A DNA stretch of 53,467 nt from Actinomycetota bacterium (GTDB lineage: Bacteria > Actinomycetota > UBA4738 > HRBIN12): the NCBI GenBank assembly GCA_038211015.1, contig JBBQVZ010000003.1, positions 1-53,467 on the forward strand, in the 5' to 3' direction. A program made the translations under genes and the position numbers. Below are positions 1-53,467 of this stretch, in pieces; within the stretch, counting starts at the first letter, position 1, and every line of letters starts with the position of its first letter. The notes beneath the pieces are model-generated. The model was not told the origin of the DNA. It saw only the letters and a list, made by a program, of their open reading frames with translations, and did no database searches.

Positions 1-175
1 GTTCGCGGCGAAAGACATCCCGCTCACGCTCCTGTCGCGTGTCTACCTGGCGAACCGCGGCGTGTGGGACGCCATCGTCGGCGCCGGCCCCACGTGCCCG
101 GTGCCGGCAACGGACGAGGACGTCGACCGATACGTGGGGGCTTTCGGCTCGCTCGTCGTGGAGCTGACGGCGTAG
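1..175 (+). CDS. 3' end of a probable class III aminotransferase (glutamate-1-semialdehyde aminomutase-like), truncated by the window edge
   Basis: Frame 2 reads FAAKDIPLTLLSRVYLANRGVWDAIVGAGPTCPVPATDEDVDRYVGAFGSLVVELTA then TAG at 173-175; resembles the C-terminal 'l.nrGv...hT.edvd' segment of class III aminotransferases. Confidence 0.55.
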   Translation, partial: FAAKDIPLTLLSRVYLANRGVWDAIVGAGPTCPVPATDEDVDRYVGAFGSLVVELTA

Positions 176-226
176 GCCGGCATCGCGGAGACGGAGTAGC
201 CTTCGCGGAACACGAAGGAGGTTGGC

Positions 227-1189
227 ATGGATATCCGACGCAGGATGCTGTCCGTCGCCCTGATCGCGATCGGGCTCTCCATGGTCGCCGCACCCGCGTT
301 CGCGGGACCTTTCGGGGACGCGAACCCGCTCGGGGAGCACGCGTTCGTCGTCCTGACCGGGCATCTCGACCTGCCACCAGGGGAGGTCGCGAGCGACGCG
401 ATCATCTTCGACGGGGACGCGACGATCGCCGGCGACGTCACGAACAACGTGGTCGCGTTCAACGGCGATGTGCTCGTCACCGGACACGTCAACGAGAACG
501 TCGTCGCGACCAACGGACGGGTGACGCTCGGCCCCGGCGCGCGGGTGGGCGGCGACGTCGTCTCCTCCGATACCGCCGTCATCGCACCGACCGCGACGGT
601 GGGCGGCCGCGTCCGACCGGGACGTTCCCTCGACATCAACGTCGAACGTTTCACCGTGGTCAGCCGCATCTTGGTCTGGCTCGCCACATCGATCTCGGCG
701 TTCCTGCTGGGACTGTTGCTCGTCCTGTTCGTGCCCAGGGCCATGGAGGCCACCGCCCGGACGGGGATCGACCGGCTCGGAGCGTCGATCGGGTTCGGGT
801 TCCTGGTGCTGATCGGCGTGCCGATCGTCGCGGTCATCGCGATCGCGATCCTGGTGGGCATCCCCCTGGGGGTCGGCGTGCTCCTGGCGCTCGGCTTCCT
901 CTACTGGCTCGGCTACACGGCCGGCGCCTATGCATTGGGGCGACGGTTGATCTCGGCGCCGACCCATCGGATGCTGGCGTTCCTCGCGGGCTGGGGGATC
1001 CTGCGCCTCCTGGCGTTGATCCCGATCGCCGGCGGCCTGATCTGGCTGGCCGCGACGGTCTGGGGACTCGGGGCGCTCGTGCTCGCGGCCCGGATGGCAG
1101 GCCGCCAGACTCCCGACGCCGTGGGAGCGGGTGTGCCTGCCGTCGGGATCCCGCCGGTGCCTCCGCCTCCCCCGGTCATCTCGGGATGA
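227..1189 (+). CDS. Membrane protein with signal peptide, bactofilin-like/beta-helix GDV repeats and several C-terminal TM helices
   Basis: GGAGG RBS upstream; signal peptide ending AFA; repeats such as GDATIAGDVTNNVVAFNGDVLVTGHVNENV; hydrophobic C-terminal half; Pro-rich tail. Confidence 0.75.
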   Translation: MDIRRRMLSVALIAIGLSMVAAPAFAGPFGDANPLGEHAFVVLTGHLDLPPGEVASDAIIFDGDATIAGDVTNNVVAFNGDVLVTGHVNENVVATNGRVTLGPGARVGGDVVSSDTAVIAPTATVGGRVRPGRSLDINVERFTVVSRILVWLATSISAFLLGLLLVLFVPRAMEATARTGIDRLGASIGFGFLVLIGVPIVAVIAIAILVGIPLGVGVLLALGFLYWLGYTAGAYALGRRLISAPTHRMLAFLAGWGILRLLALIPIAGGLIWLAATVWGLGALVLAARMAGRQTPDAVGAGVPAVGIPPVPPPPPVISG

Positions 1190-2274
1190 CGCAGACGGTC
1201 ACGCCCCACACGATCCCGGTCCTTCGGTTCGAAGGCTCGTACCGCGACGTCGGCCGGCAGATCGGCGACGCGTGCGCCGACGTGTTGCGGCGCTCGGTGG
1301 CGTTCGACGATGAGCTCCCGGCGGGGCGATCGCGCGCGGACCAACTCGCGCTCGCGTCGAAGTACCGCGAGCTCACCACCGACGCGATGCCGTGGCTGCT
1401 CGAAGAGCTGGACGGCGCGGCGGAGGGCGCGGAGGTCGACCCGCTCGCGCTGTTCGCCTGCACGGTCGAGGAGATCTGGTACGAGCCGCGGACGCCGGGC
1501 GGCGGCGCGGCGATCGAGGGCCGCTGCAGCGACCTGGTGGCTGCGCCGCCGGCGACCGCAGACGGCCACGTGCTGGTCGCGCACAACAACGATCTCTGGT
1601 CCGGCTACCGCGACCAGCTCGTCGCGATCGAACGGCGCATCCCCGGCGACCCGACGGTGCTGACGATCGGCAACGGCATCTGGATCAGCGTGGGATGGAA
1701 CTCGGCCGGCCTCTCGCTCACCGGCAACGAGCTGTCCCCGAACGACGAGCGGATCGGCATCCCGCGCGAGCTACAGGTGCGCGCGATGCTGCGCGACACC
1801 TCGCTCGACGCCATGGTGGGCACGGCGCTGCGCCACGACCGCGCGTCCTCATACAACAACGTGCTCGCATCGTCCGACGGCAGCGTCGTGAACGTCGAGG
1901 GCTCGGCCACGTCGGTCGAGATGACGGAGCCCGACGAGCACGGCCACCTGGTCCACACGAATCACTACGTCTGCGACGCGATGCTCCCCTACGAGGGCGA
2001 CACCGTTTACGCGCGGCGGTCGGCCGTCCGTTACGGCCGTGCCGAGGAGCTGCTCGCCTCACAACCCAACGGCACCGTGACCCAGGAACGATTGCGCGAG
2101 ATCCTCTCCGACCACGAACATGCGCCCGACTCGTTGTGCCGGCACGCCGAGGGGGAAGCGGGCGGTTCCGTCACCTGCTTCTGGTGCGTCGTCGACGTGA
2201 CCGACATGCGGATCACGTTCGGGCGCGGGAACCCGTGCGACTCGGTCGCCCAGGAGTTCGTGTTCGCGGACTGA
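1186..2274 (+). CDS. C45 family (Ntn-hydrolase) peptidase/acyltransferase
   Basis: ATGA overlap with the previous stop; N-terminal GSYRDVGRQIG, putative autocleavage Cys in EGRCS, AHNND and HTNHY motifs. Confidence 0.85.
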   Translation: MTQTVTPHTIPVLRFEGSYRDVGRQIGDACADVLRRSVAFDDELPAGRSRADQLALASKYRELTTDAMPWLLEELDGAAEGAEVDPLALFACTVEEIWYEPRTPGGGAAIEGRCSDLVAAPPATADGHVLVAHNNDLWSGYRDQLVAIERRIPGDPTVLTIGNGIWISVGWNSAGLSLTGNELSPNDERIGIPRELQVRAMLRDTSLDAMVGTALRHDRASSYNNVLASSDGSVVNVEGSATSVEMTEPDEHGHLVHTNHYVCDAMLPYEGDTVYARRSAVRYGRAEELLASQPNGTVTQERLREILSDHEHAPDSLCRHAEGEAGGSVTCFWCVVDVTDMRITFGRGNPCDSVAQEFVFAD

Positions 2275-2294
2275 ACCCGCGCCTCAGCCCGACA

Positions 2295-2963
2295 TCACGA
2301 CACGTCGAGCGAGACGCGGATGCGCGCGATCACGTCGGCCTTGCCGCTCTCCTCCGCCATCGAGAGCACGGTCGCGCCGTCGTCGTTCGTGGCGCCGGGG
2401 TCGGCGCCATGCGTGAGGAGCAGCTCGACCATCTCGAGATCGCCGTTGTGTGCCGCGGAATGCAGCGGAGTCCACCCGCTCCCCTGTCGGGCGTTCGGAT
2501 CCGCGCCGCGGTCCAGCAGCAGTCGCGCGACGTCGGCGTGACGACCCGCCGCCGCGGAGTTCAGCGGCGTCCCCGTCATCCAACCGCGCCCGGGCGCGTC
2601 GACGTCGGCTCCCCGGTCCAGGAGGACCCGCGCCGGCTCCACGCCGCCGAAGAACGCCGGGAAATGCAGCGCGGTGAACCCGTCGGCTGAGTACGCGGTG
2701 GCCGAAACCGGATCGGTCTCGAGCAGCTCGCGCAACCGATCCACCTCGCCGAACGAGGCCGCCTCGAACACGTCGATCGTCGGACCCGCGAACATCACCG
2801 CGTCTAGGAGCTGTGGGTCCAAGCGATAGCGCGCACGCATCAGCGCGGACACGCCCTGGCCGTCTCTCGCCGCCGCCACCGAGGGGTCGGCCGACACCAT
2901 CGAACGCACCAGCTCCGCGTCGCCCGCTTCGATCGCCGCGAAGAATCGCTCGTTGCTTCCCAT
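2295..2963 (-). CDS. Ankyrin repeat protein
   Basis: Repeats GFTALH, GTPLNSAAAGRH, GWTPLHSAAHNGDLEMVELLL, GADP. Confidence 0.92.
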   Translation of the reverse strand: MGSNERFFAAIEAGDAELVRSMVSADPSVAAARDGQGVSALMRARYRLDPQLLDAVMFAGPTIDVFEAASFGEVDRLRELLETDPVSATAYSADGFTALHFPAFFGGVEPARVLLDRGADVDAPGRGWMTGTPLNSAAAGRHADVARLLLDRGADPNARQGSGWTPLHSAAHNGDLEMVELLLTHGADPGATNDDGATVLSMAEESGKADVIARIRVSLDVS

Positions 2964-2989
2964 CGGTCACCCTCCGTGCTAGTTTTATA

Positions 2990-3008
2990 TGTATAGGCTA
3001 GCTAAATA
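2990..3008. promoter_or_regulatory. Putative MarR operator overlapping divergent promoters
   Basis: AT-rich imperfect inverted repeat TGTATAG-N5-CTAAATA between the ankyrin gene and marR; contains TAGGCT (-10-like). Confidence 0.4.
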
Positions 3009-3011
3009 CCG

Positions 3012-3464
3012 ATGACCACGTCAAGGCCGACTTCCCCGACGCGAGATGTGGATGCGGTGGCCGATCGCCTGCACTCGGCCGCCATCCACCTGTTGCGACG
3101 CCTGCGCGTGGAGGACGAGGCGCTCGGGATCTCCGCTCCCCGCCTCTCGGCGCTGTCGGTGCTGGTCTTCGCCGGGCCTCGGCGGGTGGGCGAGCTCGCC
3201 GAGGCCGAGCAGGTCGAGCCGCCGACCATGACACGTCTCGTCGACGGGATGGAACGAGACGGATACGTCGCGCGGCGACCCGATCCGCAGGATGGTCGCG
3301 CGGTGATCGTCCGCGCCACCGCGAAAGGCGTGCGCGCGCTGAGGAAAGGCCGCTCGCAGCGGGTGGATGCGCTGGCGGCGGGACTGCGGTCGCTCTCCCC
3401 CGACGAGCTGGCCGAGCTCGCGCGCGGGGTCGACGTGCTCGAGCGCGTGGTCGGTCGGAGCTAG
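3012..3464 (+). CDS. MarR family transcriptional regulator
   Basis: ELAEAEQVEPPTMTRLVDGMERDGYVARRPDPQDGRAV winged-HTH signature. Confidence 0.92.
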   Translation: MTTSRPTSPTRDVDAVADRLHSAAIHLLRRLRVEDEALGISAPRLSALSVLVFAGPRRVGELAEAEQVEPPTMTRLVDGMERDGYVARRPDPQDGRAVIVRATAKGVRALRKGRSQRVDALAAGLRSLSPDELAELARGVDVLERVVGRS

Positions 3465-3494
3465 CAGCGGGTCAGGGCGAGAAGTCGGGCGGGA

Positions 3495-4475
3495 CTAGCC
3501 TCCCGTCATCGCCCACGCCTGGAGCAGCTCGCGCTCGCGCTCGGGCGTGAGGCCGGCCTTCAGCGCACCGCGCCCGCGGTCCCAGGCGAGCGTGTCGGCG
3601 ATCGTGTCGGCGAGGGGGCGATGACGCAGCCCCGCAGCGATCGCCTTGCTCGCATCGAAGCTGTGCAGGCCCGGGTAGTCGATGTCCCATAGCGGCAGTT
3701 CGCCGTCTTCCTCCTTCACCCGTGTCTGCAGGAAAGATGCGTCCACCCACGTGAGCTCGGCGCCGGCCCGGCCGGCCTCCACCAACGCGGGCAGCGCCAG
3801 ACCCCAGGTGAGCGGCTCCTGCGGGCCGACGACACCGAACACGTCGGCCGTCCCGGCCTCCAGACGATCGAGCGTGAACGTGCCGAGGTCACGGACGTCG
3901 ACGACCTGCAGCGGCTGGTCCGGCGGGCCGGGAGCGAGCATCCGACCGCCCACCGATGCGCGGCGGACCCAGTACGTGAACCGATCCGTCGGATCGTGCG
4001 GACCCACGATGTATCCGGGCCGAACCACCAGGCACCGCCCCGGGAACGCGCCCTGCGCCTCGAGCTCGCACGCCATCTTCAGGGCGCCGTACGACTCGGC
4101 CGTGATCTCCTCGGTGTCGGGGAACGGCGGCTGGTGCGTCGGACTTTCCTCGGTGCCACCGACGGGAGCGTCGTCCGGATATACAGAGAGCGTCGAGACG
4201 AAGACGTAGAGCCCGACCGCCTCCGCCAGCAGCAGCGCGGAGTCCCGCACCACGCGTGGACGGTAGCCGCACGTGTCGATGGCCGCATCCCAGGTCCGCC
4301 CTCGGAGCGGGTCCAGGCCGCCGTCGCGATCGCCGTGGACGTGCTCGACCTTGGGGAACCCGTCCGGTTCCGCGGGACCGCGGTGGAACATCGTCACGTC
4401 ATGACCCCGCGCGACGGCGTCCTCGACCATGGCGCGGCCGACGAAATGTGTCCCTCCGATCACCAACAGCTGCAC
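3495..4475 (-). CDS. NAD-dependent epimerase/dehydratase (extended SDR)
   Basis: GTG start; VIGGTHFVG Rossmann motif; YGALK catalytic motif; RPGYIVGP. Confidence 0.88.
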   Translation of the reverse strand: MQLLVIGGTHFVGRAMVEDAVARGHDVTMFHRGPAEPDGFPKVEHVHGDRDGGLDPLRGRTWDAAIDTCGYRPRVVRDSALLLAEAVGLYVFVSTLSVYPDDAPVGGTEESPTHQPPFPDTEEITAESYGALKMACELEAQGAFPGRCLVVRPGYIVGPHDPTDRFTYWVRRASVGGRMLAPGPPDQPLQVVDVRDLGTFTLDRLEAGTADVFGVVGPQEPLTWGLALPALVEAGRAGAELTWVDASFLQTRVKEEDGELPLWDIDYPGLHSFDASKAIAAGLRHRPLADTIADTLAWDRGRGALKAGLTPERERELLQAWAMTGG

Positions 4476-4486
4476 GTCGCGTCCCC

Positions 4487-5677
4487 CTAGTCGATCGACC
4501 CGGCGACGACGTCGCCCGCTTTCAGGACCATGAGCGGCGACAGCACGTGCTCGATCGCCTCGGCCGGGTTGCCCTCGAACAGCACCAGGTCGGCCTCCTT
4601 GCCCTCCTCGATCGTGCCGACGAGCGGGAGCCGCATCAACTCGGCGCCGTTCGCGGTGGCCGCCTGCATCACCTTCAGAGGCGTCATCCCCCAATCGACC
4701 ATCCACACCAGCTCCCGAGGCGCGCTGCCGTGCGGGTTGAACGGCGTGCCGGCGTCGGTTCCACAGACCTGCCGGACGCCCTCCCGGACGGCGCGGCGGA
4801 ACCCGTCGCGCGCTTCCGCCTCGAGGGCTTCCGCCTTCTTCACGGCGTATGCCGGCACCTCGTCGGCGTTGCCCGCGATCCCACGGAGCGCGCAGATCGT
4901 CGACGACCGGAACGTGCCACGCGCCTTCATCTCCCGGGCGATCTCCGAGGTCGTCTGGCAGCAGTGCTCCACCGAATCCACGCCGGCGAGGACCGCGTTC
5001 AAGATGCCTTCCGCGCCGATCGCGTGCGCTGCCACCCCGCGTCCCCATTTGTGCGCCTCGTCGACGGCCGCCGCCAGCTCGTCGGGGGTGAACGCGGTGA
5101 ACGTCGCGTCGATCCCGGGGGTCAGGACGCCGCCGGTGGCCATGACCTTGATCGCGCGGGCTCCACCCTTGATCTCCTCCCGAACCGCTCGTCGGACCTC
5201 CTCGGGCGAGTCGACCTCGCGGGCCAACCCCAGGTTGTGCCCGTGCCCCCCGGTGATCGTGAGCGCCCGTCCGGCGGCCAGCACGCGCGGGCCGGGTGTC
5301 AGCCCCTCATCGATCGCGACACCGACGTCGCAGACGACGTTGTCCAGCCCGCCCAGGTCGCGCACGGTGGTCACGCCCGCCCGCAGATGCCTCTCCGCGT
5401 TGCGCGCCGCCTTGATCGCGGCTCGCGCGGGCGTCAGTCCCTTGGATTCGCCCTCGAAATCCGCCAGCCCGTCGAAGATGAGGTGGACGTGGCAATCGAT
5501 CAGGCCGGGAGTCAGCGTCCGACCGGCGCCCTCGACCTCGGAGGCAGCGCGCGCAACGCGCGGAGCTCTGGCGTGCCCGCCGATCCATTGGATGGTCCCA
5601 CCGGCGACGTGCACGCCTTGTTTGGTCTTGACGCTCCGTCCATCGAAGACGGTGACGTTCGAGAAGTAGTGCGACAT
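4487..5677 (-). CDS. Metal-dependent amidohydrolase (Xaa-Pro dipeptidase-like)
   Basis: PGLIDCHVH, GVTTVRDLG, AAHAIG, SVEH and GTDAG motifs. Confidence 0.9.
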   Translation of the reverse strand: MSHYFSNVTVFDGRSVKTKQGVHVAGGTIQWIGGHARAPRVARAASEVEGAGRTLTPGLIDCHVHLIFDGLADFEGESKGLTPARAAIKAARNAERHLRAGVTTVRDLGGLDNVVCDVGVAIDEGLTPGPRVLAAGRALTITGGHGHNLGLAREVDSPEEVRRAVREEIKGGARAIKVMATGGVLTPGIDATFTAFTPDELAAAVDEAHKWGRGVAAHAIGAEGILNAVLAGVDSVEHCCQTTSEIAREMKARGTFRSSTICALRGIAGNADEVPAYAVKKAEALEAEARDGFRRAVREGVRQVCGTDAGTPFNPHGSAPRELVWMVDWGMTPLKVMQAATANGAELMRLPLVGTIEEGKEADLVLFEGNPAEAIEHVLSPLMVLKAGDVVAGSID

Positions 5678-6048
5678 CACCGCACCCACTCGGGCACGAG
5701 CTCCGAGCCGTCGTCGCGGATCAGCCTGGTCCCGGGAAGCATGGCCACGATGAGCGACGCGCCCTCGGACCCGGCCTCGAGGAAATGCCGGACCCCGATA
5801 GGCACGACGACCGAGTCGCCCACGGCGACTTCCGTGGTGTCTGCCCACAGATGGAAGATCCCCTCGCCGGCCACCACCGTGAAGACGTCGAAGTGGTCGT
5901 GCGTGTGCGGGGGAAGGCCGCCGCCCGGTGGCACATCGGCGCGGTAGAGGGCGACCTCCTCGGCGCCTCGGGCCGGCGCCGCGTAACTCGTGATTGCGTT
6001 CCCACCCAGCTCGAAGATCGGATGGTCGGCGGATCGTTCGATGGGCAT
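5677..6048 (-). CDS. Cupin domain protein
   Basis: PPHTHDHFDVFTVVAGEG and GDSVVVPIGVRH cupin motifs; TGATG coupling to the amidohydrolase. Confidence 0.88.
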   Translation of the reverse strand: MPIERSADHPIFELGGNAITSYAAPARGAEEVALYRADVPPGGGLPPHTHDHFDVFTVVAGEGIFHLWADTTEVAVGDSVVVPIGVRHFLEAGSEGASLIVAMLPGTRLIRDDGSELVPEWVR

Positions 6049-6221
6049 CTGGCGGGCCTCCGGTCGTGGTCGGCGTCCGGCATCATCCCACCACCGGCCC
6101 CGAGAGGTTGCGCTTCGTTGCGTCCCGAACGCACCCGGGTGACCCTCGGTTGCACCGGGTACGATGCCCCCGGTTCGGGCGGGCCGTCGGGGTCCGGCAG
6201 CGTCCCCCAAGGAGGAGCCGG

Positions 6222-7664
6222 GTGTCGTTCGACGTGGCGAAGATGGCGGTCGAGGCCGCCGTGAAAGCCGGTGCCGATTACGCCGACGCGCGCACCGGGA
6301 CGGACGAGACCGAGTCCCTCACCGTGCGCAACCAGGAGATGGAGGGGATCGACCGCACCACCTCGTCGGGCGTGGGCGTGCGGGTCCTCGCCGGTGGGCG
6401 CTGGGGGTTCGCGGCGACATCACGCCAGGACGAGGAAGACGTTGTCCGGACGGCGACGCTCGCGGTCGAGATCGCCAAAGCCGCCTCTCGCCGCCCCGGC
6501 GCCCCGGTCCAGCTCTCCCCCGTCGAGCCGGTGGTTGCGTCCTGGCGCGGCTCCATGGAGGAGGACCCGTTCACGATCCCGCTGGAGGAGAAGGTCGCCC
6601 TGCTGATGGAGGGCACCCGCCGGATGCAGACCGTACCCGGCGTGTCGTTCGCGGAGGGCGGCCTCGACCTGTTCCGTCGCTCGACCTGGTTCGCCTCGTC
6701 CGACGGTGCCGCGATCGACCAAGTGGTCGTGCACTCGGGCGGTGGGCTGGAGGCGACGGCCATCGCCGACGGCGACGTGCAACGACGCTCGTACCCCAAC
6801 TCGTTCCGGGGCCACGTCAAGGCGGCGGGATGGGAGCACGTGCGCACCCTCGGGTTGATCGAGGAAGCGGAGCGCACCGGCCGCGAGGCCGTCGAGCTGC
6901 TGGCGGCGCCCGAGTGCCCCAGCGAGGTCACGACCCTGATCCTCGACAGCGGTCAGGTCGAGCTGCAGGTCCACGAGTCGATCGGCCATCCGATCGAGCT
7001 CGACCGCGTCCTCGGCATGGAAGAGGCGTACGCCGGCTCGTCGTTCCTCACCACCGAGGACCGCGGGAAGCTGAAGTACGGCAGCCCACTCGTCTCGGTC
7101 ACTGCCGACGCGACGCTCACCGGCGGGCTCGGCTCGTTCGGGTTCGACGACGAAGGCGTTCCCGCCCAGCGTGTCCCGATCCTGGTGGACGGCATCTTCC
7201 AGAACTTCCTGACCAGTCGCGAAACGGCGCCGGTCGTCGGTCAGACGTCGAACGGCACCAGCCGCGCGGACGGCTGGTCCCACCTGCCGCTCATCCGGAT
7301 GACGAATATCTCGCTCGAGCCGCGTGAGGGCTCGCTCGCCGAGATCATCGGCGACACCAAGGACGGCATCTTCATGGCGACGAACCAGTCGTGGTCGATC
7401 GACGACAAGCGCATCAACTTCCAGTTCGGGTGCGAGATCGCCTGGCGCGTCAAGAACGGCAAGGTGACGCAGCTCTACAAGAACCCCAACTACACGGGGA
7501 TCACACCGGAGTTCTGGGGCTCGTGCGACGCGGTCGGCGGCCGCGAGGAGTGGACCGTGTGGGGCACGCCGAACTGCGGCAAGGGCCAGCCCGGACAGGT
7601 CGGTCGCGTGGGGCACGGCACATCGCCCGCGCGCTTCCGCGGCGTCCAGGTGGGGGTGCGTTGA
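6222..7664 (+). CDS. tldD: TldD family metalloprotease subunit
   Basis: AAGGAGG RBS plus GTG; HESIGH zinc motif; FDDEG; CGKGQP C-terminal motif. Confidence 0.9.
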   Translation: MSFDVAKMAVEAAVKAGADYADARTGTDETESLTVRNQEMEGIDRTTSSGVGVRVLAGGRWGFAATSRQDEEDVVRTATLAVEIAKAASRRPGAPVQLSPVEPVVASWRGSMEEDPFTIPLEEKVALLMEGTRRMQTVPGVSFAEGGLDLFRRSTWFASSDGAAIDQVVVHSGGGLEATAIADGDVQRRSYPNSFRGHVKAAGWEHVRTLGLIEEAERTGREAVELLAAPECPSEVTTLILDSGQVELQVHESIGHPIELDRVLGMEEAYAGSSFLTTEDRGKLKYGSPLVSVTADATLTGGLGSFGFDDEGVPAQRVPILVDGIFQNFLTSRETAPVVGQTSNGTSRADGWSHLPLIRMTNISLEPREGSLAEIIGDTKDGIFMATNQSWSIDDKRINFQFGCEIAWRVKNGKVTQLYKNPNYTGITPEFWGSCDAVGGREEWTVWGTPNCGKGQPGQVGRVGHGTSPARFRGVQVGVR

Positions 7665-9013
7665 TGCCGGGCCTCATCGGCGAGGACCGGTTCCGCGCCG
7701 TGGCGGCGGCCGCGCTCGAGCTCAAGGGTGTCGACGGCGTCGAGGTCCTCTACACGCACGAGTGGGGCGGGCTGACCCGGTTCGCCAACTCCGTGATCCA
7801 TCAGTCGACGTTCCGTGAGGACACCGGGCTCCGGGTTCGGGTCGTCAGTCGCAACCGTGCCGGCGTGGCGTCCTCCAACGACTTCAGCGAGCGCGGGGCC
7901 CGAGAGGCGGCGGCAAGCGCGATGGAGATGGCCCAGGTCGCACCCCCGGATCCACTCTTCCCCGGACTCGCCCCGAAGGCCGCTGTCATTGACGTCGACC
8001 GCTTCTTCGAGGGCACCGCCGAGTCGACGCCGGCTGCCCGCGCAGAGGCCGTCCATCGGCTGATCGACACCTGCCCCTCGGGATTCGTCGCCGCTGGCGC
8101 GTTCGAGACGGCGGCGGCCGAGCTCGGCATCGCGAACTCCGAGGGGCAGGTGTGCTGGTCGCCGGGGACCTTGGCGTCGCTCACCACGGTGATGACCGGC
8201 GGCGAGCACGGCAGCGGGTTCGCCGAGGCGTTCTCGGGTTCCGTCGAGCACATCGATCCCGAGGCGCTCGGGGGGCGCGCCGCCGACAAGGCGGTCCGCA
8301 GTCAGCGGCCGGTCGTGCTCGATCCGGGGACCTACCCGGTCGTGCTGGAACCGGCCGCCGTCGCCACGCTTGCGGGGTTCCTCGCCTACGTCGGCTTCGG
8401 TGGGCGCGGATACATCGAGGACAGGTCGTGCTTCAGCGGGAAGGCCGGACAGCAGGTGGCCGCGCCCTCGATCTCGATCTGGGACGACGGGACCGACGCG
8501 AACACGCTCGGGGCGGCCTTCGACTTCGAGGGTGTTCCGCGCCATCGCGTCGATCTGATCAAGGACGGCGTGTTCCAGGATGCGGTGTACGACCTGCGGA
8601 CGGGGAAGCAGGCAGACAGGCCGTCAACCGGTCACGGCCTGCCGGCTCCGAACACCGAGGGCCCGTTTCCGCTCAACCTGTTCATGGCCGAAGGCGACGC
8701 CTCGGTCGACGACATGATCCGAGCGACGGATCGCGGCGTGTTGGTTACTCGCTTCCACTACTCGAACATCGTCAACCCGATCGAATCCAGCATCACGGGC
8801 ATGACGCGCGACGGCACGTTCCTGATCGAGCGCGGAGAGGTCGTCGGGCCGGTCATGAACTTCCGCTTCACGCAATCCATCATCGATGCATTGACCAACG
8901 TCTCGTTCGTGGGGAGCAAGGCCGAGCTCGCCAGCGAGTTCTTCTTCTCCGCCTCACGAGTGCCCGCGCTCAAGATCGAGGCGTTCCACTTCAGCGGCCG
9001 CAGCGACCACTAG
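7664..9013 (+). CDS. tldE: TldE/PmbA family protein
   Basis: TGATG coupling; TRFANSVIHQ, FDFEG and TGMTRDG motifs; lacks HExxGH. Confidence 0.85.
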   Translation: MPGLIGEDRFRAVAAAALELKGVDGVEVLYTHEWGGLTRFANSVIHQSTFREDTGLRVRVVSRNRAGVASSNDFSERGAREAAASAMEMAQVAPPDPLFPGLAPKAAVIDVDRFFEGTAESTPAARAEAVHRLIDTCPSGFVAAGAFETAAAELGIANSEGQVCWSPGTLASLTTVMTGGEHGSGFAEAFSGSVEHIDPEALGGRAADKAVRSQRPVVLDPGTYPVVLEPAAVATLAGFLAYVGFGGRGYIEDRSCFSGKAGQQVAAPSISIWDDGTDANTLGAAFDFEGVPRHRVDLIKDGVFQDAVYDLRTGKQADRPSTGHGLPAPNTEGPFPLNLFMAEGDASVDDMIRATDRGVLVTRFHYSNIVNPIESSITGMTRDGTFLIERGEVVGPVMNFRFTQSIIDALTNVSFVGSKAELASEFFFSASRVPALKIEAFHFSGRSDH

Positions 9014-9049
9014 GTAGGCTGTCGGCCCGAACCCACCCGAGGAGGAGCC

Positions 9050-9517
9050 ATGCTGGTCGGAGAGATCATGCACACGGACGTGAAGACGGCCGGCGCCGAC
9101 GACACGTTCGCGGACGTCGCGAAGATCATGCGCTCGAACGGCATCTCCTCGGTCGTCGTCCTCGAGGGGAAGAAGCTCGCAGGCATCGTGACCGAACGAG
9201 ACATCGTGAACCTGGTGGCGGCAGGTGGCGACCCGCACAACGTGAAGGTCGTGCACGGCATGACGCGCCGCGATCTCACGACGATCACGCCGAAGACCGA
9301 CATCGCCGAGGCCGCCGAGGTCATGGCGTCGCGCAACATCCGCCACCTGCCGGTGATCGACCGGGGCCGCGTCGCGGGCATCATCTCGATCAGGGACCTG
9401 ACCCGGTGGGCCGCCGAGGAGCTGGCCGGCGGCCACGAGATGCCGGACATCGCGCGGAGCCACAAGGCGCTCCAAGCCGCGAGCGATCTGCAGAAGCAGC
9501 GACGCAAGGGCGCGTAG
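9050..9517 (+). CDS. CBS domain-pair protein
   Basis: GAGGAG RBS; GIVTERDI and IRHLPVID...GIISIRDL. Confidence 0.9.
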   Translation: MLVGEIMHTDVKTAGADDTFADVAKIMRSNGISSVVVLEGKKLAGIVTERDIVNLVAAGGDPHNVKVVHGMTRRDLTTITPKTDIAEAAEVMASRNIRHLPVIDRGRVAGIISIRDLTRWAAEELAGGHEMPDIARSHKALQAASDLQKQRRKGA

Positions 9518-9535
9518 CCGCTCTCGGCTACGTGC
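9510..9535. terminator. Probable bidirectional hairpin terminator between convergent genes
   Basis: CGTAGCCG-ctct-CGGCTACG stem-loop. Confidence 0.55.
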
Positions 9536-9541
9536 GACGCC

Positions 9542-10831
9542 TCACTGCTGCGCCGCGCGCCGGAACGGCGCGCGGGGATCCTCGAACGACCCGAACTGCG
9601 TGATGTCGCGCGGGAACAGCAGCGCGATCGTCCAGTCGATCGCGATCCGCACGCGACGCCCGATCGTCGGCATCGCCCACAGGTGATACGAGCGATGCAG
9701 GAACCACCCGAGGAATCCTTTGACCTTGATCCCGAACACGTTCGCCACGCCCTTGTAACGGCCGAGCGAGCAGACGCCGCCTACGTTCCTCCACACGAAC
9801 GGCGCCAGCTCGCCGCCGAGGAGCGTGGCGGTGAGGTTCCGACCGAGGCGGCGGCCCTCGCGCATCGCGTGCTGCGCGGTGGGAGGTGCCAGCCCCCCCG
9901 TGGTTCGGTCGGGGACGGCGGCGATGTCGCCGGCCGCCCAGGCGTCCGGAACACCGACCACGCGGAGGTGATCGTCGACGACGATCCGCCCACCCTCGTC
10001 GACCGGGAGCGCGCCGAGACCGGCGAGCGGCGACGGCTTCACCCCCGCTGTCCAGACCAGCGTGTCCGCCGCGAACGCCTGCCCGTCCGACAACGTGATC
10101 GTCCCTCCCTCGGCCGAATCCAAGCGCGTGCTCAGCAGGACCTCGATGTTCCGCTCTTCCAGACGGACCTGGGCGTAGGCTGCGAGATCATCCGGCAGCT
10201 CGGGCAGGATCCGCCCAGCGGCCTCCACGAGGATCCAGCGCATCTCCCGCGGACGGAGCGTGCGGTAGTTCCGCATCGCGTCGCGGGCCAGGTCTTCGAG
10301 CTCACCCAACGCCTCCACGCCGGCGAAGCCGCCGCCCACGAAGACGAACGTGAGCGCGGAACGGCGACGGTCCACGTCCTCGGTCTCGGACGCCACGTCC
10401 AACCTGGAGAGCACGTGGTTGCGGAGGTAGATGGCCTCCTGCACCGTCTTGAACCCGATCCCGTGCTCCGCCAGACCGGGGATCGGCAGCACGCGCGACC
10501 ACGAGCCGGCCGTCACGACCAGCACGTCGTACCCCAGGCTCACCATCGCACCATCCGGGATCCGAACCTCGACGCGGCGAGCGTCGTGGTCGATCGATGT
10601 CACCTCGCCGACCTCGACCGTGGCGTGCTTCAGCAACGGACGCAGTGGCACCACGACGGCACGCGGGTCGATCGTGCCGGACGCGACCTCGGGCAGGAAC
10701 GGCTGGTACTGCATGAAGTTCTCGGCCGAGACGAGCGTCACCCGATGACCGGCATCCGCCAGCCGCCGCATCTCCATCGAGGCGTACATGCCGGCGAACC
10801 CACCGCCCACGATCATTATGCGCTTCGACAT
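9542..10831 (-). CDS. ndh: Type II NADH dehydrogenase-like FAD oxidoreductase
   Basis: Two GGG(F)AG nucleotide-binding motifs, YQPFLPEVASG, WAAGD, PPTAQHA. Confidence 0.88.
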   Translation of the reverse strand: MSKRIMIVGGGFAGMYASMEMRRLADAGHRVTLVSAENFMQYQPFLPEVASGTIDPRAVVVPLRPLLKHATVEVGEVTSIDHDARRVEVRIPDGAMVSLGYDVLVVTAGSWSRVLPIPGLAEHGIGFKTVQEAIYLRNHVLSRLDVASETEDVDRRRSALTFVFVGGGFAGVEALGELEDLARDAMRNYRTLRPREMRWILVEAAGRILPELPDDLAAYAQVRLEERNIEVLLSTRLDSAEGGTITLSDGQAFAADTLVWTAGVKPSPLAGLGALPVDEGGRIVVDDHLRVVGVPDAWAAGDIAAVPDRTTGGLAPPTAQHAMREGRRLGRNLTATLLGGELAPFVWRNVGGVCSLGRYKGVANVFGIKVKGFLGWFLHRSYHLWAMPTIGRRVRIAIDWTIALLFPRDITQFGSFEDPRAPFRRAAQQ

Positions 10832-11517
10832 CACGATGCCGCCCGCATCGCGTCCAACGCCGCCGGGAGCTCGTCGAGGCCGTGGATCGCCGCGTCCGCC
10901 TCCGCCAACTGCTCGGGTGTCGGGTGATCCGGCGCCTCTCCCCGCAGCATCCAGACCGTCCGCATGCCCGCCGCCTTCGCCGCGCGCACGTCGTAGTCCA
11001 ACCGGTCGCCGACCATCACGCTTTCCGACGGCTCCACGCCCGCCTGCTGCAGCACGTGCGTGAACAAGGCGGGGTCGGGCTTCTCCAACCCGATGTCGTC
11101 GGAGACACCCCAGACCTCGAAGGATCCGGTCAGCCCGTCTCGATGGATCACATCCTTCACCGCGCTCGGCTGGTTCGCGATGATCCCGACCCGATACCTG
11201 CCGGCGAGCGCTTCCAGGCAGGGTCGGACGTCGTCGTACAGCGCCTCGGGCGGATACGCCCAGTGCTTCGACGCCTCCGCTTCCAACGCCCCCATGTCGG
11301 CGTCCGGCCCCAGGAAACGCCGCGCCAGCTGGCTGCGGAACGATCCGGACTGCGCAGCGCGCACCGCGCGGTACACGTCGTCGAACTCCTCGTCCGTGAA
11401 GCTCGCTCCCAGCGCGCGCAGGGCTGTGTGCATCGCCCGCGCGTAGATCGTGTCGTCGTACATCACGCCGCCGATGTCGAAGAACACCATCTCCAGCGCC
11501 GGGCTCACGTGGGTCAT
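10831..11517 (-). CDS. HAD family hydrolase
   Basis: FFDIGGV, KPDP and MVGDRLDYDV motifs. Confidence 0.88.
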   Translation of the reverse strand: MTHVSPALEMVFFDIGGVMYDDTIYARAMHTALRALGASFTDEEFDDVYRAVRAAQSGSFRSQLARRFLGPDADMGALEAEASKHWAYPPEALYDDVRPCLEALAGRYRVGIIANQPSAVKDVIHRDGLTGSFEVWGVSDDIGLEKPDPALFTHVLQQAGVEPSESVMVGDRLDYDVRAAKAAGMRTVWMLRGEAPDHPTPEQLAEADAAIHGLDELPAALDAMRAAS

Positions 11518-12347
11518 TCCCCGAACCTGGACAGCAGGCCGCGTTCCCGCACCTGCCGGAGCGACCACGAGAACACCCATGCCGCCCCCGCGATGTAGAG
11601 CAGGTCGATCGCGAACGCCCACGCCAGCTCGCGAACGGGCAGCCCCGCATCACCCAGCAGGATCGCGCGCATCCCCTCGAACACGTGCGAGGCTGGAACG
11701 AAGAACGCGATCCCACGCATCCACGACGGCAGCACGTCGACCGGGTAGAACACGGCGCTGAACGGCTGGAACAGGAACCCGAGCGCCCACGCGAGCTCCT
11801 CGGCTCCCTGTCCTAGTCGCAGGATCGCTGCGGTGGTCGCCACCCCGACGGCCCAGCCCATCAGCAGGAGGGCGAGCAGGCACGGGATCAACGGCAACCC
11901 GACCTCGACCACGAAGTTGAACCCGAACGCGAACCCGGCGATGGCGATCGCGATGACGGCGCCCAGGGTGACGCGCACGATACCGACGAGCACCGTCCCC
12001 CCGACGTACTCCCAAGCGCGGATCGGGGTCGACCAGACGTTCAACACGTTGCGGCTCCACATGTCCTCCAGGAACCCCACCGAGACCGACTGTTGCGCGC
12101 GGAACAAGATGTCCCACGAGATCAGCGCCCCGAGCAGGCCGAACCCGATCCGGCTCGAGGGATCGGTGTCCGCGATGTACGTGGACAGCAGCCCCCACAG
12201 GGTGATGTCGAGGACCGGCCAGTAGACGGCCTCGAGCCATCGGTGAAGCGTTCGCTTGTACAGGTACATCTGCCGGAGCATCACGGCGCTGATCCGGCCC
12301 CACGACGACGGCCGGACGTCGGGACGCACCCCCGCGCCCCCGGCCAC
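11514..12347 (-). CDS. ABC-2 type exporter permease
   Basis: About 6 TM helices; FSAVFYPVDVLPSW and PASHVFEGMR motifs. Confidence 0.88.
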   Translation of the reverse strand: MAGGAGVRPDVRPSSWGRISAVMLRQMYLYKRTLHRWLEAVYWPVLDITLWGLLSTYIADTDPSSRIGFGLLGALISWDILFRAQQSVSVGFLEDMWSRNVLNVWSTPIRAWEYVGGTVLVGIVRVTLGAVIAIAIAGFAFGFNFVVEVGLPLIPCLLALLLMGWAVGVATTAAILRLGQGAEELAWALGFLFQPFSAVFYPVDVLPSWMRGIAFFVPASHVFEGMRAILLGDAGLPVRELAWAFAIDLLYIAGAAWVFSWSLRQVRERGLLSRFGE

Positions 12348-12348
12348 G

Positions 12349-13095
<747 letters not shown>

Positions 13096-13142
13096 GACCC
13101 GGATGCTAGCGGGCCGTCACGACGGAGATGGCGCTGGGGCCC

Positions 13143-13976
13143 TCAGTCGCCGGCGCGGCGACGCAGCTCGGCGAAGCGATCCGTGTCGGTCGTCTCGCTC
13201 CCCAACCGCACGGGGTCGTACCGCAGCCCGTGGCAATCCGACGCACCGGTCGGCACGACGTCCAGCCGTTCTGCCATCGCCCGATACTTCGCTCGCTGGG
13301 CATCGTCGTGATCCGGATGGTCGACCTCGAGCCCGGCCATGCCGCCCTCCGCCATCGCCTCGATCAGGTCGTCGGGAACCGATCCCGCTCCCTTCCACAT
13401 GCCCGGGTGGGCCAGGACGCACACACCGCCGGCGCCCGCGATCAGCGTGAGCGCGTCCAGCGGGTGCAGGGCGTGCTTCGGTTCCCAGGCGCGACCGCCG
13501 TCGGCGATGAACTCCTCGGTGAAGGCGGCCTTCTCGTTCGGCACGATGCCGGCCTCGACCATGGCCTGCGCGACGTGCGGACGAGCGATCGTGTCGCCTC
13601 CCGCGATCTGCCGTACCCGCTCGAAATCGATCGGATACCCGAGCTCCTGGAGCTTCTCGACCATGAGCTCCCCCCGCCGGAAGCGGGTGTCGGTCAGGCG
13701 CCGGAGCTCTACCCGCAATGGCTCGTTCACGGGATCGATCCAGTAGGCGAGGACGTGCAGGCTGGCTCCCTCGTACTCCGCGGAGAATTCGATGCCCGGG
13801 ACCACCTCGATCTTGTCGCCCGCCGCGGCGGCGGCCTCGTCGAGCCCCGCCAACGTGTCGTGGTCCGTGATCGCGACCCCGGTCAGGCCGCGCTCCACAG
13901 CGAGGTCCACCATCTCCGTCGGCGTGAACGTGCCGTCGGAGCGGTTCGTATGCACGTGGAGGTCGTAGCCGGCCAT
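13143..13976 (-). CDS. PHP domain metallophosphoesterase
   Basis: DLHVHT, AITDHD, LAHP and GASDCHG motifs. Confidence 0.92.
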   Translation of the reverse strand: MAGYDLHVHTNRSDGTFTPTEMVDLAVERGLTGVAITDHDTLAGLDEAAAAAGDKIEVVPGIEFSAEYEGASLHVLAYWIDPVNEPLRVELRRLTDTRFRRGELMVEKLQELGYPIDFERVRQIAGGDTIARPHVAQAMVEAGIVPNEKAAFTEEFIADGGRAWEPKHALHPLDALTLIAGAGGVCVLAHPGMWKGAGSVPDDLIEAMAEGGMAGLEVDHPDHDDAQRAKYRAMAERLDVVPTGASDCHGLRYDPVRLGSETTDTDRFAELRRRAGD

Positions 13977-14010
13977 GACCGCCGATGGTGGCAGACGCGG
14001 CTGCCGGCCG

Positions 14011-15033
14011 TCACGCCGGACGGACGAGTGAGGACGTGATCTCCGCGATCGTCCTGCACCCGCAGAGCGCCATCGCGTTCTCGAGCTCGAGACGGAGGAT
14101 CCCGAGCACGTCGGTCACGCCCGCCTGGCCGTCGACCGCCAGGCCCCAGATGAGTGGGCGACCGACGAGCACCGCGTCCGCCCCCAGGGCGAGCGCCTTC
14201 ACCACGTCGGTCCCCCGTCTGATCCCGCCGTCCACCAGGACCGGAACGCGACCGCCGACGGCCTCCACCACCTCGGGAAGCACGGTCAGTCCGGCCGGCG
14301 AGCCATCCAACTGACGACCGCCGTGGTTCGAGACCACGATGCCGTCGACGCCCGCCGCGACAGCAAGCTCGGCATCCTCGGCTGTGAGGATGCCCTTCAC
14401 CAGCATCGGCAGGTCGTTCGCCCGGTCACGCACCCAGCCGAGGTCGTCCCAGGTGAGCATCGACTCAAACCGCATCTCGGACGAGGCCGCCCCGTACGTG
14501 AGCGCGAACCCGTGTCGAGAGTCACGATGACGCAAGCCGAGGTGTGGGACGTCGACGGTGAGGCAGATCGCCTCGTAGCCGGCCTCGACCACCCGGGCGA
14601 GCATGTCGCTCGTCGCTGCCCTGTCCTCGAAGAGGTACAGCTGCCACCATTTCGGGGCATCCGACGCCGCCGCCACATCCTCGAGGATGTCGAACGCCGT
14701 GGTCGAGACGACCATGATCGTCCCGGCCGCGGCGGCCGCACGCGCCGTCGCCCGCTCACCGTCCGGATGGGCCATCGACTGGTAAGCCCACGGCGCCACG
14801 AGGACCGGGAGAGACAGCGGCGTCCCGAAGATCGAAGCCGACGGATCGGGACTCCCTGAACCGCGGAGGACCCGGGGCCTGAGGCTCCATCGGTCGAACG
14901 CTCGTCGGTTCTCGGCGAGCGTCCACTCGTCGCCCGCGCCTCCCGCATAGAAGTCGTACACATCGGATGAGAGCCGCTCGCGCGCCACCGGCTCGTAGTC
15001 GTCGACCGTGACGAACCGCGGGACGTCGTCCAT
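14011..15033 (-). CDS. FMN-dependent alpha-hydroxy acid oxidase/dehydrogenase
   Basis: SNHGGRQLD signature; DGGIRRGTDVVKALALGA. Confidence 0.93.
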   Translation of the reverse strand: MDDVPRFVTVDDYEPVARERLSSDVYDFYAGGAGDEWTLAENRRAFDRWSLRPRVLRGSGSPDPSASIFGTPLSLPVLVAPWAYQSMAHPDGERATARAAAAAGTIMVVSTTAFDILEDVAAASDAPKWWQLYLFEDRAATSDMLARVVEAGYEAICLTVDVPHLGLRHRDSRHGFALTYGAASSEMRFESMLTWDDLGWVRDRANDLPMLVKGILTAEDAELAVAAGVDGIVVSNHGGRQLDGSPAGLTVLPEVVEAVGGRVPVLVDGGIRRGTDVVKALALGADAVLVGRPLIWGLAVDGQAGVTDVLGILRLELENAMALCGCRTIAEITSSLVRPA

Positions 15034-15059
15034 CGTCGGAGCCTAGCCGACCCTCGTGG

Positions 15060-15863
15060 TCAGCCCCGGGCGGCGAAGCGCCCAGCACCCATGTCGCGGG
15101 AGAGTCCCCGCCCGGCCTCGCGCACCGCCGCGACCAGGGCGGGCGCCGGCCCATCCGGCAGGAGCCGCTCCACCGGTCCCACGACGGAGATGGCTCCGGC
15201 GGGATCGCCGCGATGATCGAACACCGGCGACGCGATCTCGGCCTCACCCACGACCGCCTCCTGATCCTCCACGGCGACGCCGAGCGTCGAGATCTCCTCG
15301 AGCGCGGCTCGCAGGAGCGACGGCTCGGTCATCGTGCGGCCCGTGAGCGGGGAGAGGTCGGCGGCGAGGAGCGCGGTCCGACGAGCGGGCGGCACGAACG
15401 CGGCGAACGCCTTCCCCAAGGCGCACGCGTGCCACGGGATCGACGCGCCCACCTCCAGGATCTGAACGGAGTTGTCCGGGCGGAAGACGTGATGGACGAT
15501 CAGCACCGTCTCCCCGTTCATCACGCCGACACGGACGGCCTCGCCGACGCGCGTCGCGAGCGAGCCCGCCCACATCAGTGAACGAGCGCGAAGCTCGTGG
15601 TTGTCCAGGAACGAGTTCCCCAGCTGCAGCATGGCGGCACCCAGCCGGTACTTCCCGCTGTTGGGGTCCTGCTCGACGAGCTCCTGCTGCTCGAGCGTGC
15701 GGAGCAAGCCGTGGACCGTGGCCTTCGCGATCTTCAACTGGTCCGAGATCTCCGTCACGCCGAGGCGCGGCGAGCTGCCCAGCACCCGCAAGATGCGCGC
15801 GGCTCGATCGACGGACTGGATCGTGCCGTGGCGATCCCCGGCGGCGGATACCCTCGTTGCCAT
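15060..15863 (-). CDS. gylR: IclR family regulator, GylR-like glycerol operon regulator
   Basis: IQSVDRAARIL HTH; LGNSFLDNHELRARS and HHVFRPDNSVQILEVG segments typical of GylR; adjacent to glpF/glpK. Confidence 0.85.
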   Translation of the reverse strand: MATRVSAAGDRHGTIQSVDRAARILRVLGSSPRLGVTEISDQLKIAKATVHGLLRTLEQQELVEQDPNSGKYRLGAAMLQLGNSFLDNHELRARSLMWAGSLATRVGEAVRVGVMNGETVLIVHHVFRPDNSVQILEVGASIPWHACALGKAFAAFVPPARRTALLAADLSPLTGRTMTEPSLLRAALEEISTLGVAVEDQEAVVGEAEIASPVFDHRGDPAGAISVVGPVERLLPDGPAPALVAAVREAGRGLSRDMGAGRFAARG

Positions 15864-15865
15864 GG

Positions 15866-16549
15866 TCAACGGACGGCTCTCTCGAGCGCTCCGAAGATGA
15901 GCGCGGTCGAGGTTGCCCCCGGATCCTGATGCCCGATGCTCCGTGACCCCAGGTAGGACGCTCGACCCTTCCTCGCTTGCATCGGCAGCGTCGCTTCGAC
16001 CCCGGCGTTCGCCGCATCCGCGGCACTGCGCGCACCTTCGACCACGCTGCCCCCGGCTCGCAAGGTTCGCTCGAACGCCGAAACCGCCGGCTCCCACGCG
16101 TCGACCATCGTCTTGTCGCCCGGTGCCGCCGCGCCCAGAGCTTGTATCCCCGCGAGACCCGCCCGGAGCGCCGAAAGGAGCGCTTCGCCGTCCGGCGGAT
16201 CGGCCTCGGAGAGCGTCGCGCCGATCTGACGGAATCCGGTTCCGAAGAGCGGACCCGCGGCACCACCGACCCGGTAGACGAGCGTCGTTCCCACCTCCTG
16301 AAGGAGCGAGCCCGGCGATCCATCCGGAGACGACTGGAGGGTGGCGACGGCGGCGGTGAACCCACGGTGCATGTTCACCCCGTGATCGGCATCGCCGATG
16401 GCCGCGTCCAACTGGGTGAGGAAGTCACGCTCCTCCTCGATCCGCGAGGCGGCATCGACGATCCATCGACGCACGAATTCGGCATCGACGAGGAACGCTC
16501 CCAGCGCTGGGGAGCCGACACCGCCCCGGCGAGTCGTCGGCCTGCTCAC
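15866..16549 (-). CDS. dhaL: Dihydroxyacetone kinase ADP-binding subunit L (paralog in the regulator operon)
   Basis: LTQLDAAIGDADHG, GGAAGPLFG, GDKTMVD and ARKGRASYLG...GHQDPGA; GTG start inferred from the upstream promoter. Confidence 0.88.
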   Translation of the reverse strand: MSRPTTRRGGVGSPALGAFLVDAEFVRRWIVDAASRIEEERDFLTQLDAAIGDADHGVNMHRGFTAAVATLQSSPDGSPGSLLQEVGTTLVYRVGGAAGPLFGTGFRQIGATLSEADPPDGEALLSALRAGLAGIQALGAAAPGDKTMVDAWEPAVSAFERTLRAGGSVVEGARSAADAANAGVEATLPMQARKGRASYLGSRSIGHQDPGATSTALIFGALERAVR

Positions 16550-16557
16550 TCGGTGGC

Positions 16558-16587
16558 ACCATCCGTCCACCCGACGGCACCTGTCAA
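16558..16587 (-). promoter_or_regulatory. Putative housekeeping promoter for dhaL-gylR (leaderless)
   Basis: Minus strand TTGACA-N18-GATGGT, 8 nt before GTG at 16549. Confidence 0.45.
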
Positions 16588-16616
16588 ACCCGCCTCCTGC
16601 TCGACCGAACGCGATC

Positions 16617-16654
16617 TGTTCGACGATGCCGAACATAACACGACGATGTCGGTC
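16617..16654. promoter_or_regulatory. Tandem GylR-type operator inverted repeats
   Basis: GTTCGAC-gat-GCCGAAC (16618-16634) matches the mycobacterial GylR consensus GKTCGRC-N3-GYCGAMC as I recall it; a degenerate copy ACACGAC-gat-GTCGGTC starts 20 bp later. Confidence 0.7.
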
Positions 16655-16763
16655 CAATCACGGTCAGATCGCCCTTTGACTTTCGGATGCGATGAGCCTT
16701 GTCTATGGGTCACGGAGCGTCCACATCCGGGGCGCCGCGATGCATGGGGAGGTGGTCGCTCAG

Positions 16764-17492
16764 ATGTTCCTCGGAGAGGTGGTCGGCACGTGTGTGCTGA
16801 TCCTGCTTGGCGACGGAGTCGTCGCCGGGGTCCTGCTCAACAAGTCCAAGGCTCAGAACTCAGGATGGATCGTCATCACGTTCGCGTGGGCGATGGGCGT
16901 CCTGTTCGGTGTTCTTTCGAGCCTTGCGGTCTCGGGCGGCCTTGCTCATCTGAACCCGGCAGTCACCCTCGGACTGGCTGCGATCGGACCGGAGAAGTTC
17001 GGATTCACGTGGGGAGACGTGCCTCAGATAATCGCGGGCGAGTTCATCGGGGCGATGCTCGGAGCCCTGTTGGTGTACCTAAGCTACCTCCCGCACTGGG
17101 GCGAGACCGATGACGCAGGCCTGAAGCTCGCTGTGTATTCCACGGGGCCAGCGATCCGTAACACCACCGCGAACCTCATCACCGAGATTATCGGTACGGC
17201 GATGCTGGTGTTCGGCGTGGTCGCGATCGGCGGCTTCGGCGCGGGCGTCACCGATTTCGGATACTTCTTCGTTGCTCTCTTGGTGCTGGGCATCGGGCTA
17301 TCGCTCGGCGGTCCGACGGGGTACGCCATCAACCCTGCACGAGACCTCGGCCCACGGATCATGCACTTCATCCTTCCGATCGCGGGTAAGGGCGATTCCG
17401 ACTGGGGCTACTCGTGGATCCCCGTGGTCGGCCCCGTCATCGGAGGGGTGGCCGGCGCGTTCATCGCCAAGGCAGTGATGAAGGGCTTTTAG
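16764..17492 (+). CDS. glpF: Glycerol uptake facilitator (aquaglyceroporin)
   Basis: HLNPAVT and YAINPARDLGPR (NPARD is glyceroporin-type); GGGAGG RBS before ATG 16764, alternative start 16740. Confidence 0.93.
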   Translation: MFLGEVVGTCVLILLGDGVVAGVLLNKSKAQNSGWIVITFAWAMGVLFGVLSSLAVSGGLAHLNPAVTLGLAAIGPEKFGFTWGDVPQIIAGEFIGAMLGALLVYLSYLPHWGETDDAGLKLAVYSTGPAIRNTTANLITEIIGTAMLVFGVVAIGGFGAGVTDFGYFFVALLVLGIGLSLGGPTGYAINPARDLGPRIMHFILPIAGKGDSDWGYSWIPVVGPVIGGVAGAFIAKAVMKGF

Positions 17493-17519
17493 CAGAACCG
17501 TGACGACGAAGGAGAGGCG

Positions 17520-18521
17520 ATGAAGAAGCTCATCAACGACCCCGCGAACGTCGTTCGCGAAGCGCTGGAAGGCATGGAAGCGGCCCACTCGGACCTGATC
17601 AAGGTGACGTACGACCCGTACACGATCGTGCGGAAGGATGCGCCCGTTCAGGGCAAGGTGGCGCTCGTCTCGGGTGGCGGCTCAGGGCACGAGCCCATGC
17701 ACGGCGGGTTCGTCGGCATGGGCATGCTCGATGCCGCGTGCCCCGGCGAGGTATTCACCTCACCGACTCCGGACCAGATGGAGGCCGCGACGAAGGCCGT
17801 CGACGGCGGCGCCGGTGTCATCCACATCGTCAAGAACTACACCGGCGACGTGATGAACTTCGAGATGGCCGCCGAGCTCTGCCGCTCGGAGGGCACCGAG
17901 GTGGAGTCCGTGCTGGTGGACGACGACGTCGCCGTCCAGGACAGCCTCTACACGGCAGGCCGACGCGGCGTGGGTGCCACCGTTCTTCTGGAGAAGATCG
18001 CCGGCGCGGCGGCGGAGGAGAAGCGGCCCCTCAAGGAGGTCGCGGACATCTGCCGTGAGGTGAACGCGAACGCCCGCACCATGGGCATGGCGCTCACCTC
18101 ATGCACGGTGCCGGCTGCCGGGAAGCCGACGTTCGAGCTCGGTGAGGACGAGTTCGAGATCGGGATCGGCATCCACGGCGAGCCCGGACGCGAGCGGATG
18201 AAGCTGAAGACCGCCCACGACATCGTCGAGATGATGGCGGTCGCGGTGGTCGAGGATCTTCCGTTCTCATCCGGCGACAACGTGCTGGCGTTCGTGAACG
18301 GCATGGGCGGCACGCCGCTGATCGAGCTCTACCTCGTCTTCAACGAGCTCAACAAGTTCCTGAAGGGGAAGGGAGTCACGATCTCGCGCAACCTGATCGG
18401 GTCCTACATCACCTCGCTCGAGATGGCGGGCTGTTCGATCACGCTGCTGAAGCTGAACGACGAGTTGACCAAGCTGTGGGATGCGCCCGTCAAGACGCCT
18501 GGGTTGCGTTGGGGGGCCTGA
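17520..18521 (+). CDS. dhaK: Dihydroxyacetone kinase subunit K
   Basis: [27 protein letters not shown] and GIHGEPG motifs. Confidence 0.96.
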
Positions 18522-18559
18522 CCCCTACCGTGTCCCAGACGACGAGAGGGGTGGCACGA

Positions 18560-19195
18560 TTGAGCGTCCCGTACGACGATGTGGTCCGGATGGTCCGGGT
18601 GTTCGCGGCGACGATCGCGGAGAACAAGGCGTATCTGACGGAGCTCGACTCCGCGATCGGCGACGCGGACCACGGCATCAACATGGACCGCGGATTCCAG
18701 GCCGTGCTCGCCAAGCTCGACGCTCTCCCCCCAGGTGACGTCGGCTCGTTCTTCAAGGCCATCGGGATGACGTTGGTCTCGACGGTCGGCGGCGCGGGCG
18801 GTCCGTTGTACGGGACGCTCTTCCTCCAACTCGGCACCGCCACGGCAGGCAAGACCGAGATCACGGCGGAAGACTGGTCGGCGGCACTCGCGGCCGCCGT
18901 CCAGGGCGTGCAGGCTCGAGGCAAGGCCGAGCTCCAGGACAAGACGATGGTCGACGCACTCGCGCCCGCCCGCGACGCGTTCGCCGAGGCCGTCGCGGAG
19001 GGAGCGTCGTTCGGGGATGCGCTCGGACGTTCGGCCGCGGCGGGCGAGGAAGGCATGAAGGGCACGATCCCGCTCGTGGCTCGGAAGGGCAGGGCGAGCT
19101 ACTTGGGTGAGCGGAGCGCCGGACATCAGGACCCCGGTGCCACGTCGTCGTTCCTGCTGTTGAAGGCCATCGCCGAGACGTGGAGCGAGGGATAG
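18560..19195 (+). CDS. dhaL: Dihydroxyacetone kinase subunit L
   Basis: LTELDSAIGDADHG, DKTMVD, ARKGRASYLGERSAGHQDPGA; TTG start (alternative GTG 18551). Confidence 0.93.
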   Translation: MSVPYDDVVRMVRVFAATIAENKAYLTELDSAIGDADHGINMDRGFQAVLAKLDALPPGDVGSFFKAIGMTLVSTVGGAGGPLYGTLFLQLGTATAGKTEITAEDWSAALAAAVQGVQARGKAELQDKTMVDALAPARDAFAEAVAEGASFGDALGRSAAAGEEGMKGTIPLVARKGRASYLGERSAGHQDPGATSSFLLLKAIAETWSEG

Positions 19196-19215
19196 CGCTG
19201 ATAGAGGGTGACGCT

Positions 19216-19258
19216 AGACGGTGAAGCAAGACGGTGAAGCCTGGATGGACCGTGAACC
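19216..19258. repeat. Short direct repeats upstream of glpK
   Basis: AGACGGTGAAGC at 19216-19227 and 19229-19240; degenerate GGACCGTGAACC at 19247-19258. Confidence 0.7.
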
Positions 19259-19278
19259 ATGGACAGAAGGAGGTCCGC

Positions 19279-20775
19279 ATGGCGGACTACGTAGGTGCTC
19301 TGGACCAGGGCACCACCAGCACGCGGTTCATGATCTTCGATCACAGCGGCGGCGTGGTCGGGGTGGACCAGAAGGAGCACGAGCAGATCTTTCCGAAGCC
19401 GGGATGGGTCGAGCATGACCCGAAGGAGATCTGGGAGCGATCAGGTGAGGTGACCGCCGGCGCCCTCAAGAAGGCGGGCATCGCGGCGAGTGACCTCGCC
19501 GCGGTAGGCATCACCAACCAGCGCGAGACCACGGTCGTGTGGGACCGCAACACGGGCGAGCCCGTCTACAACGCGCTCGTGTGGCAGGACACGCGCCAGC
19601 AAGACATCGTGGACTCCTTGTCGGCAGACGGCGGGCAGGACCGGTTCCGGGGCAAGACGGGTCTGCCGCTCGCCACGTACTTCTCCGGGACGAAGGTCCG
19701 GTGGATATTGGACAACGTCGATGGAGCGCGCGCCCGGGCAGAGGCCGGAGACCTGGCGTTCGGCAACATCGACGCCTGGTGCATCTGGAACCTCACGGGC
19801 GGGACCAGCGGCGGGGTGCATGTCACCGACGTGTCGAACGCCAGCCGAACCATGCTCATGAACCTGGAGACGCTCGACTGGGACGACGAGCTGTGTGCGG
19901 CGATCGGGGTTCCCCGGTCCATGCTGCCCGAGATCCGGTCGTCTTCGGAGGTCTACGGCGAGGCGAAGGGCGTGCTGGCCGGCATCCCGGTGGCGGGTGA
20001 CCTCGGCGACCAACAGGCGGCCACGTTCGGCCAGGCCGCCTACGACGTCGGGGATGCCAAGAACACGTACGGCACCGGCTGCTTCATGATCCTGAACACC
20101 GGCACCGACCTGGTGCCGTCGAAGAGCGGCCTGCTGACGACCGTCGGTTGGAAGCTCGGCGACGCACCGGCCATCTACGCCCTCGAGGGCTCGATCGCCA
20201 TCACGGGCGCGTTGGTGCAGTGGTTGCGGGACAACCTCGGCCTGATCGAGAAGTCCGAGGACGTCGAGGCGCTCGCCGCGACGGTCGAGGACAACGGCGG
20301 GACCTACTTCGTCCCGGCGTTCTCGGGACTGTTCGCGCCGTACTGGCGAGGTGACGCCCGTGGCGCGATCGTGGGCATGACCCGCTACGTCAACAAGGGT
20401 CACATCGCACGGGCAGCGCTCGAGGCGACCGCGTGGCAGACCCGTGAGGTCCTGGACGCCATGGAGGCGGACTCGGGCGTGAAGCTCAAGGAGCTGAAGG
20501 TCGATGGCGGCATGGTCTACAACGACCTGCTGATGCAGTTCCAGGCCGACTGCCTCCAGGTCCCGGTGATCCGGCCGAAGGTGGCGGAGACGACCGCGCT
20601 CGGCGCCGCGTACGCGGCGGGGCTCGCGGTCGGCTTCTGGAAGAACGTCGACGACCTGCGGTCCAATTGGGGCAAGGACGCCGAGTGGAAGCCGAAGATG
20701 GACAACGCCACGGTGACGAAGGAATACGCGCAGTGGAAGAAAGCCGTCACCAAGACGTTCGACTGGGTGGACTGA
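19279..20775 (+). CDS. glpK: Glycerol kinase
   Basis: [27 protein letters not shown] and [14 protein letters not shown]; AAGGAGG RBS. Confidence 0.97.
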
Positions 20776-20778
20776 CGA

Positions 20779-20826
20779 GACGGGTGACCGACGGACCGAC
20801 GCACACACGGTCCGTCGGTCCCCGTC
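20779..20826 (+). terminator. Long stem-loop right after glpK (terminator or mRNA stabiliser)
   Basis: GACCGACGGACCG-9 nt loop-CGGTCCGTCGGTC, extended by GACGGG/CCCGTC with a one-base bulge. Confidence 0.7.
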
Positions 20827-20845
20827 CATCGAGACGGGAGCGGGA

Positions 20846-21076
20846 ATGGAGGACGAGCGGCACGGCGACTTCGGCGAGGGACAGGAGAAGGACCCGGAGC
20901 ACGACGAGACCCACGAAGGGACGTTCGCCGAAGGGCAGCAGTCGGACGAGCACACCCACCCCGATGAGGGCAAACACGGCGACTTCGCCGAAGGTGAGGA
21001 GGAGCACCCCGACGCGCCGCACCACGAGGGGTCATTCGACGAGGGTCAGGGCAAGGGACACGACCACGACGGGTAG
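20846..21076 (+). CDS. Small His/Asp/Glu-rich protein with four H(E)G[DTS]F[GAD]EG[QE] repeats
   Basis: GGGAG RBS; GC3-rich codons; repeats conserved at protein level with synonymous DNA differences. Confidence 0.75.
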   Translation: MEDERHGDFGEGQEKDPEHDETHEGTFAEGQQSDEHTHPDEGKHGDFAEGEEEHPDAPHHEGSFDEGQGKGHDHDG

Positions 21077-21112
21077 CGACTCTTTGCCGACCTCGGTGCG
21101 ATACTCGCCGAC

Positions 21113-22306
21113 ATGACGCAGTCCGCACCGCGGACCCCACACGACGCGCACGTCCTGATCGTCGGCGGCGGTGGCACCGGAGGGGCGTTGGCGCACGACC
21201 TCGCCCTTCGCGGGCTGCGAGTCACGCTGGTCGACCGCGGAGAGTTCACGTCGGGGACGACCGGACGTCACCACGGTCTGCTCCACAGCGGCGCGCGCTA
21301 CGCCGTGAACGATCACGAGTCCGCGGTGGAGTGCATCGAAGAGAACCGCCTCCTTCGCACGATCGCGCCCGGCTCGTTCGAGGAGAACGACGGATTGTTC
21401 GTGGCGATCAGCGACGAAGACATGGCATACCTGCCGGGCTTCCTCGAAGGGTGCGCCGCGTCGGGCATCCCGGCGGAGCAGCTGACGCCCGAACGGGCAC
21501 TGCGCATGGAGCCACTGCTGAACCCGCAGCTGAAGGCCGCCGTGCGCGTGCCCGACGCCACGATGGACGCCATGCGGATGCCGATGCGCTTCTTCGCGAC
21601 GGCGAAGCGGAACGGCGCGCTGCTGTTGAACCACGTGGAGGTGACGGGACTCCTGATCCACGACGGCGTGGTGAGCGGCGCCGCGGTGCACGACCACGTC
21701 ACCGGTCGCGACGCCGAGATCCATGCGGACATCACCGTGAACGCGACGGGGCCATGGTCGGAGAAGGTGGCGACCATGGCCGGGGCCGACGTTCCGATCC
21801 GCCCCTCCCCCGGCGTGATGCTCGCCCTGCGAGGGCGACTGTGCAACATGGTGATCAACCGCCTCCATGCATCGGGCGACGGGGACATCGTCGTGCCGCA
21901 GCGCGCGCTCTCGATCGTGGGCACCAGCTCGTGGGTCGTGGACGATCCCGATCACCTGGGAGTACCCGCGGACCACGTCGCTCGGATGGTCACCGAGGGA
22001 TCGAAGCTGATCCCAGCCGTCGCCTCGGCAGTGCATCGCGCAGCATGGTCGGCCGCCCGGCCGCTGATCGGTTCGAGGGGAGATGCCGACTCCGGTCGCG
22101 AACTCTCCCGGACGTTCAAGACGATCGATCACGCGGTGGAAGACGGACCGGAGGGCTTCGTCACCATCACAGGCGGGAAAGGCACGACGCTCCGAGGGAT
22201 GGCCGAGGTCTGCGCCGACGTGGTCTGCCGCAAACTCGGTGTCGACGAGCCCTGCCGCACACGCGAGACCGTGCTTCTTCCGCCCAGCGCCTACTTCGCC
22301 GCGTGA
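21113..22306 (+). CDS. glpA: FAD-dependent glycerol-3-phosphate dehydrogenase, GlpA-type, lacking the C-terminal [2Fe-2S] domain
   Basis: GGGGTG, GTTGRHHGLLHSGARYAV, NATGPW, ITGGKGTTLRGMAE and CRT motifs; ends at 397 aa. Confidence 0.9.
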   Translation: MTQSAPRTPHDAHVLIVGGGGTGGALAHDLALRGLRVTLVDRGEFTSGTTGRHHGLLHSGARYAVNDHESAVECIEENRLLRTIAPGSFEENDGLFVAISDEDMAYLPGFLEGCAASGIPAEQLTPERALRMEPLLNPQLKAAVRVPDATMDAMRMPMRFFATAKRNGALLLNHVEVTGLLIHDGVVSGAAVHDHVTGRDAEIHADITVNATGPWSEKVATMAGADVPIRPSPGVMLALRGRLCNMVINRLHASGDGDIVVPQRALSIVGTSSWVVDDPDHLGVPADHVARMVTEGSKLIPAVASAVHRAAWSAARPLIGSRGDADSGRELSRTFKTIDHAVEDGPEGFVTITGGKGTTLRGMAEVCADVVCRKLGVDEPCRTRETVLLPPSAYFAA

Positions 22307-23052
22307 TGGCCACGCACACCCCCGGCACCGCGAGCGAGGCGAACGTTGCCTCCGTCGAGATGCGCCCCTTCCGCGTCTTCCGGTTCGCTCGCGAGAACGG
22401 CCCCTCGCGGTTCGACACGTTCGATGCTGAGGTCCGCTCCGAGAGCACCGTCCTCGACGCCTTGCGATGGATCAAGATCCACCGTGACACATCGCTCACG
22501 ATCCGGCACTCGTGCTTCCATGCCTCATGCGGGACCTGCGGGGTCCGGGTGAACGGTCGGGAGGCGCTCGCGTGCGTGACGAGCCTCGCGGACCTGGACC
22601 CCGGCCCGGTGACCGTGGAGCCCATGGCGAACTTCCCCGTGATCGCCGACCTGGTCGTCGACATGACCTCGTTCGTCGAGCGGTTCCCTTCGCCGCACCC
22701 CGCCACCAGATCGAGCGAGTCGCCATCGAAAGCGGCCCCTCCGTCGGGGATCGACGAGTTCGGTCGGTTCGAGGACTGCATCGAGTGTGGCCTGTGCCTG
22801 TCCGCGTGCCCGGTCGCGGCCACCGACGACTCGTACGTCGGACCCGCCGCCCTCGCCTACGCCCAGCGCATGCTCGAGGAGCCGCGAGGCGCGAACGTTG
22901 CCCCCATCCTCGAGTGGGCCGACGGGGACAACGCCGCGTGGCGATGCCACGCGGCGTTCGAGTGCACCGAGGCCTGTCCCTCCAACGTGCGTCCGGCGCA
23001 ACGCATCATGCAGCTGCGTCGCGCCCTGAACAGCGGGGGAACCGGCTCGTGA
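22306..23052 (+). CDS. SdhB/FrdB-like iron-sulfur subunit
   Basis: CFHASCGTC-x11-C ([2Fe-2S]), CIECGLCLSACP ([4Fe-4S]), CHAAFECTEACP ([3Fe-4S]); TGATG coupling to glpA. Confidence 0.92.
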   Translation: MATHTPGTASEANVASVEMRPFRVFRFARENGPSRFDTFDAEVRSESTVLDALRWIKIHRDTSLTIRHSCFHASCGTCGVRVNGREALACVTSLADLDPGPVTVEPMANFPVIADLVVDMTSFVERFPSPHPATRSSESPSKAAPPSGIDEFGRFEDCIECGLCLSACPVAATDDSYVGPAALAYAQRMLEEPRGANVAPILEWADGDNAAWRCHAAFECTEACPSNVRPAQRIMQLRRALNSGGTGS

Positions 23053-23489
23053 CGCAGCCCGGAGACGACCTCGAGGACATCCGGGCCGCGCGCGAAGCGC
23101 GCGGCCCGGTCCTTCGGAAGTCGCCCGGACCCACCGCCTGGTTCGACATCCGAAGGACCCGGACCGGGCACTGGGCGTTCTCGCTGAACCGACTTTCGAG
23201 CCTCGGGCTCGTGGCGTACCTGTATCTGCACCTCGCGGTGCTCTCGCTGCTCCTCGGCGGAGAGAACTCGTGGCACAGCTTCCTGAAGCTCGCGACGACC
23301 CCGCTGTTCCTGGGATTCGACGTACTCCTGATCTTCGGGTTGCTGTTCCATGGGCTGAACGGTCTCCGTGTCGCGCTCGTGGGTTCCGGGGTCGCGGCCG
23401 ACCGCCAGAAGGCGCTCTTCTGGTCGCTCATGATCTTCGGGGCGATCCTGTTGTTGGGGGCGACCTTGCACATAGCGGGGAGCGGTTGA
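23049..23489 (+). CDS. SdhC-like cytochrome b membrane anchor
   Basis: Three TM helices; WAFSLNRLSS, YLYLH and FHGLNGLR; GTGA overlap. Confidence 0.85.
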   Translation: MTQPGDDLEDIRAAREARGPVLRKSPGPTAWFDIRRTRTGHWAFSLNRLSSLGLVAYLYLHLAVLSLLLGGENSWHSFLKLATTPLFLGFDVLLIFGLLFHGLNGLRVALVGSGVAADRQKALFWSLMIFGAILLLGATLHIAGSG

Positions 23490-23869
23490 TGACGGACACG
23501 AGAGAGATGGCGGAGACGGGCCTTCGTCGCTCGCGCACCTGGAAGGCCACGGCGAGCTCGGGCGCTGCTTTGCTGGTGCTCGTGACGGTCCACATGATCG
23601 CGCATCACTTCGTCGTCGAGGAGGTGGGCGGGCTCCGCACGTACGCGCAGGTCCTCGACTACATCTCGAACCCGATCATGTTCGCGATCGAGATCCTGTT
23701 CCTCGTGGTGGTCACGACCCACGCCATGCTCGGCCTCCGCTCGGTGCTGTTCGACTTCGGGCTCTCGACCCGCGCCAAACGCCTCGTGGCGCGCGGCTTG
23801 CTCGCGCTGGGGATCGTGACGGTCGCGTACGGGGTGACGCTCATCGGCGTGCTGGCCGCCAAAGCCTGA
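23489..23869 (+). CDS. SdhD-like membrane anchor
   Basis: Three TM helices; VTVHMIAHH and THAMLGLRSVLFDFG; TGATG coupling. Confidence 0.85.
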   Translation: MTDTREMAETGLRRSRTWKATASSGAALLVLVTVHMIAHHFVVEEVGGLRTYAQVLDYISNPIMFAIEILFLVVVTTHAMLGLRSVLFDFGLSTRAKRLVARGLLALGIVTVAYGVTLIGVLAAKA

Positions 23870-23883
23870 GGCGGAACACGACC

Positions 23884-26358
23884 ATGGTGGGGATCGTGAT
23901 CGTGTCGCACAGCCACCTCATCGCCGAGGGCGTGGCCGAGCTCGCCCGCGAGATGGGAGGCCCGGACGTGCGACTCGAGACCGCCGGGGGCCTGGACATG
24001 CCGGACCATCCCATCGGAACCGACGCCGTACTGGTGATGGAGGCCATCGACCGAGCGTGGTCCGAGGACGGCGTGCTCGTCCTGATGGATCTGGGCAGCG
24101 CGGTGCTCTCCGCCGAGATGGCCCTCGACCTGATACCGGAGGAGCGGGGGTCCAAGGTGCTGCTCTGCGAGGCGCCGATCGTGGAGGGCGCGGTGGCCGC
24201 CGCCGTCACGGCCAAGCTGGGCGCCCCACTCGACCACGTCGCCCGGGAGGCGCGCGGCGGACTGGCCGGCAAGATCGCGCACCTCGGCGATGCCGGAGAC
24301 GAAGAGCCGCCGGTCCCATCGGCGGCGCCGGCCGGTGATGGGGCGTCGATCAGGGTGACGGTGACCGCGGGACACGGGTTGCACGCGCGGCCCGCCGCCC
24401 GCCTCGTGCAGACGGCGTCGTCTTTCGACGCCCGGGTGACGATCCGCGACCTGACGAACGGCCGGGGCCCGGCGGATGCGGCCAGCTTGAACGCCGTCGC
24501 GATGCTCGGCACGACCCAGGGACACGAGATCGAGATCGCCGCGGTGGGGCCGGGGGCGCCCGCGGCACTGGCGGCGATCCGCGCGCTCGCCGAACGCAAC
24601 TTCGACGACCGTCCGGAACCGGAACCGCCGGAGGCGCAGCGTGCGGCTCCGGCGATCCCGTCCCCGGACGGTCCCGGGATCGTGCGGGGTCGCCCCGCCT
24701 CCCCGGGGATCGCGATCGGGCCGGCGAGGCGGTTCCGGACGCCCGACCTGCCGATCCCTGAGGGATCCGGTCCGATGGACGTCGAGATCGCCTCGTTCGA
24801 GGCGGCGCTCGACCACGTCCGCGACGAGATCGCGCGCCAGCGCGCGCTCGTCGCAGGACGGGCGGGCGCGGATGAGGCGGAGATCTTCGACGCCCACCTG
24901 CTCATGCTGAGGGACGACGCGCTGCTTGCCCCGACGAAGCGCGCGATCGCCGACGACGACATCTCGGCCGCGGCGGCCTGGCACGAAGTGATCGAACGGG
25001 CGGCGCAAGCCTGGGATGGCCTCGACGACGAGTACCTTCGGGCGCGGGCCGCCGACCTGCGGAGCGTGGGGCGCCAGGTGCTCGCGCATCTGCTGGACGT
25101 CCCGGTCCCCCGCCCTTCGCTCGAGGCGCCCGGCGTGGTGATCGCGAGCGATCTCTCGCCCGCCGACACCGTGGGACTCGATCCCACCATCGCGCTGGGC
25201 ATCGCGACGGCAGCCGGCGGGCCCACGTCGCACGCAGCGGTGCTCGCGCGTTCGTCCGGGATCCCCGCGGTCGTCGGCGCCGGGGACGCGCTGCTCGCCA
25301 TCGCCGAGGGGACCACCGTCGTGGTGGATGGGACCGCAGGCGTGATCCACGTCGATCCGGACGAGTCGCTCCTTGCCGAACTCACGGCCGTGCGCGACGA
25401 ACGCGCGGTGGCGCTCCGAGATGCGCAGGCCTCCGCGCTCGAACCGGCGATCACGATCGACGGGACGACGATCGAGGTCGCCGCGAACATCGGGTCGCCG
25501 GCGGACGCGGTCCGGTCCGTCGCCGCGGGCGCCGACGGGGTCGGCCTCTTCCGGACCGAGTTCCTGTTCATGGGGAGGTCGGCGATGCCGGATGCGCGCG
25601 AGCAAGAGGCGGCGTACCGCGAGACGGCGGAGGCGCTCGGCGGACGTCCGTTGCTGATCCGGACGCTCGACGCCGGAGCCGACAAGCCGCTCCCCTACCT
25701 CGACCAGCCTCCCGAGCCCAACCCGTTCTTGGGGGTGCGGGGGATCCGGCTCGGGCTGGAACGACCGGAGCTCCTCCTGACGCAGCTCCGAGCGATCCTC
25801 CGCGTGGCGGCCGACCACCCGCTCCGGGTGATGTTCCCGATGGTCGCGACGGTCGACGAACTGCTCGCGGCGAACGAACTCCTCGAAGGCGCCGGCGAAC
25901 GGCCGCCGACGCTCGAGGTGGGCGTCATGATCGAGGTGCCGTCGGCCGCCGTGTTGGCGGACCGTCTGGCGGAGCACGCCGACTTCTTCTCGATCGGCAC
26001 GAACGACCTCACGCAGTACACGATGGCCGCGGATCGCGGGAACGTCCGTGTGAGTGGCCTCGCCGACGCCGTTCACCCCGCGGTGCTCCGCTCGATCCGG
26101 ATGACCGTCGACGCCGCTAACGCACGCGGACGATGGGTCGGCGTCTGCGGCGAGCTCGCCGGCGATACCGACGCCACCGAGCTGCTGCTCGGTTTGGGCG
26201 TGAGCGAACTGTCGATGGGCGCACCGTCGATCGCGCTCGTCAAGCGCCAGGTGCGCACCGTCGATCTCGCGCACGCCCGCGCGTTGGCCGACGAAGCTCT
26301 TTCGTGCGCGACGTCGGCAGAGGTTCGCGAACTGTTGCGCAGCGCCCGAATCGGCTGA
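23884..26358 (+). CDS. dhaM: Multidomain phosphotransferase: DhaM (EIIA-Man-like)-HPr-Enzyme I fusion
   Basis: VIVSHS (EIIA His), GLHARPAA (HPr His), GGPTSHAAVLAR (EI His), GVGLFRTEF, SIGTNDLTQY and VGVCGE (PEP-binding domain). Confidence 0.92.
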   Translation: MVGIVIVSHSHLIAEGVAELAREMGGPDVRLETAGGLDMPDHPIGTDAVLVMEAIDRAWSEDGVLVLMDLGSAVLSAEMALDLIPEERGSKVLLCEAPIVEGAVAAAVTAKLGAPLDHVAREARGGLAGKIAHLGDAGDEEPPVPSAAPAGDGASIRVTVTAGHGLHARPAARLVQTASSFDARVTIRDLTNGRGPADAASLNAVAMLGTTQGHEIEIAAVGPGAPAALAAIRALAERNFDDRPEPEPPEAQRAAPAIPSPDGPGIVRGRPASPGIAIGPARRFRTPDLPIPEGSGPMDVEIASFEAALDHVRDEIARQRALVAGRAGADEAEIFDAHLLMLRDDALLAPTKRAIADDDISAAAAWHEVIERAAQAWDGLDDEYLRARAADLRSVGRQVLAHLLDVPVPRPSLEAPGVVIASDLSPADTVGLDPTIALGIATAAGGPTSHAAVLARSSGIPAVVGAGDALLAIAEGTTVVVDGTAGVIHVDPDESLLAELTAVRDERAVALRDAQASALEPAITIDGTTIEVAANIGSPADAVRSVAAGADGVGLFRTEFLFMGRSAMPDAREQEAAYRETAEALGGRPLLIRTLDAGADKPLPYLDQPPEPNPFLGVRGIRLGLERPELLLTQLRAILRVAADHPLRVMFPMVATVDELLAANELLEGAGERPPTLEVGVMIEVPSAAVLADRLAEHADFFSIGTNDLTQYTMAADRGNVRVSGLADAVHPAVLRSIRMTVDAANARGRWVGVCGELAGDTDATELLLGLGVSELSMGAPSIALVKRQVRTVDLAHARALADEALSCATSAEVRELLRSARIG

Positions 26359-26384
26359 GTGACCGCTGCTACGATGCGTTCGAC

Positions 26385-26966
26385 GTGGTGAGGACCCCGG
26401 ACGAGCGAGCCGCTGCATTCCTGAAGGGCATCACGTACCTCCGCGTCGCGCTGACTCCTGTCGTGATGGCGCTGGTGCTCGTCGGGTATCGCGTGCGGTA
26501 CGCGTACGTCACAGCCGCCATCCTGTTCGCGATCGCGGCCGCGACCGACTTCTTCGACGGCCGTTTGGCGCGACGGTGGAAACAGACCACCACGCTCGGC
26601 ACGTTCCTGGACACCACGGCGGACAAGCTGCTCGTCTCCGGCGTCCTCATCGCGCTCGTCTCCGTCGACCGCGTGTCGGCGTGGATCGCGTTCATCATCA
26701 TCGGGCGCGAGGTGTTGATCATGGGCCTCCGTGGTGCGGTGAGCGCCGCCGACGGCACGGTCGTGAAGCCGTCGATCTGGGGGAAGCTCAAGGCGAACGT
26801 GCAGTTCCTCGCGATCTTCATGGCCATCATCCGCACGTCGTCTCCGTGGGGCCCGCTCTATCCCGATCAGTACGCCATGATCGCGGCGGCGCTGGTAACT
26901 GTGGGGTCCGCGGTCGAGTACTTCGCTCGGTTCGGCAGCGTGCTCATCGGTCGGCGTGAGCGATAG
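26385..26966 (+). CDS. pgsA: CDP-diacylglycerol--glycerol-3-phosphate 3-phosphatidyltransferase
   Basis: TDFFDGRLARR...GTFLDTTADK CDP-alcohol phosphotransferase motif; IIGRE; WGKLK; start approximate. Confidence 0.85.
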   Translation: MVRTPDERAAAFLKGITYLRVALTPVVMALVLVGYRVRYAYVTAAILFAIAAATDFFDGRLARRWKQTTTLGTFLDTTADKLLVSGVLIALVSVDRVSAWIAFIIIGREVLIMGLRGAVSAADGTVVKPSIWGKLKANVQFLAIFMAIIRTSSPWGPLYPDQYAMIAAALVTVGSAVEYFARFGSVLIGRRER

Positions 26967-26972
26967 CGGCGA

Positions 26973-27974
26973 GTGACCGGACCGGCGTTCCTCACCGGCG
27001 GGAGCGGCTTCGTTGGCGGGGCGCTCCTGCGGGGGCTGATCGAGCAAGGACGACAGGTCCGTTCGCTCGCACGGTCGGCGAAGGCGGCGGCCGTGGTGCA
27101 GGCCGGCGGGGGTGTCCCCGTCCGCGGCGATCTCTTCGACGACGACGTCCTGGTAGACGGGATGCGCGGCTGCGAGACCGTGTTCCACGTGGCGGGCGTC
27201 AACGCGATGTGTCTGCGCGACCCGGACGCCATGTTCCGCACGAACGTCGACGGCTCCGCATCCGTGCTCAGGGCTGCTTCTCGGGCGGACGTCGGGCGTA
27301 TGGTGTTCACGTCCTCCGCCGCGACCATCGGCGAGCCGCGCGGCGTCGTGGGCACCGAGGACACGCCGCACCGCGGCACGTTCCTGTCGGCGTACGAGCG
27401 ATCCAAGTTCCTGGCCGAACGACGCGTGCTGGAGCTCGGCGCCGAGTTGGGCGTGAACGTCGTCTGCGTGAACCCGTCCTCCGTCCAGGGGCCGGGTCGG
27501 ACCCAAGGTTCGGCCCGGTTGCTCATCGACCTCGTCAACGCCCGGCGCGCGGTCGTCGTCGAGACGTTCCTGTCGATCGTCGACGTCGACGATTGCACGA
27601 GCGGGCATCTCGCCGCCGAGACCCGCGGCCGTCCCGGGCAGCGATACCTCCTGAACGGAGCCAGCCTGACGACGAGCCGTGCCGTCGCGCTCGTGCAAGC
27701 CGTGGCGGGCCGACCACGTGGCGTGCTCCGGGTCCCCCGCGCCGTGGCTCCTGCGGCAGGGGCGTTAGCCGATCTGTCGTCCCGGCTGATGCGCCGAGAC
27801 CTTCCGTTCTGCTCCGAGCTCGCGCGAACGCTGCTGCACGGCCACCGCTATGACGGCTCCCTGGCCACGCGGGAGCTGGGACTCGTCTATCGGCCGATCG
27901 ATAAAACCGTCGCTCGGACGCTCGCCTGGTACGCGGATCGAGGGCTGATCCGGAGTCCCGGCGGCGTACCATGA
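26973..27974 (+). CDS. NAD-dependent epimerase/dehydratase (dihydroflavonol reductase-like)
   Basis: [18 protein letters not shown] and [10 protein letters not shown]. Confidence 0.88.
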
Positions 27975-28011
27975 CGTCCTGGTTCGAACGCCCGAGCACG
28001 ACGGAGGCCCC

Positions 28012-29010
28012 GTGACGACTGAGACCGCGCGACCCGACCGCAACCTCGCCCTGGAGCTCGTCCGGGTCACCGAAGCCGCCGCGCTTGCGGCCGGAAGGTG
28101 GATCGGCCACGGCAACAAGGTCGCGGCCGATGCCGCCGCGGTCGACGCGATGCGGCTGATGATCGACACGGTGTCGATGCACGGCACCGTCGTGATCGGC
28201 GAAGGCGAGAAGGACGAAGCGCCCATGCTGTTCAACGGCGAAGAGGTCGGCGACGGCACCGGACCAGGCGTGGACGTCGCGGTCGACCCCGTCGACGGCA
28301 CCCGCCTGACGGCCCTCGGTCAACCCAACGCGCTCGCGGTGATCGCACTCGCCGAGCGAGGCTCCATGTTCTTCCCCGGCGCCGCCGTCTACATGGAGAA
28401 GGTCGCGACCGGACCCGAGGCCGCCCACGCGATCGACATCACCGCGTCGCCGGGGGAGAACGTGCGCCGGGTCGCGAAGGCCAAGGGTGTAGGGCCCGAA
28501 GAGATCACCGTGACGATCCTCGATCGTGACCGACACGCGACGATGATCACCGAGGTCCGCGAGGTCGGGGCTCGGGTCTTCCTGATCACCGACGGCGACG
28601 TCGCGGGAGCCATCGCCGCGGCGACACCACGCTCCGGTGTCGACCTGCTGCTCGGGATCGGCGGGACGCCGGAGGGCGTGATCGCGGCGGCGGCGCTCAA
28701 GTGCCTGGGGGGCGCGATCCAGGGACGGCTCTGGCCCAGGAGCGACGACGAACGGGGAACCCTGATCGATCAGGGCTTCGACCTCGACAATGTGCTCGCG
28801 ACCGACGACCTCGTCTCCGGAAGCGAGGTGTTCTTCGCAGCGACGGGCGTCACGGACGGGTCGCTGCTGCGGGGTGTGAAGTACTGGCCCGACGGCGCCA
28901 CCACGTATTCGATGGTGATGCGTTCGCAATCGGGAACCGTTCGGTACGTCGAGGCCCAACACCAGTTCGAGAAGCTCGAGCGATTCTCCGCGATCCCGTA
29001 CCGCCGCTGA
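28012..29010 (+). CDS. glpX: Class II fructose-1,6-bisphosphatase
   Basis: [34 protein letters not shown] and GIGGTPEGV. Confidence 0.96.
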
Positions 29011-29092
29011 ACCAGAGGGCATCTGGCCAACGCTCCGAAAGTCGTCGCGTCCGATATCCTGCGGCCGAGACCCGAGCCCGAGGGAGTTGGGA

Positions 29093-29383
29093 ATGGCTGA
29101 GGCGACGATCCTGGTCTGCGACACGTGCGGCAAGCCCGCGGCGGAAACCGTGACCATCAAGGCCGCACGAGGCAACTTCGTGAAGGATCTCTGCTCGTCA
29201 CATGTGAACGAATTGCTGGCCGGTGCGCGCAGGCCGCGACGGGGACGCCCGAAGGGCGTCGTCGTCGGCTCTGCACGGAAGACGGCCGCACGGAAGAAGG
29301 CGGTCGCTCGGAAGAAGGCGACCGCACGCAAGACGACAACGCCGAAACGCCGGGGACGCCCCCGGAAGACGCCGACGGCCTAA
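29093..29383 (+). CDS. Small basic nucleoid-associated protein candidate: Lsr2-like N-domain with CxxC/CxxH, two AT-hooks and ARKK repeats
   Basis: MAEATILVCDTCG...ETV...DLCSSH; RRGRPK and KRRGRPRK; AGGGAG RBS. Confidence 0.75.
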   Translation: MAEATILVCDTCGKPAAETVTIKAARGNFVKDLCSSHVNELLAGARRPRRGRPKGVVVGSARKTAARKKAVARKKATARKTTTPKRRGRPRKTPTA

Positions 29384-29643
29384 CCCCCGGCCTCCGTCTC
29401 GCCGTTCGTCGACTCCGCCTGGGTGTCCGGGGTAGCCGCAAGCGAATACACGCCTTTGCCCGTGCGCACCAACGCGCCGTCGCGGACGCCGGCGCGCAAC
29501 GCCCGCAAGAGCGTCGCTCGCACCTCCGTGACGACGAACGGATCGATCAAGCCTTGCCGGAGCGCGCGGTCCTGGATCACCGTCCAGTGCAGCGGCTCGC
29601 CGGACTCGCGCAGGACCGCCACGGCGGCATCGAGCGGTTCCAT
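29380..29643 (-). CDS. Stand-alone HARE-HTH-like winged-helix protein
   Basis: LDAAVAVLRESGEPLHWTVIQDRALRQGLI...VRTGKGVYSL pattern; TGATG coupling to the LLM gene. Confidence 0.7.
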   Translation of the reverse strand: MEPLDAAVAVLRESGEPLHWTVIQDRALRQGLIDPFVVTEVRATLLRALRAGVRDGALVRTGKGVYSLAATPDTQAESTNGETEAGG

Positions 29644-30647
29644 CAGGAGGCGGCGCGGAGCGGCGCGATCACTCGTTCGGCCAGCACGTCGAGGATGTCG
29701 GGGTCGTCGACGGCGAACGGCAGCACCGACGGCGAGATCACGAGCTCCTCGACGCCGAGCTCCTCGAACCGGCGCACGCGTTCGATGACCTGATCCGGCG
29801 TGCCCGACAACGTGTCGGCGCTCCACGTCTCCCACGTGTCGGCATCCATCGCCCCGCCGGGGAAGCGCGAGCGCCCGCGCTCGAACGCCGCTCGGGCCGT
29901 CTCCTCGTCCGCGCCGACCAGCGTGTAGAGGCCCACGGAGAGCCGGAGCGTGGACGGATCACGCCCGGCCGACTCGAACGCGACGCGCGCGGCGTCCGCC
30001 CGTGCCGCGTAGTTGTCCGGATCCACGCGCCACACGACGTTCCATCCGTCGGCGTACTTCGCGATGAGCCGGAGCAACCTCGGCCCGCCCTTCCCGCCGA
30101 CCCAGACCGGCACTCGCCCGTTCACCGGGGCCGGGCGCAGCAACGCATCGTGCAGCGTGGTCTTCGAGCCCTCGTATGTCACCGGCTCTCCGGACTGCAG
30201 CGCCGACAGCGCCGCGAGTGCGTCCTCGAGCGCCGCGAACCGCTCCCCGATCGTTCCGAACGGGAACCCGAACGCGTCGAACTCCTCCTGGAGCCATCCC
30301 GCGCCGAGCCCCAGGTCCAGGCGGCCGCCGGAGAGCCGGTCGATCGTCACGGCCATCTTCGCCAGGAGGGCCGGGTGGCGGAACGGCGCGCAGATCACCA
30401 GGGTCCCCAGCCGGACCCGCGACGTGATGGCCGCGAGCGCCGCCAACGCCGTCATCGGCTCGATCCCCGGGATGGGGGTTGGATCCCCGCCGTAGCGCGC
30501 GAATGTGTAGAAGAAGTGGTCGGACAGCCACACGGAGTCGAATCCCAGCTCCTCGGCGCGGCGGGCCCACGAAGCGGTCGTCTCGAACCCGACCTCTCCG
30601 CTCGGGAGCGAGAACCCGTACTGCGGCAACGCCAACCCGAAACGCAT
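29643..30647 (-). CDS. Luciferase-like (LLM) flavin/F420-dependent oxidoreductase
   Basis: AEELGFDSVWLSDH, RHPALLAKM and DRLSGGRLDLGLGAGW. Confidence 0.9.
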   Translation of the reverse strand: MRFGLALPQYGFSLPSGEVGFETTASWARRAEELGFDSVWLSDHFFYTFARYGGDPTPIPGIEPMTALAALAAITSRVRLGTLVICAPFRHPALLAKMAVTIDRLSGGRLDLGLGAGWLQEEFDAFGFPFGTIGERFAALEDALAALSALQSGEPVTYEGSKTTLHDALLRPAPVNGRVPVWVGGKGGPRLLRLIAKYADGWNVVWRVDPDNYAARADAARVAFESAGRDPSTLRLSVGLYTLVGADEETARAAFERGRSRFPGGAMDADTWETWSADTLSGTPDQVIERVRRFEELGVEELVISPSVLPFAVDDPDILDVLAERVIAPLRAAS

Positions 30648-30678
30648 GTGAGCGAGGATACGACGGCGTCGACAGCCG

Positions 30679-31482
30679 TCAGGGCGACGGCGTGGTGATG
30701 GACGGGCGCGGTGACACGCTCCCGTGCAGGACGAGGTTGCCGTCCTTGTCACGGACCTCGACCCCAACGTAACGCGAGAGATCCACCTCGAACTGCGTCG
30801 ACAGGATCGCGCCGCCGCCGGTGTCGAGCGCCTTGATCCGCCCCACGCGCAACCGCCGGCCACCTTCGCCGGTGAGGAAGACGCGGAACGGGAGGGCGCC
30901 CTTGGCGGCTGTGGCCTCGAACCCGTTGACCATCACGATCGCGATGTCTGGGATGGTGGGCGACACGAGGGTCAGAGCGGATCCCGCCGCGGTTGCTCCA
31001 CGCGTGTCGCTCTCGAGCGTTCCCAGGAACACCTCGTTGTCCGGATCCTTGAACTCTGCGCTGTTGAGGACCTCCTCCCGGAACAGCGCGATGGCATCCT
31101 GCTGCCCCTGTCGCGCCGCCCTCGTCAGGTCCTCGAACCGTGCGGCGCGCCCGGCCATGACGGCTCCCCAGCCGAGCCCCGACACCGCGAGCATCCCGGC
31201 GACTGCCAGCGTGACGGCCAACCGACCGCGACGCGCGACCGGAAGCGGGCGCTTGGTCGCCACCGCCTGCACGTTCTCCACGACACGATCCTCGAGGTCG
31301 GGCGCGGGCTCGGCGGGGGCGAGCGCGAACGCGAACGTCGCGGCGGCTCGATCCAGCTCCCCCGCCTCCTTCCGGCACGCGGCGCACCATGCGAGGTGCC
31401 GGTCGAGCGCCAGCCCGTCGTCGACGGGCACGGCGCCGAGCGCACGTTCCGTGAGTCGGTCGCGAACGGCGGTGCAGTTCAC
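30679..31482 (-). CDS. Zinc-finger anti-sigma factor (RskA-like, single TM)
   Basis: HLAWCAAC (HxxxCxxC) motif, TM helix, extracytoplasmic domain; overlaps the sigma stop codon. Confidence 0.85.
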   Translation of the reverse strand: MNCTAVRDRLTERALGAVPVDDGLALDRHLAWCAACRKEAGELDRAAATFAFALAPAEPAPDLEDRVVENVQAVATKRPLPVARRGRLAVTLAVAGMLAVSGLGWGAVMAGRAARFEDLTRAARQGQQDAIALFREEVLNSAEFKDPDNEVFLGTLESDTRGATAAGSALTLVSPTIPDIAIVMVNGFEATAAKGALPFRVFLTGEGGRRLRVGRIKALDTGGGAILSTQFEVDLSRYVGVEVRDKDGNLVLHGSVSPRPSITTPSP

Positions 31483-32051
31483 GACGGCTCCTTACCCTCG
31501 TTCGCGCGACGGACCTTGATCAATGCGGCTCGCAGACGGGTCTTCACGGTTCCGAGCGGGATCCCGTCGGCCTCCGCGATCTCCCGCGCCGTGAGGCCGC
31601 GGAAGTACGCGCGCGCGAGCAGCCGGCGCTCGGCGTCCGAAAGCGACTCCAAAGCGCGGATCGCGGCGTCGCGCTCCAAGACCACGGCACTCTCGTCGAT
31701 CCCCGCCCGCTCCGGGACCTCGTCGACGAGCACCAGCGTCGGGCGGGTCACGCCGGTCTCGCGACGCAGCCGGTCCACGGCGAGGTTGTGTGCGATGGTC
31801 ATCAGCCAAGTGGACAGGCGGCCGCGGGTGGCGTCGAACCGCGCCGCCTTGCGCCAGGCCGTCAGGAAGACGTCCTGGGTGAGCTCCTCGGCCGCCTCGC
31901 GCGTGCCGAGCAGCCGCAATCCGAGCGTATAGACCGGTCGTCCGAACCGTGCGTAGATCGCGCGGACGGCGACGTCGTCACCTGCGAGCAGCCCTTCCAC
32001 CAGTTGTTGTTCCTCTCGCGGGAGGAGTGGTCCGTCGTGCCGAGCCTGCAA
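31479..32051 (-). CDS. ECF sigma factor (SigK-like)
   Basis: AEELTQDVF, WLMTIAHNLAVDRLRR and IPLGTVKTRLR. Confidence 0.92.
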   Translation of the reverse strand: MQARHDGPLLPREEQQLVEGLLAGDDVAVRAIYARFGRPVYTLGLRLLGTREAAEELTQDVFLTAWRKAARFDATRGRLSTWLMTIAHNLAVDRLRRETGVTRPTLVLVDEVPERAGIDESAVVLERDAAIRALESLSDAERRLLARAYFRGLTAREIAEADGIPLGTVKTRLRAALIKVRRANEGKEPS

Positions 32052-32172
32052 TCGCTCTTCCCTTCGGTATACGCGGGGCGGGTTCTGCGCGGCTTTCGGG
32101 TGCCGACCGCTCGATTATCGGCCTCCTTGCACGAAGCTGCACGTCTCTCGCTCCGAGGCGTAGGCTGGCCGT

Positions 32173-33528
32173 ATGCACACGCGGTCGTGGATCACCCGGC
32201 TGCTGATCCTCACGGCTTGTCTGTCCTTCGGCCTGGTCGCGACCTGGTCGGCGCAGGCTCAGAGCGCGAGCACCATCGTGAGCCTGCGCCTGGACGGCGT
32301 CGTCGATCCGTTCATCGCCGACTACCTCCGCGGCGCCATCGAGGAAGCGAACGACGACGGAGATCCGGCGATCCTCCTGCAGATCGACACACCAGGCGGG
32401 CTCGGGTCCTCGATGCGAGAGATCACCCAGGCGATCCTCGGCTCCGAAGTGCCGGTGATCTGCTACGTGGCGCCCGAGGGCGCCCGGGCGGCGTCGGCCG
32501 GAGCCTTCGTCCTGATGTCGTGCCCGGTCGCCACGATGGCCCCGGGGACCAACGTCGGCGCGGCCACGCCGGTCGGCGTCTCGGGGCTCACGCTGCAACG
32601 CAAGGTGACGGAAGACGCCGTGGCCTCGATCGTGGCCATGGCCGAGACCTACGGACGCAACGTCGACGTCGCGGAGTCGTTCGTCCGCGACGCCACGAGC
32701 ATCAGCGCGTCTACGGCCTTGAGAGAGAACGTGATCGATCGCATCGAGCCGAGCGTGGACTCGCTCCTCGCGGGGGTGAGCGGCACGACCGTGACGCTCG
32801 GCGACGGCTCGGCGACCACGCTGCCCGATCTCACGGGCCTCGAGCTGCGTGAGCGCTCGATGTCCCCGGGCGTTGGCTTCCTGCATGGGCTGCTCGATCC
32901 GGACCTCGCGTTCATCTTCTTCTGGCTCGGGCTGCTGCTGATCATCATCGAGCTCATCGTTCCCGGCCACATCTTCTCGGGGACGGTCGGCACGATCCTC
33001 CTACTGACCTCGTTCGCCGCGTTCGGGGCTCTTCCCGTGCGGCTGATCGGCGTCGCGTTCCTGGTCGCGTCCGTGATCTTCTTCGTGCTGGAGGTGAAGG
33101 CTCCCGGCCTGGGTATCTGGTCGCTCGCCGGCTTGGGCTCACTGGTGGCGGGAGGGCTCTTCCTCTACGACGGCTCCGGTGGGGTCCGGGTGTCTCCCTG
33201 GGTGCTGCTCGCGGTCGCGGCCGTGGTCGCGACCTTCTTCGGCGTGGTCGTCTCCAAGCTGCTCTCGATCCGCCATCTCCCCCCGGCCCCCCATGGCGCC
33301 GACGCGCTCATCGGGCAGGAGGGCGTGGTGCTCGGGGCGGGCCTCGGCCCCCACGGGGTCGTCCGGGTGGCCTCGGAGGAATGGCGTGCCGTGTCGTCAT
33401 CGGGCCCGTTGCCGCGGGACACGCGGATCCGTGTCATGGGGCTCGACGGGTTGGTGCTCACCGTGGAGCCGTTGATCGACGAGCACGTGCCGGCCTCCGC
33501 GCCGGCGGAAGGAGGAACCACCGGATGA
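32173..33528 (+). CDS. nfeD: NfeD family membrane-bound ClpP-class serine protease
   Basis: IDTPGG, ARAASAG (catalytic Ser), MAPGTNVGAA; TM bundle; C-terminal OB-fold with EEWRA. Confidence 0.9.
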   Translation: MHTRSWITRLLILTACLSFGLVATWSAQAQSASTIVSLRLDGVVDPFIADYLRGAIEEANDDGDPAILLQIDTPGGLGSSMREITQAILGSEVPVICYVAPEGARAASAGAFVLMSCPVATMAPGTNVGAATPVGVSGLTLQRKVTEDAVASIVAMAETYGRNVDVAESFVRDATSISASTALRENVIDRIEPSVDSLLAGVSGTTVTLGDGSATTLPDLTGLELRERSMSPGVGFLHGLLDPDLAFIFFWLGLLLIIIELIVPGHIFSGTVGTILLLTSFAAFGALPVRLIGVAFLVASVIFFVLEVKAPGLGIWSLAGLGSLVAGGLFLYDGSGGVRVSPWVLLAVAAVVATFFGVVVSKLLSIRHLPPAPHGADALIGQEGVVLGAGLGPHGVVRVASEEWRAVSSSGPLPRDTRIRVMGLDGLVLTVEPLIDEHVPASAPAEGGTTG

Positions 33529-34451
33529 ACTACGTGTTGCTGATCTTGCTCGCGGTCGTGGTGATCCTGATCGTCTCGTTCCTCGCGGCCGCCATCAAGG
33601 TCGTCCGCGAATACCAGAGACTGGTCGTGTTCCGCCTCGGACGGGTCCTGGGGAACAAGGGCCCGGGACTCGTGATCCTGATACCGCTCGTCGACCGCGC
33701 CGTATCCGTCGATCTCCGCGAGTTCTATCTGGAGATCCCGCACCAGTCGGCCATCACGGAAGACAACGCCTCGATCTCGATCGACTTCATCGTCTTCAAC
33801 AAGGTGATGGATCCGCAGATGTCGGTCCTCACGGTCGGGAACTTCGCGGGCGCCGCGCAGAACATCGCGGCGACGACGCTCCGCTCGGTGGTCGGCGACA
33901 TGTCGCTCGACGACGTGCTCGCCAAACGCGAGCAGATGAACGAGGTCCTGCGGACGAAGCTGGACGAGGTGACCGAGCGTTGGGGCGTGAAGGTCACCAA
34001 CGTCGAGATCCGCGAGATCATCCCGCCGCCGGCCGTCCAGGAGGCCATGACCCGGCAGATGTCGGCCGAGCGCACGCGACGCGCGGTCGTCACCGAGGCC
34101 GAGGGTGCCAAGCAGGCCGCGGTCACGGTCGCCGAGGGCAATAAGGCCGCCGCTGTGCTGAACGCCGAGGGACAGAAGCAGGCCGCCATCCTGAACGCCG
34201 AGGGCGATCGGCAGGCGGCGATCCTGCGGGCCGAGGGCTTCTCGCTCGCGCTCGACAAGATCAACGAGGTCGCGAACGTCGTGGCGACGAACACGATGAG
34301 CCTGCAGTACCTCGACGCGCTGAAGCAGATCGGTTCGTCACCGTCGTCGAAGATTGTCGTGCCGATGGAGCTCGCCGGCCTCGCCGCCGGCGTCGTCGCG
34401 CTCGCGGAGCAAGCCGGAGGGAACGGGAAGCCTCCCCCCGCGGACGGCTGA
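33525..34451 (+). CDS. SPFH/stomatin-like protein
   Basis: EYQRLVVFRLGR, TTLRSVVG, WGVKVTNVEI and AEGxKQAA repeats; ATGA coupling. Confidence 0.93.
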   Translation: MNYVLLILLAVVVILIVSFLAAAIKVVREYQRLVVFRLGRVLGNKGPGLVILIPLVDRAVSVDLREFYLEIPHQSAITEDNASISIDFIVFNKVMDPQMSVLTVGNFAGAAQNIAATTLRSVVGDMSLDDVLAKREQMNEVLRTKLDEVTERWGVKVTNVEIREIIPPPAVQEAMTRQMSAERTRRAVVTEAEGAKQAAVTVAEGNKAAAVLNAEGQKQAAILNAEGDRQAAILRAEGFSLALDKINEVANVVATNTMSLQYLDALKQIGSSPSSKIVVPMELAGLAAGVVALAEQAGGNGKPPPADG

Positions 34452-34489
34452 ACCCGACGGATACGACCCACCTCATGACGAACGGCGCC

Positions 34490-34515
34490 GGAACCCCGGC
34501 GTCGTTCGTGGTGTA
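34490..34515 (+). promoter_or_regulatory. Putative ECF sigma autoregulatory promoter
   Basis: GGAAC-N16-GTGTA; same motif and spacing at 35921-35946. Confidence 0.65.
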
Positions 34516-34539
34516 CGGGTGACGTAGGTGGGATCGGGC

Positions 34540-35115
34540 ATGCGTTCCGTGGAGGGCCGACCACTGGAGGACGCCGAGCTCGTCGATCTCGCCAGGGACG
34601 GCGACGTCCATGCGTACGAGGAGCTGGTGGCGCGGTACCAGGCCATCGCATACCGCGTCGCGTGGCTCGTCGCCCGCCAGGCGGGTGAGGCGGAAGACGC
34701 TGTACAGGAGGCCTTCGTGAAGGCGTACTACGCGCTGCCTCGGTTCCGACCCGGCGCGCCGTTCCGGCCGTGGCTCCTTCGGATCGTGGCGAACGAGGCG
34801 CGCAACCGCGTCCGTTCGTCGCGTCGTCGTGAGGGGCTCGTCCTGCGGGCGGTCGCGGCCGATCCGGGGGGCGCGGCCCCGTCCCCCGAGGCCGCGGCTC
34901 TGGAACGCGAGGACGCGCAGGCGCTCACCCGTGCGATGGAGCGCCTGCGCGAATCGGATCGGCTCGTGATCGCCTACCGCTACCTGTTCGAGCTGTCCGA
35001 GTCCGAGATGGCCGACGCGCTCGGCGTCCGGCCGGGAACCGTCAAGTCCCGTCTGTCGCGGGCGCTCGGACGGCTCCGGACGGAGCTCGAGACCTCCGGG
35101 GAGATGACGAGATGA
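34540..35115 (+). CDS. ECF sigma factor
   Basis: AEDAVQEAFVKAY, FRPWLLRIVANEARN and GTVKSRLSRA. Confidence 0.92.
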   Translation: MRSVEGRPLEDAELVDLARDGDVHAYEELVARYQAIAYRVAWLVARQAGEAEDAVQEAFVKAYYALPRFRPGAPFRPWLLRIVANEARNRVRSSRRREGLVLRAVAADPGGAAPSPEAAALEREDAQALTRAMERLRESDRLVIAYRYLFELSESEMADALGVRPGTVKSRLSRALGRLRTELETSGEMTR

Positions 35116-35897
35116 CGGAACGGCTGCGACGGCTCGACGACGACGCGCTCGGGCGCGCGCTGACCATGACCGCACGCGACATCGAGTGGCCCGCCGCACC
35201 CGACGTGGTAGGCGAGGTGTACCGCCGGCTCCGCGATCACGAGCGTCATCCGTCGCTCGCCCGGCCGCGGCTGTCGATATCCCGTCGCCGGCGCACGCTG
35301 TTGCTCGTCGTTGCCGCGGTGGTGCTCCTGGCGGCGGCGGCCGTCGCCGCGAAGGTCGTGATCGATCTCGGCGCGCTCACGATCGAGACGATCCCCGGTC
35401 GTCCGACGGCGTTGCCGTCGCCGGTCGCGAGCGGCCCGACGCTCGGGCATCCGGCGACGCTCGAGGAAGCGGAACGTGAGGCCGGGTTCGCCGCGGAGGT
35501 GCCCGAGGCGCTGGACGCGCCCAGCGGGGTCTGGGTCGACACGGCGCAGGAAGGGGCCAGGATCCTGCTGGCGTGGTCGGCGGACGGGGTCCTCCCGGCG
35601 ATCGACGGCCTCCCGTGGGGCGCGGTCCTCTACGAGTTCCGCGGCCAGATGGAGCAGGCGTCGAAGAACGTGTTCATGGACGGGAACACGTTCGAGGACG
35701 CCAAGGTGGGCGGGCACGACGCGATCTGGATCACCGGCGAGCACGAGCTCGACGTGGTGACGGACGAGGGCACCTACGCCCGCTACCGGGTCACGGGCAA
35801 CGTCTTGGTGTGGGCGAACGATGGGATCGTGCTGCGGCTCGAGACCTCCCTCGACCAGGCGGCCGCCGTCCGGGTCGCCGAGAGCATCCTCGCCTGA
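35112..35897 (+). CDS. Probable single-TM anti-sigma factor
   Basis: ATGA overlap with the ECF gene; short cytoplasmic N-terminus, TM helix, extracytoplasmic domain. Confidence 0.65.
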   Translation: MTERLRRLDDDALGRALTMTARDIEWPAAPDVVGEVYRRLRDHERHPSLARPRLSISRRRRTLLLVVAAVVLLAAAAVAAKVVIDLGALTIETIPGRPTALPSPVASGPTLGHPATLEEAEREAGFAAEVPEALDAPSGVWVDTAQEGARILLAWSADGVLPAIDGLPWGAVLYEFRGQMEQASKNVFMDGNTFEDAKVGGHDAIWITGEHELDVVTDEGTYARYRVTGNVLVWANDGIVLRLETSLDQAAAVRVAESILA

Positions 35898-35920
35898 CCG
35901 GTTCGATCGGACCCTGTTCG

Positions 35921-35946
35921 GGAACCATCGCCCGGAACGGGGTGTA
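35921..35946 (+). promoter_or_regulatory. Second copy of the ECF promoter, upstream of the cupredoxin gene
   Basis: GGAAC-N16-GTGTA. Confidence 0.65.
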
Positions 35947-35988
35947 GTCGTGGCGAGAGAACGTCGGTTCCGACGAGAGGAGACGTGG

Positions 35989-36573
35989 ATGAGGTCTCAC
36001 GCGATCAAGATCGGCGTCGTCGCGGCCGTCGCGAGCGCGACCCTGTGGGGAGGCAGCGGCATCGCCTCTGCCGGCGGCGGATGCCACGCGAGCGGTATGA
36101 CCACGGGGCGGGGAACCACGGTCGACCTGTCGGATATGTGTTTCGACTCGACCGTGCTGTACGTGGAGCGGGGAGCGGACGTCACATGGACGAACCGAGA
36201 CGCGATGGCACACGTCGTCGTGGGCGTCGCCGACTCGTGGGGCGATCCGGGTCTGACGCTGTACGAAGGCGACACCGTGAGCTACCGGTTCGACGATGAC
36301 GGCGTCTACCCGTACGCCTGTTGGATCCACCCGGGGATGATCGGCGCGATCGTCGTCGGCGACGGTGTCGGCTCGGACCTGGGCGCCGTCGTGCCCGTGG
36401 CCGAAGCGGGCGACGCCCCATCGACGCAGGGGGTGTCGGCCGGCGCCGTCCAGGACGGGAACGTCGACGCCACCGTCATCTGGGTCGCCGGAGCCGTGCT
36501 GCTGATGGCGGGGCTGGGCGGGGGGTTCGCGATCGCGGCGCGGAGCCGTCGGAAGGGAGTCCTCGCCGGCTAG
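35989..36573 (+). CDS. Secreted, C-terminally anchored cupredoxin (plastocyanin/azurin-like)
   Basis: Signal peptide; WTNRDAMAH and YACWIHPGM type-1 Cu ligands (H, C, H, M); C-terminal TM helix and basic tail. Confidence 0.85.
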   Translation: MRSHAIKIGVVAAVASATLWGGSGIASAGGGCHASGMTTGRGTTVDLSDMCFDSTVLYVERGADVTWTNRDAMAHVVVGVADSWGDPGLTLYEGDTVSYRFDDDGVYPYACWIHPGMIGAIVVGDGVGSDLGAVVPVAEAGDAPSTQGVSAGAVQDGNVDATVIWVAGAVLLMAGLGGGFAIAARSRRKGVLAG

Positions 36574-37703
36574 GCCGAGTGAGAGGGGCTCAGAGCCTCC
36601 ACGGTCACGGTCATGCCCGCCTGCTGCAACGCCAGCATGAAGTCGTGCTGCGACGAGACGTTCTTCATGGCCGACTCGATGGTGACCTTGCCGTCACGCA
36701 CCAGGTTCAGCAGGTACTGGTCGAACGTGATCATCCCGTAGAACGCTCCGTCCGCGATGACGTCCTTGATCTCGGCGGTGAGATCCGGATCGGCGATCCG
36801 CTCCGCGACCCGACCGGTGTTGACCATGATCTCGAGCGCCGGGATGCGTCCGCCGTCGACGGTGGGCACCAGACGCTGGCAGATGATGCCACGCAACGTC
36901 CCGGCGAGCGCCAGGCGCACCTGTTTCTGCTGGTGTGGCGGGAAGAAGTCGATCACGCGGTTGACCGTCTCGGTCGCGTCGACCGTGTGGAGCGTCGACA
37001 TGACCAGGTGACCGGTCTCGGCCGCCTGGATCGCCGCGCGAACGGTCTCCGTGTCGCGCATCTCACCGATCAGGATCACGTCGGGGTCCTGACGGAGAGC
37101 TGCACGAAGCGCCGCCAGGAAGTCGTCGGTGTCGGTGCCCACCTCGCGCTGATTGATCGAAGCCACCTTGTCCGAATACAGGACCTCCACCGGGTCCTCG
37201 ACGGTCACGATGTGCACCGCCTTGGTCTCGTTGATGTGCTCGATCATCGCGGACAGCGTGGTGGTCTTGCCCGAGCCCGTCGGGCCGGTGACGAGGATCA
37301 AGCCCCGGTGCTCCTCGGCGATCTGCCGGATCGAATCGGGGAGCCCCACCTCGGCGAAGGTGGGCCCGCCGAAGCTCAGACGGCGAAGCACCATGCTGGT
37401 GGATCCACGCTGGTGAAACACGTTGGTGCGGAAACGACCGACGTCGGGCACCGAGTAGGCGAAGTCGGTCTCGCCGTGGTTCTCCAGCCGGTCACGGCGG
37501 TTGGCCGGCACGATCGCATCGGCGATCGCGTCCGTCTCATCGCGGGTGAGCGGCGCGCGGTCCAAACGGACCAGGCCGTCCGGCATCCGGTACATCGGGG
37601 CGGATCCCACCTTGACGTGAAGATCCGATCCTTCGCTCTTGAGCAAACCCGCGAGCCAGCCTTTGAACTCCTCCACGATCGGTTCGGTCACGTCGTCCAC
37701 CAA
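36570..37703 (-). CDS. pilT: PilT/PilU family type IV pilus retraction ATPase
   Basis: SDLH, GPTGSGKTTT, TVEDPVE, QREVG, LRQDPDVILIGEMRD and AETGHLVMSTLH. Confidence 0.92.
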   Translation of the reverse strand: MVDDVTEPIVEEFKGWLAGLLKSEGSDLHVKVGSAPMYRMPDGLVRLDRAPLTRDETDAIADAIVPANRRDRLENHGETDFAYSVPDVGRFRTNVFHQRGSTSMVLRRLSFGGPTFAEVGLPDSIRQIAEEHRGLILVTGPTGSGKTTTLSAMIEHINETKAVHIVTVEDPVEVLYSDKVASINQREVGTDTDDFLAALRAALRQDPDVILIGEMRDTETVRAAIQAAETGHLVMSTLHTVDATETVNRVIDFFPPHQQKQVRLALAGTLRGIICQRLVPTVDGGRIPALEIMVNTGRVAERIADPDLTAEIKDVIADGAFYGMITFDQYLLNLVRDGKVTIESAMKNVSSQHDFMLALQQAGMTVTVEALSPSHSA

Positions 37704-37752
37704 GCTCTCTTTCGATATGAGGTGCGAACCGCCGCTCCGGCTCGCCCTCTAC

Positions 37753-37780
37753 TCATCGTCCTGGGAACGCCTTGACTTCA
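37753..37780 (-). promoter_or_regulatory. FliA/WhiG (sigma-28)-like promoter upstream of pilT
   Basis: Minus strand TGAAG-N15-GACGATGA versus consensus TAAA-N15-GCCGATAA. Confidence 0.45.
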
Positions 37781-37825
37781 GTCTCTTTTTTCCGAAGGAG
37801 TCGTTCGAGGGGGTGTGAGGGCGCC

Positions 37826-38503
37826 TCAGGCACCGCGCGCGACCAGCCGGCACACGGCCGATCGATCGGCGAGCGGCTCGAACTCCGTCAGTCGGAGCGA
37901 GGGCCGTGACGCGCCGAGCATGCCTTCGAGGAGCCCTCGGTGCACCGAGCAGACCAGCTCTCGGTGCTCGTCCAACAGGTCGCGGAACGGGCAGTCCCTG
38001 AGCGAGATCTCCACGGTCTTGGCGCTCCGCCGGCGGAAACGCGGATCGAAACCAGCCTCGGCCAGCGCCTCCTGGAGCACGGCGAGATTCGGACCAGATG
38101 GCCCGCGAGCTCCGGGACGGGGAACGCTCCGCCCGACCAGGTACGCGCCCCACTCGCGGGCCACGGTCTCGGCGCGATCGAGCTGCCGCTTGCCGCCGAT
38201 CAATCCCGCGAGTATCTCGCCGAGCAGGCGGTAGTCGCGCCCCTCCCGCTCCTCGCGAGCGACCGCGGTGTACATCACCTGGGGACGACCGACCGTCGCC
38301 CCCCGGTGGACCTCGCTCGCCGCGAGGCCGGCCTCCTCCAGCCGCCGGAGGTGGGGCCGGAGCGTGTTCGGGTGCAACGACAGGCGCGTGGAGAGCTCGC
38401 GGACCGACACCGGCCTGCCCGACAGCCGAAGGTAGCGATAGAGCCGATACCGGGTATCGTCGGCGAGCGCCTTGTAGATCTCGATGGGTGCTGGGTCGGG
38501 CAT
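37826..38503 (-). CDS. ArsR-type HTH regulator with Cys-containing C-terminal domain (SufR-like)
   Basis: KALADDTR, LHPNTLRPHL and VGRP wHTH; DCPF...VCSVH...C. Confidence 0.82.
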   Translation of the reverse strand: MPDPAPIEIYKALADDTRYRLYRYLRLSGRPVSVRELSTRLSLHPNTLRPHLRRLEEAGLAASEVHRGATVGRPQVMYTAVAREEREGRDYRLLGEILAGLIGGKRQLDRAETVAREWGAYLVGRSVPRPGARGPSGPNLAVLQEALAEAGFDPRFRRRSAKTVEISLRDCPFRDLLDEHRELVCSVHRGLLEGMLGASRPSLRLTEFEPLADRSAVCRLVARGA

Positions 38504-38578
38504 GTGGGCAGCCTCGCCGTATGATGGATTTCCACGGTTCACACCGTGTCAACCTAGCTTAGAGCCTGAGAGGACGCG

Positions 38579-39745
38579 ATGGTCACCGAAGCGCAGGTCC
38601 GCGAAGCACTCCGCAACGTGCTCGACCCCGAGATCGGCAGGCCGATAGAGGACATCGGCATGCTCCGCGGCATCGCGATCGAAGGTAGCGAGGTTCGCGT
38701 CGACGTCCTGATCACGATCGAGGGCTGCCCGCTGAAGGACCGCATCACGAACGACGTGACGGCGGCGGTGAAGCCGCTCGACGGTGTCGAGCGCGTGACG
38801 GTCGATCTGTCGCCCATGACGCAGGAGCAGCGCGAGACGCTCGTGCAGCAGCTCCGGGGTGGCAACGCCGCGGCTCCACAACAGCAGTCGAAGATCTCGT
38901 TCCCGTCGTCCACGGCGATCATCGCGGTGGCGTCGGGAAAGGGTGGCGTCGGCAAGTCGAGCGTCACCGTGAACCTCGCGTGCGCGCTCGCGGCGGAGGG
39001 ACACCGGGTCGGCGTCCTGGACGCGGACGTGTGGGGGTTCAGCATCCCGCGGATGCTCGGCGTCCAGGGGAAGCCCGTGGGCTTCAACGACATGATCCTG
39101 CCGCTCGAGGGGCACGGCGTGAAGGTGATCTCGATGGGGTTCTTCGTGCCGGAGGAGACGCCGGTGATCTGGCGCGGCCCCATGCTGCACAAGGCGATCG
39201 AGCAGTTCCTGGGCGACGTGTACTGGGGCGACCTCGACTTCCTGCTCTGCGACCTTCCGCCGGGCACGGGCGACGTTTCGATCTCGCTCGCGTCGTTCCT
39301 CCCGGGCGCGTCGATGCTGGTGGTGACCACGCCGCAGGAGGCCGCACGCAAGGTCGCCGAGCGCGCCGGGAAGATGGCGGAGCGCACCAACCTCCGGCCG
39401 ATCGGCGTGATCGAGAACATGAGCTACTACGTGTGCCCCCACTGCGGCGGGCGGGACGACATCTTCGGAACGGGCGGCGGCCAGGAGGCCGCCGACACCC
39501 TGAGCGTGCCGCTGATGGCGCAAGTGCCGCTGGTACCGGCGCTCCGGGCGGGCGGCGACAGCGGATCGCCGATCGTGGTGACCGATCCCGATGCCCCGGC
39601 CTCCGTGGCGCTGCGCGAGTCCGCCCACGCAGTGGCGCGTGCCACCAAGTCCAAGGTCGGGAAGCCGCTCACGCTGATGACCAATGCCCCGGTGGGCGCC
39701 GGTGCCGGTCACGGCGGGCATGACCACGCCGGCCACCAGCACTAG
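38579..39745 (+). CDS. mrp: Mrp/NBP35 (ApbC) Fe-S cluster carrier ATPase
   Basis: DPEIG N-domain, GKGGVGKS, WRGPM, DLPPGTGD and ENMSYYVCPHC; His-rich tail. Confidence 0.93.
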   Translation: MVTEAQVREALRNVLDPEIGRPIEDIGMLRGIAIEGSEVRVDVLITIEGCPLKDRITNDVTAAVKPLDGVERVTVDLSPMTQEQRETLVQQLRGGNAAAPQQQSKISFPSSTAIIAVASGKGGVGKSSVTVNLACALAAEGHRVGVLDADVWGFSIPRMLGVQGKPVGFNDMILPLEGHGVKVISMGFFVPEETPVIWRGPMLHKAIEQFLGDVYWGDLDFLLCDLPPGTGDVSISLASFLPGASMLVVTTPQEAARKVAERAGKMAERTNLRPIGVIENMSYYVCPHCGGRDDIFGTGGGQEAADTLSVPLMAQVPLVPALRAGGDSGSPIVVTDPDAPASVALRESAHAVARATKSKVGKPLTLMTNAPVGAGAGHGGHDHAGHQH

Positions 39746-39756
39746 TCTGTGCCGGA

Positions 39757-40803
39757 CTAGCTTGCAGCGGGGTCGGTCGACACTCCTTCCGGCTGCGATC
39801 GCGATGCCTTGAACACGCGGAACAACAGCAGCAATGACGGCGCGACGAGCGCCGCACCGATCGCGAGCCCGAGCGCGATCGGGCCCAGCGACGACTTCGG
39901 CGCGGCCGCTTCAGCCGCGGTGAGGTCCGGGACGATCAGGTACGGCCATTGCGCCACGCCCCAACCCACGACCACCGATGCGACGGCAACGGCCGCGCCC
40001 GCGCGCGCGATGCGCTCTCGCCGCCGATAGGTCGCCCCCAGCGCCACCACGCCGGCTCCCGCCGAGAGCGCGACGAACGGCCATCCATCCTCGAGCATGC
40101 CGTGCCACAGGATCGGCGCGTCGGCGCGAACGACGAGCAGGCCGATCCCCGCGAGCGCTCCGGCGACAACTCCGGCGCCCAACGCTCGCCGGCGGAACCG
40201 GCCCTCCAGCTCCTGATCGCCGTGCTGCACCGCCTCCACGGTCAGGTACGTGGCGGCGAGGAAAGCGCACATCACCAGCGACAGCGGTCCCGCCACCCAC
40301 GAGAGGGGCCCCGTCCACGCCCCCACGAGGTCGGCGTGAACGGTGTCCCCATCGATGCGGATCCTCCCCGACGCGATCGCCGCGGCGCTCATCCCCAGCG
40401 CGACAGGTGTCACGAGCGACGCGATGCCGAACACCCGCGTCCACACCGACCGCCATCCCGTGCCGGGCTCACCGTACGCGCGGAACACGAACGCCGCGCC
40501 ACGCATGACGATCCCTGCGATCGCGATCCCGAACGGCAGGTACAGGGCCACACCGAGCGCGGCGAACGCGGATGGGAAGCCCGCGAACAGAGCCGTGACC
40601 ACGAAGATGAGCCAGACGTGGTTCGCCTCCCACACGGGTCCGATCGCCGCGGAGATCAGCGAACGCTCGCGGTCGCTCGTGGGCCCGTGCGCCAACAGGT
40701 CCCACACCCCACCACCGAAGTCGGCGCCTCCGAGCAGCAAGTACAACGTCAACCCAGCGCCGATCGCGAGCAGCACGGCCACCTCCAGCGCGGTGGCACT
40801 CAT
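39757..40803 (-). CDS. cydB: Cytochrome bd quinol oxidase subunit II
   Basis: GGADFGGG, PVWEANHVWL and RGAAFVFR. Confidence 0.92.
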   Translation of the reverse strand: MSATALEVAVLLAIGAGLTLYLLLGGADFGGGVWDLLAHGPTSDRERSLISAAIGPVWEANHVWLIFVVTALFAGFPSAFAALGVALYLPFGIAIAGIVMRGAAFVFRAYGEPGTGWRSVWTRVFGIASLVTPVALGMSAAAIASGRIRIDGDTVHADLVGAWTGPLSWVAGPLSLVMCAFLAATYLTVEAVQHGDQELEGRFRRRALGAGVVAGALAGIGLLVVRADAPILWHGMLEDGWPFVALSAGAGVVALGATYRRRERIARAGAAVAVASVVVGWGVAQWPYLIVPDLTAAEAAAPKSSLGPIALGLAIGAALVAPSLLLLFRVFKASRSQPEGVSTDPAAS

Positions 40804-42170
40804 GTGGCTTCCTCGGTCGTCTCGATGCCCCGCGGCTTCCGCGCGAGCTGGATCAGGAGCCACGAGCATGCGGCACCCAGCAGCACATACGTGCCCACGG
40901 TCGCGATCAGCCACCACACGATGCCTCCCCGCGTGGTCACCGCGTCGGCCGTCCGCAACTGGCCGTAGACGATCCACGGCTGGCGCCCGACCTCGGTCAC
41001 GATCCATCCGGCCTCGAGCGCGATGAACGCGGCGGGGCCCGCGATGGCCACCGCGCGCAGGAACCAGCGGCCGTTGGGCAACGCCCGACGGCCGCGTCGC
41101 CACCACCCCCCCAGCGCCCACACGCCCAGGCCGAGGAGCGCGAACCCGATCCCCACCATCGCCTGGAACGCCAAGTGGACCAACACCGTGTTCGGCCGGT
41201 CCGCAGGCGGCACCTCTTTCAGACCCTGCACCACCGCATCCGTGTCGCCGTAGGCGAGCCACGACAGCGCTCCCGGTATCCGGATCCCCAGGACGGTCTC
41301 CTCCCGGCCGGGGAGCGGGATCCCACCGATCGTGAGAGGGGCGTTCGCGGTGGTGTTCCACAGCCCCTCCATCGCGGCGAGCTTCATCGGCTGCTGCTCG
41401 GCCACCAACCTCGCGGCCAGATCCCCCACGAACACCTGCACCGGCGCGAGCACGAGACCGAGCGTCAGCCCGACCGCCAGCGCTCGACGGTGATAGGTGT
41501 CTCGACGCCCCTTCAGCATGCCGACCGCGTACACCGACGCGATCGTGAGCCCGGTCGCCATGTACCCCGCGAGGATCATGTGGGTCGTCATGACCGGCGT
41601 CGACGGGTTCAACATCGCGCGGATCGGCTGCACGTCGACCACCTTCCCGGCGGCGCTGAGCTCGAAGCCGACCGGCGATTGCATCCACGAGTTCGCGGTG
41701 ACCACGAACCATGCACTCGCCACTCCCCCAAGCACGACCGGCCACCCAGACAGCCAATGCCGCCACGGCGAGAGCTTGTCCCACCCGAAGAGGTAGATCC
41801 CGATGAAGATCGCCTCGATGAAGAACGCGAACGCCTCGAGGGCGAACGGCAGCCCGATCACCGATCCCCAGCGGCCCATCAACCCCGGCCAGAACAGCCC
41901 GAGCGCGAACGACAGGACCGTGCCGGAGACCGCGCCGATCGCCACGAGGATGCCGAGCGCCTTCGCCCAGCGACGCGTAAGGGCCATCCACACGTCGTCG
42001 CGTCTGCGGATCGCGAGGAACTCCGTGAACACGAGCAATAGCGGCAGGCCGATCCCGAGCGCCGCGAACACGATGTGGAACCCGAGAGCGACGGCCATCT
42101 GCATCCTGGCCGCCTGCAGCGATGTCAGCGCAAGCCCGATGGGATTCACCTCGAGGATCCGGGACTGCAT
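40800..42170 (-). CDS. cydA: Cytochrome bd quinol oxidase subunit I (short Q-loop)
   Basis: GFHIVF, ANSWMQSP, QPMKLAAMEG and EVGRQPW. Confidence 0.94.
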   Translation of the reverse strand: MQSRILEVNPIGLALTSLQAARMQMAVALGFHIVFAALGIGLPLLLVFTEFLAIRRRDDVWMALTRRWAKALGILVAIGAVSGTVLSFALGLFWPGLMGRWGSVIGLPFALEAFAFFIEAIFIGIYLFGWDKLSPWRHWLSGWPVVLGGVASAWFVVTANSWMQSPVGFELSAAGKVVDVQPIRAMLNPSTPVMTTHMILAGYMATGLTIASVYAVGMLKGRRDTYHRRALAVGLTLGLVLAPVQVFVGDLAARLVAEQQPMKLAAMEGLWNTTANAPLTIGGIPLPGREETVLGIRIPGALSWLAYGDTDAVVQGLKEVPPADRPNTVLVHLAFQAMVGIGFALLGLGVWALGGWWRRGRRALPNGRWFLRAVAIAGPAAFIALEAGWIVTEVGRQPWIVYGQLRTADAVTTRGGIVWWLIATVGTYVLLGAACSWLLIQLARKPRGIETTEEAT

Positions 42171-42200
42171 CGTGTCACGACCCGGAACAACCCCATGCGA

Positions 42201-43169
42201 CTAGGTGGGGCCGATCGCTTCTTCCGGTTCGCCGTTCTGGCCGGCGTCTTCCTCGTCGTGGGGACGGCCGCGAGCCTGGACTGCCCACCAAATCAGGATC
42301 CCGGCTGAGATCGTCGCGACCGTCAGCGCCGTCCACTGGCTCCCGGTGAACGGCCCGAACCGCTTGTCGATCCGAAGCGAGTCCTCGAGCAGCCGGCAGG
42401 CCCCGTAGTACAGGCCGAACGTCAACGTGATGACGCCCTCGCGCCTGGGCTTCTTGAACAGGTTCCATAGGATCGCGAACAGGACCCAGGCGAGGAGCAT
42501 GTCGTAGAGCGCCGTCTGGTGAACGCCCACGCCGGTCGCCAGGACCGAGCCGTTCACGTCGAGGAGCTTCGCGCCCGAGCGTTGGATCTCCTCGAGATGC
42601 CCTCCTTGCAGCGACGCCTGACACACACCGTCCACGCAGTTGAACGGTGGCGCGAGGTTGCCACCGTGATACGTCCACGCGAGCAACCAGCTCGTGGGCT
42701 TGCCCAGGTGGTCGCCGATGATCAGGTCGCCGATCCGCCCGATGCCGATCCCCATGGCGAGCGCCGTCGCGGCCGGGTCCATGACCTGGAAGAAGCGGTA
42801 TCCGTACGTGTGCATACGCCGGATGTTGATCACGATCGCGCCGGTGATACCCCCCAGCAGCGAGATGCCGCCCTTCCACACGTAGAGCCATTCGAGCGGA
42901 CTGTCGAACTCCGAGACGTGCGCGATCACATAGGCCACACGCGAGCCGACGATCGCGCCGATCAGCGCCCAGAAGAGCATGGTGCTGATGTGTTCCGCGG
43001 AGACGCCGCGTCTGATGCCGATCCGTCCGAGGAGCCAGCCGCCGATCATGAAGCCGAGCGCGATCCCCAGCCCGTGCGGCGAGATGGCGAACGCGTCGCC
43101 GAAACGGAAACGGTCGAGGACCGGCCAACCGACGGAGGCGAGGCCAAGAGAGGAGAAGGAGGTCAGCAC
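42201..43169 (-). CDS. lgt: Prolipoprotein diacylglyceryl transferase
   Basis: WKGGISLLGG, IGRIG and HQTALYD; GTG start 8 nt after TAGACT. Confidence 0.85.
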   Translation of the reverse strand: MLTSFSSLGLASVGWPVLDRFRFGDAFAISPHGLGIALGFMIGGWLLGRIGIRRGVSAEHISTMLFWALIGAIVGSRVAYVIAHVSEFDSPLEWLYVWKGGISLLGGITGAIVINIRRMHTYGYRFFQVMDPAATALAMGIGIGRIGDLIIGDHLGKPTSWLLAWTYHGGNLAPPFNCVDGVCQASLQGGHLEEIQRSGAKLLDVNGSVLATGVGVHQTALYDMLLAWVLFAILWNLFKKPRREGVITLTFGLYYGACRLLEDSLRIDKRFGPFTGSQWTALTVATISAGILIWWAVQARGRPHDEEDAGQNGEPEEAIGPT

Positions 43170-43194
43170 CGCGAGCGAGTCTACCGGTGGTGCC

Positions 43195-43779
43195 TCACGA
43201 ACGCCGGGGCCACAGACTCGCGATCGCACGACCGATCAGGAGTCCGCTGACCACGTCGGAGGGATAGTGGACGCCGACGTACACGCGGGACGCTGCGACC
43301 GACAATCCGAGCCCGCCGAGCCCCGTCCTGGCGGCCGCCCCCAGCTCCAGGTCGCGCGCGACGACCGTGGTGAACGCGGTGAGCACGGCCGGATGGCTGC
43401 TCGGCCACGACGACGCCTTCGGGCGGCCGACAAGCAGGCGCGTGCCCTCGGCGTCGGCCTCGTACGGACGTGAACGGTTGGCCACCTTCTTGAGCCCCTG
43501 CCCGGCGAGCCACGCAACCCCCGCGGCGGCGAACGCGTTCGCCGCCGCTCGACGGCGGCCCGTGAGCGCGAGGACCCCGGCGGCGCCGGCCGCCGCCCCG
43601 ATCGAACCCAGCTCGGTGACCCCGGTGAAGAACCGATCCGGTCCCTCTCCCCGGTCGCGGTTCCCCTCGCCGAAGAGCTCCGCGTCGACCTCGCGACCTT
43701 CCTTCCCGGACGACCATCGGCCGAGCGACATGGCGGCGCCGACCAGGGTCGTTCCGAGGAAGATGTTCCGCAGCTTCAT
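43195..43779 (-). CDS. PAP2 family phosphatase
   Basis: Kx6RP, PSSH and SRVYVGVHYPSDV motifs. Confidence 0.88.
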   Translation of the reverse strand: MKLRNIFLGTTLVGAAMSLGRWSSGKEGREVDAELFGEGNRDRGEGPDRFFTGVTELGSIGAAAGAAGVLALTGRRRAAANAFAAAGVAWLAGQGLKKVANRSRPYEADAEGTRLLVGRPKASSWPSSHPAVLTAFTTVVARDLELGAAARTGLGGLGLSVAASRVYVGVHYPSDVVSGLLIGRAIASLWPRRS

Positions 43780-43838
43780 GGCCGGCCGATGATATGCGAC
43801 CATCGCATCGCCGAGCCCGGAGACGAAGGGAGGCCACG

Positions 43839-44108
43839 ATGCACAGCCACGTCGCAGGGAAGATGCCGCCGGGTGATCCCGATGAGCCGATCCGCCGGGG
43901 TTCGACGACCAAGTGGGTCGTGCTCGCCGTCCTCGCGGTCCTGATCCTGTTCTTCGTCCTGCAGAACCGCGACCGGGCGAACGTCGACTTCCTGTTCTGG
44001 GACGCGGACCTGCGCCTGTGGGTCGCTCTCCTGTTCGCGGCGGGGCTCGGCTTCGTCGCGGGCGTGATCCTGGGCCGCATCACCAAGGGGAGGCGGCACG
44101 AGCGCTAG
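43839..44108 (+). CDS. LapA/DUF1049 family small membrane protein
   Basis: FVLQN...VDFLFW between two TM helices; GGGAGG RBS. Confidence 0.8.
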   Translation: MHSHVAGKMPPGDPDEPIRRGSTTKWVVLAVLAVLILFFVLQNRDRANVDFLFWDADLRLWVALLFAAGLGFVAGVILGRITKGRRHER

Positions 44109-44545
44109 CCGGCTTCGATCTCGCGCTTCTGGGCGAGCACACCGCGTTTCAGCGCCATCTGCGAACCCCCCAACGCCTGGATGCCTTGCGCGCCGATCCC
44201 GCCGAACGGTCCACGGAACCGGTAGGAGATCTCGTGACGCAGCACGCTTCGTTCGTACGGCAGCGAGGCGATCGCCGTCGTGACGGTCGCCGCCAACAGC
44301 CCCGACAACCGGATCGTCGCTCGCCACGGCGGCTCCCATTCGATGACCTCGGCGTCCACCGTGGTCCGCAGCGACATGAAGCGCATCACCACCCGGTAGC
44401 GAACGCCGAGACCGAGCCCTCCCTCGGGGACGTCGACAGACTCGATGTGCTTGTCCCAGTGCGGGAGGTTCGCGGGATCGCTCGTGACCTGCCAAACACG
44501 CTCAGGCGATGCGTCGATCTCGACGGAGAACTCGATGGTCGTCAC
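44105..44545 (-). CDS. SRPBCC (START-like) domain protein
   Basis: SVEIDASPERVWQVTSDPANLPHW; EWEPP. Confidence 0.85.
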   Translation of the reverse strand: MTTIEFSVEIDASPERVWQVTSDPANLPHWDKHIESVDVPEGGLGLGVRYRVVMRFMSLRTTVDAEVIEWEPPWRATIRLSGLLAATVTTAIASLPYERSVLRHEISYRFRGPFGGIGAQGIQALGGSQMALKRGVLAQKREIEAG

Positions 44546-45489
44546 GCGACCGCGAAACTCCCGCTGGACCATCCCTTCCACCAGACGAGACGAGCGGGCG
44601 CGATGCGGATGAGCGCACCTGCCTCCGGATCGATCGACGTCGCGAGCGCTCGCGCGGTCTTCGCGCCGGAGCCGAGGCCGTCCAGCACGTGGATCGCTCC
44701 CCCACCTTGGACCATCGCGCCGACCATGTCCCGGGCGCGCCACGCGGATGCACGATCCAGCGTGAGAGAGACCGGCGCGTCGGGGCCAACGCCCGCGAGC
44801 GCGAGCGTCTCGGCAGGCAGCGCGGCGTAGAGCGAGCCGCCTTCGACGCTCCACCGCGCCGGCACCACGACCGGCCCGCGCTCTCCGGCGAGGGTCAGCG
44901 CCGCATCGCCTCCGGCGCCGAGCTCCCTCCGGACATCCCCGGGCAACGAACCGAGTGGATCCTCCGCGCCCTTGCTCGAGCGGAAGGTCTTGTGGGACAA
45001 GGCCTCTCCGCCCCACCGTCCGCGGCCCTCCTGGACGCCGTCCTCACCGAGCAACGCGGTCCGCTCGAGTTCGATGCCGACGAACACCCGTCCGGGTGGC
45101 GTCCACGCGAACGGAACCTGGCGCGCGTCGATCGCGTACCCCGCGAAGAACTTCGCGTTCTTCCTGCTGAACCCCGCGCCGGCGCGCGCGATCGACGTGG
45201 CGCTCGCGACCGCCGAGCTCCACGTGCTGCGATCCAGCGCGTCGTAAGAGTGGGCGGTGCCCGTGAACGTCACGGAGAGCTCGCCGAACCGCACCAAGCC
45301 CGCCACGGCCGGATCGAGCTTCCACGCGCGTGCCTTGACGGACCTGCGCGACGTGGTCAGCCAGACGCGACCACCGGCGTACGCGAACACGAGCGGCGTG
45401 CAGTGCGGGCCTCGCGGCGTGGACGATGCGACGGCGCAGAACGATCCCTGTTCCAGGACCTGCTGCACCGCCGTCGACAGGAAGCTCAC
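44542..45489 (-). CDS. Pyridoxamine-5'-phosphate-oxidase-like (split-barrel) protein, probably two domains
   Basis: GPHCTPLVFAY...TTSRRSVKARAW..DP; second unit ends RIAPARLVWW. Confidence 0.7.
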   Translation of the reverse strand: MSFLSTAVQQVLEQGSFCAVASSTPRGPHCTPLVFAYAGGRVWLTTSRRSVKARAWKLDPAVAGLVRFGELSVTFTGTAHSYDALDRSTWSSAVASATSIARAGAGFSRKNAKFFAGYAIDARQVPFAWTPPGRVFVGIELERTALLGEDGVQEGRGRWGGEALSHKTFRSSKGAEDPLGSLPGDVRRELGAGGDAALTLAGERGPVVVPARWSVEGGSLYAALPAETLALAGVGPDAPVSLTLDRASAWRARDMVGAMVQGGGAIHVLDGLGSGAKTARALATSIDPEAGALIRIAPARLVWWKGWSSGSFAVA

Positions 45490-46112
45490 TCCGCGCGCCC
45501 TCCTCGCCCGGCTCCCGGCGGGAGCGCGAGCATCAGACCCGTCCAGAGCATATGGCTGAGCAGGCTCGCGAGCACCCCGCCGGACCACACCGCGAGTCCT
45601 GTCCAGAGGGCTCCCCCCACCACCGCTCCCGCGATGATCGGCCGGCTCCCACTCGCGAGGTTCGCCCCCACGTACGCGAGCCAGGTCCATGCGCCCGCCG
45701 CGGCGGCCACGAGCGACTCGTCCAAGCGCGCCTGGAACAACCCGCGCCAGAACAGCTCCTCGGCCGGCACCAGGATCAGCAGCGACAGCGCGAGCGACTC
45801 GCCGAGCGAGACCTCGGCCGCCTCCTGATACTTCTCGACGACGTCGCGGCGGAACGGCTCCCACCGCCCTGCGACCGCCACGAACACGCGCGTGGCGACG
45901 TAGAGCGCGAGCCCGCTCGCCAGCCCGACCACGAGCGCGGTCCCGTCGCCCACCCGGGTCGCGGCGATCGGATGCCGCGCCAGCGCGGCCGCGACGCCCA
46001 TCGCCAGCAGGATCGGCGGCATCAGGCGCCAGACCATGACGCGCCGCATCGCGACGAGACGCCAGCCGATCGCCTCCGCCAGCGCGCCGAACACCATCAC
46101 CGCGGTCTGCAT
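45486..46112 (-). CDS. CPBP (Abi/CAAX) intramembrane glutamic endopeptidase
   Basis: AEELFWRG and SHMLW motifs; multi-TM. Confidence 0.85.
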   Translation of the reverse strand: MQTAVMVFGALAEAIGWRLVAMRRVMVWRLMPPILLAMGVAAALARHPIAATRVGDGTALVVGLASGLALYVATRVFVAVAGRWEPFRRDVVEKYQEAAEVSLGESLALSLLILVPAEELFWRGLFQARLDESLVAAAAGAWTWLAYVGANLASGSRPIIAGAVVGGALWTGLAVWSGGVLASLLSHMLWTGLMLALPPGAGRGGRAE

Positions 46113-46115
46113 CCG

Positions 46116-46895
46116 CTACCCCGGCAGGAACCGGACCTTCACGGCGACCTCCGCCGTGAACGCCGTGACGACGGCAAGATAGAAGAAGCCCGTCGCGGAT
46201 TGCACGGCCGACGCGCGGGTCCCACGTAACGTGGCTTTCACCATCACCGCGATCAACGCGGTCGTTCCCACCATGCCGAGCGCGATCCACGGCGCGAGCG
46301 CGCCGGCGGTGAGGAGCGGGTTGAACGCCTCGGACGATCCGACGCCGCTGAACCCACCCGAGATGACCGCGATGGCCTCGACGACGACGGCCGCGAGCAT
46401 GATGCGTGTCGCGCGCTCGATCGGCGTTCGGCTGAGCCCTCGATCCGTGAGGTACCAATGGCCGAGCAGCAGCCCGTCGAGCACCGAGCCCAGGAACGCC
46501 GCGCCGGTAAGCAGCTCGAACAGCGCGAGCACCTGGTTCTGCCGGCCGGTCGCCGACATCGCAACCAGCACCGCGATCGCGACCGGCACGGAGAGGAACC
46601 CCACGCCGCGTGCCGCGGGGTTCTGCTTGAGGAGTTGGAGCGCCGTCCATACGGCCGTGACGATCAGGCTCGCGAGCGTCAGGCGGACGCTCCACGTCCC
46701 GGCGTCGTCACCGGCGATCGCTCCGGCCGCGGCGGCGCGCCACGCGGCGAACGCCACGATCGTGAGGATCACGCCCGTGAGCGTGAAGTACCCGCGCTTC
46801 ACCTCACGCCAGAGTGGGGTGTACCAGAGGAACGCCGCCGAGCCGGCCACGGTCTCCGCCAGCACGAGCGCCATCACCCCCGCCGAACCGGTCAC
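46116..46895 (-). CDS. Multi-pass membrane protein of unknown function with a GHWYL motif
   Basis: About 8 TM helices; LLLGHWYL and QSATGFFYLA; GAGGGG RBS plus GTG. Confidence 0.75.
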   Translation of the reverse strand: MTGSAGVMALVLAETVAGSAAFLWYTPLWREVKRGYFTLTGVILTIVAFAAWRAAAAGAIAGDDAGTWSVRLTLASLIVTAVWTALQLLKQNPAARGVGFLSVPVAIAVLVAMSATGRQNQVLALFELLTGAAFLGSVLDGLLLGHWYLTDRGLSRTPIERATRIMLAAVVVEAIAVISGGFSGVGSSEAFNPLLTAGALAPWIALGMVGTTALIAVMVKATLRGTRASAVQSATGFFYLAVVTAFTAEVAVKVRFLPG

Positions 46896-46991
46896 CTACC
46901 CCCCTCAGGCATACGGTCGTACAGCGTACCGGCAGCCCGCAACCGGGGAGGCAGCCTTCCTTACGCACGGTGCCGGGTACGCTGGCGCGTC

Positions 46992-47783
46992 ATGAACGAC
47001 TGGCGGTCCTACGACGAGGTCGCGGAGGCGTACGAACGCGTTCACGCTCCGCGGCTCTCCGAGGTTGCCCGCGATCTTGTCGCGTTCGCCGAGATCGGCG
47101 AAGGGACGAAGGTGCTGGATGTGGGCACCGGGACCGGCGTCGCAGCGCAAGCCGCGGCCGACGTCGGGGCTCGTGCGGTGGGCATCGACCCTTCGGTCGG
47201 GATGTTGGAGGTGGGACGCCGCCAACGCCCCTCGCTCTCGCTCGTCGCGGCCCAGGCGATCGACCTCCCGTTCCGCAACGGCGCGTTCGAAGCCGTGATG
47301 GGCAACTTCGTGCTCTCGCACTTCCGTCGCCCCGAGACCGCCCTCTTCGACATGATGCGCGTCCTGAAGCCCGGCGGGCGCGTGGCGCTCAGCTCGTGGT
47401 CCGACGTGAAGAACGAGCTCCAGGAGACGTGGGGTGAGCTCGTCGGCGATGTCGTCCCCAAGGAGATGCTCGAACCGGTCTGGGCCGCGGCCGCACCGGG
47501 GCACGCACGGTTCGCCGAGCGTCAGGCGGTCGAGCAGACCTTGATCGACGCGAAGCTCCGTCACGTGCATACCGAGAAGCGCCGCTTCCAGTTCCAGTAC
47601 ACGCAGGAGGACTACCTCGCTGGACAGGAGATCTGGGCCACCGGCCGCTTCGTCAAGGAGATGCTCGGCGACGCGGGCTGGCCGGCTTTCCAGGAGCGCA
47701 TACGGACCACGTTCGCCGAGCGGTTCGCCGACCCCCTGAACGACTTCCGCGACGTGATCCTCGCGGTCGGCAGGAAGTCGTAG
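46992..47783 (+). CDS. Class I SAM-dependent methyltransferase
   Basis: VLDVGTGTG, LPF and RVLKPGG. Confidence 0.92.
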   Translation: MNDWRSYDEVAEAYERVHAPRLSEVARDLVAFAEIGEGTKVLDVGTGTGVAAQAAADVGARAVGIDPSVGMLEVGRRQRPSLSLVAAQAIDLPFRNGAFEAVMGNFVLSHFRRPETALFDMMRVLKPGGRVALSSWSDVKNELQETWGELVGDVVPKEMLEPVWAAAAPGHARFAERQAVEQTLIDAKLRHVHTEKRRFQFQYTQEDYLAGQEIWATGRFVKEMLGDAGWPAFQERIRTTFAERFADPLNDFRDVILAVGRKS

Positions 47784-47792
47784 GTCTTCGCC

Positions 47793-47900
47793 TCAGGCGT
47801 CGGCCAACAGACAGGCAACCTCCGTCACCCTTTTCTCGGGGTCGGGTTCACTCCCTAGGTCGATCAGGTACACATCGAGGCGAGACTCGAACCTGTGGCC
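47793..47900 (-). pseudogene. Possible orphan 3' gene remnant
   Basis: Minus frame ...FESRLDVYLIDLGSEPDPEKRVTEVACLLADA* looks protein-like but has no credible start; bounded by hairpin ACCTGTGG-ccgt-CCACAGGT (47891-47910). Confidence 0.25.
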
Positions 47901-47977
47901 GTCCACAGGTCTCCGACATCGCCCAGCCGAAGCCCTGCTGCTCGGCCCACTGCTGCAGACATCGCGACCCGCGGGTC

Positions 47978-48742
47978 CTATTCCACCATCCGCTTCACAT
48001 CCATCAAGAATCGCCGAGTGGCGTCGCTGGTCGACGTTCCATCGATCCGCGGTCCGATGCGTGAACGCTCTCGCCACACGACGGCATCCCGGATGAGGTT
48101 GGCGTACTCAGGCAGCGCCTCGCATGCCCATCGTGTCGCCTCTCGTTTCGACACATGCTCTCCCGTGCGCCAGGTCCGTAAACCCCGGCACATGGTGAGG
48201 ATGGTGTAGGCCTGAGCGCCCTGCGTCACGAGCCCGTCGACCCGGTTCGGCCAGGAAAGGATGTGCTGACGCACCGCCTCGACGTACTCATCGTGCGAGA
48301 TGACCGGCACGAGAGACGCCGCGGGCGGGCCGAACAATGCGATGCCAACTGCGCGAAGCTGATACCAGTCGATCAGCCAGCGACGGTCGACCTCGATGGC
48401 GTGGAATGGCTCCCCCGGGGAGATCCGCGCCGCCGCCGATGATTCGGTGCGGAAGGTCTCGAGCGCTCGGAACGATAGGTACACGACTTCAACTCGGTCC
48501 TCCCATTCAGGCATCTCTTCGACGATGTCCCGATGCAGGCGCTCTAGCGTCGCGAGCTGGGCTGCCGTCAGGTCCGACCCGAGGACCGCCACCGTATCGA
48601 CGTCACTGATCCCGGGGTCGAAGTCGCCCGTGATCGCGGACCCGTAGAGATACGAGCCCACCAGGTCGTCACCGAGCATCCGGGTCTGGCCGTCCACAAG
48701 CCGGGTGAGGAGTTCCCGGACGCTGGCTTCACTGATTTCCAT
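47978..48742 (-). CDS. Aminoglycoside adenylyltransferase-like nucleotidyltransferase (ANT(3'')/ANT(9)-type fold)
   Basis: YLYGSAITGDFDPGISDVD Pol-beta NTase motif; ILTMCR...SKREATRW C-terminal domain; alternative start 48751. Confidence 0.8.
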   Translation of the reverse strand: MEISEASVRELLTRLVDGQTRMLGDDLVGSYLYGSAITGDFDPGISDVDTVAVLGSDLTAAQLATLERLHRDIVEEMPEWEDRVEVVYLSFRALETFRTESSAAARISPGEPFHAIEVDRRWLIDWYQLRAVGIALFGPPAASLVPVISHDEYVEAVRQHILSWPNRVDGLVTQGAQAYTILTMCRGLRTWRTGEHVSKREATRWACEALPEYANLIRDAVVWRERSRIGPRIDGTSTSDATRRFLMDVKRMVE

Positions 48743-48853
48743 AGGCCCCATTCAAGCCTCACGATAGAAGGCGACCATCGCCTTGGAGCCAGCCGACTCC
48801 CCCACTGCATGCTCCGCGAGAAGGAGTCTGCCCGAGCAGACCTCACCTGTTCC

Positions 48854-49217
48854 TCAGGGCGTGCGCATACGACGAGAGGTGAGTTGCTCCCTGAGCGCGA
48901 CGGCTGCTTTCGTGTCGCGGCGACTGAACGCGAGCTTGGTGCGAGAAAGAGGGTCGCTCGACACGGCATTCCCCCACTCGAACATGAGGAACCTGTGGGC
49001 AGGCACGTGGTGGGGGCGGCTGAGCGGCTCATGTTCCAGCGTGACCATGAAGCGGTGGCCGAGCGTCTGCTCGCTGAAAGAGGTCACGTCGTCGAAGTCC
49101 AGGGCGGCCTCGTTCCCTGGAGCAAGGCGGAGCCGGATGGACGTACGTGATGGTCACCGACCGGAAGCTCCGATGGGTCCCCGGCGTCAACACGGCTTGT
49201 TCCCGCCAGCGGAACGA
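48854..49217 (-). pseudogene. Gene remnant (possible PH-like fold) whose 5' part appears to lie inverted on the + strand
   Basis: Minus strand EAALDFDDVTSFSEQTLGHRF...; plus strand GWTYVMVTDRKLRWVPG inside the inverted repeat TCGTTCC/GGAACGA. Confidence 0.4.
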
Positions 49218-49259
49218 CGGGTCCGAGCTGGGGCGCGAGCCGCAGCCGTCTCTTCTGAC

Positions 49260-49988
49260 TCAGCTGAGGTCGAGGACGCGAAAGTCCTCCGCGTGGCTCG
49301 CGCCGATCTTCTCGCCGAGATCCACGGCTTCCTTCGCCAGGAACTCCTCGAAGAACTGGATCCCCTCCGTCAGCTGGCTCTCGTGTCTGGCGAGCGCGGC
49401 GATCTTCTTGTCGAAGTAGCCCGAGACGTCCTCGATGTGGTTGGACTCGTTCGTCCATCCGAGCCACACGTCGTTCACCTCGCTGACGTCGAGACCTTCC
49501 TCCAGGTGCTCGGAGAAGTAGTGCGGGTTGCCGGCGCCCGGGAACACCGCGTCGAGGGCGATCTCGCCGGCGATGCGATGGTCCGAGTGGTTGTAGTAGC
49601 GGTTCTCGAAGAACCACGCCGTCGGATCGACCGAGACCACGGTCTCGGCTCGGACCTCGCGGATCCGGCGGATCACGGCCTCGCGGACATCCTGGGTGTT
49701 CGCGAGCTCCCCGTCGGGGATGCCCAGACTCTTCGCGCTCGACAGGCCGAGCACGTCGGCAGCGGCCTTCGTCTCGGCCAGGCGCGTCATCGCGAGCTCG
49801 GCGCGATCCCGTGACCGGTCGTTCGACCCGCGGTCGCCGTTCGTGAGCACGAGCAGGTGGACGTCCCGACCGGCCGCGACCCACTTCGCCATGGTGCCCC
49901 CCGCGGAGATCTCGGCATCGTCCGGATGGGCGTAGATCCCCAGCACCGGGCCGGTGCGAGGCGTCGGTTCGACGGCGTCGTCGGGCAC
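49260..49988 (-). CDS. PIG-L/LmbE family deacetylase
   Basis: AHPDD, TNGDRG, HSDH and ALARHESQ. Confidence 0.92.
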   Translation of the reverse strand: MPDDAVEPTPRTGPVLGIYAHPDDAEISAGGTMAKWVAAGRDVHLLVLTNGDRGSNDRSRDRAELAMTRLAETKAAADVLGLSSAKSLGIPDGELANTQDVREAVIRRIREVRAETVVSVDPTAWFFENRYYNHSDHRIAGEIALDAVFPGAGNPHYFSEHLEEGLDVSEVNDVWLGWTNESNHIEDVSGYFDKKIAALARHESQLTEGIQFFEEFLAKEAVDLGEKIGASHAEDFRVLDLS

Positions 49989-49993
49989 GGCGG

Positions 49994-51478
<1,485 letters not shown>

Positions 51479-51605
51479 CGGGACTCCTTAGGTTTGTCTC
51501 GCGGTTTCTTGCCGGCCGTGGATGGCGGGCGTCGGCCAGTCTAGTGGCGACGGGGATATCCCCAACCCACCCGCCGACGCACGCCGACCGCTACCCTGTC
51601 CCGCG

Positions 51606-51941
51606 ATGAAGCCCCGCGACATCCGCGACCTGGTGCACTTCTCCGACGACGAGCCTCGTCACGAGACGCTCTTCGAGTCCGAGCATCTGTGGTCCGAGGT
51701 CATCTGCCTCCAGAGCGCCCAGGGGCTCGGGCCGATGACGGACGCCGCATCCGATGCGGTGCTCCTCGTCCTGTCCGGTGAGATCGCGACGCAGGTCGGC
51801 AAGTCGCGTGAGCGGATGAAGCAGTGGGAGTCGTTGCTGGTGCCGGCGGGCTCCGAGCTGACCCTCAAGAACGCCTCCGAGGATCCGTCGGTCGTGCTGT
51901 TGATCGCGGCGCCTCCGCCCACGCCGACGATCGCCCGCTAG
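51606..51941 (+). CDS. Cupin-fold protein lacking the canonical HxH metal ligands
   Basis: DAVLLVLSGE and LLVPAG...LKNAS cupin pattern; ATG 8 nt after TACCCT. Confidence 0.7.
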   Translation: MKPRDIRDLVHFSDDEPRHETLFESEHLWSEVICLQSAQGLGPMTDAASDAVLLVLSGEIATQVGKSRERMKQWESLLVPAGSELTLKNASEDPSVVLLIAAPPPTPTIAR

Positions 51942-51942
51942 C

Positions 51943-51970
51943 TTCAGCCCGCTTCGCGACCTGCCGATTC
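51943..51970 (+). promoter_or_regulatory. FliA/WhiG-like promoter upstream of the diguanylate cyclase
   Basis: TTCAG-N15-GCCGATTC, 12 nt before ATG. Confidence 0.5.
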
Positions 51971-51982
51971 CCTGGATACGCG

Positions 51983-53452
51983 ATGGCTTCATTGACGCAG
52001 CGTGTCATCGGACGGATGGCGGCGCTCCTGTTCCTTGGGGGAGGGGCCGCCTCGATCCTGCTGCCCAGCCCCGCCGGGGCGAGTCACGCGGGGCAGGTCA
52101 CGGTCGGCGTGATCGGCGTGGCGATCGGCGTTGCCGCATGGTTCGCTCCGTGGGAGAGATGGCCCCGTCGGGCGACGCTGGTCATCGCGCCGCCGGCGTT
52201 CGCTCTGTTCGCCGCAGCCGTGCTGCTCGGGAGCTACAACTCCTCCACGAACGCCCTCTACTACATGCTGGTGTTCGTCTGGATCGGTGTGTCGCATCGG
52301 CGCGGCACAGCCCTCATGGTCGCTCCCATCGCGGCGGTCGCCTACCTCGTGCCGCTCGTGGTGACCGGACGCGGCGACGACGGCGTGACCTCGGTTTGGG
52401 AGGTCATCCTGCTGAGCGTGTTGGTGGGCGAGGGTCTCTCATGGATGTCCACGCGGCTCCGCCGCGCCGAGGCGCTCGACAGCTCCCGCGTCCGGGAGAT
52501 GCATGCGCTCCTTCGGGCTGCGGAGAGCCTCGCCCGCGAACGCGACCCGGCGCACGCCCCCGAGCTGGTCGCGACCCTCGGACGGCAGTTGTTGCGAGCC
52601 GACGCGACCGCCGTGTTCCTGATCGAGGACCGCGATCACCTGATCGGCGCTGCCGGCGCGCGCTGGCCGGAGCCGGTCGACGGAGTGGTGGTGGACATCG
52701 ATGAGCACGGACCTCTCGCGGCCTCGCTCCGCTCCGACAAGCTTTCACTCGTCGCATCGGACACGTTGCCGGCAGCCGTCGCGAGCAACGGAGCTTTCCG
52801 GACGATGATCCTCCTCCCCTTCCACGGATCGTCGACCGTTCAGGGCATGTTCATCGGCGGCTTCGTGGCAGACGGGCCGCGGCTCGACGGGTTCGCCGAG
52901 CATGTCGCCCGGACGTTCGCGACGCAGTCGGCGCTCGCACTGGAGCGCCTGCACGCCGTTCGCACGCTCGTTGAGGACGCCCTGCGGGACGAGCTGACCG
53001 GTCTGGGCAACCGCCGGGCCTCGAACCGCGCGCTCGCCGGTCTCCGAGCGAGCGATGCCGTCGCCATGCTGGATCTCGATGGCTTCAAGGAGCTGAACGA
53101 CACGCTGGGACATGCGGCCGGCGACGACCTGCTCACGCGGTTCGCCGTCGTCCTCGGCGCGTCGCTGCGGGACGAGGACGTCGCGGTCAGGTTCGGTGGT
53201 GACGAGTTCCTCATGGTCTTCCACGACGCCGGCGAGCGAGCCCAGGCCATCGTGGAACGGCTCGCAAGTCGATGGCGGGAGGAGGCGTCGAACGTGACCT
53301 TCAGCGCGGGGATCGCCGTGGCGGGAGAAGACGAACCCAGCCTGACCGTCCTGGCGCGTGCGGACCAGGCGCTCTACGAAGCGAAGCGGACCGGCCGGGA
53401 TCGGGTGTGTTCGGCGCCGGCAGCGCTCGACGATCGCGCTGCGCTCGCGTAG
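51983..53452 (+). CDS. Membrane-bound GAF-GGDEF diguanylate cyclase
   Basis: N-terminal TM helices; DELTGLGNRR, DLDGFKELNDTLGH, RDED I-site and RFGGDEF. Confidence 0.93.
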   Translation: MASLTQRVIGRMAALLFLGGGAASILLPSPAGASHAGQVTVGVIGVAIGVAAWFAPWERWPRRATLVIAPPAFALFAAAVLLGSYNSSTNALYYMLVFVWIGVSHRRGTALMVAPIAAVAYLVPLVVTGRGDDGVTSVWEVILLSVLVGEGLSWMSTRLRRAEALDSSRVREMHALLRAAESLARERDPAHAPELVATLGRQLLRADATAVFLIEDRDHLIGAAGARWPEPVDGVVVDIDEHGPLAASLRSDKLSLVASDTLPAAVASNGAFRTMILLPFHGSSTVQGMFIGGFVADGPRLDGFAEHVARTFATQSALALERLHAVRTLVEDALRDELTGLGNRRASNRALAGLRASDAVAMLDLDGFKELNDTLGHAAGDDLLTRFAVVLGASLRDEDVAVRFGGDEFLMVFHDAGERAQAIVERLASRWREEASNVTFSAGIAVAGEDEPSLTVLARADQALYEAKRTGRDRVCSAPAALDDRAALA

Positions 53453-53467
53453 ACACTGGACTCTCGC

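What the first reader, a model, noticed from the sequence alone, without database searches (positions are those of the whole stretch)
21113..23869. Chimeric respiratory enzyme: truncated GlpA plugged into Complex II-type SdhB/C/D subunits
Seen: four genes chained by overlapping stop/start codons (TGATG 22304-22308, GTGA 23049-23052, TGATG 23487-23491) inside a glycerol cluster. The flavoprotein carries GlpA motifs, not SdhA motifs, and ends at 397 aa with no C-terminal Cys cluster. Its partners are a three-cluster SdhB-like protein and two 3-TM anchors with two candidate heme His each. No sdhA, glpB or glpC occurs in the window. The first Fe-S loop reads CFHASC rather than the usual CREGIC/CRMAIC, and the usual SdhD DY quinone motif is DF. 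Established: G3P is normally oxidised by GlpD, GlpO or GlpABC; E. coli GlpA has a C-terminal BFD-like [2Fe-2S] domain; SdhBCD normally partner SdhA/FrdA; a truncated GlpA with a different (CoxG-like) anchor is known from Sulfolobus. Inference: GlpA replaces SdhA as catalytic head, giving a G3P:menaquinone oxidoreductase on a possibly di-heme Complex II chassis. I know of no biochemical characterisation, but the gene arrangement may have been noted before.
Basis: partly seen in the sequence, partly recalled or inferred. Interest (0 to 1): 0.88.

Follow-up and report, generated by a model that had tools for sequence, protein, structure and literature searches.

The report
Glycerol-phosphate dehydrogenase on Complex II chassis
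A shortened glycerol-3-phosphate dehydrogenase gene sits fused in an operon with its own private copies of the iron-sulfur and membrane subunits of succinate dehydrogenase, an arrangement that is conserved in many soil bacteria, was so far only noted in one group of archaea, and has never been tested biochemically.

Summary
Window 21113-23869 holds four translationally coupled genes: a GlpA-like flavoprotein cut off before the BFD [2Fe-2S] domain (397 aa), an SdhB-like three-cluster protein (248 aa) and two 3-TM SdhC/SdhD-like anchors with four invariant His. The same genome has a complete separate sdhCDAB, one SdhA, no GlpB and no GlpD-type C-terminal domain. The short glpA lies directly upstream of the SdhB-like gene in 79 of 80 related genome loci (Actinomycetota, Chloroflexota) and in 61 of 62 metagenome loci with room. 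GlpA-linked SdhB proteins fall on one side of a well-supported branch against all 11 SdhA-linked ones examined. A complex model scores 0.89 (best control 0.00) and puts the [2Fe-2S] loop against the flavin pocket. Best reading: a G3P:menaquinone oxidoreductase in which short GlpA replaces SdhA, probably on a di-haem anchor. It is not new as an idea: Schmerling et al. 2025 drew 'GlpA-SdhBCD' for Thermofilum from synteny, but stated that bacterial glpA always goes with glpBC. So this is a bacterial, widespread member of a proposed, uncharacterised kind. All evidence is computational.

The parts
21113..22306 (+). glpA' : short GlpA-like FAD flavoprotein, 397 aa, lacks the C-terminal BFD-like [2Fe-2S] domain
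   Evidence: length 386-413 aa in 57 clean related loci
22306..23052 (+). sdhB' : SdhB/FrdB-family iron-sulfur protein, 248 aa, all 11 cluster Cys kept; start overlaps glpA' stop (TGATG)
23049..23489 (+). sdhC' : 3-TM anchor, 146 aa, GTG start overlapping sdhB' stop; invariant H61 and H101
23489..23869 (+). sdhD' : 3-TM anchor, 126 aa; invariant H35, H40, H78, D89; start overlaps sdhC' stop
19234..20775 (+). glpK glycerol kinase (context: makes the substrate G3P)
   Evidence: TIGR01311 736.7 bits, cut-off 590.35; next to glpA' in most related loci
16692..17492 (+). MIP-family channel, glpF-like (context)
17520..18521 (+). dhaK (context)
   Evidence: TIGR02363 490.8 bits
18476..19195 (+). dhaL (context; true start probably later, profile starts at residue 38)
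   Evidence: TIGR02365 241.6 bits
23884..26358 (+). dhaM-HPr-Enzyme I fusion, 824 aa (context; starts 14 nt after sdhD' stop)

Best explanation
The four genes encode one membrane-bound glycerol-3-phosphate:menaquinone oxidoreductase. A short GlpA (FAD, no BFD domain) takes the place that SdhA has in Complex II. G3P made by the neighbouring GlpK is oxidised to DHAP at the FAD. Electrons pass to the [2Fe-2S] cluster of a dedicated SdhB paralogue, then through its [4Fe-4S] and [3Fe-4S] clusters into a two-subunit anchor that probably holds two haems b, and on to menaquinone. Shown here: gene anatomy, conservation, paralogy, cofactor-ligand conservation. Inferred: the complex itself, the substrate, haem content, the quinone and its site.
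For: Coupling: overlapping stop/start at all three junctions. Synteny: short glpA directly upstream of the SdhB-like gene in 79 of 80 genome loci (the 80th, L084, is cut there), SdhC-like in 77 and SdhD-like in 75 of 80, no SdhA match in any; 51 loci are titled Actinomycetota, 28 Chloroflexota, 1 Planctomycetaceae. Metagenome loci found with distant short GlpAs: 61 of 62 with at least 800 bp downstream have an SdhB-like gene next. Paralogy: own genome has sdhCDAB on C197 and only one SdhA; five other carriers each have a second, SdhA-linked SdhB. Trees: 66 GlpA-linked rows against 10 SdhA-linked, SH-aLRT 97; 66 against 11 with the far class and E. coli, SH-aLRT 99. Need: own genome (96.9% complete) has GlpK but no GlpB (best 22.8 bits, cut-off 174), no DAO_C domain, no second GlpA. 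In 60 genomes of the same family, short GlpA in 28, and 26 of these 28 have GlpK. Complex model: ipSAE 0.89 (runs 0.87-0.92), best of 3 controls 0.00; the mark was reached by 58 of 80 solved complexes and 2 of 110 mismatched pairs; runs share at least 63% of contacts, partner pLDDT at least 87. Interface: SdhB' 67-75 (the [2Fe-2S] loop, with invariant H72) against GlpA' 44-52, 87-93, 150-155, 238-246, 309-314 and the C-terminal tail 390-397. Cofactors: 11 Cys invariant or 58 of 59; four His invariant in 58 of 58. MenB and MenA over cut-off in the genome.
Against: No experiment of any kind. The complex score used my own alignments with ligands riding along, which the calibration did not cover, and SdhA-SdhB complexes are solved many times, so the docking geometry could be partly from memory. 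No coordinates were returned, so no FAD to [2Fe-2S] distance. The SdhD Tyr of the E. coli quinone site is F or L (32 and 24 of 58) and the E. coli SdhB Trp next to the [3Fe-4S] motif is absent, so the quinone site is unknown. In 28 metagenome loci and 3 genome loci the pair has no SdhC/D-like genes after it, so the anchor is not obligatory for the pair. NCBIfam SdhC/SdhD models score below cut-off (39.3 of 52.3; 29.6 of 41.8). SdhA-linked outgroups were few (11) and from two phyla plus E. coli.
Confidence: 0.8

Rival explanations
1. Short GlpA and SdhB' do form a redox pair, but SdhC'D' only tether it, or electrons leave to an acceptor other than menaquinone.
For: The pair occurs without SdhC/D-like genes in 28 of 53 metagenome loci with room and in L092, L095, L134; two loci fuse SdhB' to a CCG domain instead; the E. 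coli-type quinone residues are not kept.
Against: In the window's own clade the anchors are present in 75-77 of 80 loci and coupled by overlapping codons; four His in the positions of haem ligands are invariant in 58 of 58; men genes are present.
Confidence: 0.1
2. GlpA' is a free-standing peripheral G3P dehydrogenase, and SdhB'C'D' are a spare Complex II base that uses the SdhA encoded on C197.
For: SdhB'C'D' are true family members. GlpD-type enzymes work without partners (established knowledge).
Against: Adjacency in 79 of 80 and 61 of 62 loci; no SdhA beside any of them; the only SdhA has its own BCD; SdhB' has a clade-specific [2Fe-2S] loop (RHSCFHASC, H72 in 59 of 59) that the model places on GlpA'.
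Confidence: 0.05
3. The flavoprotein acts on a substrate other than G3P.
For: It scores below the GlpA equivalog cut-offs and the DAO family holds many specificities.
Against: The shortfall is explained by the missing C-terminus; 44% identity to E. coli GlpA over the whole catalytic part; glpK is adjacent in most loci and co-occurs in 26 of 28 carriers; no other G3P dehydrogenase candidate was found in the genome.
Confidence: 0.05

Closest known systems
'GlpA-SdhBCD' of Thermofilum pendens and relatives, proposed from synteny by Schmerling et al. 2025 (Commun Biol 8:539, PMC11962113; I read passages and the whole of section 11)
   Same: Same gene order: a GlpA-like gene followed by counterparts of SdhB, SdhC, SdhD; same proposed role in electron transfer and membrane anchoring; not characterised biochemically.
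   Different: That case is archaeal; the paper states that in Bacteria canonical glpA consistently co-occurs with glpB and glpC. Here the module is bacterial and common. I could not fetch T. pendens sequences, so common descent is untested.
GlpABC, anaerobic G3P dehydrogenase of E. coli
   Same: Catalytic part 44% identical to GlpA; same substrate expected; quinone-linked.
   Different: No BFD domain, no GlpB, no GlpC. Seven related loci carry a full glpABC right beside glpA'-sdhB'C'D', so the two are distinct enzymes.
Complex II, succinate:quinone oxidoreductase with two anchor subunits and two haems (type A; the label is recalled)
   Same: SdhB fold with three clusters; two 3-TM anchors; four His shared with the genome's own SdhC and SdhD.
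   Different: No SdhA; third [2Fe-2S] ligand is Cys, not Asp as in E. coli and the genome's own SdhB; SdhD Tyr replaced; separate clade.
Short GlpA with CoxG-like anchor of Sulfolobus acidocaldarius (same paper)
   Same: A GlpA-like enzyme without the canonical C-terminus, with a non-GlpBC partner.
   Different: Partner is a CoxG-like protein without iron-sulfur clusters, not an SdhB/C/D set.
GlpD, aerobic G3P dehydrogenase
   Same: Likely the same physiological niche: respiratory G3P oxidation to quinone.
   Different: GlpD is a single peripheral protein with a DAO_C domain. That domain was found in 3 of 60 family genomes, none of which has short GlpA.

Membership tests
GlpA (TIGR03377, anaerobic G3P dehydrogenase subunit A) | GlpA-type DAO catalytic domain | tested here: met
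   438.7 bits over profile 1-378; 44% identity to E. coli GlpA
GlpA (TIGR03377) | Whole-protein score over the curated cut-off | tested here: not met
   438.7 of 552.8 bits; NF008313 382.7 of 425
GlpA (TIGR03377) | C-terminal BFD-like [2Fe-2S] domain | tested here: not met
   Fer2_BFD found in E. coli GlpA and long GlpA of L071, not in P0001, L098 or L167
GlpA (TIGR03377) | Partners GlpB and GlpC | tested here: not met
   GlpB best 22.8 bits, cut-off 174.15; only a 23.6% GlpC-like match on another contig
SdhB/FrdB (TIGR00384) | Score over cut-off and ligands of three clusters | tested here: met
   179.6 bits, cut-off 88; C75, C78, C90, C158, C161, C164, C168, C214, C220, C224 in 59 of 59, C70 in 58 of 59
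SdhB/FrdB (TIGR00384) | Encoded beside and working with SdhA/FrdA | tested here: not met
   No SdhA match in 80 genome loci or 80 metagenome loci
SdhC/SdhD anchors (PF01127) | Pfam score over cut-off, three TM segments | tested here: met
   35.2 and 41.4 bits, cut-off 25.8; hydropathy
SdhC/SdhD anchors (PF01127) | His at the positions of the E. coli haem b ligands (SdhC H84, SdhD H71; numbering recalled) | tested here: met
   H101 and H78 align with them; invariant in 58 of 58
SdhC/SdhD anchors (PF01127) | Asp-Tyr of the E. coli SdhD quinone site | tested here: not met
   D89 kept in 58 of 58; next residue F 32, L 24, M 1, V 1
Complex II (SQR/QFR) | SdhA/FrdA flavoprotein as catalytic head | tested here: not met
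   Head is GlpA-like; the only SdhA is on C197
GlpA-SdhBCD (Schmerling et al. 2025) | glpA followed by sdhB, sdhC, sdhD counterparts | tested here: met
GlpA-SdhBCD (Schmerling et al. 2025) | Common descent with the Thermofilum proteins | not testable with these tools

The most novel reading that the evidence does not exclude
Short GlpA plus SdhB' is one old, monophyletic two-protein redox module that plugs into interchangeable end pieces (di-haem SdhC'D' anchors, a fused CCG domain, or none encoded nearby). In soil Actinomycetota and Chloroflexota the four-gene form, not GlpD or GlpABC, is the main respiratory G3P dehydrogenase, against the published statement that bacterial glpA always goes with glpBC. 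Complex II's B/C/D base would then be a general-purpose wire that has accepted a non-homologous flavoprotein head.
Probability: 0.45. Interest if true: 0.7.

Novelty: new member of a known kind. Interest (0 to 1): 0.6.

Why it matters
Respiratory G3P oxidation in bacteria is textbook GlpD, GlpO or GlpABC. Here a fourth architecture is the commonest one in the window's own family (28 of 60 genomes, against 7 with long GlpA and 3 with a GlpD-type domain). Annotation pipelines call its parts 'succinate dehydrogenase/fumarate reductase iron-sulfur subunit' (names), so metabolic reconstructions of soil MAGs will count a second Complex II and miss a G3P dehydrogenase. It is also a clean natural test of how modular Complex II is: the same B/C/D wiring with a different flavoprotein head. 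A structure would show how a [2Fe-2S] ferredoxin domain replaces the BFD domain of GlpA.

Tried and rejected
Assembly chimera: rejected. Contigs from other runs bridge each junction (X1 20522-23334; X2, another study, 21997-23213; X3 23262-24108; X5 21671-22526).

Recent duplication of the local SdhB: rejected. P0004 is 35% identical to the genome's own SdhB and groups with GlpA-linked proteins of another phylum.

Identity threshold check: matches to P0004 at 38-45% (G116, G248, G406, G466) turned out SdhA-linked; those at 47% or more that I fetched were GlpA-linked. G426 (L130) is an orphan SdhB-like gene beside DegV and PfkB genes.

Small ORFs after SdhB' in the anchor-less loci looked like a possible mini-anchor; translations are mostly low-complexity or non-hydrophobic, and 10 larger downstream ORFs gave unrelated or no Pfam families. 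Dropped.

Expression: no RNA holder listed.

Rfam on the 337-nt glpK-glpA' spacer gave only sub-threshold microRNA models over a hairpin at 20771-20835. Promoter and terminator scans of 20600-24100 were at chance level.

The Atlas gave only coarse taxa.

Literature: 'GlpA-SdhBCD' occurs in 2 held texts, the paper and its preprint. GlpA+SdhB+glycerol-3-phosphate+Actinobacteria gave 0 papers. Two broader searches showed nothing on a bacterial case in their listings. Karavaeva and Sousa 2023 (BBA 1864:148916) is not held and may bear on novelty. Supplements were not opened. For PMC5059525 and PMC12329440 I saw passages only.

Rows dropped: 22 of 80 loci failed length or completeness filters before alignment; L049 was then dropped from A2-A4 for 4 internal stops in glpA' but stays in A1. 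Trees used thinned sets: one search dropped every second locus of L021-L070 and six duplicate loci; one search kept every fourth of L021-L100; one search used 23 loci from the 57 locus rows of A2 plus the window's own protein (24 SdhB-linked rows), and representatives P0125-P0214 of at least 370 aa.

Unpublished genomes: counts include genomes flagged unpublished. G519 and G525 are among the 28 short-GlpA carriers; G519 is also among the 7 with long GlpA; G231 gave a 42% match that I did not follow.
Full report
OBSERVATION. The coordinates and junctions are exact. TGATG lies at 22304-22308, GTGA at 23049-23052, TGATG at 23487-23491, and the last stop at 23867-23869. The four frames are open: 397, 248, 146 (GTG start) and 126 codons. 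The window has about 70% G+C, so long spurious frames abound, but each of the four has family support.

WHAT THE FOUR PROTEINS ARE. The first is GlpA-like. Its best NCBIfam model is TIGR03377 at 438.7 bits, below the cut-off of 552.8 only because it matches profile positions 1-378 of 530. It is 44% identical to E. coli GlpA over that protein's residues 26-386 of 542 and ends nine residues later. As a control, Pfam finds the BFD-like [2Fe-2S] domain in E. coli GlpA (37.0 bits) and in a long GlpA of locus L071 (33.2 bits). It does not find it in the window protein, a Thermoflexus homologue or a distant short homologue. The second protein passes the SdhB/FrdB model (179.6 bits, cut-off 88). The third and fourth pass Pfam Sdh_cyt (35.2 and 41.4 bits, cut-off 25.8) but fall below the NCBIfam SdhC and SdhD equivalog cut-offs. 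Each has three hydrophobic segments.

THE REST OF THE GENOME. The window is contig C3 of a 3.48-Mb, 248-contig assembly rated 96.9% complete. Contig C197 carries a full sdhC-sdhD-sdhA-sdhB. It holds the only SdhA found. There is one GlpA-like gene; the next best match has 78.5 bits. No GlpB was found (best 22.8 bits against a cut-off of 174). No DAO_C domain of the GlpD type was found. There is only a 23.6%-identical GlpC-like match elsewhere. So the genome has GlpK next to this cluster, and this flavoprotein is its only visible FAD-type G3P dehydrogenase. MenB and MenA score over their cut-offs, which fits menaquinone as the pool quinone.

CONSERVATION. A scan of one genome per species with the SdhB-like protein kept 80 loci out of 151 relatives. 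By record title, 51 are Actinomycetota, 28 Chloroflexota and 1 Planctomycetaceae. A short glpA lies directly upstream in 79. The 80th, L084, is cut at that end. SdhC-like genes follow in 77 and SdhD-like in 75. No locus has an SdhA match. The usual order is glpF, dhaK, dhaL, glpK, glpA', sdhB', sdhC', sdhD', dhaM. In 57 clean loci GlpA' is 386-413 aa, so the truncation is a fixed trait.

In an even sample of 300 other genomes of the phylum, 12 have a match of 47% identity or more. Nine of these are among the 16 genomes of the window's own family. I fetched six of the 12 and all six are GlpA-linked. Matches at 43-45% (G116, G248) are SdhA-linked. In 200 other Chloroflexota, five fetched matches are GlpA-linked and four more at 52-57% identity were not fetched.

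In 60 genomes of the window's family, short GlpA (73% identity or more) is in 28, a long GlpA in 7 and a DAO_C domain in 3. None of those 3 has short GlpA. GlpK is in 34 of the 60 and in 26 of the 28 carriers. In the other two carriers the gene sits at a contig start. These counts include unpublished genomes G519 and G525.

A WIDER FAMILY. A search of 1.84 billion representatives with GlpA' returned many proteins of 372-434 aa beside the 480-692-aa forms and some fusions of 920-1000 aa. In a FastTree of 109 rows, a branch with support 98 splits two groups. One holds all 24 SdhB-linked GlpA', 15 short representatives and one mis-sized row. The other holds 69 long, fused and GlpBC-linked rows, including E. 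coli GlpA.

I aligned 13 short representatives from outside the known subclade and scanned metagenome contigs. Of the 80 loci kept, 62 have at least 800 bp downstream, and 61 of those have an SdhB-like gene right after the short glpA. Twenty-five also have SdhC'/D' matches, 28 have room but none, and 8 are cut. Two loci fuse SdhB' to a CCG domain. The 80 are the best-scoring loci, so they are not a random sample.

TREES OF SdhB. With 76 rows, the 64 GlpA-linked proteins and two rows of unknown context lie on one side of a branch of length 1.02 (SH-aLRT 97). All 10 SdhA-linked proteins, from the same genomes and of three types, lie on the other. After adding 27 anchor-less cases and E. coli SdhB, the split is 66 against 11 (SH-aLRT 99). 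Both are quick searches with few outgroups and no root. They fit one origin of the partnership but do not prove it.

THE COMPLEX. SdhB' plus GlpA', each with its alignment and with FAD and a [2Fe-2S] cluster riding along, scored ipSAE 0.89 (runs 0.87, 0.89, 0.92) against 0.00 for the best of three controls. That mark was reached by 58 of 80 solved complexes and 2 of 110 mismatched pairs. The runs share at least 63% of contacts and the partner's pLDDT is at least 87. The calibration did not cover my own alignments or riding ligands.

The confident interface joins SdhB' residues 67-75, which form the first cluster loop RHSCFHASC, to GlpA' 44-52, 87-93, 150-155, 238-246 and 309-314, and to the last residues 390-397. 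H72 of that loop is invariant in 59 of 59 and absent from E. coli and the genome's own SdhB. It looks like a docking signature. No GlpA-family structure is solved; the nearest are GlpD- and GlpO-type chains at 96 bits or less. SdhB with SdhA is solved many times, so some memory of that geometry cannot be excluded.

COFACTORS. All 11 cluster Cys are kept, ten in 59 of 59 and C70 in 58 of 59. The third [2Fe-2S] ligand is Cys; E. coli and the genome's own SdhB have Asp there. H101 of SdhC' and H78 of SdhD' align with the E. coli haem b ligands. H61 and H35 align with His that the genome's own SdhC and SdhD also have and E. coli lacks. All four are invariant in 58 of 58. That is the four-His pattern of two-haem anchors; the typing is recalled. 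The Trp after the E. coli CPS motif is missing. The quinone site is therefore open.

MECHANISM. Glycerol enters through the MIP channel. GlpK makes G3P. GlpA' oxidises it at FAD. The [2Fe-2S] domain of SdhB' stands where canonical GlpA has its own BFD cluster. Electrons run down the three clusters to haem b and menaquinone. G3P to menaquinone is downhill (established redox potentials), so the enzyme needs no energy input, unlike succinate to menaquinone. Whether a di-haem path makes it electrogenic is unknown. Seven loci carry a full glpABC beside the module, which suggests two enzymes for different conditions, as with GlpD and GlpABC in E. coli. This last step is inference.

WHAT IS KNOWN. 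Schmerling et al. [quoted passage not shown] Their Fig. 9 legend names 'GlpA-SdhBCD (T. pendens)'. Their discussion says that in Bacteria canonical glpA consistently co-occurs with glpB and glpC. The term occurs in no other held text. So the architecture is already proposed but untested, and the bacterial range shown here is not in that paper. I could not read Karavaeva and Sousa 2023.

LIMITS. Everything is computational. Descent shared with Thermofilum is untested.

Noticed in passing
window 23884-26358 (+): One 824-aa protein joins EIIA-Man (DhaM), HPr, and a complete Enzyme I with PEP-binding domain: a whole PEP-to-dihydroxyacetone-kinase phosphorelay in one chain. It follows sdhD' by 14 nt and is conserved in most related loci.
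   Followed up: partly
L071, L073, L074, L077, L086, L090 (Chloroflexota) and L082 (Streptosporangiaceae MAG): A full-length glpA-glpB-glpC set lies directly beside glpA'-sdhB'C'D' in the same locus, so two different G3P dehydrogenases are encoded side by side.
   Followed up: partly
L092, L095, L134 and 28 metagenome loci such as L139, L140, L167, L192: Short glpA plus sdhB' without any SdhC/D-like gene after them. The three genome loci form their own subclade. Downstream genes are unrelated, for example PanE-like, hydrolase or LemA.
   Followed up: partly
L156:5197-6783 and L170:1825-3156: SdhB' fused to a C-terminal CCG cysteine-rich domain, after a short glpA that is 78% identical to the window's.
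   Followed up: partly
representatives P0138, P0142, P0149, P0155, P0179, P0187, P0191, P0203, P0209: GlpA-like proteins of 920-1000 aa whose first 380 residues match GlpA'. They are fusions of unknown second half and fall in the long-GlpA side of the tree.
   Followed up: no
L054: A locus from a MAG titled Planctomycetaceae nests inside the Actinomycetota clade of SdhB'. This suggests a binning error or a recent transfer.
   Followed up: no
window 15866-16657 (-) and 15060-16097 (-): A second Dak2-domain protein and an IclR-type regulator are transcribed away from the glycerol cluster. The minus-strand Dak2 gene recurs at the start of many related loci.
   Followed up: no
window 20776-21112: A 337-nt spacer between glpK and glpA' with a hairpin at about 20771-20835. 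Spacers of similar length occur in related Actinomycetota loci. No Rfam family reaches its threshold.
   Followed up: partly
window 28012-29010 (+) and 14011-15033 (-): A GlpX-type fructose-1,6-bisphosphatase lies downstream and an FMN-dependent 2-hydroxyacid-type dehydrogenase upstream of the cluster.
   Followed up: no
L130 (G426): An orphan SdhB-like gene (43% to P0004) with neither GlpA nor SdhA nearby, next to DegV, PfkB and BtpA family genes.
   Followed up: no
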